NCBI GenBank assembly: GCA_002011745.1
Contig: MTOU01000012.1
Coordinates: forward strand, 57,732-121,731
Source of the DNA: Nitrospirae bacterium JdFR-85
GTDB lineage: Bacteria; Nitrospirota; Thermodesulfovibrionia; Thermodesulfovibrionales; JdFR-85
DNA: 64,000 nt
Reading direction: 5' to 3'
The translations under genes were made by a program, and so were the position numbers. Below the pieces are notes generated by a model. That model saw only the letters and a list, made by a program, of their open reading frames with translations. It did not search any database and was not told the origin of the DNA. The number at the start of each line of letters is the position of its first letter. The stretch's first letter is position 1. Shown piece after piece: positions 1 to 64,000 of this stretch.

Positions 1-39
1 GACCACCAGTAAGCTGGCAAGACAACCAAAAAGGAGAGG

Positions 40-960
40 ATGACCATAGAGGTAACAATAAAGACAATAGGTCTTACTAAAACCTACAAGGGAAGAAAAG
101 GACGACAGGTTGAGGCCCTTAAGGACCTCAACCTTGAGATTTACAAGAGTGAGATTTTTGGTTTCTTGGGACCAAATGGTGCTGGAAAGAGTACTACAAT
201 AAAGATATTAATGGGATTGATATTTCCTACTGAAGGTAGATTTTTAATAAATGGGATAGAAGGCAATGATATCTCTTACAAGAGATTTATAGGATATCTG
301 CCTGAGAATCCATCTTTTTATGAATACCTTACGGCTGAAGAACTTCTCACTTTCGTGGGTAGAACATTTGAGATGGATGATAAAAAAATAAAAATAGAGA
401 CAGAGCGTCTTTTGAAATTACTTGACCTTTTTGATGCAAGAAAGAGATATATCAGAAGTTATTCAAAAGGAATGGTACAGCGTCTCGGTCTTGCACAGGC
501 CCTTATTCATGACCCTGAAATATTGATACTTGATGAACCAATGAGTGGACTGGACCCTCTTGGAAGAATACTTGTAAAAGATATTATACTGGAACTGAGA
601 GACAGAGGCAAAACAGTCTTTATGAGCACCCATATACTCAATGATATTGAGATACTCTGTGACAGGGTTGGCATCATAGTACAGGGTACCTTAAAGAAGA
701 TCATTAATATGGATGACCTTATGACAAAGGGTATAAGTAGTTATATACTGAAATTTAGTAAGCTCTCCGCAGATATGAGGAATAAACTTAGAGAGTATAA
801 TGCCGTTGAGCTGTCAGAGACGAGATTTAGGGTGTCTAAGGAATACATAACTGATATTCTATACTCATTGAAGCTTGACGAGAATACCGAACTTCGCCTT
901 ATTGAGCCTCAAAGAAAGGGCTTAGAGGTTCTGTTTAAAGAAGTTATAAGGGAGACATAA
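40..960 (+). CDS. ABC transporter ATP-binding protein (ABC-2 exporter type, PilH/XapD-like)
   Basis: Walker A GPNGAGKST, signature YSKGM, Walker B LILDEP, H-loop STH; SD AGGAG upstream. Confidence 0.9.
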   Translation: MTIEVTIKTIGLTKTYKGRKGRQVEALKDLNLEIYKSEIFGFLGPNGAGKSTTIKILMGLIFPTEGRFLINGIEGNDISYKRFIGYLPENPSFYEYLTAEELLTFVGRTFEMDDKKIKIETERLLKLLDLFDARKRYIRSYSKGMVQRLGLAQALIHDPEILILDEPMSGLDPLGRILVKDIILELRDRGKTVFMSTHILNDIEILCDRVGIIVQGTLKKIINMDDLMTKGISSYILKFSKLSADMRNKLREYNAVELSETRFRVSKEYITDILYSLKLDENTELRLIEPQRKGLEVLFKEVIRET

Positions 961-966
961 CCAAAA

Positions 967-1800
967 ATGAGATACTTAAAACTACTTCGCCCTCACCACT
1001 GGATAAAGAATTTGCTGCTTTTTGCTGCTCCCTTTTTTGGTGGAACACTGTTTCGGACAGACAATCTTCTGATGGCCTTTCCTGTATTCCTCGCCTTTTC
1101 TCTCTGTGCAAGCTCAGTATATATCTTTAATGACTTGATGGATATTGAGAAAGACAGACTCCATCCAAGAAAGAGATTGAGACCTATAGCATCAGGAAGC
1201 ATCAGTAAGGATGTAGCCGTAATCTTCGGGATGGTCCTTGTAGTCCCTTCTCTGAGTCTCTCTTTCTATATTTCAGTCTCTTTCTTTAGTTTTATACTTA
1301 CATATATTCTTATACAGGTCTTCTATACTCTTTATTTGAAACATATTCCAATTATTGATATCTTCAGTATAGCAGCAGGTTTTGTTATTAGGGTTCTTGC
1401 TGGTGGTGCTGCCTTTGATATTAAGGTGTCTCCATGGCTTTTCCTTACAATGTTTATGATCTCTGTTGTACTTGCAACAGGCAAGAGACTCTCAGAATCA
1501 GAACTGCTTGAAGATAATGCCTCCTTACATAGAAAAACTCTTATGCATTACTCTGTAAGTACCTTGAAGGAGATTCTCTTAATAGCCTCTGCCTCTTCTT
1601 TGATTACCTATGCTCTGTATACAGTAGAGCAATCACAACAGCTTGTTTATACAGTACCTATAGTCACCTTTGGGCTATTCAGGTATATCCTTATCTCACA
1701 GAAAGGTCTTGGAGATGCTACAGAAGCATTATTTAAGGATAGGTGGCTTGTGTTAACAGTGATTGTATGGTTAACAATAGTGGGAATGATGAGATATTAG
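967..1800 (+). CDS. UbiA-family polyprenyl-phosphate phosphoribosyltransferase (decaprenyl-phosphate phosphoribosyltransferase-like)
   Basis: LRPHHWIKN start, YIFNDLMDIEKDRLHPRKRLRPIASG motif, multiple TM segments. Confidence 0.85.
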   Translation: MRYLKLLRPHHWIKNLLLFAAPFFGGTLFRTDNLLMAFPVFLAFSLCASSVYIFNDLMDIEKDRLHPRKRLRPIASGSISKDVAVIFGMVLVVPSLSLSFYISVSFFSFILTYILIQVFYTLYLKHIPIIDIFSIAAGFVIRVLAGGAAFDIKVSPWLFLTMFMISVVLATGKRLSESELLEDNASLHRKTLMHYSVSTLKEILLIASASSLITYALYTVEQSQQLVYTVPIVTFGLFRYILISQKGLGDATEALFKDRWLVLTVIVWLTIVGMMRY

Positions 1801-1826
1801 AGGTTTTAACTTGAGAAACGGCTGTT

Positions 1827-3158
1827 ATGTTCAGGTATCTCATTATTGAAGACGAGAGAGAGGTTGCATCTTACCTCAAAGAAGTTGTTGAGACCATAGA
1901 AGGGACTGCCTATATCGCCTATACAGGTGAAGAAGCTCTGAGTTTAGCAGAATCCTATATTATAGATATCGCCCTTGTTGACCTAATACTGCCTGATATT
2001 GATGGAATAAAATTGATAGCTAAATTGAGAACAATTTCTCCAGAAACGATATTTATAGTAATAACCTCTGTATATGAGACTCAGAGCATAGTAAATGCAA
2101 TAAAAGAGGGAGCTTCAGAATACATTACAAAGCCTTTTGAACTGACATATCTCCAGAAGGTGTTAAAAACATATCAGGAGTTAATAAACCTTAGAAAGAA
2201 GATTCATACTAAACCGGCAGAAGAGGCCCTTCCTCTGGAGAGAATAGTTGGTGAGAGTCCTCAGATAAAGAATATAAAAAAGATAATTAAGGAGATAGCA
2301 TCTTATGACAGTACGGTCCTGATAACCGGTCCTACAGGGGTTGGGAAAGGACTGATAGCAGAAGCAATACATATGTTAAGCCAGAGAAGGAACGGTCCTT
2401 TTGTGGTTTTTGACTGCACAGTCGTTCCCGAAGGCCTTATGGAATCAGAACTGTTTGGGCACATGAAGGGTGCTTTTACAGGTGCCCATCAGAATAGGAT
2501 AGGCTTAATAGAGAGGGCAGACAGAGGTACCCTTTTTATTGACGAGGTGGGAGACCTTAGTGTTCAACTACAAGCAAAACTCCTCAGAGCTATTGACACT
2601 GGAGAATTCAGAAGAGTGGGAGCTACCAAGGTCAGAAGGGCTGATGTAAGAATTATTGTAGCTACTAATAGAGACCTTGAAGAGATGGTAAAAAGTGGAA
2701 GATTCAGGAAGGACCTCTATTATAGATTGAATGTGATTCATCTCAGAGTACCACCTCTTTCAGAAAGAGGCGAGGATGTATGGCTCTTGGCAAATCACTT
2801 TCTCTCTCTTTATACCAAATCTACAGGTAAAAAGATAAGGGGATTCAGTAAAGAAGTAGAGAAGTTCATAAGAACCTATCACTGGCCTGGAAACATAAGG
2901 GAGCTCAAAAATCTTATTGAGCGGGCTGTGGTGATGTCAGAAGGTCCTTGGATAACCCTTGGAGATCTGGCTCCACCAGTGGAAAGATTACAGCGAGATG
3001 GTTTTGTTTTCCCCAAAGACATAGTTCCTCTCAAAGAGATGGAGAAAAGATATATAGAGTATGTGCTTAAACTCACAGGCAATAATAAATCTCAGGCAGC
3101 AACCCTCCTTGGTATTACAAGAAAAACATTGCGAGATAAACTCAGACGAAGTGGATAA
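1827..3158 (+). CDS. Sigma-54-dependent response regulator (NtrC family; REC-AAA+-HTH)
   Basis: REC with LVDLILP, Walker A GPTGVGKG, ESELFGH..GAFTGA, WPGNIREL, C-terminal Fis-type HTH. Confidence 0.95.
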   Translation: MFRYLIIEDEREVASYLKEVVETIEGTAYIAYTGEEALSLAESYIIDIALVDLILPDIDGIKLIAKLRTISPETIFIVITSVYETQSIVNAIKEGASEYITKPFELTYLQKVLKTYQELINLRKKIHTKPAEEALPLERIVGESPQIKNIKKIIKEIASYDSTVLITGPTGVGKGLIAEAIHMLSQRRNGPFVVFDCTVVPEGLMESELFGHMKGAFTGAHQNRIGLIERADRGTLFIDEVGDLSVQLQAKLLRAIDTGEFRRVGATKVRRADVRIIVATNRDLEEMVKSGRFRKDLYYRLNVIHLRVPPLSERGEDVWLLANHFLSLYTKSTGKKIRGFSKEVEKFIRTYHWPGNIRELKNLIERAVVMSEGPWITLGDLAPPVERLQRDGFVFPKDIVPLKEMEKRYIEYVLKLTGNNKSQAATLLGITRKTLRDKLRRSG

Positions 3159-3187
3159 TTTCTACCCAATTGGATAGTTTTTAACCA
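3152..3187 (+). promoter_or_regulatory. Tandem imperfect palindromes, candidate enhancer (UAS) for a sigma-54 activator
   Basis: TGGATAATTTCTACCCA (3152-3168) and TGGATAGTTTTTAACCA (3171-3187), both TGGATA-N5-TAMCCA, about 100-135 bp upstream of a -24/-12 element. Confidence 0.65.
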
Positions 3188-3287
3188 CCAATAATTGCTG
3201 TATAAGATTGACTTTGGTATAAGATAATTTGTATGCTTTAGTCTAACTCTTGGATTTTTAAAGGATTTTTATGTTTTTTAAGGTTAA

Positions 3288-3302
3288 TGGTATGATTCTT
3301 GT
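3288..3302 (+). promoter_or_regulatory. Sigma-54 (-24/-12) promoter
   Basis: TGGTATGATTCTTGT = GG-N10-GT versus consensus TGGCAC-N5-TTGC; AT-rich tract between it and the UAS. Confidence 0.65.
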
Positions 3303-3351
3303 TTTAAAAATATAAACTATTTAATAAACATTAATGGGAGGTAGTGGGCTT

Positions 3352-3591
3352 ATGATGAATTGTTGGGAGTTTAAAAAGTGTGGAAGAGACAAAACAGGTG
3401 ACTGTCCTGCCTATCAGAAGAGAGCAGGAAAGATATGCTGGCTGGTAGCAGGTACCATGTGTGGTGGTAAACCACAGGGTACATTTGCCCAGAAGATATC
3501 CTCTTGTATGGAGTGTGATTTCTATCAGTACATACATGAAGTGACTAAAAAGTCCAAGAAAGAATCCCAAAAAGAGTCTAAGAAGATGTAG
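3352..3591 (+). CDS. Stand-alone two-CW domain (Cys-rich) protein
   Basis: NCWEFKKC..CPAY..CWLVAGTMC..CMECDFY pattern; SD GGAGG at 3337-3341 favours ATG 3352 over 3334. Confidence 0.8.
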   Translation: MMNCWEFKKCGRDKTGDCPAYQKRAGKICWLVAGTMCGGKPQGTFAQKISSCMECDFYQYIHEVTKKSKKESQKESKKM

Positions 3592-3600
3592 TTACAAAAC

Positions 3601-3624
3601 TTACCTCCCGAGGAAGGGAGGTGA
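3601..3624 (+). promoter_or_regulatory. Hairpin sequestering the SD of the downstream kinase gene
   Basis: TTACCTCCC-GAGGAA-GGGAGGTGA: 9-bp stem with one G-U; SD GGAGGT (3617-3622) lies 8 nt before GTG 3631. Confidence 0.55.
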
Positions 3625-3630
3625 CGAGGT

Positions 3631-6600
3631 GTGTTCTTGAAAAGTCTTACCACAAGGCTCGTCTTGGTAGCTGCACTTCTTAGTATTCTGGTGTTAACTG
3701 TTGTCTTTTTTTATGACTACAGGAAACACTGGAGAATCATGGAGAATACTCTCAGCCACTTATTAGAAAAAAATTTAATGTTAATAGAAAAGATTGTTAA
3801 AACAAAAATAGTTGAACATAATATTGAGGCTCTTAGAGATGAACTAAAAATGTTTAAAGATGTAGGACTTTTGAAAGGAATTTATATTTTTGATAACACA
3901 GGGAGTGTCTGGTTTGCTGATAAGGAATTAGAAGGCTTTCTTCCTCCTTTCTTGTCCGGTGTCTGTGTAGAATGTCATGGAGCTATCTCTGAAAATATTC
4001 CTACAATTGCAACTGTTGAGTTTAAGAGGACATCAGAATGTATGGGTTGTCATGGTGAAGGAGATACCCCTATTGGCTATGCCACATTACTTATTGAACC
4101 TCCTCCAATGTTAAATCTGAGTGTAACTACGGAAAGAGGCCTCTTGATAGGATATATAGGAATCGTTTTTATATTTATAATTTTTGGTGGCTATATCCAT
4201 TATTCGATAAATAGACGTCTTAGGAGATTGAGGAATGGGGTTTTAGCCTTTGATCCTAACAAATGGGAACCTTTTAAAAGAATGGGAAGGGACGAGATTG
4301 GTGAGATTGCATGGTCTTTCAACAGGATGGCAGAAAGGATGATACAGCATGAGAAGGCTATTGAAGAATCCAGAGCATATCTCAAGAATCTGTTTGATAA
4401 TATCACTGATATGGTAGTTGTGATTGATCGTGAATATACCATCCAGTATATAAATGAGCCTACCTTAAGATATCTTGGTAAATCAGAAGATGAAGTGCTG
4501 GGCAATAAATGTTACAGAGTATTTCATAATGCTGAAAAACCCTGTTCTGAGACAGTTCCTGAAGAACACTGTGGTCTAAAAGAAGCATTCTCAGGCAAAC
4601 AGGTACATACTGTGCATATGCATCATACCAAGGCAGGGAAAAGATGCTATTCTGTTAGATATCTACCTTTTTACATGAATGAAGAAATACCTTATGTGAT
4701 AGAAATTGCCACTGATATTACAGAGTCTCAGAGACTACAGAAAGAGATAAAGGTCTTTAAGGCCTATGCAGAGGAGCTTCAAGGGATAAATACGCGTGAG
4801 GAATTTTTTGAAAGACTTGTAAGACTTGGAATAGAGGTTCTGGAAGCGGATGTATCCCTTGCTTCTCTTATAAATGGGCATAATGGTAAAATGCGTTTTC
4901 ATAAAAAACTTACAGATAAGAGCAATGTTGAGAGAGACCTGAGAAGTATAGACCCTGAAGAGTGTATCTCAGTGTTTGGTATAAAATCAGGGAAGCCTTT
5001 TGTGTCTGAAAGCCTTGAGGGTTTTCCTCAAAGTAGATTAAAAGAGGTTCTGAAGAGTTTAGGATTTGAGACCTTGGTATCTATCCCTCTGAAAAGAACA
5101 GGGAAAGTGGTAGGAGTGTATAATCTTCTTTACAAAAAGAGAGGTATATTTAGAGAATCGGATAAAGAGTTTTTGAATCTTCTCACTGAAAATATAAACA
5201 CTGTAGCAGACAGAGTATGCCATTATGAAGACCTTAAATCCCAGACCGAGAGGCTTAATGCATTAATCAATACTGTGGAAGTGCTTGCTGGTTCTGTAGA
5301 GCTGGATGATGTACTCAAGGCAATAGTATCCTCCACTGTAAAAATTCTTAAGCCCGATGTGGCTACTGTGATGCTCTATAATGATGAAAGAAATATATTG
5401 ATCCCTGTTTCTGTCCACGGGATTGAAAAGGCAGTTTATGATGGATTGTATATACATCTTGATAAGATCGACTTAAAGTTTGACCCTAAAGACAATACTT
5501 TCAGCAGTCTAAATATATTCAATGAGAAAAAGTGGGCACCATTTCATGGTATTGCTTCCATGATAGAGATGAAGTCTTTTTATGCAAGATGCTTTTTTAA
5601 TAAGAAGGGTGAAAAGATGGGGGTATTAATTGGTTTGTGGAAGGAAGAACATCTACCAAGTTTTGACGAGATAGAACTATTTAATGCATTCAGTTCCTTT
5701 GCAGAGGTTGCCCTTGAGAAGGCTATTCTCATGAAACAGATCATCACAGAGCAGAAGCACTGGGAGGAGACCTTTAATGCCTTTTCTGATCCTCTCTTTA
5801 TTACTGATAGAGAATTCAAAATCCTCAAGGCCAATAAAGCCTTCTATGAGTTTTGTAAGATTAAAGAAGATATTACAGACAAGAAATGCTATGAGATTGT
5901 TCACAAACAGGAAAACCCGCTGAAAGACTGTCCCCATTTTGAGACTATAGAGAAAGGAGAGACTGCTATACGTGAGATGGAAGATCGAGCAAGGGGGATA
6001 ACCGTTCTTTACACTACCTCACCTATCTATGGTGAGACAGGGGAGGTTCAGAGCATAATTCATAATATCAAAGACATTACATTTGTAAAGAAGATGGAAA
6101 GAGAAAGAGAAGAACTCCATCAGCAACTCCTTCATGCCCAGAAGATGGAATCTATTGGTACACTCACCGGTGGCATAGCCCATGACTTTAATAATATACT
6201 TACTGCAATAATGGGTCATGCAGAGCTTGCAAGGCTGAAATCAAGAGACTCTTCCATAGAAGGTAATCTTGAGATGATAATAAGTGCTGCTGAAAGGGCA
6301 AAGGAGTTTACAACACAGCTACTTCTGTTTGGCAAAAAGGCTCCAATGGACAGAAGGGTTTCTGACCTGAATCATGTTATTGAAGAGTCGTTGAGGTTGC
6401 TTAAAAGAATCATAGGAGAGGATATTGTAGTGGAATTTAAAAAGGGAGAAGAACCTCTTTATGTTAATCTTGACAGAGCGCAATTTACACAGGTATTGAT
6501 GAATCTATGTGTTAATGCAAGGGATGCTATGCCAGAAGGAGGTAGTCTAATAATAGAGACAGGCAGAAGGATTGTTCAGAGACCTCCATATGGGAAACGG

Positions 6601-7257
6601 AGTGGCGAATATATAATTTTAAAAGTCTCAGATACGGGCGTTGGAATACCAGAAGACATAAGAGACAGAATATTTGAGCCATTCTTTACCACAAAACCAG
6701 AAGGCAAAGGAACAGGACTTGGCCTGAGTGTGGTTTACTCAGTGGTGGACGCCCATGATGGTTTTATAGAGGTGTACTCAACTGTGGGTAAGGGAAGTAT
6801 TTTTGAGATATATCTACCAGGAGTTGATTTCTATGGAACGATTGCTGAGAAGGTGATAAAAGAGGAAACCCTTCCAAGTGGTAATGAACATGTTCTTCTT
6901 GTGGATGACGAGGAGATGATAAGAGAAACAGGGGCAACTATTCTGAAGACTCTGGGTTATAGAGTAACAGTTGCCTCCTCTGGTGAAGAGGCATTACAGT
7001 TGTTCAAAGCAGACCCTGAAGAATATGATATTGTAATCTCTGACCTCATCATGCCAGGCATAAGAGGTTCAGAACTTTATGACGAGATAAGAAAGATCAA
7101 GGATGTACCCTTTGTTCTTATTACAGGATATGGAAGACACTTTCTAAAGGATGCCCAGATGTATAGTTTTAATGGAATAATAGAGAAACCTTTTAATGTA
7201 AAAGAGCTTGCCTACAGGTTGAGATATATACTCGATAGAATTAAAAGAAAATCGTAA
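3631..7257 (+). CDS. Hybrid sensor histidine kinase: periplasmic di-heme c domain, HAMP, PAS, 2 GAF, PAS, HisKA/HATPase, REC
   Basis: Two TMs flank CVECH and CMGCH; [17 protein letters not shown]; H-box GGIAHDFNN; NARDA, DTGVG, FFTTK, GTGLGL; C-terminal REC (VDDE, SDLIMP, KPF). Confidence 0.92.
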
Positions 7258-7261
7258 GTTT

Positions 7262-8032
7262 TTATTGTTTCTTATCTATGAGTTTTATTATCTGTTCTGC
7301 CTTTATTGCGCCGTTTACTACTCTTCCATCCCCAAATACAATAGTAGGTGTACTTCTGATTCCAAGCCTTTCGGCAAGCTTTATATTTTTGTCAATTGCA
7401 TCTGTCTCACAGTCTGGCTCTGGAATAGACTTCTTTGCATATACATCTTCAAGGAGCTTTATCGCCTTTTCATTTGATTTCCGCTTTTCACAAACTATTG
7501 TCTTTGATTTACTGTACGCCTGAGGATGAATGCTTGTGAGGGGAAACATTTTTAGATAGAAAACAATATCATCTCTCATCTCTAAAACCCTCTTCATCTC
7601 CTGATGAAGTTTAGCACAGTAAGGTCAGTCAGGGTCATCAAAGACAATTACCTTGTGCTTTGCCTCTGGATTGCCCATTACAAGGGCATCATCAAGAGGA
7701 ATTTGGGATACGTCTATTTTGTTTATCTCATTATATTTTTCCTTTGTAATATTTTTACGTGTCTGGAGATCGATTATTGAGCCGAGGATGATATTTTTTC
7801 TCTTGTCATCCATATAGACAATAGACTTTCTCCCACTTACCTCAACCACTATCTCCCATAATCCATCAACTACTGCCTTCTCTACTGACAACACCTTTGC
7901 ACCAGGTACAAGTTTCTGCAGTACCTTTGTCGCCTCTTCGACAGTGAGATTATTTGCAGAATTAGTAGAGCTTACTCCATAAAAACCAAAAATTAAAATA
8001 ACAAATAAAAAAATAGCTAATTTTCTCTTCAT
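7262..8032 (-). CDS. dsbC: Selenocysteine-containing DsbC/DsbG-family thiol:disulfide isomerase (UPYC active site; in-frame TGA at 7625-7627)
   Basis: ORFs 7625..8080 and 7262..7597 share a frame and read VFDDPD-TGA-PYCAKLHQEMKR; signal peptide, DsbC N-terminal domain and GIRSTPT cis-Pro loop present; SD AGGAG before ATG 8032. Confidence 0.88.
7582..7614 (-). promoter_or_regulatory. Bacterial SECIS-like hairpin
   Basis: mRNA CUAAA-CUUCAUC-AGGA-GAUGAAG-AGGGU-UUUAG: perfect 7-bp apical stem, G-containing loop starting 22 nt after the UGA, extra lower stem. Confidence 0.7.
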
Positions 8033-8104
8033 TCGGTTTCTCCTTTCAGTTTTAATTTTACTAAAAATAAAGTCTAACATTCAAATATGAAAAAAATATG
8101 AATT

Positions 8105-9061
8105 CTAAGTTATTCTCTTATAAGCCTCCATAACCAGTTCTTTGAGTGTTGCTATAAGCAGCTTAGAGGTATTGAGAGACTCTGTTCTTTCCAGTGCAAC
8201 ACCATATCTGTCTGCTAACTCTCTGTAGAGGATGTCAATCTCATAAAGGGTTTCGATATGATCAGAAACAAAGCTTATAGGTACAACCAGTATCTTCCTT
8301 ATCCCTTCTTCAGCTGCCTCTACTATAACCTCGTCTGTTGAGGGTTCAAGCCATTTCATAGGTCCACTTCTGCTCTGAAAGGCGAGTCTATATAATAAGG
8401 CTCCATACTCCTTGGAGAGCCTTTTCATTACCAGTTCTGTGGTAGTTTTAATTTCATCCAGATAGGGGTCTCCCTCTTCAATAAACTTTACTGGAAGACC
8501 ATGGGCACTGAATAAGATAAGAGTATCCCTATCTTGTTCTAATTTCGCTTTTATCTTCTCAACTAATGCTTCTATATAAAGGGAATGATTATGCCACGAG
8601 TCTATACCTGTGTATTTGAGTCCTTCCTTTATACATGCTCTTTTAAATACTGACATGGCAGAGTAGGTTGTGGCTCTGCTGTAATGAGGATAAAGACTCA
8701 ATCCAATAAGCCTTTTACAACCCTCTTCTGAAGCTTTTTTTACGCTGTCTTCGATAAAAGGATGCCAGTATCTCATTCCCACATAAACGGGAATATCTCC
8801 AATATCTGTTAGTTCTTTCTGGAGTGCCATTGCCTGTTCAGAAGTAATTTTCAAGATTGGGGAACCGCCTCCTATCAGAGAGTATGCCTTTTTTGTCTTT
8901 GGAGCCCTTAGAATGGATATCATCCATGCCAGAGGTTTCTGAAGGGGTTTTGGTCCCAAAGGAATTATATCCCTATCTGAGAATAGATTGAAGAGAAAGG
9001 GTCTTACAGCATCAAGGCTATCAGGACCTCCAAGATTCAATAGCATCACTCCTGTCTTCAT
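8105..9061 (-). CDS. hemH: Ferrochelatase
   Basis: LLNLGGP, GGGSP, MRYWHP, FSAHGLP, FQSR, SDHIETLYE motifs. Confidence 0.95.
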   Translation of the reverse strand: MKTGVMLLNLGGPDSLDAVRPFLFNLFSDRDIIPLGPKPLQKPLAWMISILRAPKTKKAYSLIGGGSPILKITSEQAMALQKELTDIGDIPVYVGMRYWHPFIEDSVKKASEEGCKRLIGLSLYPHYSRATTYSAMSVFKRACIKEGLKYTGIDSWHNHSLYIEALVEKIKAKLEQDRDTLILFSAHGLPVKFIEEGDPYLDEIKTTTELVMKRLSKEYGALLYRLAFQSRSGPMKWLEPSTDEVIVEAAEEGIRKILVVPISFVSDHIETLYEIDILYRELADRYGVALERTESLNTSKLLIATLKELVMEAYKRIT

Positions 9062-9900
9062 TTAGCCTCCATAAAAATTCCTTCCTTAAATATGGGTATC
9101 AATCCTTCCTCTGATGCCTTCAGTAGCAGTCTCCTTATAGCCTCTTCACCTTCCTCACCAAGCTGAAGGGTGAAATCGTTTACATAGGTCTGAATGTGTT
9201 TGTCTATGACATCATCACTAAGTTCTTGAGCATAGGATTTTATATACTTCTTAAGACCAGGAGGATTGCTATAGGCGAATTGTATACTTTTTTTTATCAG
9301 ATTCTCAATCTCCAGCATCTCGTCCTTAGGAATTGTACTCTTTACCATTATTCCTCCCAAAGGAATCGGCAGACCTGTTTCCTCTTCCCACCACTGGCCA
9401 AGATCAACAATGAGCCTTAATCCATACAGTGGATAAGTGAATCTGCCCTCATGGATGATTACCCCAGCATCTACAACCCCCTTTTTTACACTCTCCATTA
9501 TCCTGAAGAAGGGCATTTCAATGGTGTTCTTAATCAGGTCTTTGTTAAAAAGCCCCAGTAGCAGGGCTGCTGTGGTAAGTCTACCAGGTATCGCAATCCT
9601 TCTGCCAATTAGATCTTCTATATCAAACTCCTCTTTTACCACAATTAAAGGACCACAGCCTCTACCCACTGCAGCACCTGACCTGAGAAGCTTATATTCC
9701 CTCAGCAGATAGCCAGTGGCATGTATTGAGACCTTTACCACATCCAGGTGTCCTTTCAATGCAAGCCTGTTCAGTGTCTCAATGTCTTCAATCCTCTCTC
9801 TGAATATGAACTTATTACTGCCTATCCCCCCTTTTATGAGACCATAAAATATGAAAGTATCATTTGGACAGGATGAGAATCCTATATCCAGTTGTCTCAT
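9058..9900 (-). CDS. mqnD: 1,4-dihydroxy-6-naphthoate synthase (futalosine pathway)
   Basis: SSCPNDTFIF, GRGCGP, IIHEGRFTY, DLGQWW, PIPLG motifs. Confidence 0.92.
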   Translation of the reverse strand: MRQLDIGFSSCPNDTFIFYGLIKGGIGSNKFIFRERIEDIETLNRLALKGHLDVVKVSIHATGYLLREYKLLRSGAAVGRGCGPLIVVKEEFDIEDLIGRRIAIPGRLTTAALLLGLFNKDLIKNTIEMPFFRIMESVKKGVVDAGVIIHEGRFTYPLYGLRLIVDLGQWWEEETGLPIPLGGIMVKSTIPKDEMLEIENLIKKSIQFAYSNPPGLKKYIKSYAQELSDDVIDKHIQTYVNDFTLQLGEEGEEAIRRLLLKASEEGLIPIFKEGIFMEAK

Positions 9901-10475
9901 TAGAATTTGACCTTTGGTGTCTCTTTCTCAGCTTCAGGCACTTCATAATACTCTGCCTCAGAGACTCCTGCAAGAGAGGCAAAGAACCTTCCGAAGACTG
10001 TTCTACGGTAGGTGTTGAGCTCTCTTACAGCCTCATTATAACGTCTTCTCTCTACAGCTATACGGTTTTCTGTACCCTCAAGCTGGTCTTGGAGCTTTAG
10101 AAAAGACTCATTGGCTTTAAGTTCAGGATAGGCCTCTCTCAGGAGTAACAGTCTTGAGAGCACCCCTTCCAGTTCACGGGATGCCTTTATCTTGTCAGGT
10201 ACTGTCTTTGCCTGGAAGTATTTTGTCCTTGCCTCTGCAATCTTCTCAAAGAGTTCTCTTTCGTGCTTTGCATATCCCTTCACTGTCTCAACAAGATTGG
10301 GTATCAAGTCATAACGTCTCTTCAGTTGATTCTCCACCTGTGCCCACTGGGCCTTCACCCTCTCATCCATGGCAATAACCTTGTTATACTGACTTACTCC
10401 CCAGCCAATCACAGCAAAACCCAAAATTGCTATAACCACAAATACTATGAGAACACCCTTTAATGCATTGCTCAT
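9900..10475 (-). CDS. lemA: LemA family protein
   Basis: N-terminal TM; QLKRRYDLIPNLVETVKGYAKHE, YPELKA, TENRIAVERRRYN. Confidence 0.93.
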   Translation of the reverse strand: MSNALKGVLIVFVVIAILGFAVIGWGVSQYNKVIAMDERVKAQWAQVENQLKRRYDLIPNLVETVKGYAKHERELFEKIAEARTKYFQAKTVPDKIKASRELEGVLSRLLLLREAYPELKANESFLKLQDQLEGTENRIAVERRRYNEAVRELNTYRRTVFGRFFASLAGVSEAEYYEVPEAEKETPKVKF

Positions 10476-10511
10476 TTTATAACCTCCCTTAATTTATTTT
10501 TTAATTTAAGC

Positions 10512-11288
10512 TTACCAGCCACCAGAAGCACCCCCGCCCCCAAATCCACCTCCCCCACCTCCACCGAATCCGCCAAAGCCTCCTCCACCAAAACCTCCAC
10601 CAGAGTACCAGCCTCCTCTTCTACCAGTGCCAGACAGCAGTAGCATGAGCAGAAACAATCTGGGATGTCTTATAAAAAGCCAAGCTGCAATTATAAAAAA
10701 TAGTACTCCTGCCACAGCCTCTAAAACACCCGCTTTCCTTTTCTGTACCTGGACAACCCTCATCCCTTCTGGAATACTCAAGGTCACGCCTTCGGAGCTT
10801 GCTATTCTTTCCGCTATTGTTATTGTAGCCTTTAGGATACCTTCAGAGAACTTTCCCTGTCTGAAATAGGGAACAAAGTATCTCCTTCCCAGAGTGCCTA
10901 CAAAGCCATCAGGCAGTATCTCCTCTAAGCCATAACCTATCTCAAAACGGTACTTTCTGTCTCTGAGAGATACAGTAATAATCACACCATTGTCTTTGTC
11001 CTTCTGACCAATCTTCCACTTTTCTGCCAGTCTAATAGAGAAATCTTCAATACTTTCACCCTCAAGGCTCAATATAGTGAGTATTACAATCTGGGCTGTG
11101 GTCTTTCTCTCAAGCTCGCCCAAGTAGAGATTAAGGGTCCTTTCTACATCTGGTGTGATGATATTGGCAAGATCCATAACATAGGCATATGGCCTTTCAG
11201 GCACCTCAGGCACTACTGCATCTGCAGTGTTTATAGTGAACAGAACAGAAAAGATAAAAAACAGGAGAGTCTTTCTAAGAAAGTTCAT
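10512..11288 (-). CDS. TPM domain (YgcG-like) membrane protein
   Basis: YVMDLA, WKIGQKDKDNG, EIGYGLE, TM plus Gly-rich tail GGGGASGGW; signal peptide starts at ATG 11288. Confidence 0.88.
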   Translation of the reverse strand: MNFLRKTLLFFIFSVLFTINTADAVVPEVPERPYAYVMDLANIITPDVERTLNLYLGELERKTTAQIVILTILSLEGESIEDFSIRLAEKWKIGQKDKDNGVIITVSLRDRKYRFEIGYGLEEILPDGFVGTLGRRYFVPYFRQGKFSEGILKATITIAERIASSEGVTLSIPEGMRVVQVQKRKAGVLEAVAGVLFFIIAAWLFIRHPRLFLLMLLLSGTGRRGGWYSGGGFGGGGFGGFGGGGGGGFGGGGASGGW

Positions 11289-12000
11289 CCACAATTCTGC
11301 CAAGCCTTTCTGTTGATATATAATATTCTTCAAAATACCTGTCAAGTTCATCTTTTCCAGGAGATATTCTCCCTTTCTTAAGCATAAATATCTTTTCATA
11401 TATAAGACAGTTGACCTTTGTAATCTCTTCTAACTTTTTAATTACCTCCAGAGATGCCACAGGCACCTCCTCTCCAAAGAGTGATATAATTGCCCTGAAA
11501 AGGGGAATATATCCCTTTATAGAATTTTTCAGATTTTCAACAAGCAGTCTCCTATCACCCATTGTAGAAATATAACCCTGCCTTAGCCAAATGAGTTTTG
11601 TCTTCAGTTCCCTCTCTACCTGAAGCCTCATATGTCTATTCTCAATAGAGAGGTCTTTCAGAAGATCTTCGCCATACACAGTCTCGTGTATAAGTTTGAA
11701 ATTAAAGAACTCTATTGGAAAGACATCAAGAGAATTTTGTATATACTCTGGGGTCATTATTAAAGGTGCAGCAACACTTCTCTTTTTGTATTTTCTGCCA
11801 AGGGGAGCCAAAAACTCTACAAAACCGAGATTCATCTCTTTGAGAACCACTATTGAATTGATATCAGAGGTCTTTTCATCATAATCAGGAGTTAGACAGC
11901 TTCCCACAATATGGACAGAATGAATCTCCTCTCTGTAGGATTCTAGAATCTCCTTCAGAAAGGGTTCAAATACCTTTTTTATACTCTCCCTCACAGCCAT
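11275..12000 (-). CDS. Pol-beta-like nucleotidyltransferase-fold protein
   Basis: VGS...SDIN motif, DVFPIEF; first gene of the NTase-TPM-lemA unit. Confidence 0.65.
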   Translation of the reverse strand: MAVRESIKKVFEPFLKEILESYREEIHSVHIVGSCLTPDYDEKTSDINSIVVLKEMNLGFVEFLAPLGRKYKKRSVAAPLIMTPEYIQNSLDVFPIEFFNFKLIHETVYGEDLLKDLSIENRHMRLQVERELKTKLIWLRQGYISTMGDRRLLVENLKNSIKGYIPLFRAIISLFGEEVPVASLEVIKKLEEITKVNCLIYEKIFMLKKGRISPGKDELDRYFEEYYISTERLGRIVDELS

Positions 12001-12008
12001 AAAATTAT

Positions 12009-12038
12009 ATCATATTGGAGTTTCTATACTACTGTCAA
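12009..12038 (-). promoter_or_regulatory. Sigma-70-type promoter, leaderless-type
   Basis: TTGACA-N18-TATGAT ending 8 nt before ATG 12000; no SD. Confidence 0.55.
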
Positions 12039-12108
12039 TACATTCTAAATTTTTAGCCCAGCTTTCTATTTGTTAAAAAACCCTCTTTCAGGTTAAAATT
12101 ATAATTCT

Positions 12109-12834
12109 ATGGAAGAAAGAATTCAGAAAATTCTATCAAGAATGGGTATCGCCTCAAGGCGGAAGGCAGAGGAGATGATACGTGAGGGTAGGGTGACTGT
12201 AAATGGTCAGATCGCTACCTTAGGGATGAAGGCTGATCCTGACAGGGACCATATCAAAGTTGATGGAAAACTTCTTATCAGACCAGAGCCAAAGGCATAT
12301 ATTATCATGAATAAGCCGAAAGGTGTTCTTACCACCCTTGAGGATCCAGAGGGAAGACCTACTGTTAAGGAATTGCTGAAAGGGGTGAAATTCAGGGTTT
12401 ATCCTGTAGGCAGGCTGGATTTTAATTCTGAAGGACTGTTGATCTTTACAAATGATGGTGAGCTTGCATACAGGTTGATTCATCCCAAATTCAAGGTTCC
12501 AAAAACATATCTTGTGAAGGTAAAGGGTATTGTGGAGGAGAAGAAGCTTGATTTGCTGAGGAAGGGTATTAAACTGGAAGAAGGTATTACAGCACCAGCA
12601 GATATTAAAAAGGTCTTTATGCCAAAAACAAAAAACAATACATGGCTTGAGATAACCATCTATGAGGGCAAAAAGAGACAGATCAGAAGGATGTTTGAGA
12701 AGATCAGGCATCCTGTGCTTAAGTTAAAGAGGATAAGGATTGATGGTATTGAACTGGGCAGACTCGAGCCTGGACAGTGGAGATATCTTACTCCCACAGA
12801 GGTTAAACGATTGAAGGCATCAGTTGGATTATAA
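12109..12834 (+). CDS. rluB: rRNA pseudouridine synthase (RluB/RsuA family)
   Basis: S4 domain ERIQKILS..SRRKAE; PVGRLD; EGKKRQIRRM. Confidence 0.9.
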   Translation: MEERIQKILSRMGIASRRKAEEMIREGRVTVNGQIATLGMKADPDRDHIKVDGKLLIRPEPKAYIIMNKPKGVLTTLEDPEGRPTVKELLKGVKFRVYPVGRLDFNSEGLLIFTNDGELAYRLIHPKFKVPKTYLVKVKGIVEEKKLDLLRKGIKLEEGITAPADIKKVFMPKTKNNTWLEITIYEGKKRQIRRMFEKIRHPVLKLKRIRIDGIELGRLEPGQWRYLTPTEVKRLKASVGL

Positions 12835-12883
12835 TAAATGTTGAGGTTTATCTGACCTTAAGATATAAGAAGGAGGTGTCTTG

Positions 12884-14656
12884 ATGTACAGAGACAAGGG
12901 ATGTGGTGAGGTAGAAGAGGCAGATATAGGTAAGATACTGACCCTTTCAGGATGGGTGTTCCGTAGAAGAGATCATGGAGGACTTATATTTATTGACCTG
13001 AGGGACCGTAGCGGGATATTCCAGGTAGTATTCTCTCCAGATGTATCAGGTGATGCACATGAGCTTGCCCATTCCCTAAGGGCAGAATATGTAATTCAGG
13101 TTAAGGGAGAGGTGAGGAGGAGACCAGAAGGTACTGAGAATCCAGATATACCAACAGGCAATATTGAGATGTATGTCTCAGAATTAACAGTTCTCTCAAA
13201 AGCTGAGCCACTTCCATTTATGCTTGATGAGCCAAAGGAGGTCTCGGAGTCATTGAGGTTGAAATACAGGTATCTTGACCTGAGAAGACCTGAGATGCTC
13301 AGGAATTTACAGATGAGACATAGAGTGACAAAACTGATCAGGGATTTTCTTGACAGTAGAGGTTTTCTTGAAATAGAGACTCCCATGCTCACAAAGTCTA
13401 CCCCTGAAGGGGCGAGAGATTATCTCGTGCCGAGTCGTGTCAATCCCGGGCATTTCTATGCCCTTCCCCAGTCTCCCCAGTTATTTAAACAGATACTGAT
13501 GGTGTCTGGAGTGGAGAGGTACTTCCAGATTGTGAAATGTTTCAGGGATGAAGACCTGAGGGCTGATCGTCAACCAGAGTTTACCCAGATCGATATGGAG
13601 ATGTCTTTTGTGGAGACAGATGATGTTATTGCAGTAGTGGAAGAGATGCTTTATTATGCTTTTAAAGAGGCATTGGGGGTAGAGATAGACATTCCTATGC
13701 AGAGGCTAACTTTCAGAGAAGCTATGGAGAGATACGGTACAGACAAACCTGACCTCAGATTTGGGCTTGAACTCGTAGAAATGGAAGACCTTGCAAAGGA
13801 GGGTAACTTTAAGGTGTTCCTCAATAGTCTTGAAGAGGGGGGACGTGTGAAGGCTATCTGCGGGAAGGGACTGGCAGGGCTTTCAAGAAAGGAGATTGAT
13901 CTTTTAACCGAAGAGGCACAGTCTTATGGTGCAAAGGGGCTTGCATGGATAAAGATAAAGGATGGATTTGAGTCTCCCATAACAAAGTTCTTCCCTCAGG
14001 GGGTGCTCGAGGAGATGGCCAGAAGACTCGGTGCTGAAGAGGGAGATATGATGCTTTTTGTTGCTGATAAGGAGGATGTGGTTCTTGATGTACTTGGCAG
14101 ACTCAGGCTCTCCATTGCTAAAAGACAAGATCTGATAAAAGATGGATTCAGATTTGTATGGATTGTGGATTATCCACTGCTTGAGTGGGATGATGAAGAG
14201 GACAGATTTCAGGCAATGCACCATCCCTTCACATCTCCCAAGGAAGAAGACATACCAAAGATGCTTAAGGGAGATATTGAGGACAAAGAGTTGCTTGCTT
14301 CGCTCAAGGCAAAGGCATATGATATTGTATTGAATGGGTATGAGATTGGTGGAGGGAGTATCAGAATCCACAGGCCTGACCTGCAGAAAAGGATGTTTGA
14401 GATACTCAGAATCTCTGAAGATGAAGCCCAGATGAAGTTTGGTTTTCTACTTAATGCATTGAGGTTTGGGGCGCCACCTCATGGAGGAATAGCCCTGGGC
14501 CTTGACAGACTTATTATGTTGATGATAGGGGAGGACAGTATCAGAGATGTAATAGCATTTCCAAAGACCCAGAAGGCAGTATGTCTGCTCAGTGGTGCTC
14601 CATCACCTGTAGAGGAGAAGCAATTAAAGGAGTTACATATAAGGCTGGATATATAA
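12884..14656 (+). CDS. aspS: Aspartate--tRNA ligase
   Basis: [51 protein letters not shown]; SD AGGAGG. Confidence 0.98.
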
Positions 14657-14669
14657 AGTGAGGTGAAAG

Positions 14670-16442
14670 ATGGTAAAACTCAAGGATCCATTTACAATAA
14701 CAAGAAATAAAGTAATATTTGATTACTCCACTCTTTACTGTGAGACTCCAGAGGCCCTTTTAAGGAGCAACCTTTTTGAGGAGATTGTTAAGAGGTTTGT
14801 GGAGAAGAATGCAACAAAGGGGAGTTCTATCTTTGCCTTTCTGAGCGAATCATTACACTGGCTGTCAAGGGCTGATATACCTAAGGAACTTGTAAAGCTC
14901 TTCAGACTCCTTTTCAGTTATACCTCTGATGAAATATCCTCAATGCATGAGGAATACAGGCCTATCATGTCAGAAAAGGATCAGATGTATGAGCTTGTAG
15001 AAGAGCTCTATAACTACTGGAGAAGGTTTGAGAGGTTTTTCTTCATTGAGGCTCCTGAGAGGTCAAACTTTCCCAAAAGCAGTATCCATCATGCCCAGTT
15101 TATTAAGGCGAATGAGGAATTAAAGAATCTGGTCCTCTATGTATACAGACGTGTGAGTGAGCATATTACAGGAAAGAATCCACGTGTTTACAGACAGCTA
15201 CCCGCAGGAGCCAATATGGGGATGCTTCTTGAGAGGATTCAATGGGACTGTCCAGTAAGATATCTGCCCCTTACTGAAGTGCCTTTTATACGGCTTGCAC
15301 TGATGGAACCCCCTCTTATTCTGTATCCTGAGATGAACAAGAGAAAGGGTAAATTTGTTGAGATACATGAGCCACCTAAGCTCCTCTCTGTAAATAAGAA
15401 AGAGTGGTTCTGTTTCCCTGCCAAGGTAGGAGAGTTGACAGCTTTTATCTACTTCCATCAGGACTTTATATCCCTTGGATTGTCACTCAGTAATCTCTTT
15501 GAGATTGCAGAGTATGAAGAGATATATTCAAAAAGGCCCGATCTTATTCTGGTATTTGGACTAAAGGAGAACTTGCCTTCAAAGACCGTCTTTTATGATG
15601 ACAATGAAAGCAATATTATTATCGGATTCGTAGCACATGACAGAGAGGTTGATTACTTTGGCTATTTTAAGAAGATGACCCTTACCCTGCATAATATTGT
15701 GATGATAAAAAGGGGAAGGTTGCCTGTACATGGGGCAATGGTCTGTCTCAAACTGAAGGGTGGAGAAAGTGCAAATCTGGTTATTGTAGGTGATAGTGGT
15801 GCTGGCAAGTCGGAAACACTGGAGGCATTCAGAGTACTTGCTGAAGAGTATATATGTGAGATGAAGATTATATTTGATGATATGGGCTCTATTGCTCTTG
15901 ATCAACAAGGTAGGGTTGTGGGTTATGGTACAGAGATAGGTGCCTTTGTAAGGCTTGATGATCTTCAGCCAGGGTATGCCTATGAGGAGATAGACCGGAG
16001 TATCTTCATGAATCCTGATAAGACGAATGCCCGTCTGATTATACCCGTAACAAGGTATCACCATGTTATTAAGGGTTATCCCCTTGATTTTATGTTATAT
16101 GCAAACAATTATGAACAAGTGGATGATGACCATCCTCCAGTAGAGTTCTTTGATAGGGTTGAAAAGGCACTGAATGTATTCCGCAGTGGTGCCAGACTTG
16201 CCAAGGGGACGACTGATGAGAAGGGTCTTGTCCATACATATTTTGCCAATCCCTTTGGTGCACCTCAGAGGGAAGAGGAACATGAGAGGCTTGCACAGTA
16301 TTATTTCCAGTTGATGTTTGAGCAGGAGATTCGTGTGGGGCAGATAAGAACGAGACTCGGGATAGAGGGATATGAACAGGAAGGTCCAAAATCTGCAGCC
16401 TTGGCCCTTTTTAATGTGATAAGACAGAAGGCAGGCTGGTAA
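14670..16442 (+). CDS. Atypical phosphoenolpyruvate-carboxykinase-like P-loop protein
   Basis: LPVHGAM, GDSGAGKSE and IFDDMG motifs of the PEPCK/HPr-kinase fold. Confidence 0.65.
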   Translation: MVKLKDPFTITRNKVIFDYSTLYCETPEALLRSNLFEEIVKRFVEKNATKGSSIFAFLSESLHWLSRADIPKELVKLFRLLFSYTSDEISSMHEEYRPIMSEKDQMYELVEELYNYWRRFERFFFIEAPERSNFPKSSIHHAQFIKANEELKNLVLYVYRRVSEHITGKNPRVYRQLPAGANMGMLLERIQWDCPVRYLPLTEVPFIRLALMEPPLILYPEMNKRKGKFVEIHEPPKLLSVNKKEWFCFPAKVGELTAFIYFHQDFISLGLSLSNLFEIAEYEEIYSKRPDLILVFGLKENLPSKTVFYDDNESNIIIGFVAHDREVDYFGYFKKMTLTLHNIVMIKRGRLPVHGAMVCLKLKGGESANLVIVGDSGAGKSETLEAFRVLAEEYICEMKIIFDDMGSIALDQQGRVVGYGTEIGAFVRLDDLQPGYAYEEIDRSIFMNPDKTNARLIIPVTRYHHVIKGYPLDFMLYANNYEQVDDDHPPVEFFDRVEKALNVFRSGARLAKGTTDEKGLVHTYFANPFGAPQREEEHERLAQYYFQLMFEQEIRVGQIRTRLGIEGYEQEGPKSAALALFNVIRQKAGW

Positions 16443-16454
16443 AAGGAGCTGATT

Positions 16455-18311
16455 ATGAAGATTACCCTCACTGACGGTAGAGTTTTAGATATCAAAGAGG
16501 GAGAGACTCTGTATGAGGCATTCACCCGTCAAGAGGTCTATCTCACAGCCTCCTGTGGCGGGAAAGGGGTTTGTGGAAAATGTAAGGTGAGGATAATAGA
16601 GGGTGATTTTGAGTGTCGTAACTATGGAAAGCTAACACAGGAGGAGAAACAAGAGGGGATTGTTCTTGCCTGCCAAAGCGTTGTCCATTCTGATCTTTTC
16701 ATAGAGATTCCCGAAGAGTCAAAACTGATTATCGGAGACAAGATTGCCATTTCCCGTACAAAGGATCTTTACAGAATACTGCAGGAGTATGGAGTGGAGC
16801 TCTCGCCGCTTGTCAGCAGATTGAGTCTTCAACTCCATCATCCCACTCTTGATGATAATCTGGGAGATCTTGAACGTATCAAGAGAGAGCTTCAGACTCA
16901 TGGATTGTTGCTCAGGTTCCCAAAGAGGTTTGTGGATACCCTTGCAGAGCAGCTCAGAAGCAACAACTGGTCAGTTAATCTCTGCTGGCAAAAAGACAAC
17001 AATGAGGCCCTTTATCTGGAGCCTCAAATACAGAAGAAGAGCTATGGCCTTGCAGTGGATATTGGTACCACCACAGTTGTAGTTTATCTTGTAGATACAG
17101 AAACTGGAGAAGTCCTGGATGTGGGTTCTACATATAATTCTCAAATCCGTTATGGTGACGATGTGATCACAAGAATAGTGAATGCAACAGAAGGGGGTCT
17201 GCTTTCAGAACTCAGACGTGCAGTGGTGACTGATATTAATGACCTGCTTGAGGCGATCCTGAAAAGAAAAGGGATCAGAAGAAATGAAGTGGAATCTATG
17301 GTTGTTTCTGGTAATACCACCATGAGTCATCTTTTCTGGGGATTCAATCCAGAGAATATAAGGCTTGAGCCCTATATACCTACTGTAAATATATTTCCTG
17401 TCTGGTATGCACGTGATGCAGGTGTGAAGATAAACCCTGATGCTCCTGTTTATACCCTCCCCTCTGTTGCCAGTTATGTAGGAGGAGATATTGTCTCAGG
17501 TGTGCTTGCCACAGGCATGCATCGTAGGGCTGAACTCTCTCTATTTATGGATATTGGAACAAACGGAGAGATTGTTGTAGGAAACAATGAGTGGCTGATG
17601 ACTGCTGCCTGCTCTGCAGGACCTTGCTTTGAAGGCAGTGGTATAAAATATGGGATGAGGGCTACAGAGGGTGCGATCGAGTCTGTCAGTATTGATCCCG
17701 AGACATTGGAGCCAAAGATAAAGGTCATAGGAGACAGAAAGCCTATAGGAATCTGTGGTTCTGGAATGATTGACGCAGTTGCTGAGATGCTTCTTAAGGG
17801 TGTAATAGACCAGAAGGGAAACTTACAGGATGCTCCAAGAGTGAGAGAGGGTGAAGAAGGGCCTGAGTACCTCTTTTATGCTGACTCTGGCAAAGAGATT
17901 GTACTTACACAGGCTGACCTTGATAATCTTATCAGGGCAAAGGGGGCAATCTATGCAGGAGTTTCTCTTCTCCTTAAAGAGGTAGGATTGGATGTTGAGA
18001 TGATTGAGAAGGTATATATTGCTGGAGGATTTGGAAATTATATTGATGTGAAAAAGGCGATAATAATGGGGATGCTTCCTGATATACCTGAGGAGAGGTT
18101 TCATTTTGTTGGTAATACCTCTGTGGCGGGTGCCTATCTCTGTCTTCTCTCAGAGGATATGAGGAAGGAGGCAGAGAGGGTGGCATCTATGATGACATAT
18201 GTGGAGTTGTCAATGAAGTCCAATTATATGGATGAGTTTATGTCTGCCCTGTTTCTTCCTCATACGGATATATCCCTTTTTCCCTCTGTAAAAGAAAGGT
18301 TGAAAATATAA
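16455..18311 (+). CDS. ASKHA-domain corrinoid reductive activator (RACo/AcsV, DUF4445) with N-terminal 2Fe-2S ferredoxin
   Basis: CGGKGVCGKC..LACQ; DIGTTT; DIGTNGE; GICGSG; AGGFG. Confidence 0.9.
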   Translation: MKITLTDGRVLDIKEGETLYEAFTRQEVYLTASCGGKGVCGKCKVRIIEGDFECRNYGKLTQEEKQEGIVLACQSVVHSDLFIEIPEESKLIIGDKIAISRTKDLYRILQEYGVELSPLVSRLSLQLHHPTLDDNLGDLERIKRELQTHGLLLRFPKRFVDTLAEQLRSNNWSVNLCWQKDNNEALYLEPQIQKKSYGLAVDIGTTTVVVYLVDTETGEVLDVGSTYNSQIRYGDDVITRIVNATEGGLLSELRRAVVTDINDLLEAILKRKGIRRNEVESMVVSGNTTMSHLFWGFNPENIRLEPYIPTVNIFPVWYARDAGVKINPDAPVYTLPSVASYVGGDIVSGVLATGMHRRAELSLFMDIGTNGEIVVGNNEWLMTAACSAGPCFEGSGIKYGMRATEGAIESVSIDPETLEPKIKVIGDRKPIGICGSGMIDAVAEMLLKGVIDQKGNLQDAPRVREGEEGPEYLFYADSGKEIVLTQADLDNLIRAKGAIYAGVSLLLKEVGLDVEMIEKVYIAGGFGNYIDVKKAIIMGMLPDIPEERFHFVGNTSVAGAYLCLLSEDMRKEAERVASMMTYVELSMKSNYMDEFMSALFLPHTDISLFPSVKERLKI

Positions 18312-18325
18312 AATGTTTTCGTATT

Positions 18326-18355
18326 TTGTCATTCTCTCTCCTGTTATGCTATAAT
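18326..18355 (+). promoter_or_regulatory. Sigma-70 promoter of thyX, leaderless-type
   Basis: TTGTCA-N18-TATAAT with TG extension; ATG follows 7 nt later; no SD. Confidence 0.65.
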
Positions 18356-18362
18356 CCCCTCC

Positions 18363-19097
18363 ATGAGGGAGGCCACCCTTAAAGTAATCCTTTTAAGACA
18401 TACTCCTGAGCCAGAAGAGACGATTGCTATGGCAGCAAAACTCTGCTATAGCCCTTCAGATGTGGAGACATTAAAAGAAAGAATCAGAAGGAAGGACCAG
18501 AAAGAATTTGTAAAAAAACTTATGAAGATGGGACACCTAAGCCCTGTAGAACATGCCTCCTTTACCTTTGCCATAGAGGGGATTTCAAGGGCCTGCTCTC
18601 ATCAGCTGGTCAGACATAGGATCGCCTCCTATAGTCAACAGTCCCAGAGGTATGTGAGTGAGACAGCAGGATTTGACTATATTGTGCCTCCCATAATAAA
18701 GGAGGATCCAGAACTTGAAAGGTATTTTCATAAATTTATGGAGAAGGCACAGGAGGCATATAACCATATTGTGGAGAAATTAAATGAAAGAGGGATAAAA
18801 GGAGAGGCAGCCAACCAGGATGCGAGATTTGTATTGCCTAATGCATGTGAAACAAAGATTATGGTTACCATGAATGCGAGAGAACTGCTGCATTTCTTTA
18901 GACAGCGATGCTGCCTCAGGGCACAGTGGGAGATAAGGAGACTGGCAGAGGAGATGTTGAAGATTGTAAAGGGCATTGCCCCCACAGTGTTTGAAAAGGC
19001 AGGACCTGCTTGTATCTCTGGTCCATGCCCTGAGGGAGAGTATTCTTGTGGAAAAATAAAAGAGGTGCGCAGAAGATATAAAACAGAATTTTCTTGA
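18363..19097 (+). CDS. thyX: FAD-dependent thymidylate synthase
   Basis: GHLSPVEH, HQLVRHRIASYSQQSQRY, AQWEIR. Confidence 0.97.
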   Translation: MREATLKVILLRHTPEPEETIAMAAKLCYSPSDVETLKERIRRKDQKEFVKKLMKMGHLSPVEHASFTFAIEGISRACSHQLVRHRIASYSQQSQRYVSETAGFDYIVPPIIKEDPELERYFHKFMEKAQEAYNHIVEKLNERGIKGEAANQDARFVLPNACETKIMVTMNARELLHFFRQRCCLRAQWEIRRLAEEMLKIVKGIAPTVFEKAGPACISGPCPEGEYSCGKIKEVRRRYKTEFS

Positions 19098-19122
19098 CAA
19101 AAGCCTAAAAATGTTATATAAA
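19094..19122 (+). promoter_or_regulatory. Sigma-70 promoter of the pilT-like gene, leaderless-type
   Basis: TTGACA-N17-TATAAA; ATG follows 7 nt later; no SD. Confidence 0.6.
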
Positions 19123-19129
19123 GAAATTA

Positions 19130-20692
19130 ATGGCTAAGAAGACCCAGAGGGTGAAGCAACGTCTTGGAGAGTTGCTTGTGGAGGAGGGGTTAATAACTTC
19201 TAACCAACTTAAGGAGGCCCTCCGTAGACAGGCACAGGTAGGGGGTCAGATCGGCTCAATCCTTATCGAGATGGGTTTTATCACCACAGACCAGTTACTC
19301 GAATACCTGAGCAAACAACTGGGAGTCCCCTATGTGAATCTGATGAAGATAGATGTTGATCCTGAGATACTGAAAATACTCCCCTTTGAAAAGATAAAGA
19401 CAATGAAGGTACTTCCACTGGGGATAGACAAGGATGCTGTCACCCTTGCTATGGTTAATCCCCATGATATGATGGCACTGAATGAGATAGAGTTTCTTCT
19501 CGGAAAGAAAGTGAATCCTGTGGTTGTCCCCTCCTCTCAGATGGAGGCAGCGATCAGAAGTCTCACATCCCGACCTGATAAAGGGTTGAAAAAGGAAGTA
19601 ATTTCAGAGGAGGTCAAAAAAGAGAAGAAGAGAAAGGCTCCTGATCTCTTTTCTCTTCTCAAGTATCTCTCCAAGACCAGAGCCACAGATATGCTTTTAA
19701 GTGCGGGAGTGCCTCCTTCTATAAAGATACAGAATGAAGTGAGAAGGGCATCAATGGAGATACTCACACCTGCTGAGTGTGAGGCTTATGCAAGACAGAT
19801 GATGACAGAGGAACAGTGGGAATATTTCAGCAAAAAAGGTGATATAGATTTTGCTGTCACCTATCCAGAGATTGGTCGTTTCAGGGTTAATGTTTACAGA
19901 CAGAGGCATTCTGTATCTATTACAATAAGGCATATTACTGATATTGTGCCTTCTCTGAAAGAACTGAACCTGCCTGAGTGGTTAAAGGAGTATGCCTTAA
20001 AACCTTTTGGTCTGATCCTGATCTCAGGACCTGCAGGGCATGGAAAGACCACCACAATGGCTGCCCTTATTGATATTATAAATACCCATAGAAAGTGTAA
20101 TATTATTACTCTTGAGGATCCTATAGAGTATTTACATAAGCATAAAAACAGTAATGTAAATCAGAGAGAGATAGGGCTTGATACTGAGTCCTTTGCAGAG
20201 GGATTAAGATACATATTCCGTCAGGATCCTGATGTGATTGTGATAGGTGAGTTGAGAGATATGGAGAGTTTTGAGATTGCTATACATGCAGCAGACACAG
20301 GGCACCTTGTATTAAGTACTGTCCAAGCAAGTAACACCACTGCCACGATCGAGAGGATTATAAATGTATTCCCTCCTTATCAGCAGAATCTTATCAGAAC
20401 AAGACTTGCAGACTCTCTGCTTATAGTTTTCTCTCAGAAGCTCATTCCCATGAAACATAAGGACGCCAGGATAGTAGCTTATGAGTCTCTGGTAAATAGC
20501 TATCGGATAAAGAATCTGATACGTGAGGGCAAAACACATCAGATAAGGACTCAAATGCAGAGTGGTACTGAGGATTTTATCTCAATTGACATTTCTCTTG
20601 CTAATCTCTATAAGAAAGGTATTATCACTTTTGAGGATGGTCTTATGTTTGCTGATAATGAACAGTTTTACAGGGAACTGACAGAGGCGTAA
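19130..20692 (+). CDS. PilT/PilU-family ATPase with N-terminal MshEN (c-di-GMP-binding) domain
   Basis: RLGELLVEEGLITSNQLKEALRRQ MshEN motif; GRFRVN, GPAGHGKTT, EDPIE, RQDPDVIVIGE, IKNLIREGKTHQI. Confidence 0.88.
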   Translation: MAKKTQRVKQRLGELLVEEGLITSNQLKEALRRQAQVGGQIGSILIEMGFITTDQLLEYLSKQLGVPYVNLMKIDVDPEILKILPFEKIKTMKVLPLGIDKDAVTLAMVNPHDMMALNEIEFLLGKKVNPVVVPSSQMEAAIRSLTSRPDKGLKKEVISEEVKKEKKRKAPDLFSLLKYLSKTRATDMLLSAGVPPSIKIQNEVRRASMEILTPAECEAYARQMMTEEQWEYFSKKGDIDFAVTYPEIGRFRVNVYRQRHSVSITIRHITDIVPSLKELNLPEWLKEYALKPFGLILISGPAGHGKTTTMAALIDIINTHRKCNIITLEDPIEYLHKHKNSNVNQREIGLDTESFAEGLRYIFRQDPDVIVIGELRDMESFEIAIHAADTGHLVLSTVQASNTTATIERIINVFPPYQQNLIRTRLADSLLIVFSQKLIPMKHKDARIVAYESLVNSYRIKNLIREGKTHQIRTQMQSGTEDFISIDISLANLYKKGIITFEDGLMFADNEQFYRELTEA

Positions 20693-20696
20693 TTTT

Positions 20697-21953
20697 TTAC
20701 TCTAAGATAGGCTCTTTTTTGACTGTATAATAAAATTTATTCTTGAATTCAGTGGGCTTCATTCGTGCTACAAGAGCAAGTTCTTTGAGTCTGTCTCCTT
20801 TGAAGTCTGACTTCTCAAGTCTTATCATATACTTTCTTGCTACCTGATAACCTTCTGATCTGATGCTTACCTGTCTTATTCGGGTCTTGTCTGTGGCAGG
20901 GTCTACAAGATCCTTGAGAGGGATTGCCCTTAGATGACCATCATAGAGTACTATCATGGCACCTGAGCCTCCATTCAGCAGATATCTGACAGCTCCATAA
21001 CCGAGATTTCTTGTATATTCTATATCAAATGGAATAGGGTCAGCAGCCCTGAGTTCATATCCTATGTTTTTGTCGACAATTGTAACCTTTATTCCTCTGG
21101 ATTCAAGACTTTTCTTTACAAAGTGCTTCATGATTCTGCCCAGCTGTATTTCTGATAGTCTGATTCTGCCTGTCTCGTCCATTGTTATCTCCTCATACTT
21201 CTTAAGCTCATCCATCCTGAACTTGTAGGATATCCCTTCTGCAAGAACTGCTACTCCATGGTCTTTACCGAAGTAGAGTCTCTTTATTATTGCACCTTCA
21301 AGGATATCAGCCACCTTACGAATAGAGACCTTCCTTTCAGTAAACTCTTCTGGTATTAATGCGAGGGTCGCTCCTGCAGCCTTGCATATTCCGAGGGCAA
21401 GATGGCCAGTATATCTTCCCATTGTAGTTACGAAGTACCAGCGTCCCATTGTCCTTGCATCTTCCATGAGGTTTTTAACGAGCTGAACTCCCACATCCCT
21501 GGCAGTCTCATAGCCGAAGGTGGGCATACCTCCAGGCAGAGGAAGATCATTGTCTATGGTCTTAGGGACATGAACAATAGATATCCTTCCCATTGATTCC
21601 CGTTCTATAAGGCGGGCCATATAGGATGTGCCATCGCCACCAATTGTGATGAGATACCTTATGTTCAGTTCATAGAGAGTTTTCATAAGGGTCTTCATCC
21701 GGGTCTTAAGACGGCTTGGATAGTCCCTGGATGTTCTTAATATAGAACCACCTTCAGTATGAATACGGGATACATCATCAATGTGGAGAGCTACTGCAGC
21801 AGATTTATCACCAACATAGAGTCTCTTAAATCCGTCTCTTATGCCTACTACCCTGAGTCCAGAGTTTATTGCTTCAATGGTAGCTGCGCTTATAACACCA
21901 TTTATCCCTGGAGCAGGGCCTCCTCCCACAATTATGCCGAGTGTTTCAGACAT
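20697..21953 (-). CDS. pfp: Pyrophosphate-dependent phosphofructokinase
   Basis: GGGPAPG, TIGGDGT, PKTIDND, MGR motifs (short PPi-PFK-like clade); donor specificity is inferred. Confidence 0.8.
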   Translation of the reverse strand: MSETLGIIVGGGPAPGINGVISAATIEAINSGLRVVGIRDGFKRLYVGDKSAAVALHIDDVSRIHTEGGSILRTSRDYPSRLKTRMKTLMKTLYELNIRYLITIGGDGTSYMARLIERESMGRISIVHVPKTIDNDLPLPGGMPTFGYETARDVGVQLVKNLMEDARTMGRWYFVTTMGRYTGHLALGICKAAGATLALIPEEFTERKVSIRKVADILEGAIIKRLYFGKDHGVAVLAEGISYKFRMDELKKYEEITMDETGRIRLSEIQLGRIMKHFVKKSLESRGIKVTIVDKNIGYELRAADPIPFDIEYTRNLGYGAVRYLLNGGSGAMIVLYDGHLRAIPLKDLVDPATDKTRIRQVSIRSEGYQVARKYMIRLEKSDFKGDRLKELALVARMKPTEFKNKFYYTVKKEPILE

Positions 21954-21979
21954 CAGTTTATATTATAACAAAAATCCTT

Positions 21980-23320
<1,341 letters not shown>

Positions 23321-23323
23321 CTA

Positions 23324-24373
23324 TCAAAATAGTTTAAGTATTCTATAATAAGTGTCTCTCTGGGCAGGTCTGAAACCAGCACTTCTTATAGCCTCTATAA
23401 TCTCCTCTTTATTGACTCTATAACTCACTCCTGCTGCTTTCACCACATTCTCTTCTATCATTGTGGAACCGAAATCATTTGCTCCAAACCTGAGGGCCAC
23501 TTGGGCCATCTTAAGCCCCTGAGTTACCCATGATGCCTGAATGTTTAAGAAATTGTCCAGGTATACCCTGGAAAGGGCTAAGACTCTTAAATAGTCTACA
23601 GCAGTGGCAGGACTGAGCCGGATATCACTGCGCGAAAGGAGTTCTGTATTGCCTGGCTGAAATGTCCATGGTATAAAGGCTGTGAAGCCTCCTGTTCTGT
23701 CCTGAAGTGACCTTATCGCATCCAGATGCTCAATTATATCCTCTGGAGCCTCCACAGAACCGAACATCATTGTTGCAGTAGTTTTCATCCCCAGTCTATG
23801 TGCCTCCTCCATAACCTTGAGCCATTGAGATGTCTTAATTTTCTTAGGGCTTATTATCTCTCTTATCCTATCAGAGAGTATTTCTGCACCTCCACCAGGA
23901 ATCGAGTCTAACCCCGCTTCTTTCAGTTTAATAAGGGTTTCTTGGATAGATATTCCCTCCCTTTCTGCAATATACACTATCTCTGGAGGCGAGAATCCGT
24001 GTATATTTATAGCAAAGTGAGATTTAATAAATCTGAGCATATCTGTATAGAATGTAAGACCAAGATCAGGATGAAGTCCTCCTTGTAGTAGTATCTGTGT
24101 GCCCCCGAGATTTATGGTCTCCTCTATCTTCTGTTTGAGTTCATTCTTGGTTATCACAAATGCCTCAGGATGGTCTTTATCCCTGTAGTATGCACAGAAG
24201 CGGCATCTGTTTATACATATGTTAGTGTAGTTTATATTCCTGTCTATTACAAAGGTGACGATTCCCTCAGGATGGAGATTACTTCTTATCTCATCAGCCA
24301 TCTTGCCCAACTCTGTCAGCTCAGCTTCTTTATAGAGTCTCAGTGCCTCTTGCTTTGTTAGTCTACTCATCAT
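23324..24373 (-). CDS. mqnC: Cyclic dehypoxanthine futalosine synthase (radical SAM)
   Basis: DRNINYTNICINRCRFCAY, LLQGG, NIQASWVTQG, GSTMIEENV. Confidence 0.92.
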   Translation of the reverse strand: MMSRLTKQEALRLYKEAELTELGKMADEIRSNLHPEGIVTFVIDRNINYTNICINRCRFCAYYRDKDHPEAFVITKNELKQKIEETINLGGTQILLQGGLHPDLGLTFYTDMLRFIKSHFAINIHGFSPPEIVYIAEREGISIQETLIKLKEAGLDSIPGGGAEILSDRIREIISPKKIKTSQWLKVMEEAHRLGMKTTATMMFGSVEAPEDIIEHLDAIRSLQDRTGGFTAFIPWTFQPGNTELLSRSDIRLSPATAVDYLRVLALSRVYLDNFLNIQASWVTQGLKMAQVALRFGANDFGSTMIEENVVKAAGVSYRVNKEEIIEAIRSAGFRPAQRDTYYRILKLF

Positions 24374-25436
24374 ATACCTTTAAAGGGTTATAAAAACTAT
24401 CCCTCTGTACAGGAACTTTGCCAGTCCTTTTTATAAGGTAAACAAGTTCTTCCTTTTTCATACCTTCTGCTGAGGTAGCTCCTGCAGAATGGGTTATCTT
24501 CTCTTCCAGAACCGTTCCCTCTAAGTCATCAGCACCAAAAAGGAGTGCTATCTGAGAGAGTTTCTCACCGAGCATTATCCAGTAGGCCTTTATATGGGGA
24601 ATGTTGTCGAGGAATAGTCTGCTTATGGCAATAGTCTTCAGGTCATCAATACCAGATGCTATAGAACTGCTCATATTTGTATCTGTTGCATGATAGGCCA
24701 GAGGTATAAATGCCTGGAATCCCCCTGTTTCGTCTTGTAGCGCCCTTAACATTGACAGGTGTCTGATCCTGTCTTCTAAGGATTCGATATGACCATAAAG
24801 CATTGTGGCATTGGTTTTGATGCCCAGTGTGTGTGCTATTTTGTGAATTTCTAACCATCTGTCTGCCGAGATTTTTTCAGGACAGAGCCTCTGTCTTATA
24901 TTATGAACGAGTATTTCTGCCCCTCCTCCTGGCATAAGATCAAGACCATTGTCTTTAAGTGCCATAAGGACATCTCTTATGCTAAGACCACTTATTCTGG
25001 AGAAGTAGTCTATCTCAACAGCAGTAAATGCCTTGATCTGGATTGAGGGGAAGTGTTTTTTTATGCTCGTAAGTATTCTACAATAATGGTCAAAGCTCCA
25101 GTAAGGATGGAGTCCTCCTACAATATGTACCTCTGTAAGCAGTTCTTCTGAAGAACTGATTTTCTCTAAAATTTCTTCAATCGTTAATTCATAAGCACCC
25201 TCTTGTCCCCAGGATCTACTGAATGCACAAAAACGACATCTGTTTACACATATATTGGTGGGGTTTATATGTCTGTTGACTATAAAGTAGGCATAGCTTC
25301 TGTTTATTCTTCTGTTTACAGTTTCTGCAGCCTTGCCCAGGGTGTGAATATCATCGCTTCTGTAAAGAAGCAGTGCCTCCTCTTCTGAGATCCTCTCTTT
25401 TTCCATTGACTTATTAATAATTTCTTCAAATTTCAT
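24363..25436 (-). CDS. mqnE: Aminofutalosine synthase (radical SAM)
   Basis: NPTNICVNRCRFCAF, HIVGGLHP, TMLYGHIE, HIKAYWIM. Confidence 0.9.
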   Translation of the reverse strand: MKFEEIINKSMEKERISEEEALLLYRSDDIHTLGKAAETVNRRINRSYAYFIVNRHINPTNICVNRCRFCAFSRSWGQEGAYELTIEEILEKISSSEELLTEVHIVGGLHPYWSFDHYCRILTSIKKHFPSIQIKAFTAVEIDYFSRISGLSIRDVLMALKDNGLDLMPGGGAEILVHNIRQRLCPEKISADRWLEIHKIAHTLGIKTNATMLYGHIESLEDRIRHLSMLRALQDETGGFQAFIPLAYHATDTNMSSSIASGIDDLKTIAISRLFLDNIPHIKAYWIMLGEKLSQIALLFGADDLEGTVLEEKITHSAGATSAEGMKKEELVYLIKRTGKVPVQRDSFYNPLKVYDE

Positions 25437-25479
25437 TATTAAACTATTATACTTAATAGGTTTCTGAGGAAGGAAGTTA

Positions 25480-25509
25480 TTGACTTAATAAAGGGAGATA
25501 CTACATAAT
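25480..25509 (+). promoter_or_regulatory. Sigma-70 promoter for the SPOR gene pair
   Basis: TTGACT-N18-CATAAT upstream of SD AGGAGG and GTG 25547. Confidence 0.45.
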
Positions 25510-25546
25510 TTTTTATATCCTGAAAAAGAGGAATAAAGGAGGGGAA

Positions 25547-26458
25547 GTGAAGAGATTTTTCCTCTTCAGTGTTTTATTCTTGTTATTAACTGATAACCTG
25601 TATTCCTCTCAAAATGAACTCTTTTTTACTATTCAGATAGGAAGCTATAAAAGACTTTCTCCTGCAGAGAGGACTTATGATGCTCTATCAAGGTATTTGA
25701 AGGAGAAGAATGATCTGGATCATCTCAGGATTGAGAAGGTGAAAGGATATTATACTGTCAGACTGGGAAAGTTTAAGGAGAGGGTTTTGGCAAAGGAGTT
25801 ATTAAAAAAAATAAGGAATAAATATCCGGATGCAACGATTCTTTCAGCTTATGTGCTTGAGGAGAGAATTGTAAAAATATATACTGAAGGTTCTTCTACA
25901 AAAGAGCTTTCTATTAGAGAGACAGACTTAATTAAAGAAGAAAGGGAGGGACTCAAGAAGTTTGATAAAGAAGCTGTTGAACAGAAGTTGGATTATCCAA
26001 AAGAGAGGGTATCACTTAAAGAGTTGATCCAGATAGTCAAGAGATTGATAGACAAAGGTCAGTTTACTGAGGCTATGGCACTGCTTGATATAGGATTGGA
26101 GAAATGGCCGAATAATGCAGAGCTGTTATGGCTGTATGGTTCAGCATTAATGAAAATGAGCAAACCTTCAGAGGCCCATGATTATTTTTCTCGAGCTGTA
26201 AAACTGGCTCCTAATAAGGCAGACTATCACAATGGTCTTGGTTATAGTCTCTTATATCTTGGCAAGGTTTTCAGCGCTATAAGTGAGTTTAGTAAGGCTA
26301 TTCTGATAGATCCCCAACATGTGGATGCACTTGCAGGGTTAGTTATAGCTTACACAGAAGCAGATATGAGAGATATAGCACAAGAGTATTTTGATAAGTT
26401 AAAAAGACTGGATCCTGTTGTAGCAGAAAGTATTTCTCTGGTAATGAGAAAAAAATGA
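25547..26458 (+). CDS. Exported SPOR-domain + TPR protein
   Basis: Signal peptide; SPOR FTIQIGSY..YTVRLGKF; C-terminal TPR repeats. Confidence 0.8.
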   Translation: MKRFFLFSVLFLLLTDNLYSSQNELFFTIQIGSYKRLSPAERTYDALSRYLKEKNDLDHLRIEKVKGYYTVRLGKFKERVLAKELLKKIRNKYPDATILSAYVLEERIVKIYTEGSSTKELSIRETDLIKEEREGLKKFDKEAVEQKLDYPKERVSLKELIQIVKRLIDKGQFTEAMALLDIGLEKWPNNAELLWLYGSALMKMSKPSEAHDYFSRAVKLAPNKADYHNGLGYSLLYLGKVFSAISEFSKAILIDPQHVDALAGLVIAYTEADMRDIAQEYFDKLKRLDPVVAESISLVMRKK

Positions 26459-28065
26459 AAAGATTTAAAGGATTTATTATTCTCTTCTTTATTTTATTGT
26501 GTATATCACCCTTACAGGCCTCAGAGGAATACTACACAATACAGGCTGGTAGCTTCAAGAGTATTCAAGAGGCAGAAAGGAAGTATGCATTATTAGAAGA
26601 GAAATTGTCTCCTGAGAAGAGAGACTTTCTGAGGATCGAGCTTGTTAAAGGTTACTATACCCTAAGGATAGGTAAGTTTAATAGTTTCAAAGAGGCAAAG
26701 GTTCTATTGCCAGAGATAAAAGAGTTATTCCCTAGTTCTCTTATCCTTAAGGCATTTGTGCTTGATAAGAGGATAAAGAAACTCTACAGATACAAAGAGA
26801 CAGAATCTGTTGCTGCTGTGCCTATTGAAAGAGAGAAGGTGCCTTTAAAGACAGAGGCAAAAAAGACAAAAGAACGACCTAAGTATGTAGAAGCAGATAC
26901 CGAAAAGGTTGAGCCTGCTCCTACCGAGGTAAAGAGATATGCTCCTGTATCAAAGGTTGTACCTTTCAAGTTTATTCTTCCTGTTGTCTTTATTGTGGTT
27001 GTCGGGTTTGTAATATATTACAACAGAAGAAGAATTCTCATAATGATGGAAGAAATAACAGGAACCTCCAAAGGTGTGAGAAGGATACTTAAGAAGAGTG
27101 TAGACAAGGATTACAGGCATAGTTGTCTTGAAGCTCCACGTTATTTATCAAGTCTATTGGTCGAAAGGGTGAAGAATATCATGCAGGATACGGATATAAA
27201 CAGAATAGATATGCCTGTGCAGATAAGAGTTGATAAACCCGTAAAAGACTCTTTATGGATATGTAAAGAATTGAATAATACCTTGAAAAGGTCAACAGGA
27301 ACAATAATGGTTTTAGATGATCTTGTTATTCCAGAAGGAGAGAAGGTTCTTGGAGAAATGCTGGTGAAGGGCGATGTGAAAGTATCTCGTACTGCTACGG
27401 TGAGGAGTATCGTATCTGAAGGAGAGATAAAAATAGGTAAGAGGGCGAAAATACTAAAGTACCTTGATGCTGATATGGGGATTAAGGCTGAGGATGGTTG
27501 TATATTAGGTGAAGCAGTATCCACTGAAAGGGAGCTATATATTGAAAAGGAGTGTCAGTTTACCTGTCTGTATGGTAAGCCTATAAGGACTTATAATTTT
27601 ACAAGTACACTGAGAATGCATGAGACTGATAATCTAATAACACTCCAAGCCAAACACCTTAATGTGCCTGTTAAGTTTTTGAAAGATTCGCTACTTTTCA
27701 CGAAGAAAGAACTGATAATTCCTGAGTTGATAAGAACAAATAAAAATGTTGTTACTACAGAGAGTCTCACAATAAAAAAGGGTTGTGTAATAAACGGATA
27801 TATAAAGGCACAGAAAGATATTATTATTCATGATGATGTGATGATAAATGGAGCAATATACTCTTATGGTAACTTGGTAATAGGAAGAAATGTAAAAGTA
27901 TATGGGAGTATTAGCTCAGAGGGTAGAATAGTAATCGATTCAGGAGTAAGAATAGGTGGAAGAGACAAAGAAGTGAAGGTTTTTTCTAAAAAAGAGATCG
28001 AGCTTATGGAGAATGTAGAGATTTATGGGACAGTTTATGCAGAAGAGGGTGGAAGAGTTATTTAA
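26455..28065 (+). CDS. SPOR domain + TM + C-terminal bactofilin-like beta-helix protein
   Basis: Signal peptide, SPOR YTIQAGSF, linker, TM FILPVVFIVVVGFVIYY followed by RRR, repeated (V/I)xGxI/IxI beta-helix motifs. Confidence 0.7.
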   Translation: MKRFKGFIILFFILLCISPLQASEEYYTIQAGSFKSIQEAERKYALLEEKLSPEKRDFLRIELVKGYYTLRIGKFNSFKEAKVLLPEIKELFPSSLILKAFVLDKRIKKLYRYKETESVAAVPIEREKVPLKTEAKKTKERPKYVEADTEKVEPAPTEVKRYAPVSKVVPFKFILPVVFIVVVGFVIYYNRRRILIMMEEITGTSKGVRRILKKSVDKDYRHSCLEAPRYLSSLLVERVKNIMQDTDINRIDMPVQIRVDKPVKDSLWICKELNNTLKRSTGTIMVLDDLVIPEGEKVLGEMLVKGDVKVSRTATVRSIVSEGEIKIGKRAKILKYLDADMGIKAEDGCILGEAVSTERELYIEKECQFTCLYGKPIRTYNFTSTLRMHETDNLITLQAKHLNVPVKFLKDSLLFTKKELIIPELIRTNKNVVTTESLTIKKGCVINGYIKAQKDIIIHDDVMINGAIYSYGNLVIGRNVKVYGSISSEGRIVIDSGVRIGGRDKEVKVFSKKEIELMENVEIYGTVYAEEGGRVI

Positions 28066-29504
28066 CTTTTTGAAAGTCTTATCCAGAAGCGGGGAGCCTC
28101 CTTTCCCAGTCCTTCTACAACGACAGGATATAGAATCCCTTTTCCATTCTTAGAAAACTTTTTTACAAGTTTTTTGCTATTAATTGTTATCTTGATTCCT
28201 CGATCATCTCCTGTATTTACTGTTATCCCTGGAGGCACAAAACCTTTGAAGTTGATAGGATAATCTATATTTGATGCACTGTCTCCAAATACCTTCAGGA
28301 TCTCGATTTCGTCACCATCTTTTAAGTTTAAAATCTCTTCTGATAGAATAGCTTTTAGCTGTTTGTTTACTCTTACAATAAAAACCCAATATCTTGCTTT
28401 GTTATTTTTTCTTATTTTGATGTCTACAGAACCAATCTTTATATTATCCTTTCTGAAGATTATCTTTGTACTATGGGAAATTCTTAGAGGTTTGCGATAA
28501 TCATTCACATCACCTATACCAAGTATATCACAGGATAAACCCCTTTCACAGTTAGATTCAATATGTGTTACCATTATTTCCGATTCTGCCTCCAGAAAGA
28601 CGGTTTCTCCATTTGTGACTATCAGCGGTCTTCCATTTATATTAAGCACCACATACTTCAGCACAGGTTTTATAAGGAGTACTCTCGGCTGTTCAGGCAC
28701 TATCCCGAAAATCTTCATAAACTCATTTATCACATAATTATGGTGAAGAATCTTTAACTCTATATCTGGAAGATTTTTAGAAGTCTCGACACCAAATGCT
28801 AAAAGGCAATGATACTTAAGGGCATAGTAGGTAGCAGTTTTTTTCATCTCAGGGAAGGGTGTATCAGGTGCATCTGTTTTTGTATTCAGAAGATGCATAT
28901 GGTATTTTTCTTCTTTTATCTTTTTGTTTACATTTTTAATTACTTGCTCTGCAATTTCTTTTAGACGGAGCTCTCTTCCGTTCTCGCAAGTATACACATC
29001 GGTGTCTATTATTATTGATTGACCAAATCTGTAAGGATTGTACAATTCATTAATATAAACAGGTCTGTAAAACCCATATCCATCATGGAGATTTAAAAAT
29101 ACATCAGCCTCTTTCATCAATCCCTTTATAATGGTTACAACTTTATCCATCATAGAATTGCCGTTTTCTTTATCAAAGATCCTGTTCATATCTCCATCTA
29201 CACCACGTTTAAAAAGAATTATGGATTTAAAATTTGCCCTTGGAACTACTATTAGGTTGCCTTTTTCTAAGGTGAGTTCTGTGTACAGGTCTGCAGACAG
29301 AAACCCTCCTGGTTCGTCTCCCTGGATGCCGCCTATGATAAGCATGGTTTTACCAGGTTCTCTGCCATATATCTTGTATACATGAAGTTCATAGGATGTT
29401 CCTTTTAGATACACTAAGTGTTCTGTTTTTGTCCTGTTTTTTGCTATTACACTAACAGGGAATATCAGTGTGAATAAAACTATAAGATGTAGTAACACTT
29501 TCAT
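28062..29504 (-). CDS. Peptidase M99 D,L-carboxypeptidase, Csd4/Pgp1-like
   Basis: GGIQGDEPGG (Gln-type Zn ligand), DMNRIF, LHDGYGFY, GVETSK; signal peptide; ATGA overlap with the upstream gene. Confidence 0.85.
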   Translation of the reverse strand: MKVLLHLIVLFTLIFPVSVIAKNRTKTEHLVYLKGTSYELHVYKIYGREPGKTMLIIGGIQGDEPGGFLSADLYTELTLEKGNLIVVPRANFKSIILFKRGVDGDMNRIFDKENGNSMMDKVVTIIKGLMKEADVFLNLHDGYGFYRPVYINELYNPYRFGQSIIIDTDVYTCENGRELRLKEIAEQVIKNVNKKIKEEKYHMHLLNTKTDAPDTPFPEMKKTATYYALKYHCLLAFGVETSKNLPDIELKILHHNYVINEFMKIFGIVPEQPRVLLIKPVLKYVVLNINGRPLIVTNGETVFLEAESEIMVTHIESNCERGLSCDILGIGDVNDYRKPLRISHSTKIIFRKDNIKIGSVDIKIRKNNKARYWVFIVRVNKQLKAILSEEILNLKDGDEIEILKVFGDSASNIDYPINFKGFVPPGITVNTGDDRGIKITINSKKLVKKFSKNGKGILYPVVVEGLGKEAPRFWIRLSKS

Positions 29505-30784
29505 AGTGGATTCCATCTTTCTACAACAATCTTATAATCTCCTGGGCATCCCTTTAAGACAAGTGTTTTTATGCCCTTATCCTTGAGAGTATCTGAACTG
29601 TACTCCTGTACGAAAGTGACTTTTACCAGAGAAGGTTTCAGAAGTCTAAAGGTAAGACCATTGAATTTTATAAAATTAATACTTGTTGTTGAGAATATTC
29701 TCTCTTTGTATTCTTCCCATTCCTTAAGCCCGCCTCTTTCAAACTTAAAAGATTCGTCATAGAATTTAATATATTTCATTATATCCTGAGTCTGCCATGT
29801 CTGGATCCACCTTTTTACAAAGTCTCTTATATAGGGAGCGATGGCTGTCATCACATTTTCAGGAAAGAATTCCTCTGCAATAACCTTGTATTGATTACTT
29901 TTATTATCTGCTTCAAAATATATCCTTTTGATTCCATAGTCTATATACCGGTCAGAACAGTACAGTTGTTTGAACTGATACATTAATTCAGACGAATTCT
30001 CTTTAAAGACAATAAGGTCAGAGATTTTTAGCCTTCTTTTTTTATCAATAGCAAATATTTTTCTCTTTCTTTCAAGGTATTCCCTTAATCCCTCTCCAGA
30101 ATTATTTCTGAATTTTGTGTAGAACCTGGAGGCAAAGGCTTCAAAATTTCCTTTCTCCCAATCTCTTAAAAAGGTTTTAAGGATACTGAATACTTCTTTC
30201 TTTTTTTTCATATACTCCTTTGGTGATAAGAATTCTACTTGTCGGGTTATTAATACAGGGGTATCTACTTCTATATGTTGTTTGAGATACAGGAATGCAT
30301 CATTTGGAAGAGAGATGCAACCATTGGTTCTTCTGTTGTTATTGTAAATACCCCTTCCATGAAGCCATATTCCATGTCCAGTTTTATTGTATATCCTGTC
30401 TACAATATTGGGGTAGTTAATAGGAAAGGCTCCGGCTCCATATAGATTTCTGTTTAATTTCCATTCAGGAATAAAACCTGTAACAAAATATATTCCTTCA
30501 GGAGTCCGACTATCACCCTCTCTTATTTTGTCTCCTTTGTTTTTACCAGTAAATACATTGTATGTATTTAATACAACAGGAATGTTATCAGTGATTCTAA
30601 CAAAAAATAGTCTTTCTGTGTCCTTTTCCACCAGTATCACATTTTTATCATTATCTGAATACTCAGAGAAGATATTTCCGGGTATTTTCTCCTCAGCAAA
30701 GCAGATGCAAAGGAATGAAGAGGAGATTACAAGCACTGTTATAAACACAGATGCTGTATATAATTTTTTAGTTATAAGTCTCAT
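29501..30784 (-). CDS. YkuD L,D-transpeptidase/carboxypeptidase with NTF2-like C-terminal domains, Csd6/Pgp2-like
   Basis: GDKIREGDSRTPEGIY, YPN, GIWLHG..TNGC catalytic motif; two NTF2-like segments (FLRDWEKGN, WIQTWQTQD). Confidence 0.82.
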   Translation of the reverse strand: MRLITKKLYTASVFITVLVISSSFLCICFAEEKIPGNIFSEYSDNDKNVILVEKDTERLFFVRITDNIPVVLNTYNVFTGKNKGDKIREGDSRTPEGIYFVTGFIPEWKLNRNLYGAGAFPINYPNIVDRIYNKTGHGIWLHGRGIYNNNRRTNGCISLPNDAFLYLKQHIEVDTPVLITRQVEFLSPKEYMKKKKEVFSILKTFLRDWEKGNFEAFASRFYTKFRNNSGEGLREYLERKRKIFAIDKKRRLKISDLIVFKENSSELMYQFKQLYCSDRYIDYGIKRIYFEADNKSNQYKVIAEEFFPENVMTAIAPYIRDFVKRWIQTWQTQDIMKYIKFYDESFKFERGGLKEWEEYKERIFSTTSINFIKFNGLTFRLLKPSLVKVTFVQEYSSDTLKDKGIKTLVLKGCPGDYKIVVERWNPL

Positions 30785-31003
30785 CTTTCAGCCATTAAGA
30801 AGAGTTTTTATTGAATAGCCTTAAGTGAATTATTATTGGGAGATATTTTAATTTAGAAACCTTTATAAATTCAAGTTTTTTGTGATTTGTGTGTGATTGC
30901 TATTTTAAAATGTCATATAGAGATAATAAAGACCTGCTCTGTCAATTTGTTGTTATTTTGATATTGTCTAATGTGACGCTCAATCTTTATATGGATCGGT
31001 AGC

Positions 31004-32914
31004 TTAAGGTTGTTTGGATTTTAAAAAATTGGGATGGGGTTTCCTCACATCTTCTACACGGAGGGTAATTTTATTTGAATCGAGGTGTTCAAGAAATGGT
31101 AGGGCATACTTACGGCTTGTGTTGAGAAGATCTCTGAACTCACCCACTGTCATTCTATCTTTTTTCTGGAAGAAGTTTCTCAATCTCCGGAGCATTTCGT
31201 CGTAATGCTCCTTAGTAAGATAGAAGGTGTCATTTATCCTCTTAAGCACACCTTCTTCAACCATAAGTTTCAGGATATCGTCTACTTCACCTGTTTTGAG
31301 GGAAAAATACTCTGCCAGTTCCTCCCTGGAGAGAGGTTGATATGCCCTTTCAGTAAGTAGTCTAAGTGTTTCATCTCTTATCTGTCTATATCGGTCTGTC
31401 AGGGCTACTTTGAAATCTCTTAAGCGGATTATATCCTTTTCAACCTCTGTTTCTTGTGTAAGAGAGAGAATTCCATCAAATATAGAGTGCGGGAGTCCGA
31501 AGAGTGACCTAAGGGTCTCTTTCTCCATTCCACTTTTGAGGGGATTGTTTTTGTGAAATCTTCTGAGGGTGTCAAGGATTTTTACTTTCAGTTTTTCATA
31601 TATCTCTCTGTGTATGAGACTGCCATCATACTGAAGAATAACCCTTTCATTTTTTAAATTATCAATAGCCTTCTCTGTGTCTTTAGTTGTGGTATTGATC
31701 CATCCCTTCAGAGTATTTAAAGGTATACCCTTAAGGCCTGATTTAAGCACCTTCATAGAGAGCTTCTCTTTAAGGTTCCCTTTTTCATACACAATAAGGT
31801 CTTCTATACCCTCCTTTTTCTTTCTCTTTTTAGGATAAGGGTCGAGTATGATCCCTCCTCCGATTGTTTCAACAGGTGAGAACCTTCTTATCACAAATCT
31901 ATCACCCGCTGAGGCCACCACAGGTGACTGAAGCCGGATCTGTGCATAACAGGTCTCACCAGGTTTCAGAGTTTCTTTATCATAGAGTATTACTCTTCCC
32001 ACAGTCTCGGATGTATAGAGATGGAAATGAACAGGAGATTTGTTCTTGAGCTCTGGAGCATCCCTGAGCAGATGGAGTTTTACATCTACCGCCTGAGTAG
32101 GTCTGAAAATATCTGGTGTAAGGACCATATCGCCCCTTTTAAGGTCCTCTTTCTCCACTGCATGAAGGTTTATAGCCACTCTCTGACCGGCAATAGCATA
32201 CTTTATAGGAGTTCCATGGCTCTGGAGAGTTCTTGCCTTAGTATGAATTCCTGCTGGAAGTATCTCCACTTTGTCATCCACTGCCAGTCTACCTGAAACA
32301 GCAGTTCCTGTAACCACTGTCCCGAATCCCTTTAGTGTGAATACCCTGTCTATAGGAAGCCTAAACACTCCTTCCGCAGGCTTTGTGCTGACTTTTAAGG
32401 AGTATTCATGTATTTTATCTTTTAGAAGAGGTATATTCTCACCTGTTTTTGATGACACAGGCAGTATATCAGCACCTTCGAGAAAAGTCCCCTTTATGAA
32501 CTCTTTTATGTCATCTATAACTAATTGAAGCCATTCCTTGTCCACAAGGTCTATTTTTGTAACTACCACAATACCGGATTTTATCCCCAGAAGATTGCAT
32601 ATAGCGAGGTGTTCCTTTGTCTGTGGCATTACTCCCTCATCTGCTGCAACAACCAAAAGAAGTAGATCAATTCCTCCTGCTCCTGCAAGCATGTTTTTAA
32701 CAAGTCTCTCATGGCCTGGTACATCAACAATACCTACCACTATACCATCAGAATATCGCAGATAGGCAAACCCGAGATCAATTGTTATTCCTCGTTCCTT
32801 CTCCTCTTTAAGGCGGTCAGGGTCAATACCTGTTAGGGCCTTTACAAGGGCACTTTTGCCATGATCTATATGGCCCGCTGTACCAAGAATTATATATTTC
32901 TCTGTAGAAGGCAT
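31004..32914 (-). CDS. selB: Selenocysteine-specific elongation factor
   Basis: [24 protein letters not shown]-terminal winged helices ending in [13 protein letters not shown]. Confidence 0.97.
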
Positions 32915-32927
32915 GTTATAAATTATA

Positions 32928-34187
32928 TTACTTTCCCTTTAAAATCTTCATCAGAAGACCATAGGTTTTTGTTACAGCTCCCTGATGTTCTCTGAAAAGC
33001 ATAAGGGCCTTTTTGCTCATCTCAGTAGAGAGTCTTCTGTCTTTTAGTATTTTCAAAAGAACTCTGTAGAGGTTTCTTGCATCGGTCTTTATAGCTGCCC
33101 TGGATCTGAAGAACTCCTCTGCCAGTGGAAAATTCTCCATGGAAGGACCACATATTATCGGTTTTGCCCATGACGCGGCCTCGAAAAGGTTATGTCCTCC
33201 ATGAGGAATGAAACTTCCTCCAATAATACAGACATCTGCACTGCCATATACAGAGGTGAGTTCTCCAATTGTGTCAAGCAGTACCACAGAACTGTCTGTC
33301 CTGACTCCTTCAGTCTTTTTACTGAATCTTAATTTACTGTCTTTCAGGAGTCTTTCTACCTCTTGGAACCTCTCAGGATGACGTGGTGCCAGTATAAGGG
33401 TTGCCTCAGGGAAGTCCTCTTTTAACCTCTTGAAGGTCTCCAGAATAATGTCCTCCTCGCCTTTATGGGTGCTTCCAGCTACTATAACAGGTCTTCTAAG
33501 GTGTTTACACCACCCAGGCACCTTATCCGAAGGTCTTACATCCATCTTAAGATTGCCTGTTATTTTTACTTTCTTCTTAGGAGCACCAATACTAATGAGT
33601 CTTTTTGCATCTATGTCTGTCTGCATACAGTAAAGCGTGCCCTTTGATAGCATGCCCCTCATGAAGAAGCCTATTCTTTTGTAGCCCCTAAAAGAACTTT
33701 CAGATATCCTTCCGTTCACAACCACTATCGGAATTCCCTTCTGAGAGGCGATATAAAAGAGATTGGGCCAGAGTTCTGTCTCCATAATGATTATGAGATT
33801 GGGTTTAATAGTGCTTATAAATCTCTTTACAGAGAAAGAGAGATCGAAGGGTGCAAAAAGCACTTCTGCCTTGTCTTTTAAGAATTCTCTGGCCACTTTT
33901 TGGCCTGTATCTGTGACCGTGGTTACAAATAGCTCTGTTTCTTTAAGTAAGAGACTCATCAGCGGTCTTGCTGCGATGGCTTCACCTACAGAGACTGCAT
34001 GTAGCCAGATTCTCTCCTTAGGAGGATTCTCTTTTGTTCTGTTGGAATTGATAAATCCAAACCTCTCTTTTAACCATCTCTTCCGTATCTCAGCAGGCTT
34101 CCGGAAGTAATAATAAGGGAGAATAAAAGGTAGAATAATAAAAAAAAGAAGATTATATAGAGGTCTCAAGAGCCTGAATCCTACCAT
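32928..34187 (-). CDS. waaA: Kdo transferase
   Basis: WLHAVSVGE, ETELWPN, GSTH, APRHPER, GGHN. Confidence 0.95.
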   Translation of the reverse strand: MVGFRLLRPLYNLLFFIILPFILPYYYFRKPAEIRKRWLKERFGFINSNRTKENPPKERIWLHAVSVGEAIAARPLMSLLLKETELFVTTVTDTGQKVAREFLKDKAEVLFAPFDLSFSVKRFISTIKPNLIIIMETELWPNLFYIASQKGIPIVVVNGRISESSFRGYKRIGFFMRGMLSKGTLYCMQTDIDAKRLISIGAPKKKVKITGNLKMDVRPSDKVPGWCKHLRRPVIVAGSTHKGEEDIILETFKRLKEDFPEATLILAPRHPERFQEVERLLKDSKLRFSKKTEGVRTDSSVVLLDTIGELTSVYGSADVCIIGGSFIPHGGHNLFEAASWAKPIICGPSMENFPLAEEFFRSRAAIKTDARNLYRVLLKILKDRRLSTEMSKKALMLFREHQGAVTKTYGLLMKILKGK

Positions 34188-35317
34188 CCTGTCATCTCAC
34201 CTACCATTTCCGCAACCCTTAATGAGGCATCATGCTTCTGGTACATCTGTCTTATCTTCTTAAAGGATTTCTGCATATACTCTATTGTATTGTCGTCATT
34301 AAGGGTCTTCTCCAGTTCTCTTACAACTCTTTCGGGCGTGGCATCCCACTGAATCAACTCCTTTACCACCTCTTTCTGAAGCAGAAGGTTTACAAGGCTT
34401 ATAAACTTAACATCCACCACTGCCTTGCCTATCAGGAATGTGAGGGGAAAGAGTTTATATACCACAACCATAGGCGTACCAATAAGGGCAGCCTGTAGAG
34501 TGGCGGTGCCTGAGGCAATAAGGGCTGAGTCTGCCGCAGACAGTGCCTCTGTAGCCCTTCCTTTAAGTATAACTGTGCCTTCTTCTTTAAGAGGGTTCAA
34601 TTGGCCCAAGAATTCATTCTCATCAAGGTTAGGTGCAAAGGGTATTATATACTGAAGGTCTCTGTATTTCTGTTTAAGAATTCTAATAACCTTGGTATAC
34701 AATGGAAGAAGTCTCTTAAGTTCACTTCTTCTGCTACCAGGCAATAGTGCCAAGACCCTGCCACGAGGAGAAAGTCCCAGTTCTTCACGAATATAACCTT
34801 TACTGCCCTTGATTGTTGTTATCTCTTCCATAATAGGGTGTCCTACAAACTCTGCCTCAATTCCCCTTTTTTTATAAAATTCTTCTTCAAAGGGTAGTAT
34901 CACGGCTATTTTATCGCAGAGTTTTTTTATTTTTTTTACCCTTTTCTTTCTCCATGCCCATACCTGTGGACTCACATAGTACAGCACTTTTGAACCAGAG
35001 GCCTTTGCCAGCTCAGCAACTTTGAGATTAAAATCAGGAAAGTCTATGAGTATTACAGTCTGGGGTAACAGTTGTGATAGTTTCTCTTTGACTGTATTAT
35101 AATTTTTTTTTAACATTCCCATATGGCTTAAAGTTTCGGTAAGTCCAAAGGCACCTGTAATATATCCAAAGAGTCTTACTCCTTCATTCTCCATTCTTTT
35201 ACCACCAATGCCATAAAGTTCGATGTCTCTGTACAGTTGCTTTAGTCTTCTCGACAGGAGGGCACCGTAGAGTTCTCCAGAACTCTCTCCGGTAATTATA
35301 AAGACCCTCTTTGTCAT
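34181..35317 (-). CDS. lpxB: Lipid-A-disaccharide synthase
   Basis: GESSG, IDFPDFN, SPQVWAWR, LPGSR, SGTATL. Confidence 0.96.
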   Translation of the reverse strand: MTKRVFIITGESSGELYGALLSRRLKQLYRDIELYGIGGKRMENEGVRLFGYITGAFGLTETLSHMGMLKKNYNTVKEKLSQLLPQTVILIDFPDFNLKVAELAKASGSKVLYYVSPQVWAWRKKRVKKIKKLCDKIAVILPFEEEFYKKRGIEAEFVGHPIMEEITTIKGSKGYIREELGLSPRGRVLALLPGSRRSELKRLLPLYTKVIRILKQKYRDLQYIIPFAPNLDENEFLGQLNPLKEEGTVILKGRATEALSAADSALIASGTATLQAALIGTPMVVVYKLFPLTFLIGKAVVDVKFISLVNLLLQKEVVKELIQWDATPERVVRELEKTLNDDNTIEYMQKSFKKIRQMYQKHDASLRVAEMVGEMTGW

Positions 35318-36414
35318 TGGACAACTCTTTTAATAACCTCACATATCTGTTCCTGTGTTTCTACAGATAACTCAGGATAGATGGGAAGAGATACTACTTC
35401 ATCACATGCCTTCTCTGCTTCAGGGAAGTCTCCTTTTTTATAACCCAAGTATCTTATCGCCTCCTGAAGATGTATTGCTAAAGGATAGTATACCACAGCA
35501 GATATACCCTCTTTATGTAAGGCCTTCAGAATTCTATCCCTTAAGGGTGTTCTGATGGTATACTGGTGATATACATGATAGTAGCCTTCCTTCTCTTTGG
35601 GACATTTAACATACTCCTTCAATTGTGTAGTATAAAATAAGGCTCGCTGTCTTCTTTTCTCATTGTACTCTTTAATTTTTCTCATTTTAATAAGGAGAAA
35701 TGCTGCTTGTATTTCATCCAGTCTGCTGTTGTGTCCTATACATTTATGAAAATATCCTTCCTTAGAACAATGGTTTCTCAGAGACCTTACCTTTTCTGCG
35801 ATTTCTTCACTATCAGTTATTACCATTCCTCCATCACCGAAACCACCGAGGTTTTTACTGGGATAGAATGAAAAGGTTCCAGCCAATCCAAAGCTTCCAA
35901 CCTTTTTCCCTTTTATTTCTGCACCGAATGCCTGGGCACAGTCTTCTATCACGAGCAACCCATGCCGGTCTGCAATCTTCATTATCTCTTCCATATCCGC
36001 AGGCATACCAAAGATATGTACAGGCAGAATAGCCTTTGTTTTTGGCGTGATCACCTTCTCAAGTTGATAAGGGTCTATATTAAAAGTTTCTGGATCAATA
36101 TCTACGAATTTTGGCAGTGCTCCTCGGTAGAGGATCGTTTCAACAGTGGCAAAGAATGTGAAAGGAGTGGTGATCACCTCATCTCCCTCCTTTATCCCTG
36201 CTGCAGAGAGGGCAAGATGCAGTGCATCAGTGCCTGAGGCCACGCCTACTGCAAATTTCACATTGTAGAATTCTGCTACTCTTTTTTCAAACTCCTTTAC
36301 CTTTGGTCCCAGCACATAACGGCCACTCTCAAGAACCTCTGTCAATGTTTTTATCACTTCATCTTTTATCTCTCTAAAGGTTGCTTTTAGGTCTAACATG
36401 GGTACATTATCCAT
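35314..36414 (-). CDS. gnnB: DegT/DnrJ aminotransferase, probable GnnB
   Basis: SGTDAL, EDCAQA, SFYPSKNLG; lies between a Gfo/Idh/MocA gene and lpxB. Confidence 0.75.
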   Translation of the reverse strand: MDNVPMLDLKATFREIKDEVIKTLTEVLESGRYVLGPKVKEFEKRVAEFYNVKFAVGVASGTDALHLALSAAGIKEGDEVITTPFTFFATVETILYRGALPKFVDIDPETFNIDPYQLEKVITPKTKAILPVHIFGMPADMEEIMKIADRHGLLVIEDCAQAFGAEIKGKKVGSFGLAGTFSFYPSKNLGGFGDGGMVITDSEEIAEKVRSLRNHCSKEGYFHKCIGHNSRLDEIQAAFLLIKMRKIKEYNEKRRQRALFYTTQLKEYVKCPKEKEGYYHVYHQYTIRTPLRDRILKALHKEGISAVVYYPLAIHLQEAIRYLGYKKGDFPEAEKACDEVVSLPIYPELSVETQEQICEVIKRVVQ

Positions 36415-37321
36415 TAGTTATCCTCCTTGATATTTCCAATGCTACTCTTAATGCCTCTCTTCCTTGTATTGCGTTGACCTTTGGCGTTTTTCTTTCTTTT
36501 GTGGAATTTATGAAGTCTAATAACTCTTCTCTGAGGGGTTCCCTATATGAAGGGATAATAATCTCTTTTTCTATTATGCCCCTGCTGTTTTTGCTGTAAA
36601 TGGTGATCTCGGTCTTTTGATAATCAATCTGAATCATTGCCGAGTTCTGAAATATCCTTAGGATTCTCTTCTTTTCTTCTGATAGTCTGCTGGCTGTTAT
36701 TAGTGCCTGGGTGCCGTCTTCCATCTGGAGCCATGCCTTTGCTACATCCAGTGTATCTGTAAGAACCTTTGCCCCTGTGGCATATATCTCCTTGACCTTG
36801 CTCTGGGTAAGGGTGAGAATGATATCGATATCATGGATCATCAGATCAAGAGTTATATCTACATCTGTACCCCTTGTAATAAAGGGAGACACCCTTGTTG
36901 ACTCAAAAAAACTCGGTTTATCAATGAATCTTTCTGCCTCTGTTACTGCTGTATTGAATCTCTCAAGGTGTCCGACCTGTATAATTCTCTCCCTTTTTAG
37001 TCCCTCTTCGATAAGATGATCAGCCTCTTCCAAGGTACTTGTAAAGGGTTTCTCTACGAGGATATCCTTGTTCTCTCTAAGGCACTGCAGTGCTATCTCA
37101 TAATGGGTCTTCGTAGGTGTTGCTATTATTAAAGCATCCGCAAGAGGCAAGAGTTCTCTGAAGTCTCTGAAAGGTCTGCATCCGTATCTGGAGGCGATAC
37201 TCTCTGCCCGTTCCTTCACCACATCAGCCACGCCGATCAAGACCACATCCTCCATCTCACTCAGCACCCTGGCATGGTGACTGCCAAGGTACCCAACGCC
37301 TATTATTCCTATATTAAGCAT
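36407..37321 (-). CDS. gnnA: Gfo/Idh/MocA oxidoreductase, probable GnnA
   Basis: GVGYLG, EKP, VGHLERFN, DLMIHDID; lipid A operon context. Confidence 0.75.
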   Translation of the reverse strand: MLNIGIIGVGYLGSHHARVLSEMEDVVLIGVADVVKERAESIASRYGCRPFRDFRELLPLADALIIATPTKTHYEIALQCLRENKDILVEKPFTSTLEEADHLIEEGLKRERIIQVGHLERFNTAVTEAERFIDKPSFFESTRVSPFITRGTDVDITLDLMIHDIDIILTLTQSKVKEIYATGAKVLTDTLDVAKAWLQMEDGTQALITASRLSEEKKRILRIFQNSAMIQIDYQKTEITIYSKNSRGIIEKEIIIPSYREPLREELLDFINSTKERKTPKVNAIQGREALRVALEISRRITNG

Positions 37322-37382
37322 AGGACATTATTCTCCTGCAAAGTTTTTCTTCCCATAGTGTAATTTATGACATGAGGTCTCT

Positions 37383-38393
37383 TCAGAGTTTGTTTGTTAT
37401 TTCTATTATTTCTTCCAGCTTCTTTAAAGCCCTGCCTGAGTCAATTGCCTCAGAAGCAAGCTGGACAGCCTCCTTGGGGTCTTCTGTTTTGCCTGCAACC
37501 ATCAGTGTTGCAGCAGAATTCATTAGCACAATATCTCTTCTTGGTCCTTTTTCTCCTTCAAGAATCTTTCTTGTTATCTCTGCATTCTTTTCTGCATCTC
37601 CACCAGCAATCTCTTCTGATGAGGCCTTCTGCAGACCAAAGTCCTCAGGAGAGAGAACAAACTCATCCAGTTTTCCACCTCTGTATCTACTCACCTTTGT
37701 CCCATCTGTTATGGTTATCTCATCGAGTCCATCCTCACCATGGAAGACCATTACATCCTCTGCACCAAGTCTGCCAAGTACCTCTGCCAAAGGGGTGGTT
37801 AGTTTTGAGGCAAAGACACCAAGGGTTTGTCTCTTTGCTCCTGCAGGGTTTGTGAGAGGGCCAAGTATATTGAATATTGTTCTTATTCCTATCTGTCTTC
37901 TTGGTCCAATAGCATATTTCATAGCAGGATGAAACAGCGGTGCAAAGAGAAAACCAAATCCCGTTTCAAATAGACATCTTTGTACCTTTTCAGGTTCAAG
38001 GTCTATCTTCACTCCCAGTGCTTCAAGCACATCAGCACTCCCTGAACGGCTTGAAACAGACCTGTTGCCATGTTTTGCTACAGGCACTCCACAGGCAGCA
38101 ACAACAACTGCCGTGGTGGTTGATATATTGAATGTGTATGCCATGTCACCGCCTGTGCCACAGGTATCCACAACACCCTCAGGTGCATCTATTTTTGCTG
38201 CTTTCTCCCTCATTACCTTGACTGCAGCAGTAATTTCATCTACTGTTTCTCCTTTTATTCTCAATGCAGTGAGAAATGCCCCTATCTGTGCATCTGTGGC
38301 TCTACCCTCCATTATCTCTTCCATACACTGTCTCATCTCTGACTCACTCAGGTCTATTCCCTGTACTACCATATTGATTGCCTCTTTGATCAT
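37383..38393 (-). CDS. trpD: Anthranilate phosphoribosyltransferase
   Basis: [28 protein letters not shown]; SD GGAGG before ATG 38393. Confidence 0.97.
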
Positions 38394-38977
38394 ACCTCCT
38401 CCCAAACAGGTTTTTTCAGTTTTAAAAAGTTTCTTAACAGATCCTTACCAACTGTTGTAAGGATTGACTCTGGATGAAATTGAACACCCTCAATCACATA
38501 TTCCTTATGTCTCACTCCCATAATCTCTCCATCAGAGGTCCATGCTGTTATCTCAAGACAATCGGGCAGGTTCTGTCTTTTTATTACAAGAGAGTGGTAT
38601 CTTGTTGCCTCAAAAGGATTCGGAAGACCTTTAAAGAGGATTTTTCCATCGTGGTATATAAGAGATGTTTTCCCATGCATCAGTTTTGATGCACCTATTA
38701 TCTCTCCACCAAAGGCTGCTCCTATAGCCTGGTGGCCAAGGCATACCCCCAGTATAGGTTTCTTTCCTGCGAAGTGTTTTATCACCTCTACCGAGATTCC
38801 TGCCTCTTTCGGAGTACAAGGCCCTGGAGAGATAACAATCCTTTCAGGGTCCATTTTCTCAATCTCTTCAATACTGATCCTGTCATTCCTGAAGACCCTT
38901 ATATCCTCTCCCAACTCACCAAAATACTGAACAAGATTGTATGTAAACGAATCATAGTTGTCTATCATCAGGAGCAT
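38390..38977 (-). CDS. trpG: Anthranilate synthase component II
   Basis: [28 protein letters not shown]. Confidence 0.95.
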
Positions 38978-38984
38978 ATATGTC

Positions 38985-40493
38985 TCAAGCCTCCAGCGCT
39001 GTCACTCTATTGTCACTATTTATTTTTTCCTCAGCCATAACTACTGCCTTCATCATACCCATTGCCTTGTTTACGGTCTCTTTATATTCCCTTTCTGGTA
39101 TAGAGTCTGCCACTATTCCTGCACCTGCCTGAACATATATTTTACCATCTTTTATAAAGAGTGTTCTGATGGTTATGCAGAAGTCCATGCTGCCTGTGTA
39201 GCTGAAGTATCCTACTGCCCCTGCATATGCCTCTCTATGTACAGGTTCAAGCTCATCGATGATCTCCATAGCTCTTACCTTGGGTGCTCCTGTCACTGTG
39301 CCTGCAGGAAAGCAGGCTCTGAATAAGTCTATCCCGTCAAGACCATCCTTTAAAATTCCTTCAACATTTGAGACAAGGTGCATCACATGACTGTATCTTT
39401 CAACAGTCATTAACTCTGTTACTTTTACACTACCAATTTCTGCGACCCTACCTACATCGTTTCTGCCAAGGTCAACGAGCATTATATGTTCTGCTATCTC
39501 CTTAGGGTCTTCTCTGAGTTCTTTCTCCAATGCCCTATCTTCGTCCTCACTCCTCCCTCGACGACGTGTGCCTGCTATAGGCCTTAGAGTGATTTTTCTT
39601 CCCTCAAGACGGACAAGTATCTCTGGTGAAGATCCCACTATCTGGGTGTCTCCTGTATCAATATAGTACATGTATGGAGAAGGATTAATGATTCTCAGAC
39701 AACGGTAGATATTAAAAGGATGCTCACTGCATGGTCTTTCGAACCTCTGGGATATAACTACTTGAACCACATCTCCTGCAATAATGTATTCTTTGGCCTT
39801 TCTTACGGCATCCTCAAAATCGGTTTTGCTTCCAAAGGAGGATATAAATTCCTTCTGCTCTGCCTGTTCCTCTTGTCGTGTAATCGGTTGAGTAAGTTTG
39901 CCCTTAGTTAGTCTCTCAATTGTTTTTGTGATTCTCTTCTCTGCCTCCTCATATGCCCTTTCAGCAGAGCCCTCGATATATACGGGACATAAAACCTTGA
40001 GGGTGTGTTTCAGGTTGTCAAAGATAAGGATAAGTTCAGGGATCATCATATAAAAGTCTGGAAAACCTAAGGATGGTTTCTCTGAATAGGTGACCCTCTC
40101 AAAAAACCTGACAGCATCATAGCTTACAAAACCAACAAGTCCGCCAAAAAACCTGGGCATCTCTTCATAGAAGGCTACTTGGTACTTAGAAGCCTCTTTC
40201 TTTATAGCATCAATAGGGTCATCATAGTGTTCGGTCCTGACAGGATTACCACTCTCATAATATATCACCTTGTGTCCCTCTGCCTTGATTATTCGGTGTA
40301 TGGATGTGCCTATAATGGAGTATCTACCCCATTTCTCCCCGCCCTCGACACTTTCAAGTAGAAATGAAGGTGTATCTGCAACCTTCAGATAGGCAGACAC
40401 AGGAGTCTCAAAGTCTGCAAGGACTTCAGTGTAAACAGGAATGAGGTTTCCCTTCTGAGAGAGACTTAAAAATTCCTTCTTAGATGGTGTCAT
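38985..40493 (-). CDS. trpE: Anthranilate synthase component I
   Basis: [39 protein letters not shown]. Confidence 0.96.
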
Positions 40494-40499
40494 CTTGAT

Positions 40500-40529
40500 A
40501 TTTTAATGTTTGTTTTCAAAGTTTTGCAA
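40500..40529 (-). promoter_or_regulatory. Sigma-70 promoter of trpE, leaderless-type
   Basis: TTGCAA-N18-TAAAAT ending 6 nt before ATG 40493; no SD or leader peptide. Confidence 0.6.
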
Positions 40530-40554
40530 TTAATAGAAATCTTGAAAATTTTTG

Positions 40555-40563
40555 TGCTATAAT
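40555..40563 (+). promoter_or_regulatory. Extended -10 promoter of tal
   Basis: TGCTATAAT about 28 nt upstream of the ATG; SD GGAGG present. Confidence 0.55.
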
Positions 40564-40591
40564 TCCTTAAATTTTCTGTAGTGGAGGAGAT

Positions 40592-41728
40592 ATGAGTAAG
40601 AACCCTTTGATAATGCTCCAGAAGTATGGACAGAGCTTCTGGTATGACAACATAAGCAGAGATATTATCTTCTCTGGTGAGTTGAAAAGGATGATAAAAG
40701 AAGAGGGTTTAAGGGGAGTAACCTCTAATCCCACCATATTTCATAAGGCGATCCAGTCCTCTGATATTTATAACGAGCAGTTGAGGGAGGTGCTTTCCAA
40801 AGATAGTGATATCTCTGACAAAGAGATATTTTATGAACTTGCTATTAAAGATATAAAGGATGCCTGTGATCTGTTGATGGATGTGTATAAAGAGAGCGAT
40901 GGTGATGATGGATATGTAAGCATAGAGGTTGATCCCCATCTCGCATATGATCCCGAGGAAACTATTAAGGAGGCCACTGAGTTATTTAAGAGGATATCAC
41001 GTCCCAATCTTATGATAAAGGTACCTGCTACAGCAGAGGGTCTTAAAGCGATTGAAGAACTCCTTTTCAGAGGTATTAATGTTAATGTTACTCTTCTTTT
41101 TTCAATAAAGAGATATGAGGAGGTTGTGGATACCTACCTTAAGGCCCTTGAGAGGAGGGCATCAGAAGGAATGGATGTTAACAGGGTTGCTTCAGTGGCA
41201 AGTTTTTTTGTAAGCCGTGTAGATACACTGACTGACAGGTATCTCGAGGAGATACTGAAGCATACAGAAGATGAGAATGAAAGGAGAAGGATTCAGAGTT
41301 TGATGGGCAAGGCAGCAGTTGCCAATGCCAAGATGGCTTATCAGGTCTTCAAAAGGGGTTTTTCTTCTGATAGGTTTCTTAAATTAAGACTCAAAGGTGC
41401 TAAGGTGCAGAGACTGCTGTTTGGCAGTACCAGTACAAAGAACCCTTCTTACAGTGATGTCCTTTATGTGGAGGAGTTAATCGGTCCTGGTACAGTGAAT
41501 ACCATGCCTGATAGCACCTGGCGTGCCTTTAAAAATCATGGCAAGGTTGCAAGGACCTTAGATGCGGATGTACAAAAGGCCGAGGATATACTGAGAGAGA
41601 TAGAATCCTTAGGGATCAGTCTGGATAGGGTTACAAAGGAGCTGGAGGATGAAGGAGTAAGGCTTTTTGTGGAGTCTTTTGATGCTGTACTGGATGTGAT
41701 AGCTGAGAAGAGAAAGAGCATTAAATGA
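40592..41728 (+). CDS. tal: Transaldolase (long type)
   Basis: GVTSNPTIF, SIEVDP, MIKVPAT, NVTLLFS, SFFVSRVD. Confidence 0.95.
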   Translation: MSKNPLIMLQKYGQSFWYDNISRDIIFSGELKRMIKEEGLRGVTSNPTIFHKAIQSSDIYNEQLREVLSKDSDISDKEIFYELAIKDIKDACDLLMDVYKESDGDDGYVSIEVDPHLAYDPEETIKEATELFKRISRPNLMIKVPATAEGLKAIEELLFRGINVNVTLLFSIKRYEEVVDTYLKALERRASEGMDVNRVASVASFFVSRVDTLTDRYLEEILKHTEDENERRRIQSLMGKAAVANAKMAYQVFKRGFSSDRFLKLRLKGAKVQRLLFGSTSTKNPSYSDVLYVEELIGPGTVNTMPDSTWRAFKNHGKVARTLDADVQKAEDILREIESLGISLDRVTKELEDEGVRLFVESFDAVLDVIAEKRKSIK

Positions 41729-41756
41729 TCGAGATTATTAAAGGGTTGGGGGGAAG

Positions 41757-42467
41757 ATGAAGAGGGTTTTAATTATCTGTATCCTCTCGACGATCTTTAT
41801 CTCCTGTGCTACATTATCCAAGAACGAAAAACTTCAAGAAGCCGAGGCACATTATAAGCTTGGCATATCCCATCTTAAGGAAGGGAAACTTCAGCCAGCC
41901 TTTGTGGAGTTGCAGAAGGTCATTTCCCTAAACCCCAAGGACAAAAGGGCCTATTATGTTCTCGGACTTATATATCAAGAGTTTGGTGAATATAAAGAGG
42001 CAGAGAACTCTATTAAAAAGGCGTTGGAAATTGATCCAGAGTATTCTGAGGCATACAATAGCCTTGGTGTCCTTTATACAAGAACAGGCAGATGGGAAGA
42101 GGCTATTAGGGTATTCCATAGGGCACTCAACAACCCCCTTTATCTTAGCCCTGAAAAGGCATTAACAAATCTTGGAATGGTATACTATAGACTGGGAAAA
42201 TATAAAGAGGCAGAGGAGTATTTCCGTAAGGCCATAAGGCGCGTCCCTGACTTTCCAAGGGCCTTTTATGGACTTGCACTCTGTTACAATGCGATGGGCA
42301 GGTATGGTGATGCTGCTGAGGCGATACAGAGGGCAATAGAGCTTGATCCTGTTATTGATGGTGATGTAGAACGGGCAAAGGAGCATTTTATAGAGATGAA
42401 ACTGAAGGCCCTCAGTCCTGAAGAACAGCAGGATTATACAGATCTTATAGAAATTTTATATTATTGA
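41757..42467 (+). CDS. TPR lipoprotein, PilF/PilW-like
   Basis: Lipobox FISC, several TPR repeats, ALNNPLY motif. Confidence 0.75.
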   Translation: MKRVLIICILSTIFISCATLSKNEKLQEAEAHYKLGISHLKEGKLQPAFVELQKVISLNPKDKRAYYVLGLIYQEFGEYKEAENSIKKALEIDPEYSEAYNSLGVLYTRTGRWEEAIRVFHRALNNPLYLSPEKALTNLGMVYYRLGKYKEAEEYFRKAIRRVPDFPRAFYGLALCYNAMGRYGDAAEAIQRAIELDPVIDGDVERAKEHFIEMKLKALSPEEQQDYTDLIEILYY

Positions 42468-42508
42468 GATATTTATGAAACTAACTAACCTAAAGGGAGA
42501 GTTAGAGT

Positions 42509-42775
42509 ATGGGAAGTGTTGAGGTTACCATCCTTGGACAGCAGTATAAGATAAAAGGTGATGCACCTGATGAATATATAAGAGAGCTTGCGACATATGT
42601 GGATAAAAAGATAAGGGATGTCCTTGAGAAGAGTCCGAATACTGCTCCACTGAAAGCGACTATACTGGCTGCTATAAGCATTGCTGATGAATTGTTCCGT
42701 TACAGAGAGGATCAGGAGAGATACAAGAAGGAGATAGAGGAGAAGACAGAAGAGCTCGTGAGACTTTTTGAATAA
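42509..42775 (+). CDS. zapA: Cell division protein ZapA
   Basis: VEVTILGQQY, LATYVDKKI, ILAAISIADEL, coiled coil. Confidence 0.9.
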   Translation: MGSVEVTILGQQYKIKGDAPDEYIRELATYVDKKIRDVLEKSPNTAPLKATILAAISIADELFRYREDQERYKKEIEEKTEELVRLFE

Positions 42776-42893
42776 GCAGATGGATATTTCAAAGTAACCA
42801 AACTATAGATCTGTTCCAAGTTTAAAATTTCTTTTTGGTAGCTTGAGATTCTGATGGTTGTATTAGAGTTAATATTTATGTAAGGAGGTGGCA

Positions 42894-43730
42894 ATGATAA
42901 AGTTTTTTGAGAAGGACCCTTATTCTCCAATACAGTATGTATATGACGTAGAAAAGGTGCTTTACAAGGGAAAATCACCTTTTCAGGATATTATGGTTAT
43001 TGAGAACTCCTATTTTGGCAAGATACTCATACTTGATGGAGTGGTTCAGCTTACAGAGAAGGATGAGTTTTTCTATCATGAGATGCTTGTACATGTGATT
43101 ATGCATTCACATCCAGAGCCCAAGAGGGTGGTTGTGATAGGTGGTGGTGATGGGGGTGCTGTTAGGGAGGTGCTTAAGCATGAGACAGTGGAGAGGATCT
43201 ATTTTGTTGAGATAGACAGAGAGGTGACAGAGATATCAAAGAGGTTTTTTCCTACAGTCTCTTCTGGAGTGGACGATCCCAAGGTAGAGATACATAATAT
43301 GGATGGGGCAGAGTTTATAAAGAGTAGAACAGAGGAGTTTGATGTAGTAATAGTAGATTCTACAGATATTATAGGTTTTGCAAAGAGTCTATTTACAGTG
43401 GAATTCTTCAAAGCTGTTAAGGAAAGCCTTAGAGACAGAGGTATGTTTGTCACCCTCTCTGAGTCTCTCCATTTCCATAAGGATATGGTGGTAAATGTAC
43501 AAGAAACAATGAGACTGGTCTTCCCCATAGTTGACCTATATACAACTCCCATAGCCACATATGCGGGTAACTGGTGGACCTTCTCCTGTGCCTCTTTGTC
43601 CTTAGACCTTAGACAGATTAGAAGAGAATGTGTAAAAGATACGAGGTATTATTCAGAAGAGATCCATCAACAGGCATTTCTCCCTTTGAGTCTCTACAAA
43701 AAACTGATGAACAAAGAGCTTGAGTGGTAA
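42894..43730 (+). CDS. speE: Polyamine aminopropyltransferase (spermidine synthase)
   Basis: LDGVVQLTEKDEFFYHE, IGGGDGG, VEID, IVDSTD; SD AAGGAGG. Confidence 0.92.
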   Translation: MIKFFEKDPYSPIQYVYDVEKVLYKGKSPFQDIMVIENSYFGKILILDGVVQLTEKDEFFYHEMLVHVIMHSHPEPKRVVVIGGGDGGAVREVLKHETVERIYFVEIDREVTEISKRFFPTVSSGVDDPKVEIHNMDGAEFIKSRTEEFDVVIVDSTDIIGFAKSLFTVEFFKAVKESLRDRGMFVTLSESLHFHKDMVVNVQETMRLVFPIVDLYTTPIATYAGNWWTFSCASLSLDLRQIRRECVKDTRYYSEEIHQQAFLPLSLYKKLMNKELEW

Positions 43731-43732
43731 GT

Positions 43733-44419
43733 ATGGAAGAGAGACTGATAGGTATTGATCTGTCTGTTGCATCCAAAGAGGTGATCTCCATGCTCCTTGA
43801 TGACCCTCCTGATGGTTCTGTCTACTGGGAGATTTATAGGGCGAATCAACACAGACCAGAAGTTTTGAGGCTTATGTATGAGCATCCTGGAACTCCCTAT
43901 GAAGTTCTTACAGAAGTCTCTAAGGCCCTTTCTCTTCCAGTGAAGTCAGAAACAGAGGTGGTCGAGGCGAGGAGGGATTATTTCAAAGAAGAGACACAAG
44001 AGGAGCGGGTTAGAAGCATATTTCAGAGAATACAGAGGCTATCTGTAGGAGAGAAGATACAGCTTGCCTTGAAAGGAGGTAAAGAGGTGAGAAGTATTCT
44101 TATAAGGGATGCGAATAAGGAGGTGGTACTTAAGGTTCTTGAGAATCCCAAAATTACTGAAAGTGAAGTGGAAATGGCGGCAAGGAATCCACAGTTGCCT
44201 CAGGAGGCATTGAGATTTATTGCTAAGAAGAGGGACTGGATTAGGAGATATCCTATTATGTATGCGCTTGTATCAAATCCAAAGACTCCACCGGGGATAT
44301 CAACACAGTTTATAAGCCATTTAAGGAATAATGATCTTGTAATACTTGAGAAAAACAAGAGTATCCCTGATGCAGTGAGGAATGCTGTTAAGAGATATCT
44401 GAAGATGAGGAAGAAGTAA
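43733..44419 (+). CDS. Hypothetical helical-repeat protein
   Basis: Clean ORF tightly coupled to both neighbours; repeated NP(K/Q) helical units. Confidence 0.6.
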   Translation: MEERLIGIDLSVASKEVISMLLDDPPDGSVYWEIYRANQHRPEVLRLMYEHPGTPYEVLTEVSKALSLPVKSETEVVEARRDYFKEETQEERVRSIFQRIQRLSVGEKIQLALKGGKEVRSILIRDANKEVVLKVLENPKITESEVEMAARNPQLPQEALRFIAKKRDWIRRYPIMYALVSNPKTPPGISTQFISHLRNNDLVILEKNKSIPDAVRNAVKRYLKMRKK

Positions 44420-45564
44420 TGCAGTACGAGATAAAGAGGGGGCATAAGTTTTTCCCGAAAAAGACATGGGAAAAGGTTCTCAACTTTCTTGCAAGGACTG
44501 ATGAACCAACACCCTATCTACTGATGGATAGTGACCTTATAAGACAGTCCTGTCAGAAGATAGGTAGAGGCATAAAGAATTCAAAGGTCTTTTATGCAAT
44601 GAAGGCTAATCCAGATATAGAGGTTGTCAAATTTATAATGCAGCAAGGACTAAGTTTTGAGATAGCCTCAGAGGGCGAATTGAGTGTCCTAAGGATGCTC
44701 AATGTGGGTCCTGATAGAATAATCTCAAGTAATCCTGTAAAAAGCCCCAGCTTTATCAGAGAGGCTTACTCCTATGGTGTGAGACTGTTTGCCTTTGACT
44801 CGGAGCACGAGATAGAGAAACTGAGAATACTTGCTCCAGAATCAGAACTCTATGTAAGGGTATCTGTGCCCAACGAGGGCAGTGAGTGGCCATTGAGTAA
44901 GAAGTTTGGAGTAGAGCCTGATAGGGCTGTATCTCTGCTGTTGCTTGCTGCAGAAAGAGGACTTAATCCAGTAGGTATAACCTTTCATGTGGGTTCTCAA
45001 TGTATGAATATCTATAATTGGAGTACAGCGATTGATAAGGTGTTGGGAGTGTGGAGAAAGGTTGAATCAGAGGGTATAAAACTTAGAGTTCTTAATATAG
45101 GTGGTGGTTATCCTATCCGGTACACAAGGGAGGTAGTGGATATAGAAAGTATCGAAAAGATGATCAATGAGACAATCTTTAGTCAATTTCCAGAGGATAT
45201 AGAAGTCCATATTGAGCCTGGACGGGCTGTGGTGGGAGAGGCGGGTGTATTTATTACAAGGGTGATAGGCAAGGCGACAAGGTCAGATGAAAACTGGCTT
45301 TATATCGATGTAGGAGTATTTAATGGACTGATGGAGAGTATAGGTGGCATAAAATATACTATGATAGTGGGTAGCCGTGCAAAGCCCAAGCGATGGATAG
45401 TGGCTGGACCAAGTTGTGATAGCTTTGATGTGATTGCAAGAGATGTCCTTCTTCCAGAGCCTAATATAGGGGACTATCTTCTGATCCCTTCTGCAGGAGC
45501 ATATACCATATCCTATGCATCAGAGTTTAATGGATTCCCCATTCCAAAAACTGTTCTTATATAA
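44419..45564 (+). CDS. Fold-type III PLP decarboxylase (ornithine/lysine decarboxylase)
   Basis: YAMKANP, KFG, FHVGSQ, NIGGG, EPGR, GPSCDSFD. Confidence 0.9.
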   Translation: MQYEIKRGHKFFPKKTWEKVLNFLARTDEPTPYLLMDSDLIRQSCQKIGRGIKNSKVFYAMKANPDIEVVKFIMQQGLSFEIASEGELSVLRMLNVGPDRIISSNPVKSPSFIREAYSYGVRLFAFDSEHEIEKLRILAPESELYVRVSVPNEGSEWPLSKKFGVEPDRAVSLLLLAAERGLNPVGITFHVGSQCMNIYNWSTAIDKVLGVWRKVESEGIKLRVLNIGGGYPIRYTREVVDIESIEKMINETIFSQFPEDIEVHIEPGRAVVGEAGVFITRVIGKATRSDENWLYIDVGVFNGLMESIGGIKYTMIVGSRAKPKRWIVAGPSCDSFDVIARDVLLPEPNIGDYLLIPSAGAYTISYASEFNGFPIPKTVLI

Positions 45565-45601
45565 ACCCTGGACAGGAATAGGAAAAGGGAGGTAAGAAGA
45601 G

Positions 45602-47026
45602 ATGAAGGAGGTATTTAGTACATCTCAACAGATGCAAGAAGCCCTTAAGGAGGTATTAAGCATTGGCGAAAAAGAGGTGAGTATCATTGATGAGAGGAGA
45701 CTCTGTTCAGAGGCTATTGATAGGCTGGTATACACCGCTGTTTTCTCAGAAGAGGATAATCTCAGACAACAGGCAAAGAGACTAATAAGACTTGCTGGAG
45801 AGGCTATTGGTGTTATGGCATCATCTATACACGACCTTTATATGGTGATGGGCAGGGGAGAGACACCTCAGTTTACAGTGCCTGCAATGAATATCAGAGG
45901 CATGACCTATGATGTGGCAAGAAGAGTGTTCAGGGTTGCTAATGAACTAAAGGCAGGGGCATTTATATTTGAGATAGCAAGGTCAGAGATGGGATATACA
46001 ATGCAGAGTCCCTCTGAGTATGCCACCTCTGTGCTCGCAGCAGCAATCAAGGAAGGCTATAGAGGGCCTGTCTTTATTCAAGGAGACCATTTCCAGATAA
46101 ACTCTAAACTTTTTGTTGAACAGAGAGAGAAGGAGTTAGAAAATCTCAAGACTCTTATAAAAGAGGCGATAGCTGCAGGTTTTTATAATATTGATATAGA
46201 TGCCTCTACAGTTGTTGACTACTCTAAGGCATCTCTATCAGAACAACAGTATCTAAACTATCTCTGTACAGCTCAGCTTACTGCATTCATAAGAGAGATA
46301 GAGCCTGAGGGGATTACAGTTTCGGTAGGTGCTGAGATTGGTCATATTGGAGGGAAAAACTCTACTGTTGAAGAGGCAGAGGCATTCATGGAAGGGTTTC
46401 TGGAGCATCTCCGAAAGATTGGAACTTCTTTGCCCGGAATATCTAAGCTTAGTGTACAGACAGGTACTACTCATGGAGGTGTGCCTCTGCCGGATGGAAG
46501 TATTGCAGAGGTGAGGTTGGATTTCTCGGTTCTTAGAGATATAGGTGGCCTTGTCAGAAGCAGATACGGCCTTTCAGGTACAGTTCAGCATGGTGCCTCT
46601 ACACTGCCTGAGGAGTTCTTTGATCTCTTTCCTGAGAACAACTGCTCAGAGATTCACCTTGCCACAGGATTCCAGAATATCATGTTCGAGTATGCCCCTG
46701 AGGAACTCAGAAAGGAGATATATGAGTTCTTAAAGAAGGAATACAGAGGAGAATGGAAGGAGGGTATGACAGAGGAACAGTTTATTTACAAAACAAGGAA
46801 GAAGTCCTTTGGTCACTTTAAAAAACAGTGGTGGTATCTTGATAAGGCTGTTAAGGAGAGGATTCTGGATATGCTTGAAGATAAGTTTAGAGTTCTGTTT
46901 CAGAAGCTGAGGGTGAAAGATACCAAAGAGATTGTGGAAAAATACACGACTCAGGTGAGAATAGGATATCCCCTCTATGAAGATACAGAACCGTGGAAGG
47001 ATATCTACGCTGAAGGGGATGATTGA
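45602..47026 (+). CDS. Class II fructose-bisphosphate aldolase-like protein (long form)
   Basis: QGDH, IDAS, EIGHIGG, GTTHGG, VQHGAS metal-ligand motifs. Confidence 0.8.
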   Translation: MKEVFSTSQQMQEALKEVLSIGEKEVSIIDERRLCSEAIDRLVYTAVFSEEDNLRQQAKRLIRLAGEAIGVMASSIHDLYMVMGRGETPQFTVPAMNIRGMTYDVARRVFRVANELKAGAFIFEIARSEMGYTMQSPSEYATSVLAAAIKEGYRGPVFIQGDHFQINSKLFVEQREKELENLKTLIKEAIAAGFYNIDIDASTVVDYSKASLSEQQYLNYLCTAQLTAFIREIEPEGITVSVGAEIGHIGGKNSTVEEAEAFMEGFLEHLRKIGTSLPGISKLSVQTGTTHGGVPLPDGSIAEVRLDFSVLRDIGGLVRSRYGLSGTVQHGASTLPEEFFDLFPENNCSEIHLATGFQNIMFEYAPEELRKEIYEFLKKEYRGEWKEGMTEEQFIYKTRKKSFGHFKKQWWYLDKAVKERILDMLEDKFRVLFQKLRVKDTKEIVEKYTTQVRIGYPLYEDTEPWKDIYAEGDD

Positions 47027-47868
47027 TTGAGTGCCTGAAGCATATTTTTAAGGGATTCTTTCCAGTCAGGAGGGACAAATCCTGTTGATACTTCGGTAAA
47101 GAAGGTATCAAGTACTGAGTAAGAAGGTCTTTGTGCAGGTGTGGGATATTCCTCTGTTTTTATAGGAATAACCTCACAGTCTACCGAGGCATATTTAAGA
47201 ATCTCTCTGGCAAATTCATACCAGCTTATTCCTCCCTCTGTTTTATCTGTTACATGGTGAATACCATAATAGCCTGATTCGATTATTCTCTTAATGCCTC
47301 TGGCCAGGGTGACTGTCCATGTAGGAGAGCCTTTCTGGTCCGAGACCACTCTTAATTGATCTTTCTCCTTTGCCAGTCTAAGAATAGTCTTCACAAAGTT
47401 GTTTCCTTTCACTCCATACAACCAACTTGTTCTAACAATATAGAATCTCTTCATATTCCACTGTATATATTTTTCACCGGCAAGTTTTGTCAATCCATAG
47501 AAGTTTACCGCTCGGGTAGGATCAAAGGGTGTATAGGCCCTCTGACTCTGACCATCGAAGACATAATCTGTACTTATATGGCAGAGGATGATATCCAATT
47601 CTGAACAGATCACTGAGAGATTGTATGCTCCTATTCCATTAACCATGAAGGCCTTTTGTCTTTCTGTTTCGGCAAGATCAACCTTGGTGTAGGCAGCACA
47701 ATTAACAACAACCTCAGGTGATAGACTCTTAAGGGTATCTCTCAAAGAGGCTATATCGGTTATATCCAGTTGCTGTCTTGTGAGTCCTACTACATCATGC
47801 TCTGATGAGAGTATGGGTAGAAGATCACTGGCAAGCATTCCTGCGGCACCGGTGATGAGTATCTTCAT
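47005..47868 (-). CDS. rmlD: dTDP-4-dehydrorhamnose reductase
   Basis: TGAAGML, CAAYTKVD, STDYVFDG, YGLTK. Confidence 0.95.
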   Translation of the reverse strand: MKILITGAAGMLASDLLPILSSEHDVVGLTRQQLDITDIASLRDTLKSLSPEVVVNCAAYTKVDLAETERQKAFMVNGIGAYNLSVICSELDIILCHISTDYVFDGQSQRAYTPFDPTRAVNFYGLTKLAGEKYIQWNMKRFYIVRTSWLYGVKGNNFVKTILRLAKEKDQLRVVSDQKGSPTWTVTLARGIKRIIESGYYGIHHVTDKTEGGISWYEFAREILKYASVDCEVIPIKTEEYPTPAQRPSYSVLDTFFTEVSTGFVPPDWKESLKNMLQALNQSSPSA

Positions 47869-48869
47869 TTGTCTGTCCAGAAACCTTTACTCTCCTTTTT
47901 TAGTCTCTCCTTCAGAGGTCTCCACCACCACTGATTCTCTCTATACCATCTTACAGTGATCTCAATACCTCTGTTGAAGTCAACCTGAGGAGCCCATCCC
48001 AATTGTCTGGATATCTTTGAGTAGTTGACTGAATAACGATAATCATGTCCTGGTCTATCAGGTACAAACTCTATCTCTTTTTCATCCTTTTGCATCAATG
48101 ATAGGACTGTTCTGACTACCTCTATATTTCTTTTCTCATTCCCTCCTCCCACATTGTATATTTCACCTATTTTCCCCTTATGCAATACCATGTCAATGGC
48201 TCGGCATGTATCCTCCACAAAGAGCCAGTCTCTTATATTAAGCCCTTTACCATAAACAGGAACCTTAAGACCATCTATGAGGTTTGTTACCATAAGGGGT
48301 ATGAACTTCTCTGGCAACTGAAAGGGGCCATAGTTATTTGAAGGTCTGATTATTATTGCAGGAACTTCATAGGTGATTATATAGGACCTTACAAGAAGGT
48401 CAGCAGATGCCTTTGAGGCAGCGTAGGGGGAGTTGGGTTTAAGGGGATCCTCTTCTGTAAACTCTCCTTCGTCAGTCTGGAAAGTGCCATAGACTTCATC
48501 AGTGGATATGTGGATGAATCTCTTGATGCCTGCATTCCTTGCGGCATCAAGCAAGACATGGGTTCCTATGATATTAGTCTTCAGAAAGGGTTGTGCATCT
48601 ACTATTGATCGGTCCACATGGCTTTCTGCTGCAAAATGCACTACTGCGTCTGCATCTTTTACCACCTCTTTTACTGTCTCTACATCTTCTATTCTGCCAT
48701 GGATGAACCTATACCTTGGGAAGTCTTCCACATCATAGAGGTTCTCTCTATTTCCTGCATAAGTGAGGGCATCAATATTTATGATCTCATAGGAAGGATA
48801 ATTTTTAAGAATATACCTTATAAAATTGGACCCTATAAATCCGCATCCACCAGTAACAAGTAGTCTCAT
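47865..48869 (-). CDS. rmlB: dTDP-glucose 4,6-dehydratase
   Basis: GGCGFIG, AAESHVDRS, STDEVYG, YAASK. Confidence 0.97.
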   Translation of the reverse strand: MRLLVTGGCGFIGSNFIRYILKNYPSYEIINIDALTYAGNRENLYDVEDFPRYRFIHGRIEDVETVKEVVKDADAVVHFAAESHVDRSIVDAQPFLKTNIIGTHVLLDAARNAGIKRFIHISTDEVYGTFQTDEGEFTEEDPLKPNSPYAASKASADLLVRSYIITYEVPAIIIRPSNNYGPFQLPEKFIPLMVTNLIDGLKVPVYGKGLNIRDWLFVEDTCRAIDMVLHKGKIGEIYNVGGGNEKRNIEVVRTVLSLMQKDEKEIEFVPDRPGHDYRYSVNYSKISRQLGWAPQVDFNRGIEITVRWYRENQWWWRPLKERLKKESKGFWTDK

Positions 48870-49333
48870 TCTGTCTCCAATTTAAAGGGGCTGTTAGGGT
48901 CATCCTCATGCCTTATCTCGTCCACTTCTTCCTTTCTGCCCCAACCTCTGTATAGTCTGTCTGGAAGGTTTATCACAAGTGCATCCTCAGTCCCGGAGTT
49001 TCTGTAAGCATGAACAACACCTGCAGGTACAAGAACAATCTTTTGGTTTGCCTTTATGACTGTTCTATTTCCATAGGTAGGGGAATGGGGTCTGTTGTCC
49101 CATAGGAAGAGGTCAAAGTCTCCAAGAAAGCAGAAGTAATCTGTCTGATGTCTATGTTCATGAGGGCCTCTGGCAACTCCAGGATGTGTGAGAGATACAT
49201 AGGCCATTACGGGACAGAATCCTTCTGGGAGTTCGTCCTCTCTAAAAAGCTCTGTAAGCCATCCCCTGTTGTCACTGAAGATTTTCATATCTTTGATTAT
49301 AACTCCATCAATAGCTCCTTCTCTGAACTCCAT
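48866..49333 (-). CDS. rmlC: dTDP-4-dehydrorhamnose 3,5-epimerase family protein
   Basis: DNRGWLTE, RGPHEH, VPAGVVH cupin motifs; rml context. Confidence 0.85.
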   Translation of the reverse strand: MEFREGAIDGVIIKDMKIFSDNRGWLTELFREDELPEGFCPVMAYVSLTHPGVARGPHEHRHQTDYFCFLGDFDLFLWDNRPHSPTYGNRTVIKANQKIVLVPAGVVHAYRNSGTEDALVINLPDRLYRGWGRKEEVDEIRHEDDPNSPFKLETE

Positions 49334-50401
49334 CTATACCTCCACTACTGTATCATCTCCGATCATCAGCCTTAGAGCCTTATGCTTTTTATTATTTTTT
49401 ACTACCCTTGCATTCCTTCCTATGAGGCTGTCTTCAAGCCTGTCAACTCCCTCTACAATAGAGTTGTTAAGGATTACAGAATGTTCAATGACAGAGTTTC
49501 TAATTGTTACGCCCTCTCCAATACTGGTATAAGGTCCTATAAAGGAGTTCTCCACTTTAGTGCCTTTGCCAATCTTTATAGGGCCTCTTAAGATGGATTT
49601 TTTTACAGTGGCTCCCTCCTCTATCTCTACCCTTCCTACCAGTTGGGATGCCCCATCCACATTTCCCTTAACAGACCGTTTTATATATTCATCAAGCACA
49701 ATTGTGTTCGCCTCAAGCAGGTCATCTTTCTTACCAGTATCAAGCCACCATCCTTCTAAGATCTCGCTCTTTACTGTATAACCCATATTGATCAATTCCT
49801 GTATTGCATCCGTGATCTCTAATTCACCCCTATGGGATGGTTTAATCTTTGATATCGCCTCATGAATATGTGCAGAAAAGATATACACCCCCACAAGGGC
49901 AAGATTTGATGGAGGTTCTTTCGGCTTTTCTATTAGTCTTAGAATATTACCTGAACTGTCAAGTTCAGCTACCCCAAACCTTGTGGGATCATCCACTTCT
50001 TTTAAATATATAAGAGCATCGGGTCTTTCCTGTAAAAATCTTTCTACAGCTCCTTTCACTCCGTAACTGAGAAGATTGTCACCGAGATACATTACAAAAT
50101 CATCGGCTCCGAGAAACTCCTTTGCAGTAAACACTGCATGGGCAAGTCCAAGGGGCTTTTCTTGGAGGATATACTCAATACTAAAGTTCCATCTCTTTCC
50201 ATCACCCAGATAGTTTTTTACCTCATCTCCTGTCTCTGGTGAGATTATAACACCAACCTCTTTTATCCCAGCCTCTGAGATATGATTCATCACATAACCG
50301 AGGATAGGGGTACCTGCTACAGGCACAAGCTGTTTAGCCATTGTATGTGTTAGAGGCCTCAGTCTGGTACCTTTACCACCGCTTAGAACAAGTGCCTTCA
50401 T
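49334..50401 (-). CDS. rmlA: Glucose-1-phosphate thymidylyltransferase (long form)
   Basis: GGKGTRLRPLT, KQLVPV, RGELEITDA, WLDTG, C-terminal beta-helix. Confidence 0.93.
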   Translation of the reverse strand: MKALVLSGGKGTRLRPLTHTMAKQLVPVAGTPILGYVMNHISEAGIKEVGVIISPETGDEVKNYLGDGKRWNFSIEYILQEKPLGLAHAVFTAKEFLGADDFVMYLGDNLLSYGVKGAVERFLQERPDALIYLKEVDDPTRFGVAELDSSGNILRLIEKPKEPPSNLALVGVYIFSAHIHEAISKIKPSHRGELEITDAIQELINMGYTVKSEILEGWWLDTGKKDDLLEANTIVLDEYIKRSVKGNVDGASQLVGRVEIEEGATVKKSILRGPIKIGKGTKVENSFIGPYTSIGEGVTIRNSVIEHSVILNNSIVEGVDRLEDSLIGRNARVVKNNKKHKALRLMIGDDTVVEV

Positions 50402-50534
50402 AATCTCTCCTATGTCTTAGAATAGTATACACCGTAAGTAGAGGATTTTGCTTATTTGAGTGGATTCTACAGTAAATAGCATCAACTATCCGGTATTTTA
50501 TATAATTAAACTTTAATTAGTATACTTTTTAATT

Positions 50535-51959
50535 ATGAAAAATGCAATACAGATTTTAGCAGTAATAGTGATTGACCTTCTTGCCTACTATCTCTCACTG
50601 TTTCTCGGGATAGAGATAAGGACCTCTGTACTGCCTCTTTTTATTGAGAAACTTCCAGAATTTCCTTTTTCTTATCTTTATTTTGTAAAACTCTTCTGGA
50701 TTCCTGTTATTTTTATATTCTTCATAGCCAATGAACACCTTTATACCATTAAAGTCCCTTTTTGGGATGAATCCAAAAAGATGCTAAAGGCGATAACCAT
50801 ATCCACTCTTGTGGTGATGAGTATTATAACCCTTGGCAAAATGAGCGATAGGGTTTCAAGGGTGGTACTCAGCTCACAATGGTTTCTCTCACTTATGATA
50901 TTTCCATTCTTTAGGTTTTGGGGTAAGAGATTTTTATACAACATAGGGATATGCAGAGAGAAGGTATTAATTCTGGGGGCAGGTAAAGCAGGCAGGGCTG
51001 TTCTCCAGTGGCTTATGAGAGAAAAACATATTGGTTATGATGTGGTAGGTTTTTTGGATGATGATCCAGACAAGATAGGCACCTATGTGGAGGGCAAAAA
51101 GGTCTTTGGTAAGCTAAAACATTACAAAAAGTTTATAAAAGAAATAGGTATTCAGACAGTTATTATCTCAATACCTTCTATGGAAAGCAAGAAACTCTCT
51201 CAACTTGCTTCTGATATCCAGAAGTATGTTAAGCATACAATGGTTGTACCTGAACTACATGGTATTGCCTTGCTTAATACAGAATTGTTACATCTGTTTT
51301 ATGAAGAGATCTTTCTTCTTAATATCCAGAACAATCTTAAGTCAACCTTAAATAGGGTTATAAAAAGGCTCTTTGATATTACAGTAAGTCTCTTATTACT
51401 CCCCTTTCTACTATTTCTGATGGTTATTATAGGGATTATTATAAAAATCGAAAGCCCAGGACCTGTGATATACTCTCATTACAGGATAGGTAGAAAGGGG
51501 AAGATATTTAAATGCTATAAGTTCAGGACAATGCAGAAGGATGCTGAGGAGAAGCTACAGGAGCTTCTGCAGAAGGACAGTTCAGCACGTCTTCAGTGGG
51601 AACAGTACTGGAAACTGATTGATGATCCAAGGGTGACCAGGGTGGGAAGATTCCTTAGAAAGACATCTTTAGATGAGCTACCCCAGATACTCAATGTCCT
51701 GAAAGGAGAGATGAGTCTTATTGGGCCAAGGCCCTATCTGTTACGGGAAAAAGATGCTATTCAGGATAAGCTTGAGATAATAACCTCTGTAGCTCCTGGT
51801 ATTACAGGGCTGTGGCAGGTAAGTGGAAGAAATGATATTACCTACCAGCATAGGATCAAGCTGGATGTATGGTATATAATGAACTGGTCTTTATGGCTTG
51901 ATATTTACATCCTTATCAAGACAATCAAGGTAGTGCTTGGTATGAGAGGTGCAAGATGA
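50535..51959 (+). CDS. wbaP: Undecaprenyl-phosphate sugar phosphotransferase, WbaP family
   Basis: N-terminal TMs; KRLFD, KFRTM, DPRVT, LDELPQ, PGITGLWQVSGR. Confidence 0.88.
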   Translation: MKNAIQILAVIVIDLLAYYLSLFLGIEIRTSVLPLFIEKLPEFPFSYLYFVKLFWIPVIFIFFIANEHLYTIKVPFWDESKKMLKAITISTLVVMSIITLGKMSDRVSRVVLSSQWFLSLMIFPFFRFWGKRFLYNIGICREKVLILGAGKAGRAVLQWLMREKHIGYDVVGFLDDDPDKIGTYVEGKKVFGKLKHYKKFIKEIGIQTVIISIPSMESKKLSQLASDIQKYVKHTMVVPELHGIALLNTELLHLFYEEIFLLNIQNNLKSTLNRVIKRLFDITVSLLLLPFLLFLMVIIGIIIKIESPGPVIYSHYRIGRKGKIFKCYKFRTMQKDAEEKLQELLQKDSSARLQWEQYWKLIDDPRVTRVGRFLRKTSLDELPQILNVLKGEMSLIGPRPYLLREKDAIQDKLEIITSVAPGITGLWQVSGRNDITYQHRIKLDVWYIMNWSLWLDIYILIKTIKVVLGMRGAR

Positions 51960-52576
51960 TAAGGACGGCTACAGTTGTATTGATACTGTTTATATTATCA
52001 GCTTTGGTGGAGACCGTGGAGTCAACAATAGTATTTGAATATTTAACAAACAAACTTCAAGGGACCTACACTATTAAAGGAACCTTCAGACAGACAGTTC
52101 ATATAAGGGATATAGATTCAAAGAGGACATACAAGGGAGAATTTATTCTCAAAAAGCCAGACAAGCTTAAATGGCAGTACCTTGAGGGAAGCAAAGACAC
52201 GCTTTATATAAATGGCAGAGACGCTTACCTTTACCAACCCTTAGAAAAACAGGTGTTTATCTATCCTGCAGAGGGGATTAAAGGAGGAGTTTCTCTGCTA
52301 CTCTGTTTATGGGATAAAGAAGCCCTTAAGAGGGAATTCAGGATTAATGAAAGGGAAGGAGTACTTCTCTTGGAACCTACGAGTAGAAGTTTGTCATTGA
52401 GATGGATCAAGATTTATGTCTCAAAAGAAGAATTCCCTGTGAAAAGACTTGCTTTTGAAGATACCTATGGTAATAGGACAGAGATTGAATTTCTGGATTC
52501 AGAGATTAATGCTCCTGTTGACAATAGTATATTTCAGTTTATCCCTCCTGAAGGGGTCACAGTAATAAGTGAGTAA
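51956..52576 (+). CDS. lolA: Outer-membrane lipoprotein carrier LolA family
   Basis: Signal peptide; F-x-Q, KKPDKLKWQY, FQFIPPEGV C-terminus. Confidence 0.8.
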   Translation: MIRTATVVLILFILSALVETVESTIVFEYLTNKLQGTYTIKGTFRQTVHIRDIDSKRTYKGEFILKKPDKLKWQYLEGSKDTLYINGRDAYLYQPLEKQVFIYPAEGIKGGVSLLLCLWDKEALKREFRINEREGVLLLEPTSRSLSLRWIKIYVSKEEFPVKRLAFEDTYGNRTEIEFLDSEINAPVDNSIFQFIPPEGVTVISE

Positions 52577-52581
52577 GACAG

Positions 52582-53592
52582 ATGGGAGAGATTGTAATAC
52601 TCGGCATAGACACCTCCTGTGATGATACATCTGCTTCTGTGGTAGTAGATGGTAGACGGATCCTCTCCAATGTAGTATCATCCCAGACAGAAATACACAG
52701 GTTCTATGGTGGAGTTGTGCCAGAGCTTGCCTCCCGCAGACATATAGAGATGATAATACCTGTAGTCCAAGAGGCTCTGAGCAGGGCTTCAGTAGAGTTA
52801 AAAGACCTTTCAGCCATTGCTGTATGTTATGGTCCTGGCCTTGTAGGTTCCCTACTTGTGGGTTGTTGTTTTGCAAAGTCAGTCAGTTATGTAGAAGGGG
52901 TCCCTTTGATTGGAGTGAATCATCTTGAGGGCCATATATTCTCTGCCTTTCTTCTGGAAGAGGCTCCTCAGTTCCCCTTTCTATGTCTTGTTGTTTCAGG
53001 AGGGCATACAAGCCTGATAAGAGTTGATGGAGTGAGGCAGTACAGAGAGGTGGGTAGAACCAGGGATGATGCCGCAGGAGAGGCATATGATAAGGTAGCA
53101 AAACTTCTTGGATTGGGTTATCCAGGAGGTCCTATAATTGACCGCCTTTCAGAGGAAGGCGATCCTGAAACAGTGACTCTTCCCAGAGGACTTATGCATG
53201 AAGGATTTGATTTTAGTTTCAGCGGGTTAAAGACAGCCGTAAGGAATCTCATAGAAAAGATTCCTAAGCCTATCAGCTCAGACACTCTAAGGAACCTCTG
53301 TGCATCTTTTCAGGAGGCAGTGATTGATGTGCTTGCAAGAAAGACCTTCAAAGCTCTTGAATCTGAAGGGCTTCAGAGGCTGGTCCTTGCAGGAGGGGTT
53401 GCAGCAAACAGGGCCCTAAGGGAGAGGATGGCCCTGGAGGCTGACAGGAAGGGGATTACACTTTATCTTCCACCTCCTCAGTTATGTACAGACAACGGAG
53501 CCATGATCGCCTCTGCAGGATACTTTCACTATCTACAGAAGAATTTTGCAGGGATTGATCTCACTGCCAAAGCCTATTTGCCAGTAGGCTGA
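52582..53592 (+). CDS. tsaD: tRNA threonylcarbamoyltransferase TsaD
   Basis: GIDTSCDDT, VPELASRRH, NHLEGH, SGGHT, TDNGAMI. Confidence 0.97.
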   Translation: MGEIVILGIDTSCDDTSASVVVDGRRILSNVVSSQTEIHRFYGGVVPELASRRHIEMIIPVVQEALSRASVELKDLSAIAVCYGPGLVGSLLVGCCFAKSVSYVEGVPLIGVNHLEGHIFSAFLLEEAPQFPFLCLVVSGGHTSLIRVDGVRQYREVGRTRDDAAGEAYDKVAKLLGLGYPGGPIIDRLSEEGDPETVTLPRGLMHEGFDFSFSGLKTAVRNLIEKIPKPISSDTLRNLCASFQEAVIDVLARKTFKALESEGLQRLVLAGGVAANRALRERMALEADRKGITLYLPPPQLCTDNGAMIASAGYFHYLQKNFAGIDLTAKAYLPVG

Positions 53593-53593
53593 A

Positions 53594-53623
53594 TTGACAA
53601 TTAACCTCTCTATATGCTAATGT
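53594..53623 (+). promoter_or_regulatory. Sigma-70 promoter, leaderless-type
   Basis: TTGACA-N18-TAATGT with TG extension, 6 nt before ATG 53630. Confidence 0.5.
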
Positions 53624-53629
53624 CTTGGT

Positions 53630-54430
53630 ATGTCAATTCTTAAAGTCAGGGGTATAATAATATCAATCTTTTTTCCTTCTGTACTTCTCTTTTTATATCT
53701 CCCTGCTGAAGCAATGGATGAGAATAAGTTTATGCCTGTTCAACCACTGGGGACTTTCTCGACATTGAGTTCCTATACCTTTGGAGAGGATAGATTAGGG
53801 GCCATGTTGGGAATAGAAAAGGTTATAGATCCTGAATTTACCCGTTTCAGTTTATCTGTTGAGTATGGATTAACCGAGAATACAGATGTTTTGTTGAATA
53901 TACCATATGTGGTTGATTACTTCCAAAACAGTGGATTTCAGGATGTTAGCATAGGATTCAAACAGAGAATAATACCTGAAAAATATATAAGTCCTTCTCT
54001 CTCCTATCTAATTGGTGTCACAATTCCTGGCAGCAGAGGCATATCAACAAGAGGGAGTATAGGAGGAGGTCTTTTAATAAGCAAGAAGGTAGGACCTTTC
54101 TCTGGTAATATAAATCTATTCTACTTCCTGCCTGCAGAGTCTGGACTGGATGATGAGATACAGTTTAATATGGGTTTTGTTCTTTCGGTTGCTCACAATT
54201 TTGATATTATTACAGAGATGATAATAAAGGATAGCCACTTCTCTCAGAAGGTAGACCTTGTGGAGGGAAGACTGGGCTATAGAGTGCAGCTCTCCAGTGG
54301 GGCTTTTGGGGCAGTAGGAATTGGATATGATTTTAAGAATAGAGACCCTGAATGGAGAGTACTCTTTGGTATTAGCATCACCTATCCTGAACAGAAGAGA
54401 AGTATAAGGAGGATATATGAAGAGGAATAG
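53630..54430 (+). CDS. Putative outer-membrane beta-barrel protein
   Basis: Signal peptide; alternating amphipathic strands (EYGLT, GFQDVSIGFK, WRVLFGISITY). Confidence 0.6.
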   Translation: MSILKVRGIIISIFFPSVLLFLYLPAEAMDENKFMPVQPLGTFSTLSSYTFGEDRLGAMLGIEKVIDPEFTRFSLSVEYGLTENTDVLLNIPYVVDYFQNSGFQDVSIGFKQRIIPEKYISPSLSYLIGVTIPGSRGISTRGSIGGGLLISKKVGPFSGNINLFYFLPAESGLDDEIQFNMGFVLSVAHNFDIITEMIIKDSHFSQKVDLVEGRLGYRVQLSSGAFGAVGIGYDFKNRDPEWRVLFGISITYPEQKRSIRRIYEEE

Positions 54431-55763
54431 GGTGGTGTGGACTGTTTTTCTTGTGGTTGTCCTCTATATTCCCATGAGCATAGAAGCCAGAATGGTACCA
54501 GAGTCCTTTTCTGAGATAGTGAAATTGAGGGCAAAGACAGTAGTGAATATTAGTAGTACCAGGGTTATCAGTGAAGATGTTATTCCTATGCCAGGGCTGC
54601 CCTTTCCAGACAGTGAGAAGAGGTTTAAGAGACACTCTCTTGGATCAGGATTTATTATTGATAGTGAGGGATATATATTGACCAGTTTTCATGTAGTAGA
54701 AAGGGCTGAAGATATCAGAGTGACTCTTTGGGATGAATCTGAGTATATAGCCAAGATTGTTGGTAAGGATGAAAAAACAGATATTGCTCTTATAAAGATT
54801 GAGACCCAGAAGCAACTACCTGTAGCGCCTCTTGGTGATTCGGACACCCTTGAGGTAGGTGATTGGGTTCTTGCTATAGGGAATCCCTTTGGTTTGGGAC
54901 ATACTGTTACTGCAGGGATTGTGAGTGCTAAAGGCAGGGTGCTTGGTGCAGGTCCATACGACGATTTTATCCAGACCGATGCTGCTATTAATCCAGGCAA
55001 CTCAGGTGGCCCCCTTTTTAATCTGGATGGGGAGGTGGTGGGTATAAACACCGCGATATTCTCACCTTCAGGCGGTAATATCGGGATAGGCTTTGCTATC
55101 CCAATTAATATTGCAAAGGAGATCCTTCCCTCTCTTAAACAGAAGGGATATGTAGAGAGGGGATGGCTGGGTGTTACTGTTCAGAAGGTGACTCCAGAGA
55201 TAGCTAAGACCTTTGGACTCCAAGAGCCTCGTGGAGCACTTGTGGCGGATATCACCAAGGGATCTCCAGCAGAGAAGGCTGGTATAAAAAGAGGTGATAT
55301 TATTGTTGAGTATAACGGGAATGAGATTGCTGATATACATGAACTACCGAGACTTGTTGCAAATACTCCTATAGGTTCAGAGGTCTCTATTAAGGTTTAC
55401 AGGGACGGAGGGTATGTAGAATTAAAGGTCCGGATTGAGAAGTTAAAAGAAGGAATAGCAACACCGGAGCAGTTTATTGAGAAGTTGATTGGTATAAAAG
55501 TGAAGACTCTCCATCCTGCTATAGCAGAGCAATTCGGGGTTAAGGATGGAGGAGCTGTTATAGTGGTTGATGTGATAAGGGGTTCGCCTGCCTCTAAAAT
55601 TAATTTACGCAAAGGTGATATAATAGTGGAGATAAACAGACAGCGTGTAACTTCTGTAGAAGAGATGGTTTCTGTTCTGAAGGAGGTACAGAAAGGAGAT
55701 ACAGTGTTGCTACTGTTACGTAGAAGCAGAGGGTATGTATATATGAGTCTTGTGTTGGAATAG
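54417..55763 (+). CDS. DegP/DegQ (HtrA) serine protease with 2 PDZ domains
   Basis: LGSGFI, HVV, TDIAL, IQTDAAINPGNSGGPL. Confidence 0.95.
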   Translation: MKRNRVVWTVFLVVVLYIPMSIEARMVPESFSEIVKLRAKTVVNISSTRVISEDVIPMPGLPFPDSEKRFKRHSLGSGFIIDSEGYILTSFHVVERAEDIRVTLWDESEYIAKIVGKDEKTDIALIKIETQKQLPVAPLGDSDTLEVGDWVLAIGNPFGLGHTVTAGIVSAKGRVLGAGPYDDFIQTDAAINPGNSGGPLFNLDGEVVGINTAIFSPSGGNIGIGFAIPINIAKEILPSLKQKGYVERGWLGVTVQKVTPEIAKTFGLQEPRGALVADITKGSPAEKAGIKRGDIIVEYNGNEIADIHELPRLVANTPIGSEVSIKVYRDGGYVELKVRIEKLKEGIATPEQFIEKLIGIKVKTLHPAIAEQFGVKDGGAVIVVDVIRGSPASKINLRKGDIIVEINRQRVTSVEEMVSVLKEVQKGDTVLLLLRRSRGYVYMSLVLE

Positions 55764-55765
55764 AG

Positions 55766-56125
55766 ATGTTTGATCTGGGAGTACAGGAATTAATAGTAAT
55801 CTTTGCTGTTGCATTGATTGTATTTGGGCCTAAGAAATTGCCTGAATTGGCTAAGGCTATGGGCAAGGGCATGGCAGAGTTGAGGAGATCACTGCAGGGA
55901 GTAAAAGAACAGATAGATGAGGAGATGCAGGATATTGAGAATCCTGTAAAAGAGGAGTTAAAAGAGGTGACAGAAGATCTTCCAAAGTTTGACAATATTG
56001 CAGGACTGGATGATATAGACATATTCGATGAGAAGACAGATACAGATGGTGATAAAACCGTAGAGAAAGAGAAGGAGATAAAAAAATCTGAGACAGATAA
56101 GGGGGAAAAAGGGGTAGATGGATGA
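55766..56125 (+). CDS. tatB: Twin-arginine translocase TatA/TatB subunit
   Basis: ELIVI..ALIVFGPKKLPE; directly upstream of tatC. Confidence 0.8.
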   Translation: MFDLGVQELIVIFAVALIVFGPKKLPELAKAMGKGMAELRRSLQGVKEQIDEEMQDIENPVKEELKEVTEDLPKFDNIAGLDDIDIFDEKTDTDGDKTVEKEKEIKKSETDKGEKGVDG

Positions 56126-56900
56126 AAAACTCCCCTTTACTGCCCATCTTGAGGAACTCCGTCAGAGGCTCATAAAATCCCTGATAGCCGTAGTTGTAGG
56201 TTTCATTGTCTCCTTCAGTTTTTCTGAGAAGATATTTCAGGTGCTTATCCTTCCGTTAAAGAAAGACCTTCATCTTAAGACAGAATACCCCTTTTTTGAA
56301 TTAATACCAAAGGCACACCCTATTGAGAAACTTGTCTTTTTAGCACCTGCAGAAGCATTCTGGATGCATATAAAGGTTTCCATAGTTACAGGAATAATTC
56401 TATCGCTTCCTATAATTCTCTATCAGGTATGGAAATTTATAGCTCCAGGGCTTTTACCTTCAGAGAAGAAGTACATAGGCCCATTTATTGTGGCAGGTAC
56501 AGGGCTCTTTCTCTTAGGAGACCTCTTCTGTTTTGCAGTAATTCTTCCCTTTGCAATGGGATTCCTTCTCACTTATAAAACAGGTTCCCTTACTCCTATG
56601 ATATCAGTAGGTAGTTATATAGATTTTACTTTGAAGTTTTTACTTGCCTTTGGTGCAGTATTTGAATTGCCAATAATTATTCTATTTTTGACAAAAATGG
56701 GACTCATTACACCAAAAACCCTTGCGAAGAATAGAAAGTATGCAGTACTTATAGCCTTTGTACTTGCAGCCATTCTCACTCCTACCCCTGATGCTTTTAA
56801 TCAGACACTCATGGCAGGTCCTATCTTAATTCTCTATGAGGTTGGTATAATAATTTCTAAGATATTTTCGAGGAAGAAAGATGAAGGGGATCAGGGGTAA
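56118..56900 (+). CDS. tatC: Twin-arginine translocase TatC
   Basis: HLEELRQRL, FIAPGL, FELP, TPTPD. Confidence 0.96.
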   Translation: MDEKLPFTAHLEELRQRLIKSLIAVVVGFIVSFSFSEKIFQVLILPLKKDLHLKTEYPFFELIPKAHPIEKLVFLAPAEAFWMHIKVSIVTGIILSLPIILYQVWKFIAPGLLPSEKKYIGPFIVAGTGLFLLGDLFCFAVILPFAMGFLLTYKTGSLTPMISVGSYIDFTLKFLLAFGAVFELPIIILFLTKMGLITPKTLAKNRKYAVLIAFVLAAILTPTPDAFNQTLMAGPILILYEVGIIISKIFSRKKDEGDQG

Positions 56901-57159
56901 GAGTGTAAAGTCAATAGTCTTTGATATTGCGGAGGGATATGTTACAGTGAATCCCTTATTCCTCAAGCCTCTGGATACAGAAACGATAAAAGAATTATAC
57001 CACGAGATTCGAATGGTGCAGAACGAGATTAGGGGAGGGCAGTTTCCTCACGGAGATGTGAAGGCTATTAGACAACGGAATATGAAGCTTCAAAGGCTAC
57101 ATACAGCAGCAATGATAATAAAAAATTATATGAGAACAACAAGAAGAATTTTTATTTAA
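56881..57159 (+). CDS. Small hypothetical protein
   Basis: 92-aa ORF overlapping tatC and ending 2 nt before the HEAT gene. Confidence 0.6.
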   Translation: MKGIRGKSVKSIVFDIAEGYVTVNPLFLKPLDTETIKELYHEIRMVQNEIRGGQFPHGDVKAIRQRNMKLQRLHTAAMIIKNYMRTTRRIFI

Positions 57160-57161
57160 TT

Positions 57162-58796
57162 ATGGCGGCTGTGGAGGAATTAAAAGATTTTATCAATCAT
57201 TTAATTAAGGCCAAGAAGAATATTCGCCTTTATCCTGAAAACAATCCAGTCTATATGAAGACCTTAGAAGAGATCTATTCTTATTTAAAGAATCTTTTAG
57301 AGGAAGAAGAAGACCTGGTATTTCATATAAAACAGTTCGAGATCCTACATGATGGAGAAGTAATATACAAGAATGAAGACAAAGACGAGAGTTTAGCGCT
57401 TTTTTTCTTTAAGGATGGTATAAGAGAACTGAGGTTTAAAAAAGGGATTCCTCTGGATGAGGTTGAAGACTTTCTTAAAATTATATCAACTGACTTTGAG
57501 AGACAGATGGTCGATGATGATATTGTTACACTAATGTGGGAGAGAGATTTTCAGTATATACAGTATGTGGTAGATGATACGATTCTGATTGAGGATGAGA
57601 CATATGAAGAAGAGGCAGTAAGACAGGTAAAGAAGGCTGTTTCAGGGGCTGATGTTCTGAAGGCCTATCAGGAGGCTTTTGGTATAGAGAAACCTTCTGA
57701 GGTAAGTATCGTGCCCCTTACTAATGAAGATATAAAGAACATTGTCCAGCAGATTGAAGAAGAGGATGAGGATAAGTCTCTTAAGTTAATTCATCTACTC
57801 TTTGAAATGCTTTTTTATGCATCAGGCAAGGGTGAGTATGAAGAACTGGTAAGGTATATAAAAGAGACTTTTAATTATGCGATAGGCCGAGGCAATATTG
57901 AGACTGTTATATATGGCTTAGAGAAGTTAAGACAGTCTCTGCAGGAGAGGATATATCCTCCAGAGATAAACTCTCTGTTAAAAGGAGTGGAGTATTATAT
58001 AAATTCATCCCAATTTATAAGGCTCTTTGGTGAAACTCTTGATGCAGGAGTAGAATTTGAAGAGAAAGATCTCTATAGATTGGCATCTCTTATGAGTAAA
58101 GAGTCTATTCCACATTTAATCGCTATTCTGGGTGAATTGCAGAATATTTCCTCGAGAAAGACTGTAATAAGAATTCTCACGGAGATAGGTAAAAAAGATC
58201 TCTCACTTCTTGCCAAAGGACTACATGATAGGAGATGGTATGTAGTGAGGAATATTATTTATATAATGAGGCAGATAGGCAATAGGAGGATTATTGATTA
58301 TATAACTCCTTTAATTAGACATCCTGACAAGAGAGTCAAAAAAGAGGTGCTTTCCGCACTGGGTGAACTTGGTTCTGCAGGTACAGTACAGCTACTTAAG
58401 GATTGTCTCTATGATGAGGATGAGACTGTAAGAATAACCGCTGTCAGGTCAATTGGAATGTTGGATTCTCCTCTTTCTAAGAAGGTCATCTTAGAGACGA
58501 TACAGGATAAGAGATTTAAAGACCGTAGTGTGGCTGAGAAAAAGGAGTTTTTTAAGGTCCTCTCCAGATGGAGAGATACTGATACTGTGGACTATCTAAT
58601 TAGTCTCTTGAAGAGGAGGTCGTTTTTCAGAAAGACAAGAGTTGAAGAGATGAAGGCTATGGCAGCCTATGCACTTGGGCTGATAGGGGCCAAAGAGGCG
58701 AAAGAATTGCTTGAGAAATATAGAAACTCTAAAAATCCTCTTTTAAGGGAAAATATAGAATTTGCGCTGACAAGGATAAAGAATGATGTGGGATGA
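57162..58796 (+). CDS. HEAT-repeat protein with an N-terminal domain of unknown function
   Basis: RWYVVRN, HPDKRVKKEV, DEDETVRITAV repeats. Confidence 0.8.
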   Translation: MAAVEELKDFINHLIKAKKNIRLYPENNPVYMKTLEEIYSYLKNLLEEEEDLVFHIKQFEILHDGEVIYKNEDKDESLALFFFKDGIRELRFKKGIPLDEVEDFLKIISTDFERQMVDDDIVTLMWERDFQYIQYVVDDTILIEDETYEEEAVRQVKKAVSGADVLKAYQEAFGIEKPSEVSIVPLTNEDIKNIVQQIEEEDEDKSLKLIHLLFEMLFYASGKGEYEELVRYIKETFNYAIGRGNIETVIYGLEKLRQSLQERIYPPEINSLLKGVEYYINSSQFIRLFGETLDAGVEFEEKDLYRLASLMSKESIPHLIAILGELQNISSRKTVIRILTEIGKKDLSLLAKGLHDRRWYVVRNIIYIMRQIGNRRIIDYITPLIRHPDKRVKKEVLSALGELGSAGTVQLLKDCLYDEDETVRITAVRSIGMLDSPLSKKVILETIQDKRFKDRSVAEKKEFFKVLSRWRDTDTVDYLISLLKRRSFFRKTRVEEMKAMAAYALGLIGAKEAKELLEKYRNSKNPLLRENIEFALTRIKNDVG

Positions 58797-60189
58797 TAAG
58801 GGAGAAGAGTATATCAAAGAATCACAGCATCTTATAAATCAGCTTGCTGTGCTTATAAGAACATGTCTTATTCATAGTACTGAAAATGTTGCGGTGTTAA
58901 AGGCGATAGAGCGTTTTCTTGAAATTATTCATTCATTTTTGCAAGAGAATGAGTCACTAAGAATCGATCTTATTGGTGAGTTTTTCTATATAAATGAGAC
59001 AAGGGTAAAATACCCTCTCGAGTACCTCTTAAATTTTGATTATCTTAGTAGAGAATTCAGGCGGAGGGAATTAGGGACGGTGGTCTTTTATCCAAATGTT
59101 ACAAAAGAGGCGATTAAGACATTCATCTCTGCCTTTATCAAATCAGGATACTCCAATACACCTTATGAGTCTCTTGAGGCATATCTTGAGAAGACAGACT
59201 CAATACATATAGAGAGACTAAAAAAGATACAAGAAGAGGGTGAGATAGACAGAAGACGTATTGTGAAGAAGACATATTTCAATGCTGTTTCATTCACAAG
59301 GGGTGTTATGAATAAACTTAGGGCAGGTGAGAAGGTGAGTATAAAGAAGGCGAAGAGAATTATTGAATCAATGGTGGATATGATCCTTCAGGAAGAGCCT
59401 CTCCTTATAGGAATGACTGCTATTAAAGACTATGATGATTATACCTATCACCATTCCGTAAATGTTAGTATTCTCTCAATAGCAATAGGTCAGAAGATAG
59501 GACTGCATAAGAAGGCATTAACAGAGCTTGGACTGGTGGCACTGTTTCATGATATTGGGAAGATGGAGATACCAAAGGAGATACTGAATAAACCTACACC
59601 TTTTACAGAGGAGGAATGGCAGATAGTAAGACGGCATCCTTATTGGGGTGCACGCACAATTCTCAAATTAAAGGGCCTTGAAAAGTCTTCTATCCTGGGA
59701 GCTATCGTAGCCTTTGAACACCATATGTATTATGATCATTCTGGATATCCTAAGGTTAGAGAGCCAAAGGCACTTGACTTCTATAGCAGAATTGTTGCTA
59801 TTGCAGATCAATATGATGCAATGACCTCTTCAAGGGTATATGCGAGGGTTCCTCTTCCACCAGACAAAGCATTGAGTGTTATGATGGAAAGGGCGGGGAC
59901 CCAGATTGATCCTGTGCTATTTAAATTCTTTGTGAATATGGTAGGTGTATATCCTGTAGGTTCTCTGGTGCTTCTTGATACAAAAGAGATGGGACTTGTG
60001 TATGAGTGTAATCCACTTTTTGCTGACAGACCGAGGGTTATGATCATTGTTGACAGCAGAGGTAACAAGATTGATGGATATATAGTTGATCTCACGGAAA
60101 AGGATGACTCAGGCAGATATATACGGAGTATAGTTAAGACACTTGATCCCAACAGATATAAGGTAAACCTGGCAGAGTATTTACTCTGA
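58783..60189 (+). CDS. HD-GYP domain phosphodiesterase
   Basis: YTYHHSVNV, HDIGK, EHH..SGYP, IADQYDAMTS.R.Y. Confidence 0.9.
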   Translation: MMWDDKGEEYIKESQHLINQLAVLIRTCLIHSTENVAVLKAIERFLEIIHSFLQENESLRIDLIGEFFYINETRVKYPLEYLLNFDYLSREFRRRELGTVVFYPNVTKEAIKTFISAFIKSGYSNTPYESLEAYLEKTDSIHIERLKKIQEEGEIDRRRIVKKTYFNAVSFTRGVMNKLRAGEKVSIKKAKRIIESMVDMILQEEPLLIGMTAIKDYDDYTYHHSVNVSILSIAIGQKIGLHKKALTELGLVALFHDIGKMEIPKEILNKPTPFTEEEWQIVRRHPYWGARTILKLKGLEKSSILGAIVAFEHHMYYDHSGYPKVREPKALDFYSRIVAIADQYDAMTSSRVYARVPLPPDKALSVMMERAGTQIDPVLFKFFVNMVGVYPVGSLVLLDTKEMGLVYECNPLFADRPRVMIIVDSRGNKIDGYIVDLTEKDDSGRYIRSIVKTLDPNRYKVNLAEYLL

Positions 60190-60756
60190 GCCTCCTCCTG
60201 TCTGCCTCATTACATGTAGGATTCTCTGTAGTACTGTTAGATGTGAGAGTATAAAGAGTGCCCAGAGAAAGGGGCTGAGATAGGTAGTAATACATCCAAT
60301 TGCAGTAAGAATTACTCTCTCTGGTCTTTCCATTAGTCCTGTATGACAATCTATTCCTACTGCCTCTGCTCGTGCCCTGGTATAACTTATTAAAAAGGCA
60401 CCAACAAGGGTTCCGAGACTAAGTCCTACGCCAGTATAATCTCCAATCCTATACATATAGATGGCTATAGCCAGAAATACAAAGGCATCAGAATACCTGT
60501 CAAGGACTGAATCAAGGAAGGCTCCAAAGTCTGTCACTTTACCATTTGTTCTTGCCACTACTCCATCAATTACATCAAAGGCTCCTCCAACTAGGATAAG
60601 AATACCTCCTGTCCGTAAATTGAAAGGAATAGTGGCTGCAGCTACAGTACTTATAACAAAGCCCATTACTGTGAAGAAGTTTGGATTTATCTTTATCCTC
60701 TTTACAACAGGTTCAAGAGGTTTATCAAGAAAATGCCCCCATCTTGCACTGAGCAT
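60181..60756 (-). CDS. CDP-alcohol phosphatidyltransferase (PIP/AIP-synthase-like)
   Basis: DVIDGVVAR..GAFLDSVLDR; SYTRARAE; ERPER. Confidence 0.85.
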   Translation of the reverse strand: MLSARWGHFLDKPLEPVVKRIKINPNFFTVMGFVISTVAAATIPFNLRTGGILILVGGAFDVIDGVVARTNGKVTDFGAFLDSVLDRYSDAFVFLAIAIYMYRIGDYTGVGLSLGTLVGAFLISYTRARAEAVGIDCHTGLMERPERVILTAIGCITTYLSPFLWALFILSHLTVLQRILHVMRQTGGGSE

Positions 60757-60757
60757 G

Positions 60758-61195
60758 TTACTCTACCCTTATCTGTTTTGGTTCTGGTGTCTTCTTTGGT
60801 ATAGTTATTTTGAGTATTCCGTCCTTAAGCACAGCCTTAATAGAATTTTCTTCTATGGGGTCTGTCAAGAGAAAGGACCTCTGGAAGTTGCCATAACTGC
60901 ATTCAATTCTATGGTACTTCCCGGTTCTGTCTTCAGAAAATTCAGGATAAAGAGGCCTATAACCTTTAATAGTAAGAATATTGTCTGAAAGTCTGATCTC
61001 TATATCTGACTGTTTTACTCCAGGCACTTCTGCTTCAACCACATACTCTTTGTCTGTCTCATATATATCAACCACTGGTGACCATGTGGGAGGAGAGACA
61101 GCCTCTCTTGAGCCAGACATCACCTCTTCAAATAGCTTATTTACCCTTTCATGAATGGACAAAAGATTTCTCACTTCTTCCCATCTCCTTAGCAT
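60758..61195 (-). CDS. Hsp20/alpha-crystallin small heat-shock protein
   Basis: PVVDIYE, EVPGV, YGNFQRSF, LKDGILKITIPK. Confidence 0.93.
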   Translation of the reverse strand: MLRRWEEVRNLLSIHERVNKLFEEVMSGSREAVSPPTWSPVVDIYETDKEYVVEAEVPGVKQSDIEIRLSDNILTIKGYRPLYPEFSEDRTGKYHRIECSYGNFQRSFLLTDPIEENSIKAVLKDGILKITIPKKTPEPKQIRVE

Positions 61196-61211
61196 ATCCT
61201 ATCTTTTTATT

Positions 61212-61925
61212 TTAAAATCCCACAATAGATATATCCACTGTATAGTTTATATGAGATGTTATAAGTTCCTCAAGTCTATTCTCTAAGTCACGGTCTATCT
61301 TTATTCTATTAAGAACATCAGGATTAGACCTCCATAAGAATAAATAGAGGTTCTTTAATGCCTTGGTTATCTCCATATGTTCTTCAGCAATATCAATACA
61401 ATTGCTACAGAGGGTACTGCCTTCTGAGAGATAAAACTTGTCAGCCGAGCCATTACATCTTGCACACCTGTCAATCATAGGTGAAAAGCCTGATATGCTT
61501 AGAAGTTTTATCTTATAATAGATAAGAGGGATTCTACTTTCTGGTCTTTTTTCAAGCACCTTTAATGTATTCAGCATAAGTGGGAAAAGGGTTTTCATAG
61601 GCTGTCCTTCAGGTATTAATTTCATGGTAAGCCTAACAATCTCAGAAACCTTGATGAAGGTCCTGTAGCACTCCCTTAACTTCTGGAAAGGTGTTAGAAT
61701 GTCTGCCTGTACAAGTCGGGGTAGATTGGATTGTTCCTTCCCAATAAAGGCTATTTTTGAGTATGTTAGAGGTTCAAGACTGCTTCCAAATCGACTTTTC
61801 ACCTTACGAGGGCTTTTGGCATATACACTGATAATCCCATAATCCTTGGTGAGATAGTTTACTATGAGATCAGCCTCTACATAGGTTCGGGTTGTCAGAA
61901 CAATCCCTTCGGTTCTTTTATACAT
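61212..61925 (-). CDS. recO: DNA repair protein RecO
   Basis: TEGIVL..EAD OB fold, SRFGSSLEP, CARC..CSNC zinc finger. Confidence 0.9.
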   Translation of the reverse strand: MYKRTEGIVLTTRTYVEADLIVNYLTKDYGIISVYAKSPRKVKSRFGSSLEPLTYSKIAFIGKEQSNLPRLVQADILTPFQKLRECYRTFIKVSEIVRLTMKLIPEGQPMKTLFPLMLNTLKVLEKRPESRIPLIYYKIKLLSISGFSPMIDRCARCNGSADKFYLSEGSTLCSNCIDIAEEHMEITKALKNLYLFLWRSNPDVLNRIKIDRDLENRLEELITSHINYTVDISIVGF

Positions 61926-61926
61926 T

Positions 61927-62379
61927 CTACATTATATTCCCAAAATCTTCTGGTTTCAGATTTCTTAGCCACTCTTCCAGTTCATCTGTATGTTTTCTCT
62001 CTAAGATCCCTTCATCTACAAATATAGGGGCATTTACTCGAAGGGCAAGAGCAACTGCATCCGAGGGTCTTGAATCAATTGCCAGTTCTCTGTCCCCATC
62101 CACAAGATACAGTATTGCATAATAGGTGTTATCAATTATGTCTGTGACAACAACTCTTGAGACCTCGATATCAAGTGCATTAAGGATATTTTTCATAAGA
62201 TCATGAGTGAGTGGACGAGGTGTTGCAACTTTTCCCAGTGCAAGGGCTATTGAGTCAGCTTCTGGTTTGCCGATCCATATAGGCAGTGTCTGGGTCCCAT
62301 CTATCTCTTTAAGAAGAAGAATATACATTCCACTTCTCGGATCAAAAAGCAGCCCCTCTACCTTCATCTGAATAAGCAT
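61927..62379 (-). CDS. Bifunctional nuclease family protein (DUF151)
   Basis: LPIWIG, PRPLTHDL, IDSRPSDA. Confidence 0.92.
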   Translation of the reverse strand: MLIQMKVEGLLFDPRSGMYILLLKEIDGTQTLPIWIGKPEADSIALALGKVATPRPLTHDLMKNILNALDIEVSRVVVTDIIDNTYYAILYLVDGDRELAIDSRPSDAVALALRVNAPIFVDEGILERKHTDELEEWLRNLKPEDFGNIM

Positions 62380-63320
62380 TATTGATAACCCAGTTCCCTC
62401 AGGACTCCCGGCTTTTTACGCCAAGCCTCCTTTACCTTAACCCAAAGTTCAAGATACACCTTGGTGCCCAGCAGGCCTTCTATCTCTTTTCTCGCCTCTG
62501 TCCCTATACTCTTCAGTTTGGCCCCCTTCTTACCTATTATAATACCTTTTTGAGTATCTTTTTCAACATATATATTAGCACTTATAATTATTATACCCTC
62601 TTTCTCCTCCCATTGTGTCACCTCTACTGCCACAGAGTAGGGTATCTCATCCTCGGTCAGATTCATTATCTTCTCTCTTATGATTTCAGATACCATAAAT
62701 CTCTCTAACTGATCGGTGACTATATCATCAGGATAGTATTTAGGTCCTTCTGGAAGATACTCCACAACCTTCTGAAGCAGTATATCCAGGCCATCCCCTT
62801 TTAGTGCAGAGATTGGGATTATCTCTGAGAAGTCCATTAACTTAGAGTATTCATCTATTACCGGGAGGAGTTCTGCTTTCTTAACTGTATCAATCTTATT
62901 TATTACGAGGATTACAGGAAATCGAAACTTGTTTCTGCTTGTTTTTACCACATCTATGAGTCTTTCATCTGCAAGTTCAGGAACTCTTGGCTCCACTATT
63001 ACTATAGCCAAGTCTATATCTTTAAGTGCAAGAGTTGCCTCTTTTACCATAAACTCTCCCAGCCTCTCCCTTGGTTTATGAATACCAGGTGTATCAATGA
63101 AAACAATTTGTGCATTGGGAAGATTCTTGATCCCTCTAATTCTATTTCTCGTGGTCTGAGGTTTAGGGGTAACAATGGCTACTTTCTCTCCGAGCAAACT
63201 ATTCAGCAGGGTGGATTTACCCACATTGGGACGCCCAATGATCGAGACATATCCAGACTTGAAGACCTCTCTCTCACTGGAGTTTTTCAATTGCTTGTCC
63301 AATTCTTCTAATTCCCTCAT
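62379..63320 (-). CDS. era: GTPase Era (true start uncertain, possibly TTG at 63290)
   Basis: GRPNVGKS, PQTTR, DTPG, NKID, KH domain IIGKKG. Confidence 0.95.
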   Translation of the reverse strand: MRELEELDKQLKNSSEREVFKSGYVSIIGRPNVGKSTLLNSLLGEKVAIVTPKPQTTRNRIRGIKNLPNAQIVFIDTPGIHKPRERLGEFMVKEATLALKDIDLAIVIVEPRVPELADERLIDVVKTSRNKFRFPVILVINKIDTVKKAELLPVIDEYSKLMDFSEIIPISALKGDGLDILLQKVVEYLPEGPKYYPDDIVTDQLERFMVSEIIREKIMNLTEDEIPYSVAVEVTQWEEKEGIIIISANIYVEKDTQKGIIIGKKGAKLKSIGTEARKEIEGLLGTKVYLELWVKVKEAWRKKPGVLRELGYQ

Positions 63321-64000
63321 GTAGCCTTTCCATTGAGGTTGCGTAGGAGAGTCTTATATAACCCTCGGCACCAAAGGCTTCACCAGGCACAAGGGCAACA
63401 TGGGCTTCTTCCAGAAGATACATGGCAAGATCGGAGGAGCTGTTAATTCTTCTACTGCCGCTGGTTGTTCCTTTAAGTCCACTTACATTTGCAAAGACAT
63501 AAAAAGCACCTTTTGGCATGGTGCATCTGAAGCCTTTCAGTCTGTTGAGTTCTTCAACGAGAAACCTTCTTCTTCTGTCGAACTCTCTCAGCATCTCTTC
63601 CAGTGCATCCTGGGGGCCTTTGAGTGCTTCAATAGCAGCCCACTGAGCAATTGAGGTGGGATTTGATGTGGACTGGCTTTGAATCTTTGTCATTGCTGAG
63701 ATTATCTCTGAGGGGCCTGCTGCATATCCTATCCTCCATCCGGTCATGGCATGCGATTTTGAGAGGCCATTAACCACTATCGTCTTTGATTTTATATCTT
63801 CTGACAGGGAGGCTATGCTTATATGGGTATTATTGTCATATATTAGCTTTTCATATATCTCATCAGAGATTATATAGAGGTTGTGTTTTAGGGCTATATC
63901 AGCAATCGCCTCAAGAGAACCCTTGTCGTAGATCTGGCCTGTAGGATTTGAGGGTGAGTTTATTATAATAGCCTTTGTCTTATCAGTGATCTTCTCCTCC
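63274..64000 (-). CDS. Class I PLP aminotransferase (aspartate aminotransferase-like), 5' end outside the window
   Basis: Frame open to the window edge: NSPSNPTG, SDEIYE, SKSHAMTGWRIG, IRLSYA. Confidence 0.92.
   Translation of the reverse strand, partial: EEKITDKTKAIIINSPSNPTGQIYDKGSLEAIADIALKHNLYIISDEIYEKLIYDNNTHISIASLSEDIKSKTIVVNGLSKSHAMTGWRIGYAAGPSEIISAMTKIQSQSTSNPTSIAQWAAIEALKGPQDALEEMLREFDRRRRFLVEELNRLKGFRCTMPKGAFYVFANVSGLKGTTSGSRRINSSSDLAMYLLEEAHVALVPGEAFGAEGYIRLSYATSMERLHEGIRRIGQAIEKLQ

Follow-up and report, generated by a model that had tools for sequence, protein, structure and literature searches.

Does the in-frame TGA that divides a DsbC-like coding region in the window (the whole 64,000-nucleotide stretch of DNA analysed here) end a short protein, or does it specify an amino acid within a longer one? 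Translation of the region with table 11 gives two open reading frames (ORFs) lying in the same frame, at 8080/8032..7625 and 7597..7262. Reading TGA as U instead yields a single frame of 256 residues that extends from the ATG at 8032 to the TAA at 7264..7262 and contains exactly one TGA. An initial annotation of this DNA had described two ORFs that share a frame, with a TGA at the first cysteine of a CxxC motif as the sole break between them, and had predicted a 256-amino-acid product that gene callers would split; the frames found here agree on both points. The strand, on which that annotation was silent, is the minus strand. Comparisons with homologous sequences give strong grounds for predicting that this is one gene for an exported DsbC-like thiol:disulfide oxidoreductase, and that the UGA at codon 136 is read as selenocysteine (Sec).

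The reading frame and its UGA codon

The gene occupies positions 7262..8032 (-) and comprises 256 codons followed by the TAA stop, with homologues aligning over residues 1-256 of its product. Codon 136, the UGA at 7625..7627 (-), is proposed to encode Sec as the first residue of a U-P-Y-C redox motif (7627..7616) in the context VIVFDDPD-U-PYC-AKLHQEMK. A Shine-Dalgarno sequence, AAGGAG, can be read from the sequence at 8040..8045 (-), 7 nucleotides upstream of the ATG at 8032..8030, and for this reason the start at 8032 is favoured over the upstream ATG at 8080.

A TGA at this codon might simply be an error of sequencing or assembly, or a recent nonsense mutation in one genome, and such a view finds some footing in the fact that the genome is a 47-contig draft and that the sequencing runs holding the stretch are metagenomes. 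However, a contig from a different study shows no differing letter over positions 7000-7967, TGA included (word depth 16), TGA recurs in dozens of independently assembled genomes, and within this genome a second paralogue also carries it. No RNA run was among the sequencing runs listed for the stretch. The identical contig from another study, together with the recurrence of TGA in many assemblies, excludes the sequencing error for which a check had been proposed, and the probability that we give to error or private mutation as a whole is negligible. A general reassignment of TGA was considered separately and is ruled out, as selA, selB and neighbouring genes are complete under table 11.

The genes of the neighbourhood include ferrochelatase, a menaquinone-biosynthesis gene, LemA and a TPM-domain gene; a functional clue was sought in this setting and none was found. 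Convergent with the predicted selenoprotein gene, and ending 5 nucleotides from its stop, lies an ORF of 1208 amino acids (3631-7257, +). By translation, this ORF resembles a hybrid sensor histidine kinase whose C-terminus holds a receiver; CxxCH-like motifs (CVECHG and CMGCHG) are found in its N-terminal sensor part.

TGA/Cys alternation and the downstream hairpin

Homologues of this gene are widespread among related genomes, being present in 58 of the 61 examined. Matches of at least 183 bits divide into 49 of 87 with exactly one TGA and 38 of 87 without any (hand count). From 30 loci of related genomes came 31 homologues, 22 with U-x-x-C and 9 with C-x-x-C, differing at the same codon. A scan of public contigs covered 80 loci. 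Active sites were recovered from 79 of them, 80 in all, with two from L089 and, under the pattern used, none from L126; TGA is present at this codon in 45 sites and a cysteine codon (TGY) in 35. Alternation of Cys and TGA, which the initial annotation had suggested looking for, is thus seen at the exact codon in both sets (22 U to 9 C and 45 U to 35 C), although the two sets overlap in species and are not independent samples. Once duplicates had been removed, 58 different stretches of the TGA form and 38 of the Cys form remained. Decay of the downstream half in relatives with TGA had also been raised as a concern, and none was seen: past the TGA the frame remains open for ~112-120 codons, and the alignments reach residue 252-256 of 256.

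These counts bear directly on the alternative that TGA is a genuine stop. The locus would then be a split gene or pseudogene, giving a 135-residue fragment made up of the signal peptide and DsbC_N domain; a second protein, the C-terminal 111 residues, might also be made from ATG 7597. Two ORFs are indeed what table 11 produces, and the full-length forms in public gene sets all have Cys, with CPxC in 11 of the 11 homologues fetched. Yet TGA occupies this codon in over half of the public-contig sites, the downstream half is conserved in frame, the redox motif is whole in neither fragment, and the internal ATG falls within the hairpin described below, where it is a mechanical choice of the ORF lister. 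The finding that every full-length public homologue fetched is a Cys form suggests instead that Sec forms are probably called as fragments or pseudogenes. We judge a genuine stop to be very improbable; a truncated by-product might be made under selenium starvation beside the full-length protein.

The proposed Sec codon is followed by a putative SECIS minihelix at 7592..7609 (-). This element, 18 nucleotides in all, has a 7-base-pair stem (CUUCAUC/GAUGAAG) and an AGGA loop, and it begins 15 nucleotides after the UGA, so that 22 nucleotides separate the UGA from the loop. The initial annotation had pointed out a perfect 7-base-pair hairpin with its loop 22 nucleotides downstream of the TGA, and our measurements return the same stem and distance. 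In the bacterial SECIS (bSECIS) consensus, a stem-loop lies shortly 3′ of the UGA and has a G in a small apical loop (PMC1088965, Fig. 3 legend), an arrangement that is matched here by the 7-base-pair stem and NGGN loop 15 nucleotides past the UGA. Moreover, two formate-dehydrogenase-alpha-like (FdhA-like) genes of the same genome have a UGA followed by GG-loop hairpins 15 and 19 nucleotides from the U of the UGA. The corresponding distance of 18 nucleotides in the window gene therefore fits the spacing of this organism's SECIS elements.

By energy the hairpin is unremarkable. The 71-nucleotide region that was folded gives z = -0.77 relative to shuffled sequences, and 39 of the 200 shuffles reach an equal or better energy. 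The case for the hairpin beyond chance comes from the comparison of homologues. An Rfam scan of positions 7200-8100 at E <= 10 returned chance matches only and no SECIS family.

Such a comparison reveals a tight coupling between the codon and the hairpin. Among the public contigs, each of the 45 TGA forms has a stem paired at 7/7 positions and placed at the same offset, whereas just 3 of the 35 Cys forms retain a perfect stem, and this is a further argument against a genuine stop. The stems of the 45 TGA forms are CTTCATC/GATGAAG in 42 cases and the compensatory CTTCACC/GGTGAAG in 3, and their loops are AGGA (41), CGGA (2), TGGA (1) and AGGT (1), the GG being retained always. The compensatory change from U-A to C-G occurs in these three loci and in the second paralogue of the same genome; on the tree described below, two of the loci are sister rows, and the starred 13-row clade to which they belong also contains the third. 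Since the hairpin is nearly invariant over the 58 distinct TGA-form sequences, evidence of genuine covariation is confined to a single kind of double change.

Third codon positions provide a separate measure of constraint. Across codons +5..+11, which form the hairpin, third-position entropy is 0-0.3 bit in the 58 distinct TGA forms, versus 0.4-1.9 bit in most of their flanking codons. The same codons in the 38 distinct Cys forms show 0.8-1.7 bit. As judged from these alignments, the synonymous freeze in the hairpin, seen in TGA forms only, reflects selection on the RNA and not on the peptide. Selection at the RNA level would also explain why the TGA forms have E-M-K at a place where Cys forms mostly have E-L-K or E-I-K. 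At 18 nucleotides, the element appears to be an unusually clean minimal SECIS, and it could make a compact test case for how SelB recognises its RNA target in Nitrospirota.

Selenocysteine machinery and the distribution of Sec forms

The genome (2.33 Mb in 47 contigs, rated 100% complete) contains the components expected for Sec insertion. The gene for the Sec-specific elongation factor SelB is in the window at 31058..32893 (-), where it matches TIGR00475 with 395 bits versus a cut-off of 242 and has no internal stop; a location of 31004-32914 given previously agrees with this profile match. Elsewhere in the genome are selA (621 bits), a tRNA-Sec with anticodon TCA, and selD (325 bits; G000:C13:6948-7868, -), which has one in-frame TGA at G-U-A-A-K. 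Thus, selA, selC and selD, whose presence the initial annotation had left to be checked, were all found, with selD itself being Sec-containing.

At least six genes in this 2.3-Mb genome appear to encode Sec: the two FdhA-like genes, selD, two DsbC-like genes and rtcB. The FdhA-like genes read ..CARY-U-HSATV.. and ..QARI-U-HSATV.., with TGA positions at G000:C5 ~28437 (+) and G000:C12 ~29652 (+), and each TGA is followed by one of the GG-loop hairpins already mentioned. The rtcB gene, for an RNA ligase (G000:C14:24843-26282, +), has an in-frame TGA at codon 98, the position of a metal-ligand cysteine (GYDIN-U-GVR), and a strong three-tier hairpin (-26.6 kcal/mol) follows. Among 12 related rtcB loci, 7 have TGA and the hairpin with compensatory stem changes, and 5 have Cys and lack the hairpin. 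The name RtcB is absent from the main text of a 2026 selenoproteome review, and none of the 10 titles listed for RtcB with selenocysteine points to a natural Sec-RtcB; an engineered U98 RtcB has been reported (PMC4150793).

The history of the DsbC-like family was examined by maximum likelihood: 93 distinct sequences, 56 with U and 37 with C, were placed on a tree with the active-site residue masked. This tree requires no fewer than 19 U/C exchanges, and at least 7 of them are forced by well-supported branches. Repeated exchange of Sec and Cys is a known evolutionary pattern. Cys forms in which the hairpin is intact (L084, L099, L106; L050) look like recent switches from Sec to Cys, to judge from their sequences.

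Such frequent exchange lends some plausibility to another explanation, namely that the UGA is recoded to a residue other than Sec. Cys might be inserted on tRNA-Sec when selenium is scarce, or Trp or Cys by near-cognate decoding, and the enzyme would then be mostly a plain CxxC DsbC. Partial insertion of Cys is compatible with the sequence, and the many U-to-C switches on the tree indicate that Cys is functionally acceptable. However, the pathway through selenophosphate, SelA and SelB is complete, SelD is itself a selenoprotein, and 45 lineages would gain nothing by keeping UGA and SECIS if the intended residue were Cys. We consider recoding to another residue highly unlikely. The reading of UGA as Sec, put forward in the initial annotation, is favoured by the alternation, the hairpin coupling, the intact downstream half and the Sec machinery alike.

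By record label, the 80 active sites from public contigs belong mainly to Nitrospirota, including Thermodesulfovibrionales and Nitrospirales, together with a few Deltaproteobacteria/Thermodesulfobacteriota and one Nitrospinota. TGA and the same hairpin are present in three contigs labelled as Deltaproteobacteria or Thermodesulfobacteriota (L105, L107 and L115). When 151 genomes from the phylum of one such deltaproteobacterial genome were searched, 28 had a homologue (E <= 1e-30), and TGA was found in 3 of 33 matches. Set against the 49 of 87 in relatives of the Nitrospirota type, this low frequency suggests that the Sec form is characteristic of the Nitrospirota-type lineage.

The second Sec paralogue of the genome (G000:C14:7681-8487, +; L133:1182-1988) is the one with the compensatory hairpin variant noted above. 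A sister subfamily, which includes L099, L105, L107 and L115, has a conserved CxxCH (for example D-C-x-K-C-H) just past the signal peptide. This motif occurs in 56 of 107 full-length sequences, a count in which duplicates between the locus sets are retained, and in U and Cys forms alike. The second Sec paralogue has this CxxCH, and the window gene lacks it. Judging by its sequence, the CxxCH of the subfamily may be a haem-attachment or metal site. To our knowledge, no DsbC with such a CxxCH has been described.

The predicted enzyme and its relation to known families

The protein begins with a region that looks like a Sec-type signal peptide (residues 1 to ~27; 7952..8032, -), in which MKRK is followed by a hydrophobic stretch and then by ..SSTNSANN, and export would be expected from this pattern. 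Two domains come next. A DsbC N-terminal (dimerisation) domain covers residues 33-96 (7745..7936, -; PF10411, E 2.5e-12, 46.7 bits vs a cut-off of 25), and a thioredoxin-fold catalytic domain covers residues 123-251 (7280..7666, -), for which the best Pfam match is PF13098 Thioredoxin_2 (E 1.2e-21, 77.4 bits), with PF13462 (E 1e-16) and other weaker thioredoxin-type families overlapping it. The NCBIfam models for DsbC (NF008129) and DsbG (NF008657) rank first and second, but the scores of 87 bits against an equivalog cut-off of 215 and of 57 bits against one of 124 are both below the thresholds. The first of these shortfalls indicates that the protein is DsbC-like without being orthologous to DsbC of E. 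coli.

An AlphaFold model made from a 12-sequence alignment (A1) has a mean pLDDT of 89.5, and its N-terminus is predicted as a helix (residues 3-16) with a low-confidence linker (15-25). The ten best matches of the model in the PDB are all DsbC chains, from Salmonella, E. coli and Yersinia (E 2e-15 to 3e-13, with 24-27% identity over 223-236 aligned columns), and DsbG, DsbP and ScsC follow them. Domain content and fold together suggest that the protein would dimerise through its DsbC_N domain.

Three features are invariant among the 12 sequences of A1: the redox pair 136/139, Cys181 with Cys208, and Thr228-Pro229. Cys181 (7492..7490) and Cys208 (7411..7409) form a second conserved pair (spanning 7409..7492, -) within the thioredoxin domain's helical insert. 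They probably make a structural disulfide, which would be analogous to that of E. coli DsbC. Thr228-Pro229 (7346..7351, -) probably forms the cis-proline loop that faces the active site, a role presumably held in common with other thioredoxin-fold enzymes.

A mechanism can be proposed on this basis. SelB carrying Sec-tRNA(Sec) would dock on the 18-nucleotide minihelix, with its 7-base-pair stem and NGGN loop 15 nucleotides past the UGA, and would hand over Sec once the ribosome gets to the UGA; these steps are proposed because TGA and hairpin are strictly coupled and the Sec machinery is complete. The product would be exported by the Sec translocon. In the dimer, the selenolate of Sec136 would take the place of the nucleophilic first Cys of CxxC and attack wrong disulfides in envelope proteins, giving a mixed Se-S bond. 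By analogy with DsbC chemistry, a substrate thiol would resolve this bond in isomerisation, and Cys139 would do so in reduction. Re-reduction would then come from a membrane electron conduit, and the genome yielded a single candidate for it, a CcdA-type DsbD_TM protein.

That candidate, a short CcdA-like membrane protein of 244 amino acids (G000:C1:33046-33693, -; L131:1447-2181), is the sole DsbD-type protein found. The N-terminal domain of DsbD is the usual direct reductant of DsbC. Searches by Pfam families in this genome, which is rated complete, found no DsbD N-terminal domain, DsbB or VKOR. Because DsbB and VKOR were not found, a reductive or isomerising role for the protein is more likely than an oxidising one. 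The periplasmic thiol-redox network seems to be reduced to CcdA and the Sec-DsbC paralogues.

The same three absences admit a bolder, distinctly speculative reading, to which we give only a small chance of being right. Sec-DsbC paralogues might be the main periplasmic thiol-redox catalysts in such anaerobes, not back-up isomerases, and might for example hold the many CxxCH motifs of multihaem apocytochromes in a reduced state or free of scrambling. The selenolate might confer a very low potential, or might accept electrons straight from bare CcdA, sulfide or polysulfide, and the CxxCH sister subfamily could be a haem-carrying DsbC. If this were true, a haem-carrying DsbC would be an undescribed type.

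The initial annotation implied more novelty than the literature allows. Proteins of the DsbC/DsbG type with Sec in a UxxC motif have been catalogued as predictions since 2004-2005, and the present gene hence does not found a new category. [quoted passage not shown] A 2006 comparative study places a protein of that name in the anaerobic Deltaproteobacteria Geobacter and Syntrophus, and a "DsbG-like" protein in Symbiobacterium (PMC1794560). The Sargasso Sea paper lists selenoproteins termed "DsbG-like protein" (COG1651, UxxC), "DsbA-like" and "thiol-disulfide isomerase-like" (PMC1088965). Experimental or biochemical work on a Sec-containing protein of the DsbC/DsbG type was sought in the searchable literature and none was found. 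The window gene would add a well-supported case, built on sequence comparison, of Sec in a putatively exported redox enzyme of the Sec-translocon type. It is also a case of mis-annotation in a group where Sec forms make up more than half of the related genes sampled.

By description, the closest catalogued relative is the "thiol:disulfide interchange protein" family, since both belong to PF13098, have UxxC with Sec for the first Cys, and carry a hairpin directly downstream. The catalogue tables for that family include neither a DsbC_N domain nor Nitrospirota, whereas the window protein has DsbC_N. The protein-database matches listed for it, 120 in each of two listings, were unnamed, Nitrospirota or "DsbC family" records, and no named Geobacter or Syntrophus record was among them. 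The "DsbG-like" family (COG1651, PF13462 or NF041057, UxxC; PMC1088965, PMC9312934, with NF041057 per the 2026 review) resembles the window protein in the COG1651 DsbC/DsbG type and in UxxC, and the window protein matches PF13462 and, weakly, the DsbG equivalog. NF041057 was not among its NCBIfam matches at E <= 0.01, and for that reason it probably lies outside the "DsbG-like" family.

Structurally characterized DsbC from E. coli and Salmonella (1eej, 4i5q) offers the nearest architectural parallel. In the comparison with our model, both have DsbC_N and a thioredoxin fold with a helical insert (full-length matches, E 1e-14 to 2e-15, 26-27% identity), and the second conserved Cys pair and the Thr-Pro loop are alike. 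The surrounding redox pathway appears to differ, given that the DsbD N-terminal domain, DsbB and VKOR went undetected in this genome, and the window protein scores below the DsbC equivalog cut-off. At the active site, the predicted difference is the presence of Sec in the window protein where E. coli and Salmonella DsbC have the nucleophilic Cys.

Follow-up and report, generated by a model that had tools for sequence, protein, structure and literature searches.

In the morphogenesis of Helicobacter, Campylobacter and Bdellovibrio, it is an open question what keeps the enzymes that trim peptidoglycan to a single face or zone of the cell. Csd5 is known to bind Csd4 (Kd about 4.5 uM; PMC4220969), and excerpts of a further report place Csd5 and CcmA in the shape complexes of Helicobacter (PMC9507126). 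According to the excerpted text of Frirdich et al. 2014 (PMC3961634), the gene pgp2 was identified because it neighbours pgp1 in the genomes of Nitratiruptor, Nautilia, a Desulfococcus and Persephonella.

The locus described here lies in a window of 64,000 nt, the whole stretch of DNA that we analysed, from Nitrospirae bacterium JdFR-85 (GCA_002011745.1, MTOU01000012.1:57732-121731). Four intact genes at positions 25547..30784 form two coupled pairs, A-B on the plus strand and D-C on the minus strand, which converge on each other. The D-C pair encodes putative trimming enzymes of a common and already known kind, an old and widely spread unit, and the SPOR-domain genes A and B constitute a local, undescribed addition that is specific to this lineage.

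Gene order and base composition

Every feature named in the original prediction was present where it had been placed. Gene A (25547..26458, plus strand) encodes an exported SPOR-TPR protein of 303 aa, and gene B (26455..28065, plus strand) a protein of 536 aa with a SPOR domain, a membrane helix and a beta-solenoid; on the minus strand, gene D (29501..30784) encodes a putative exported LD-carboxypeptidase of the Csd6/Pgp2/Bd1075 type (427 aa) and gene C (28062..29516) a putative exported M99 DL-carboxypeptidase of the Csd4/Pgp1 type (484 aa). All four products carry a hydrophobic export segment at the N-terminus. A and B overlap by ATGA, B and C converge with the anticipated 4-bp overlap (TTAA), and D and C overlap by 16 nt when counted from the first ATG of C. 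The ATGA coupling proposed for D and C is present with C starting at its fifth codon (ATG at 29504), which is the likely start and yields a product of 480 aa; a 480-aa database entry identical to C begins at this ATG. Because the A-B and D-C pairs are convergent, they form separate transcripts. Promoter-like sites are not enriched in the block (21, against a mean of 21.1 in shuffled sequence). It is flanked by the genes for PPi-PFK, enolase, MqnC and MqnE on one side and for SelB, WaaA and LpxB on the other. A canonical M23-bactofilin pair is encoded elsewhere in the genome, and the block is therefore not its only shape-type locus.

The AT-richness that had been judged by eye was borne out by a GC scan, in which the block had 35.45% GC compared with 41.5% for the genome, 6 points under the genome mean, and fell among the lowest 52 of 4201 equal-sized genome segments (1.24%). 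GC3 is 0.31-0.33 in the block versus 0.36-0.41 in the flanking genes. Since the orthologous blocks of relatives lie just about 0-4 points under their own flanks, a strong dip is seen in this genome only, and we rejected base composition as proof of transfer. The argument for transfer rests instead on the tree: D-C is nearest to the versions found in Deferribacterota, and the pair was therefore probably acquired sideways.

The trimming enzymes and their distribution

Profile and PDB searches upheld the proposed M99, YkuD and SPOR domain assignments. The M99 catalytic domain of C (28701..29369, minus strand; residues 50-272) scores 138 bits against Pfam Peptidase_M99 (PF17033, cut-off 27) and 139.7 bits in a genome-wide profile search, which returned C as the only M99 copy. 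The GIQGDEPGG motif is located at residues 63-71, as anticipated. C matches Csd4 (4q6m) with an E-value of 6.3e-30 in a sequence alignment that covers the catalytic domain only (residues 50-266), and it retains the QxxE...H motif with its atypical Gln (Q65/E68/H144), the general base E244 (Glu222 in Csd4) and the arginines R104 and R112 (Arg86 and Arg94), six catalytic residues that are invariant across 15 sequences of 44-100% identity. Csd4 (420 aa) is also the top fold match of the predicted C model (Foldseek E 3.3e-19, 448 aligned columns), with a TM-score of 0.40-0.45 and an rmsd of 16.6 A, and no Pfam model covers residues 273-484. C has in common with Csd4/Pgp1 the catalytic domain, the Gln metal ligand, the general base and the two arginines, may also have their overall three-part build of a carboxypeptidase domain and two beta domains, and differs from them in its C-terminal half, which represents a separate, widely conserved subfamily named 'M14/M99 family metallopeptidase' by NCBI.

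D consists of a YkuD catalytic domain (30248..30643, minus strand; residues 48-179) and, according to Pfam, two Cds6_C NTF2-like domains at 29516..30193 (29870-30193 and 29516-29827, minus strand). Both models are well above their cut-offs, YkuD with 59.7 bits (cut-off 23.4) and Cds6_C with 99.6 bits in two stretches (cut-off 27) that also pass singly, at 44.8 and 71.4 bits. The closest PDB matches are Bd1075 (7o21, PMC8938487; E 2.3e-37), Csd6 (4xzz, 6.5e-27) and Pgp2 (6xj6, 1.9e-17), and the matches at E <= 0.01 comprise 4 distinct sequences, all of them from these three proteins. The His-Gly-Cys triad is kept (H142, G143, C156), and Csd6 residues E110, Y133, H155 and W158, essential for activity as established by mutation, correspond to E89, Y115, H137 and W140. 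Like Csd6, Pgp2 and Bd1075, D is exported and places its NTF2-like region after YkuD; it has two such domains where they have one, an arrangement also seen in 15 of the 16 D genes checked in the wider D-C operon. Only about 47 residues, signal peptide included, precede the catalytic domain, and the N-terminal dimerisation domain of Csd6 is therefore probably missing. The enzyme assignments of C and D are very probably correct, and sequence similarity favours carboxypeptidase over transpeptidase activity for D.

The adjacency of two such peptidase genes outside Campylobacterota had been put forward as new, and this did not hold. In 72 of 80 loci from at least six phyla, C is preceded on its own strand by a D-like gene, which is directly adjacent in 46, separated by one gene in 25 and farther away in 1; of the other eight, six have no D-like gene within the flank and two were not assessable. 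In a spot-check of 18 loci outside the family, 16 carried D, each time with YkuD and Cds6_C. The neighbourhood of pgp1 and pgp2 had already placed both trimming genes side by side outside Helicobacter and Campylobacter; the excerpted text names four organisms (PMC3961634), and the present survey adds the D-then-C order in 72/80 loci and its two layouts, coupled or with one unknown gene between. Part of this distribution may already appear in the Csd4-homologue phylogeny of PMC3310797 (Figure S1). Most D-C genes are still hypothetical, or named only M14/M99 peptidases, among the source names seen, and recognition of a widespread Csd6-like-then-Csd4-like operon with two layouts should be useful for annotation.

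None of the 18 loci outside this family has a SPOR gene beside D-C, their neighbours being quite different, and the enzymes can therefore do without A and B. Relatives of A or B were likewise not detected in 78 non-Nitrospirota loci (tblastn, E <= 1e-4), and in Desulfobacterota loci neither SPOR nor TPR was matched (E <= 0.05) by the small conserved ORFs that precede D and C or separate them. In Deferribacter abyssi, C has a convergent neighbour of 447 aa without a Pfam family; this gene was considered as a relative of B and proved unrelated (BLASTP E 9.7).

The SPOR genes and conservation of the array

Gene A begins with GTG, preceded by AGGAGG, and encodes a SPOR domain (residues 27-98) followed by TPRs (about 159-290); the YHNGLGY patch at residues 227-233 is invariant. 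It exceeds the Pfam cut-offs for SPOR (PF05036; 36.6 bits, cut-off 21) and for several TPR models. Its orthologues, of 34-49% identity, adjoin B homologues in relatives, and A is paralogous to, but shorter than, a housekeeping 2xSPOR-TPR protein that also occurs in M99-negative relatives. Complex prediction for C (28-484) and A (24-303) gave a score of 0.00, which carries no information for or against interaction.

The product of B is composed of a signal peptide, a SPOR domain (residues 24-97), a disordered Pro/Glu/Lys linker (about 103-165) and a membrane helix (about 166-189), followed by NRRR and by predicted cytoplasmic helices and a beta-solenoid (256-536). The SPOR domain scores 34.8 bits in Pfam (cut-off 21), and its model superposes on that of RlpA (Z 9.1, rmsd 2.1 A, 72/77) and on CwlC (TM 0.74); at E <= 0.1, the Pfam matches of A and B include no SH3 family. 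The bactofilin-like core (27703..28050, plus strand; residues about 417-532) was delimited by VIA-align and Pfam. VIA-align superposes its model on BacA (2n3d; Z 11.4, rmsd 2.8 A, 103/103 residues) and on Thermus bactofilin (6ria; Z 11.2, rmsd 1.7 A, 88/90); other beta-helices reach similar Z, most at an rmsd of about 11 A, and the fold alone is therefore no proof of bactofilin membership. Foldseek with the whole B model returned the SPOR domain only, with nothing at E <= 0.001, so that the beta-helix is placed by VIA-align alone. In Pfam, Bactofilin (PF04519) reaches 26.4 bits at residues 439-530 and 24.8 bits in the genome search, under the cut-off of 27.9, and profile comparison of B with the genome's own bactofilin gave a probability of 3.6%. 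Nevertheless, 77 of 101 sampled members of the B family match Pfam Bactofilin at E <= 0.001. The predicted 'SPOR-bactofilin-like' label consequently stands for the word 'like', on which fold and family evidence agree, and falls short of membership by the Pfam cut-off. B is also not built as a small bactofilin with a short N-terminal membrane-targeting peptide, having 536 aa, a transmembrane helix and a periplasmic domain.

Within this lineage the four genes proved to be a conserved linked set. The array recurs, with orthologues of 34-70% identity, in three genera of one uncultured Nitrospirota family, where its flanks are unrelated: none of 23 other genes of the window (12-45 kb) recurs in the relatives' flanks, same genus included. 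Every one of the family's six M99-positive genomes has D-C. In five of them B converges on C, the contig of the sixth stopping 278 nt past C, and in four A adjoins B; in a fifth genome A is on a contig that ends inside it. A scan with a narrow B alignment returned a single locus, a metagenome contig that carries all four genes in one piece. All relatives carrying the array are uncultured.

A word-index search with the cytoplasmic part of B recovered just 3 proteins, and a full HMMER search was needed to find its relatives. Among 22 family relatives (own genome left out), B occurs in 4 of 5 genomes with M99 and in 0 of 17 without; in a 301-genome sample of the phylum, its long form (an open frame of at least 500 aa, or one cut by a contig end) occurs in 5 of 9 M99-positive genomes, from three families, versus 0 of 292 others, counts that overstate the evidence because related genomes are not independent. 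Short forms of B (279-413 aa) are found in 8 of the 292 M99-negative genomes. A Nitrospirota genome of another family (G281) encodes a full-length B relative beside anthranilate synthase, on a different contig from its D-x-C genes, and four other M99-positive genomes of that family have no B match.

Proposed working and comparison with known shape systems

Taken together, these data make it on balance somewhat probable that the block combines an operon for sequential trimming, which was probably acquired sideways, with a positioning pair that spans the envelope and is specific to the lineage. In such a scheme, D would act as an LD-carboxypeptidase that removes the terminal D-Ala from tetrapeptides, and C, as a DL-carboxypeptidase, would next take meso-Dap off the resulting tripeptides, leaving dipeptide stems that could no longer be cross-linked. 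B would be bitopic, with its SPOR domain in the periplasm and its bactofilin-like beta-helix in the cytoplasm, and would assemble beneath the membrane while pinned by SPOR to peptide-free stretches of glycan; A would bind the same wall sites, its TPR groove serving as adaptor to C, D or B. Restricted in this way to certain zones of the sacculus, trimming would alter local cross-linking and thereby cell curvature or pole shape, and B alone would do the work of the Csd5 and CcmA pair in Helicobacter. That the four genes work together appears reasonably probable. A curved or helical cell as the outcome is a tentative suggestion, and the curvature role, together with the 'self-contained curvature module' of the original prediction, is something that we infer. 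It is possible but unlikely that B is the first one-chain envelope-spanning shape determinant, positioning with A a horizontally acquired Csd6/Csd4-type pair as an independent counterpart of Helicobacter Csd5-CcmA-Csd4.

The locus could also be explained by the D-C pair alone, as an ordinary stem-trimming operon for wall maturation or a general limit on cross-linking, with A and B as SPOR-class division or pole genes that are neighbours by descent. The SPOR domains characterised so far target the division septum through its peptide-free glycan (excerpts of bioRxiv 10.1101/2022.07.01.498525), and this explanation agrees with such targeting, with the convergent transcripts, with the 18/18 loci outside the family in which D-C lacks SPOR neighbours, with the paralogy of A to a housekeeping protein of M99-negative relatives and with the unlinked B relative of G281. 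It accounts poorly for an array kept intact in three genera while every flanking gene differs, and for the confinement of B within the family, and of its long form within the phylum sample, to M99-positive genomes; we regard it as rather improbable.

Septal SPOR targeting agrees equally well with curvature and with a role in division or at the poles, and the two SPOR domains of the set would suit a module that acts at division, where SPOR-guided trimming of septal or new-pole peptidoglycan would give pole shape or inertness and B would link to a cytoplasmic scaffold at the septum. The block and its flanks, however, contain no division gene, and those relatives of C and D that have been characterised function in curvature or helicity, making such a role quite improbable. 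Lastly, D might be an LD-transpeptidase that forms 3-3 cross-links or anchors proteins to the wall, the locus then remodelling cross-linking instead of trimming stems. The YkuD fold is indeed common to LD-transpeptidases, and D weakly matches NCBIfam LdtF/DpaA (17.5 bits, cut-off 365), but its PDB matches at E <= 0.01 are to proven LD-carboxypeptidases only, it has both the essential residues specific to Csd6 and the NTF2 domains, and the gene is coupled to that of an enzyme using its product, so that we consider a transpeptidase highly improbable.

Should the SPOR genes turn out to have no relation to the enzymes beside them, the locus would be an ordinary example of a known operon class. If the one-chain reading of B is true, the protein would constitute a direct physical coupling of wall chemistry outside and a cytoskeleton inside. 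Because the likely positioning parts are encoded beside the enzymes, and B joins wall-reading and cytoskeleton-like domains in a single chain, this coupling should be easy to test with few recombinant proteins.

In the literature found by title and abstract for both terms, no bactofilin-SPOR fusion is described. Membrane-anchored bactofilins, about 3.2% of homologues, resemble B in that a transmembrane helix holds the bactofilin-type domain at the membrane, and differ from it in that the excerpted report mentions no periplasmic domain (PMC12448750). The BacA-LmdC system of Hyphomonas and csd1-ccmA of Helicobacter, as given in excerpts of PMC10945521, likewise pair a cytoskeletal beta-helix protein with a wall hydrolase; in contrast to these M23-bactofilin pairs, the hydrolases of the block are putative carboxypeptidases, and the cytoskeleton-like protein contains its own link to the wall, a SPOR domain. 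B belongs to neither the Csd5 nor the CcmA family. Csd5 is a membrane adaptor that binds the wall through an SH3 domain, and CcmA is a bactofilin; B is one polypeptide, carries SPOR in place of SH3 and has a beta-helix some three times as long as a bactofilin core. Its likeness to Csd5 plus CcmA is one of concept and possible working only, that of a wall-binding periplasmic domain joined across the membrane to a bactofilin-type element and associated with a Csd4-type enzyme.

Gene content and catalytic residues of the block

The block at window positions 25547-30784 comprises four long open reading frames, two on the forward strand (A, 25547-26458, encoding a SPOR-TPR protein, and B, 26455-28065, combining a SPOR domain, a membrane helix and a bactofilin-like beta-helix) and two on the reverse strand (C, 28062-29516, an M99 peptidase of the Csd4/Pgp1 type, and D, 29501-30784, a YkuD enzyme with NTF2-like domains of the Csd6/Pgp2/Bd1075 type). 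A and B are joined by an ATGA overlap, as are D and C provided that C begins at its fifth codon, where an identical 480-aa database entry also starts; the convergent ends of B and C overlap by 4 bp (TTAA). All four products carry an N-terminal export signal. The block is flanked by mqnC-mqnE and selB-waaA-lpxB within housekeeping genes on both sides, encoding PPi-dependent phosphofructokinase, enolase, MqnC and MqnE (futalosine route to menaquinone) at 20697-25436 and SelB, WaaA/KdtA and LpxB at 31004-35317. Every feature described in the original prediction (the four genes, their junctions and domains, and the AT-richness) is present: Pfam places SPOR and TPR in A, SPOR in B, M99 in C and YkuD in D over cut-off, with Bactofilin slightly under it in B (26.4 vs 27.9 bits), and the GC content of 35.45%, compared to 41.5% for the genome, ranks among the 52 lowest values in 4201 windows of equal size.

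The only M99 gene of the genome is C, which matches Peptidase_M99 at 138 bits and aligns with the Csd4 catalytic domain at E 6.3e-30. It retains the unusual Gln-Glu-His metal site (Q65, E68, H144), the general base (E244) and both substrate arginines (R104, R112) described for Csd4 (PMC4220969), all of them invariant in 15 homologues. The best fold match of the predicted structure (pLDDT 77) is likewise Csd4 (448 columns, E 3.3e-19), although domain packing differs between the two (rmsd 16.6 Å). In a related genome that is 71% complete, the C orthologue occupies two reading frames of 173 and 277 aa (L019:5779-7240), owing either to disruption of the gene or to faulty assembly.

The Pfam architecture of D consists of YkuD and two copies of the NTF2-like Cds6_C domain, which occurs in no other gene of the genome. 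At E <= 0.01, D matches no solved structure other than Bd1075 (7o21), Csd6 and Pgp2, each a proven LD-carboxypeptidase that gives cells a curved or helical form (PMC8938487, PMC4599014 and PMC3961634, respectively). The catalytic triad (H142, G143, C156) is kept in D, together with four further sites at which mutation inactivates Csd6 (E89, Y115, H137, W140); unlike these three enzymes, D has two NTF2-like domains.

Distribution of the predicted trimming pair

An alignment of C homologues served as the query for a scan covering one genome of each species, and the 80 best loci were retained; these fall in Nitrospirota, Deferribacterota, Gammaproteobacteria, Fidelibacterota/Marinimicrobia, Thermodesulfobacteriota, Gemmatimonadota and other phyla. 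A D-like gene lies upstream of C on the same strand in most of these loci, directly adjacent in 46/80, separated by one gene in 25/80 and farther away in 1/80; it is absent within the flank in six, and its position is not assessable in two. Pfam analysis of 128 neighboring ORFs confirmed the YkuD plus Cds6_C build in 16 of 18 loci, the ones carrying D, with two Cds6_C stretches in 15 of these 16. The genes surrounding the pair vary by phylum (RsmB/F with acylphosphatase, SecDF, or Fur), and no SPOR gene was found near it in the 18 loci checked outside the Nitrospirota family of this genome. Many of the named carriers have '-vibrio' or '-spirillum' names, at most a hint of a link to shape.

The D-C operon is both widespread and already known. 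Pgp2 itself is reported to have been chosen through its co-occurrence with pgp1 and its position within 300 bp of that gene in Nitratiruptor, Nautilia, a Desulfococcus and Persephonella (PMC3961634). Since this neighborhood is in print, the central novelty claim of the original prediction, that adjacent peptidase genes were new outside Campylobacterota, fails.

The one-gene-gap layout is found mainly in Thermodesulfobacteriota and 'Deltaproteobacteria'-labelled genomes. The intervening gene (229-278 aa in L051, L094, L071 and L106) matches no Pfam family, with weak rows above E 0.002 only, and its position is conserved over Thermodesulfobacteriota and one Nitrospirota genome. One such locus, from a Desulfobacterales MAG (L071:5745-11072), places D, the 229-aa gene without known family and a C of 600 aa in a row with an M23 peptidase and a bactofilin (93.9 bits), and constitutes a second, different tie between the trimming pair and a bactofilin. 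In Balneatrix alpica, a gene encoding a TolC-like outer-membrane efflux protein (OEP, 195 bits) with a C-terminal Cds6_C NTF2-like domain (69 bits; L033:9537-11219) converges on C of the D-C operon.

Conservation of the array and its SPOR partners

The original prediction proposed a linkage of the four genes that is borne out within the uncultured Nitrospirota family of this genome, where the array occurs in three genera. The D-C pair is present in all six M99-positive genomes of the family; B converges on C in five, the contig of the sixth stopping 278 nt past C, and A adjoins B in four, the A of a fifth genome being cut by the end of its contig. All four genes also occur together on a single 19-kb metagenome contig. 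The orthologues share only 34-70% identity, and none of the 23 other genes of the window (12-45 kb) has a counterpart in the flanks of relatives, same genus included; linkage of the four genes has thus persisted in changing surroundings. Within one B orthologue, a 483-aa open frame runs antisense (L016:1057-2508, reverse strand) and probably arises from composition instead of marking a real gene.

The probable housekeeping parent of the SPOR-TPR protein A is a longer paralogue of 423 aa that combines two SPOR stretches with TPR (L102:1775-3046, on contig C16 of the genome); its gene adjoins that of an HflX-type GTPase, and it is also found in M99-negative relatives. A and B share 44% identity across their N-terminal SPOR modules, suggesting a local duplication.

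The structural model of B (pLDDT 64 overall, 70-90 in domains) comprises a SPOR domain (residues 24-102), a disordered linker, a single membrane helix (residues ~166-189) followed by NRRR, three helices and a beta-solenoid (residues 256-536). The solenoid is expected to lie in the cytoplasm, given that the SPOR domain has to contact the wall. The SPOR domain superposes on that of RlpA (Z 9.1, rmsd 2.1 Å), and the last 115 residues superpose on the whole core of bactofilins 2n3d (Z 11.4, rmsd 2.8 Å, 103/103) and 6ria (Z 11.2, rmsd 1.7 Å, 88/90); left-handed helices yield similar Z against the C-terminal part, but rmsd of ~11 Å. An HMMER search with the cytoplasmic part retrieved 1240 cluster representatives at E <= 0.001. 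In a sample of 101, Pfam detected Bactofilin in 77 (E <= 0.001) and SPOR in 9, and a custom profile detected an N-terminal SPOR in 12 of 151 members, most of the SPOR-less ones being ~340 aa long with one N-terminal hydrophobic segment. Given its sub-threshold Pfam score and its weak match (3.6% in a profile comparison) to the 125-aa bactofilin of the same genome, B is better called bactofilin-like than a bactofilin. Transmembrane bactofilins are reported to make up ~3.2% of homologues (PMC12448750), and the titles and abstracts of the three texts found to name both terms (one paper with its preprint, and one review) describe no SPOR-bactofilin fusion.

The canonical 125-aa bactofilin (93.7 bits) is encoded outside the window, at ~217.6-218.9 kb of contig C2, where its gene is overlapped by that of a membrane-anchored M23 peptidase (L004:609-1499 and 1471-1848) whose best NCBIfam rows, all below cut-offs, are MepM, ShyA and the Campylobacter shape peptidase Pgp3. 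The genome therefore also has a pair of the Csd1/CcmA or LmdC/BacA type.

Origin and proposed role

M99 is rare in Nitrospirota: of 301 genomes sampled, 9, from three families, score above the cut-off, as do 8 of the 41 close relatives. In an unrooted tree of 72 C proteins inferred by a quick method (13 of 85 rows were left out, their aligned piece being short or interrupted), the five sequences of the family form one clade (SH-aLRT 99) within a group that includes Deferribacterota (97). The C sequences from a second Nitrospirota family are nested in the Thermodesulfobacteriota part of the tree; one of its genomes (G037) has C and D 1.56 Mb apart, and another (G281) has the one-gene-gap layout. 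The simplest reading of these placements is that acquisition took place on two separate occasions. The AT dip of the block does not add much as a sign of origin, since the blocks of relatives are only ~0-4 GC points below their own flanks. In another Nitrospirota family, a gene resembling VanY-type D-Ala-D-Ala carboxypeptidases overlaps the 5' end of a classical M99 gene (L108:1108-3416) that is far nearer the Pfam model than C (259 bits to PF17033), and represents another trimming-type pairing.

In the reading that we favor, D and then C would trim tetrapeptides to tri- and dipeptides, A and B would recruit the two enzymes, and trimming by the array may alter curvature, as expected of the self-contained curvature module originally proposed. 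In the leading alternative, A and B are septal proteins merely travelling with D-C; a second alternative has the module acting at the division site. Co-occurrence bears on whether B merely travels: among 22 family relatives, this genome excluded, a B-type match was found in 4/5 with M99 and 0/17 without, and in the 301-genome sample long-form B occurs in 5/9 M99-positive and 0/292 M99-negative genomes (short forms in eight of the latter), counts that overstate independence because the genomes are related. SPOR was confirmed by Pfam in both long-form B proteins from outside the family, and in G281 the B relative does not adjoin the D-C genes. All carriers of the array are uncultured.

Taken together, these data identify the locus as a real, conserved module, in which the SPOR-TPR protein A and the SPOR-membrane-bactofilin-like protein B are an undescribed, lineage-specific addition to the enzymatic core. 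In Helicobacter, the membrane adaptor Csd5 binds Csd4 with a Kd of ~4.5 uM (PMC4220969) and is reported in complexes with the bactofilin CcmA (PMC9507126). By analogy, B may combine the roles of Csd5 and CcmA in a single protein, with SPOR replacing the SH3 domain of Csd5.
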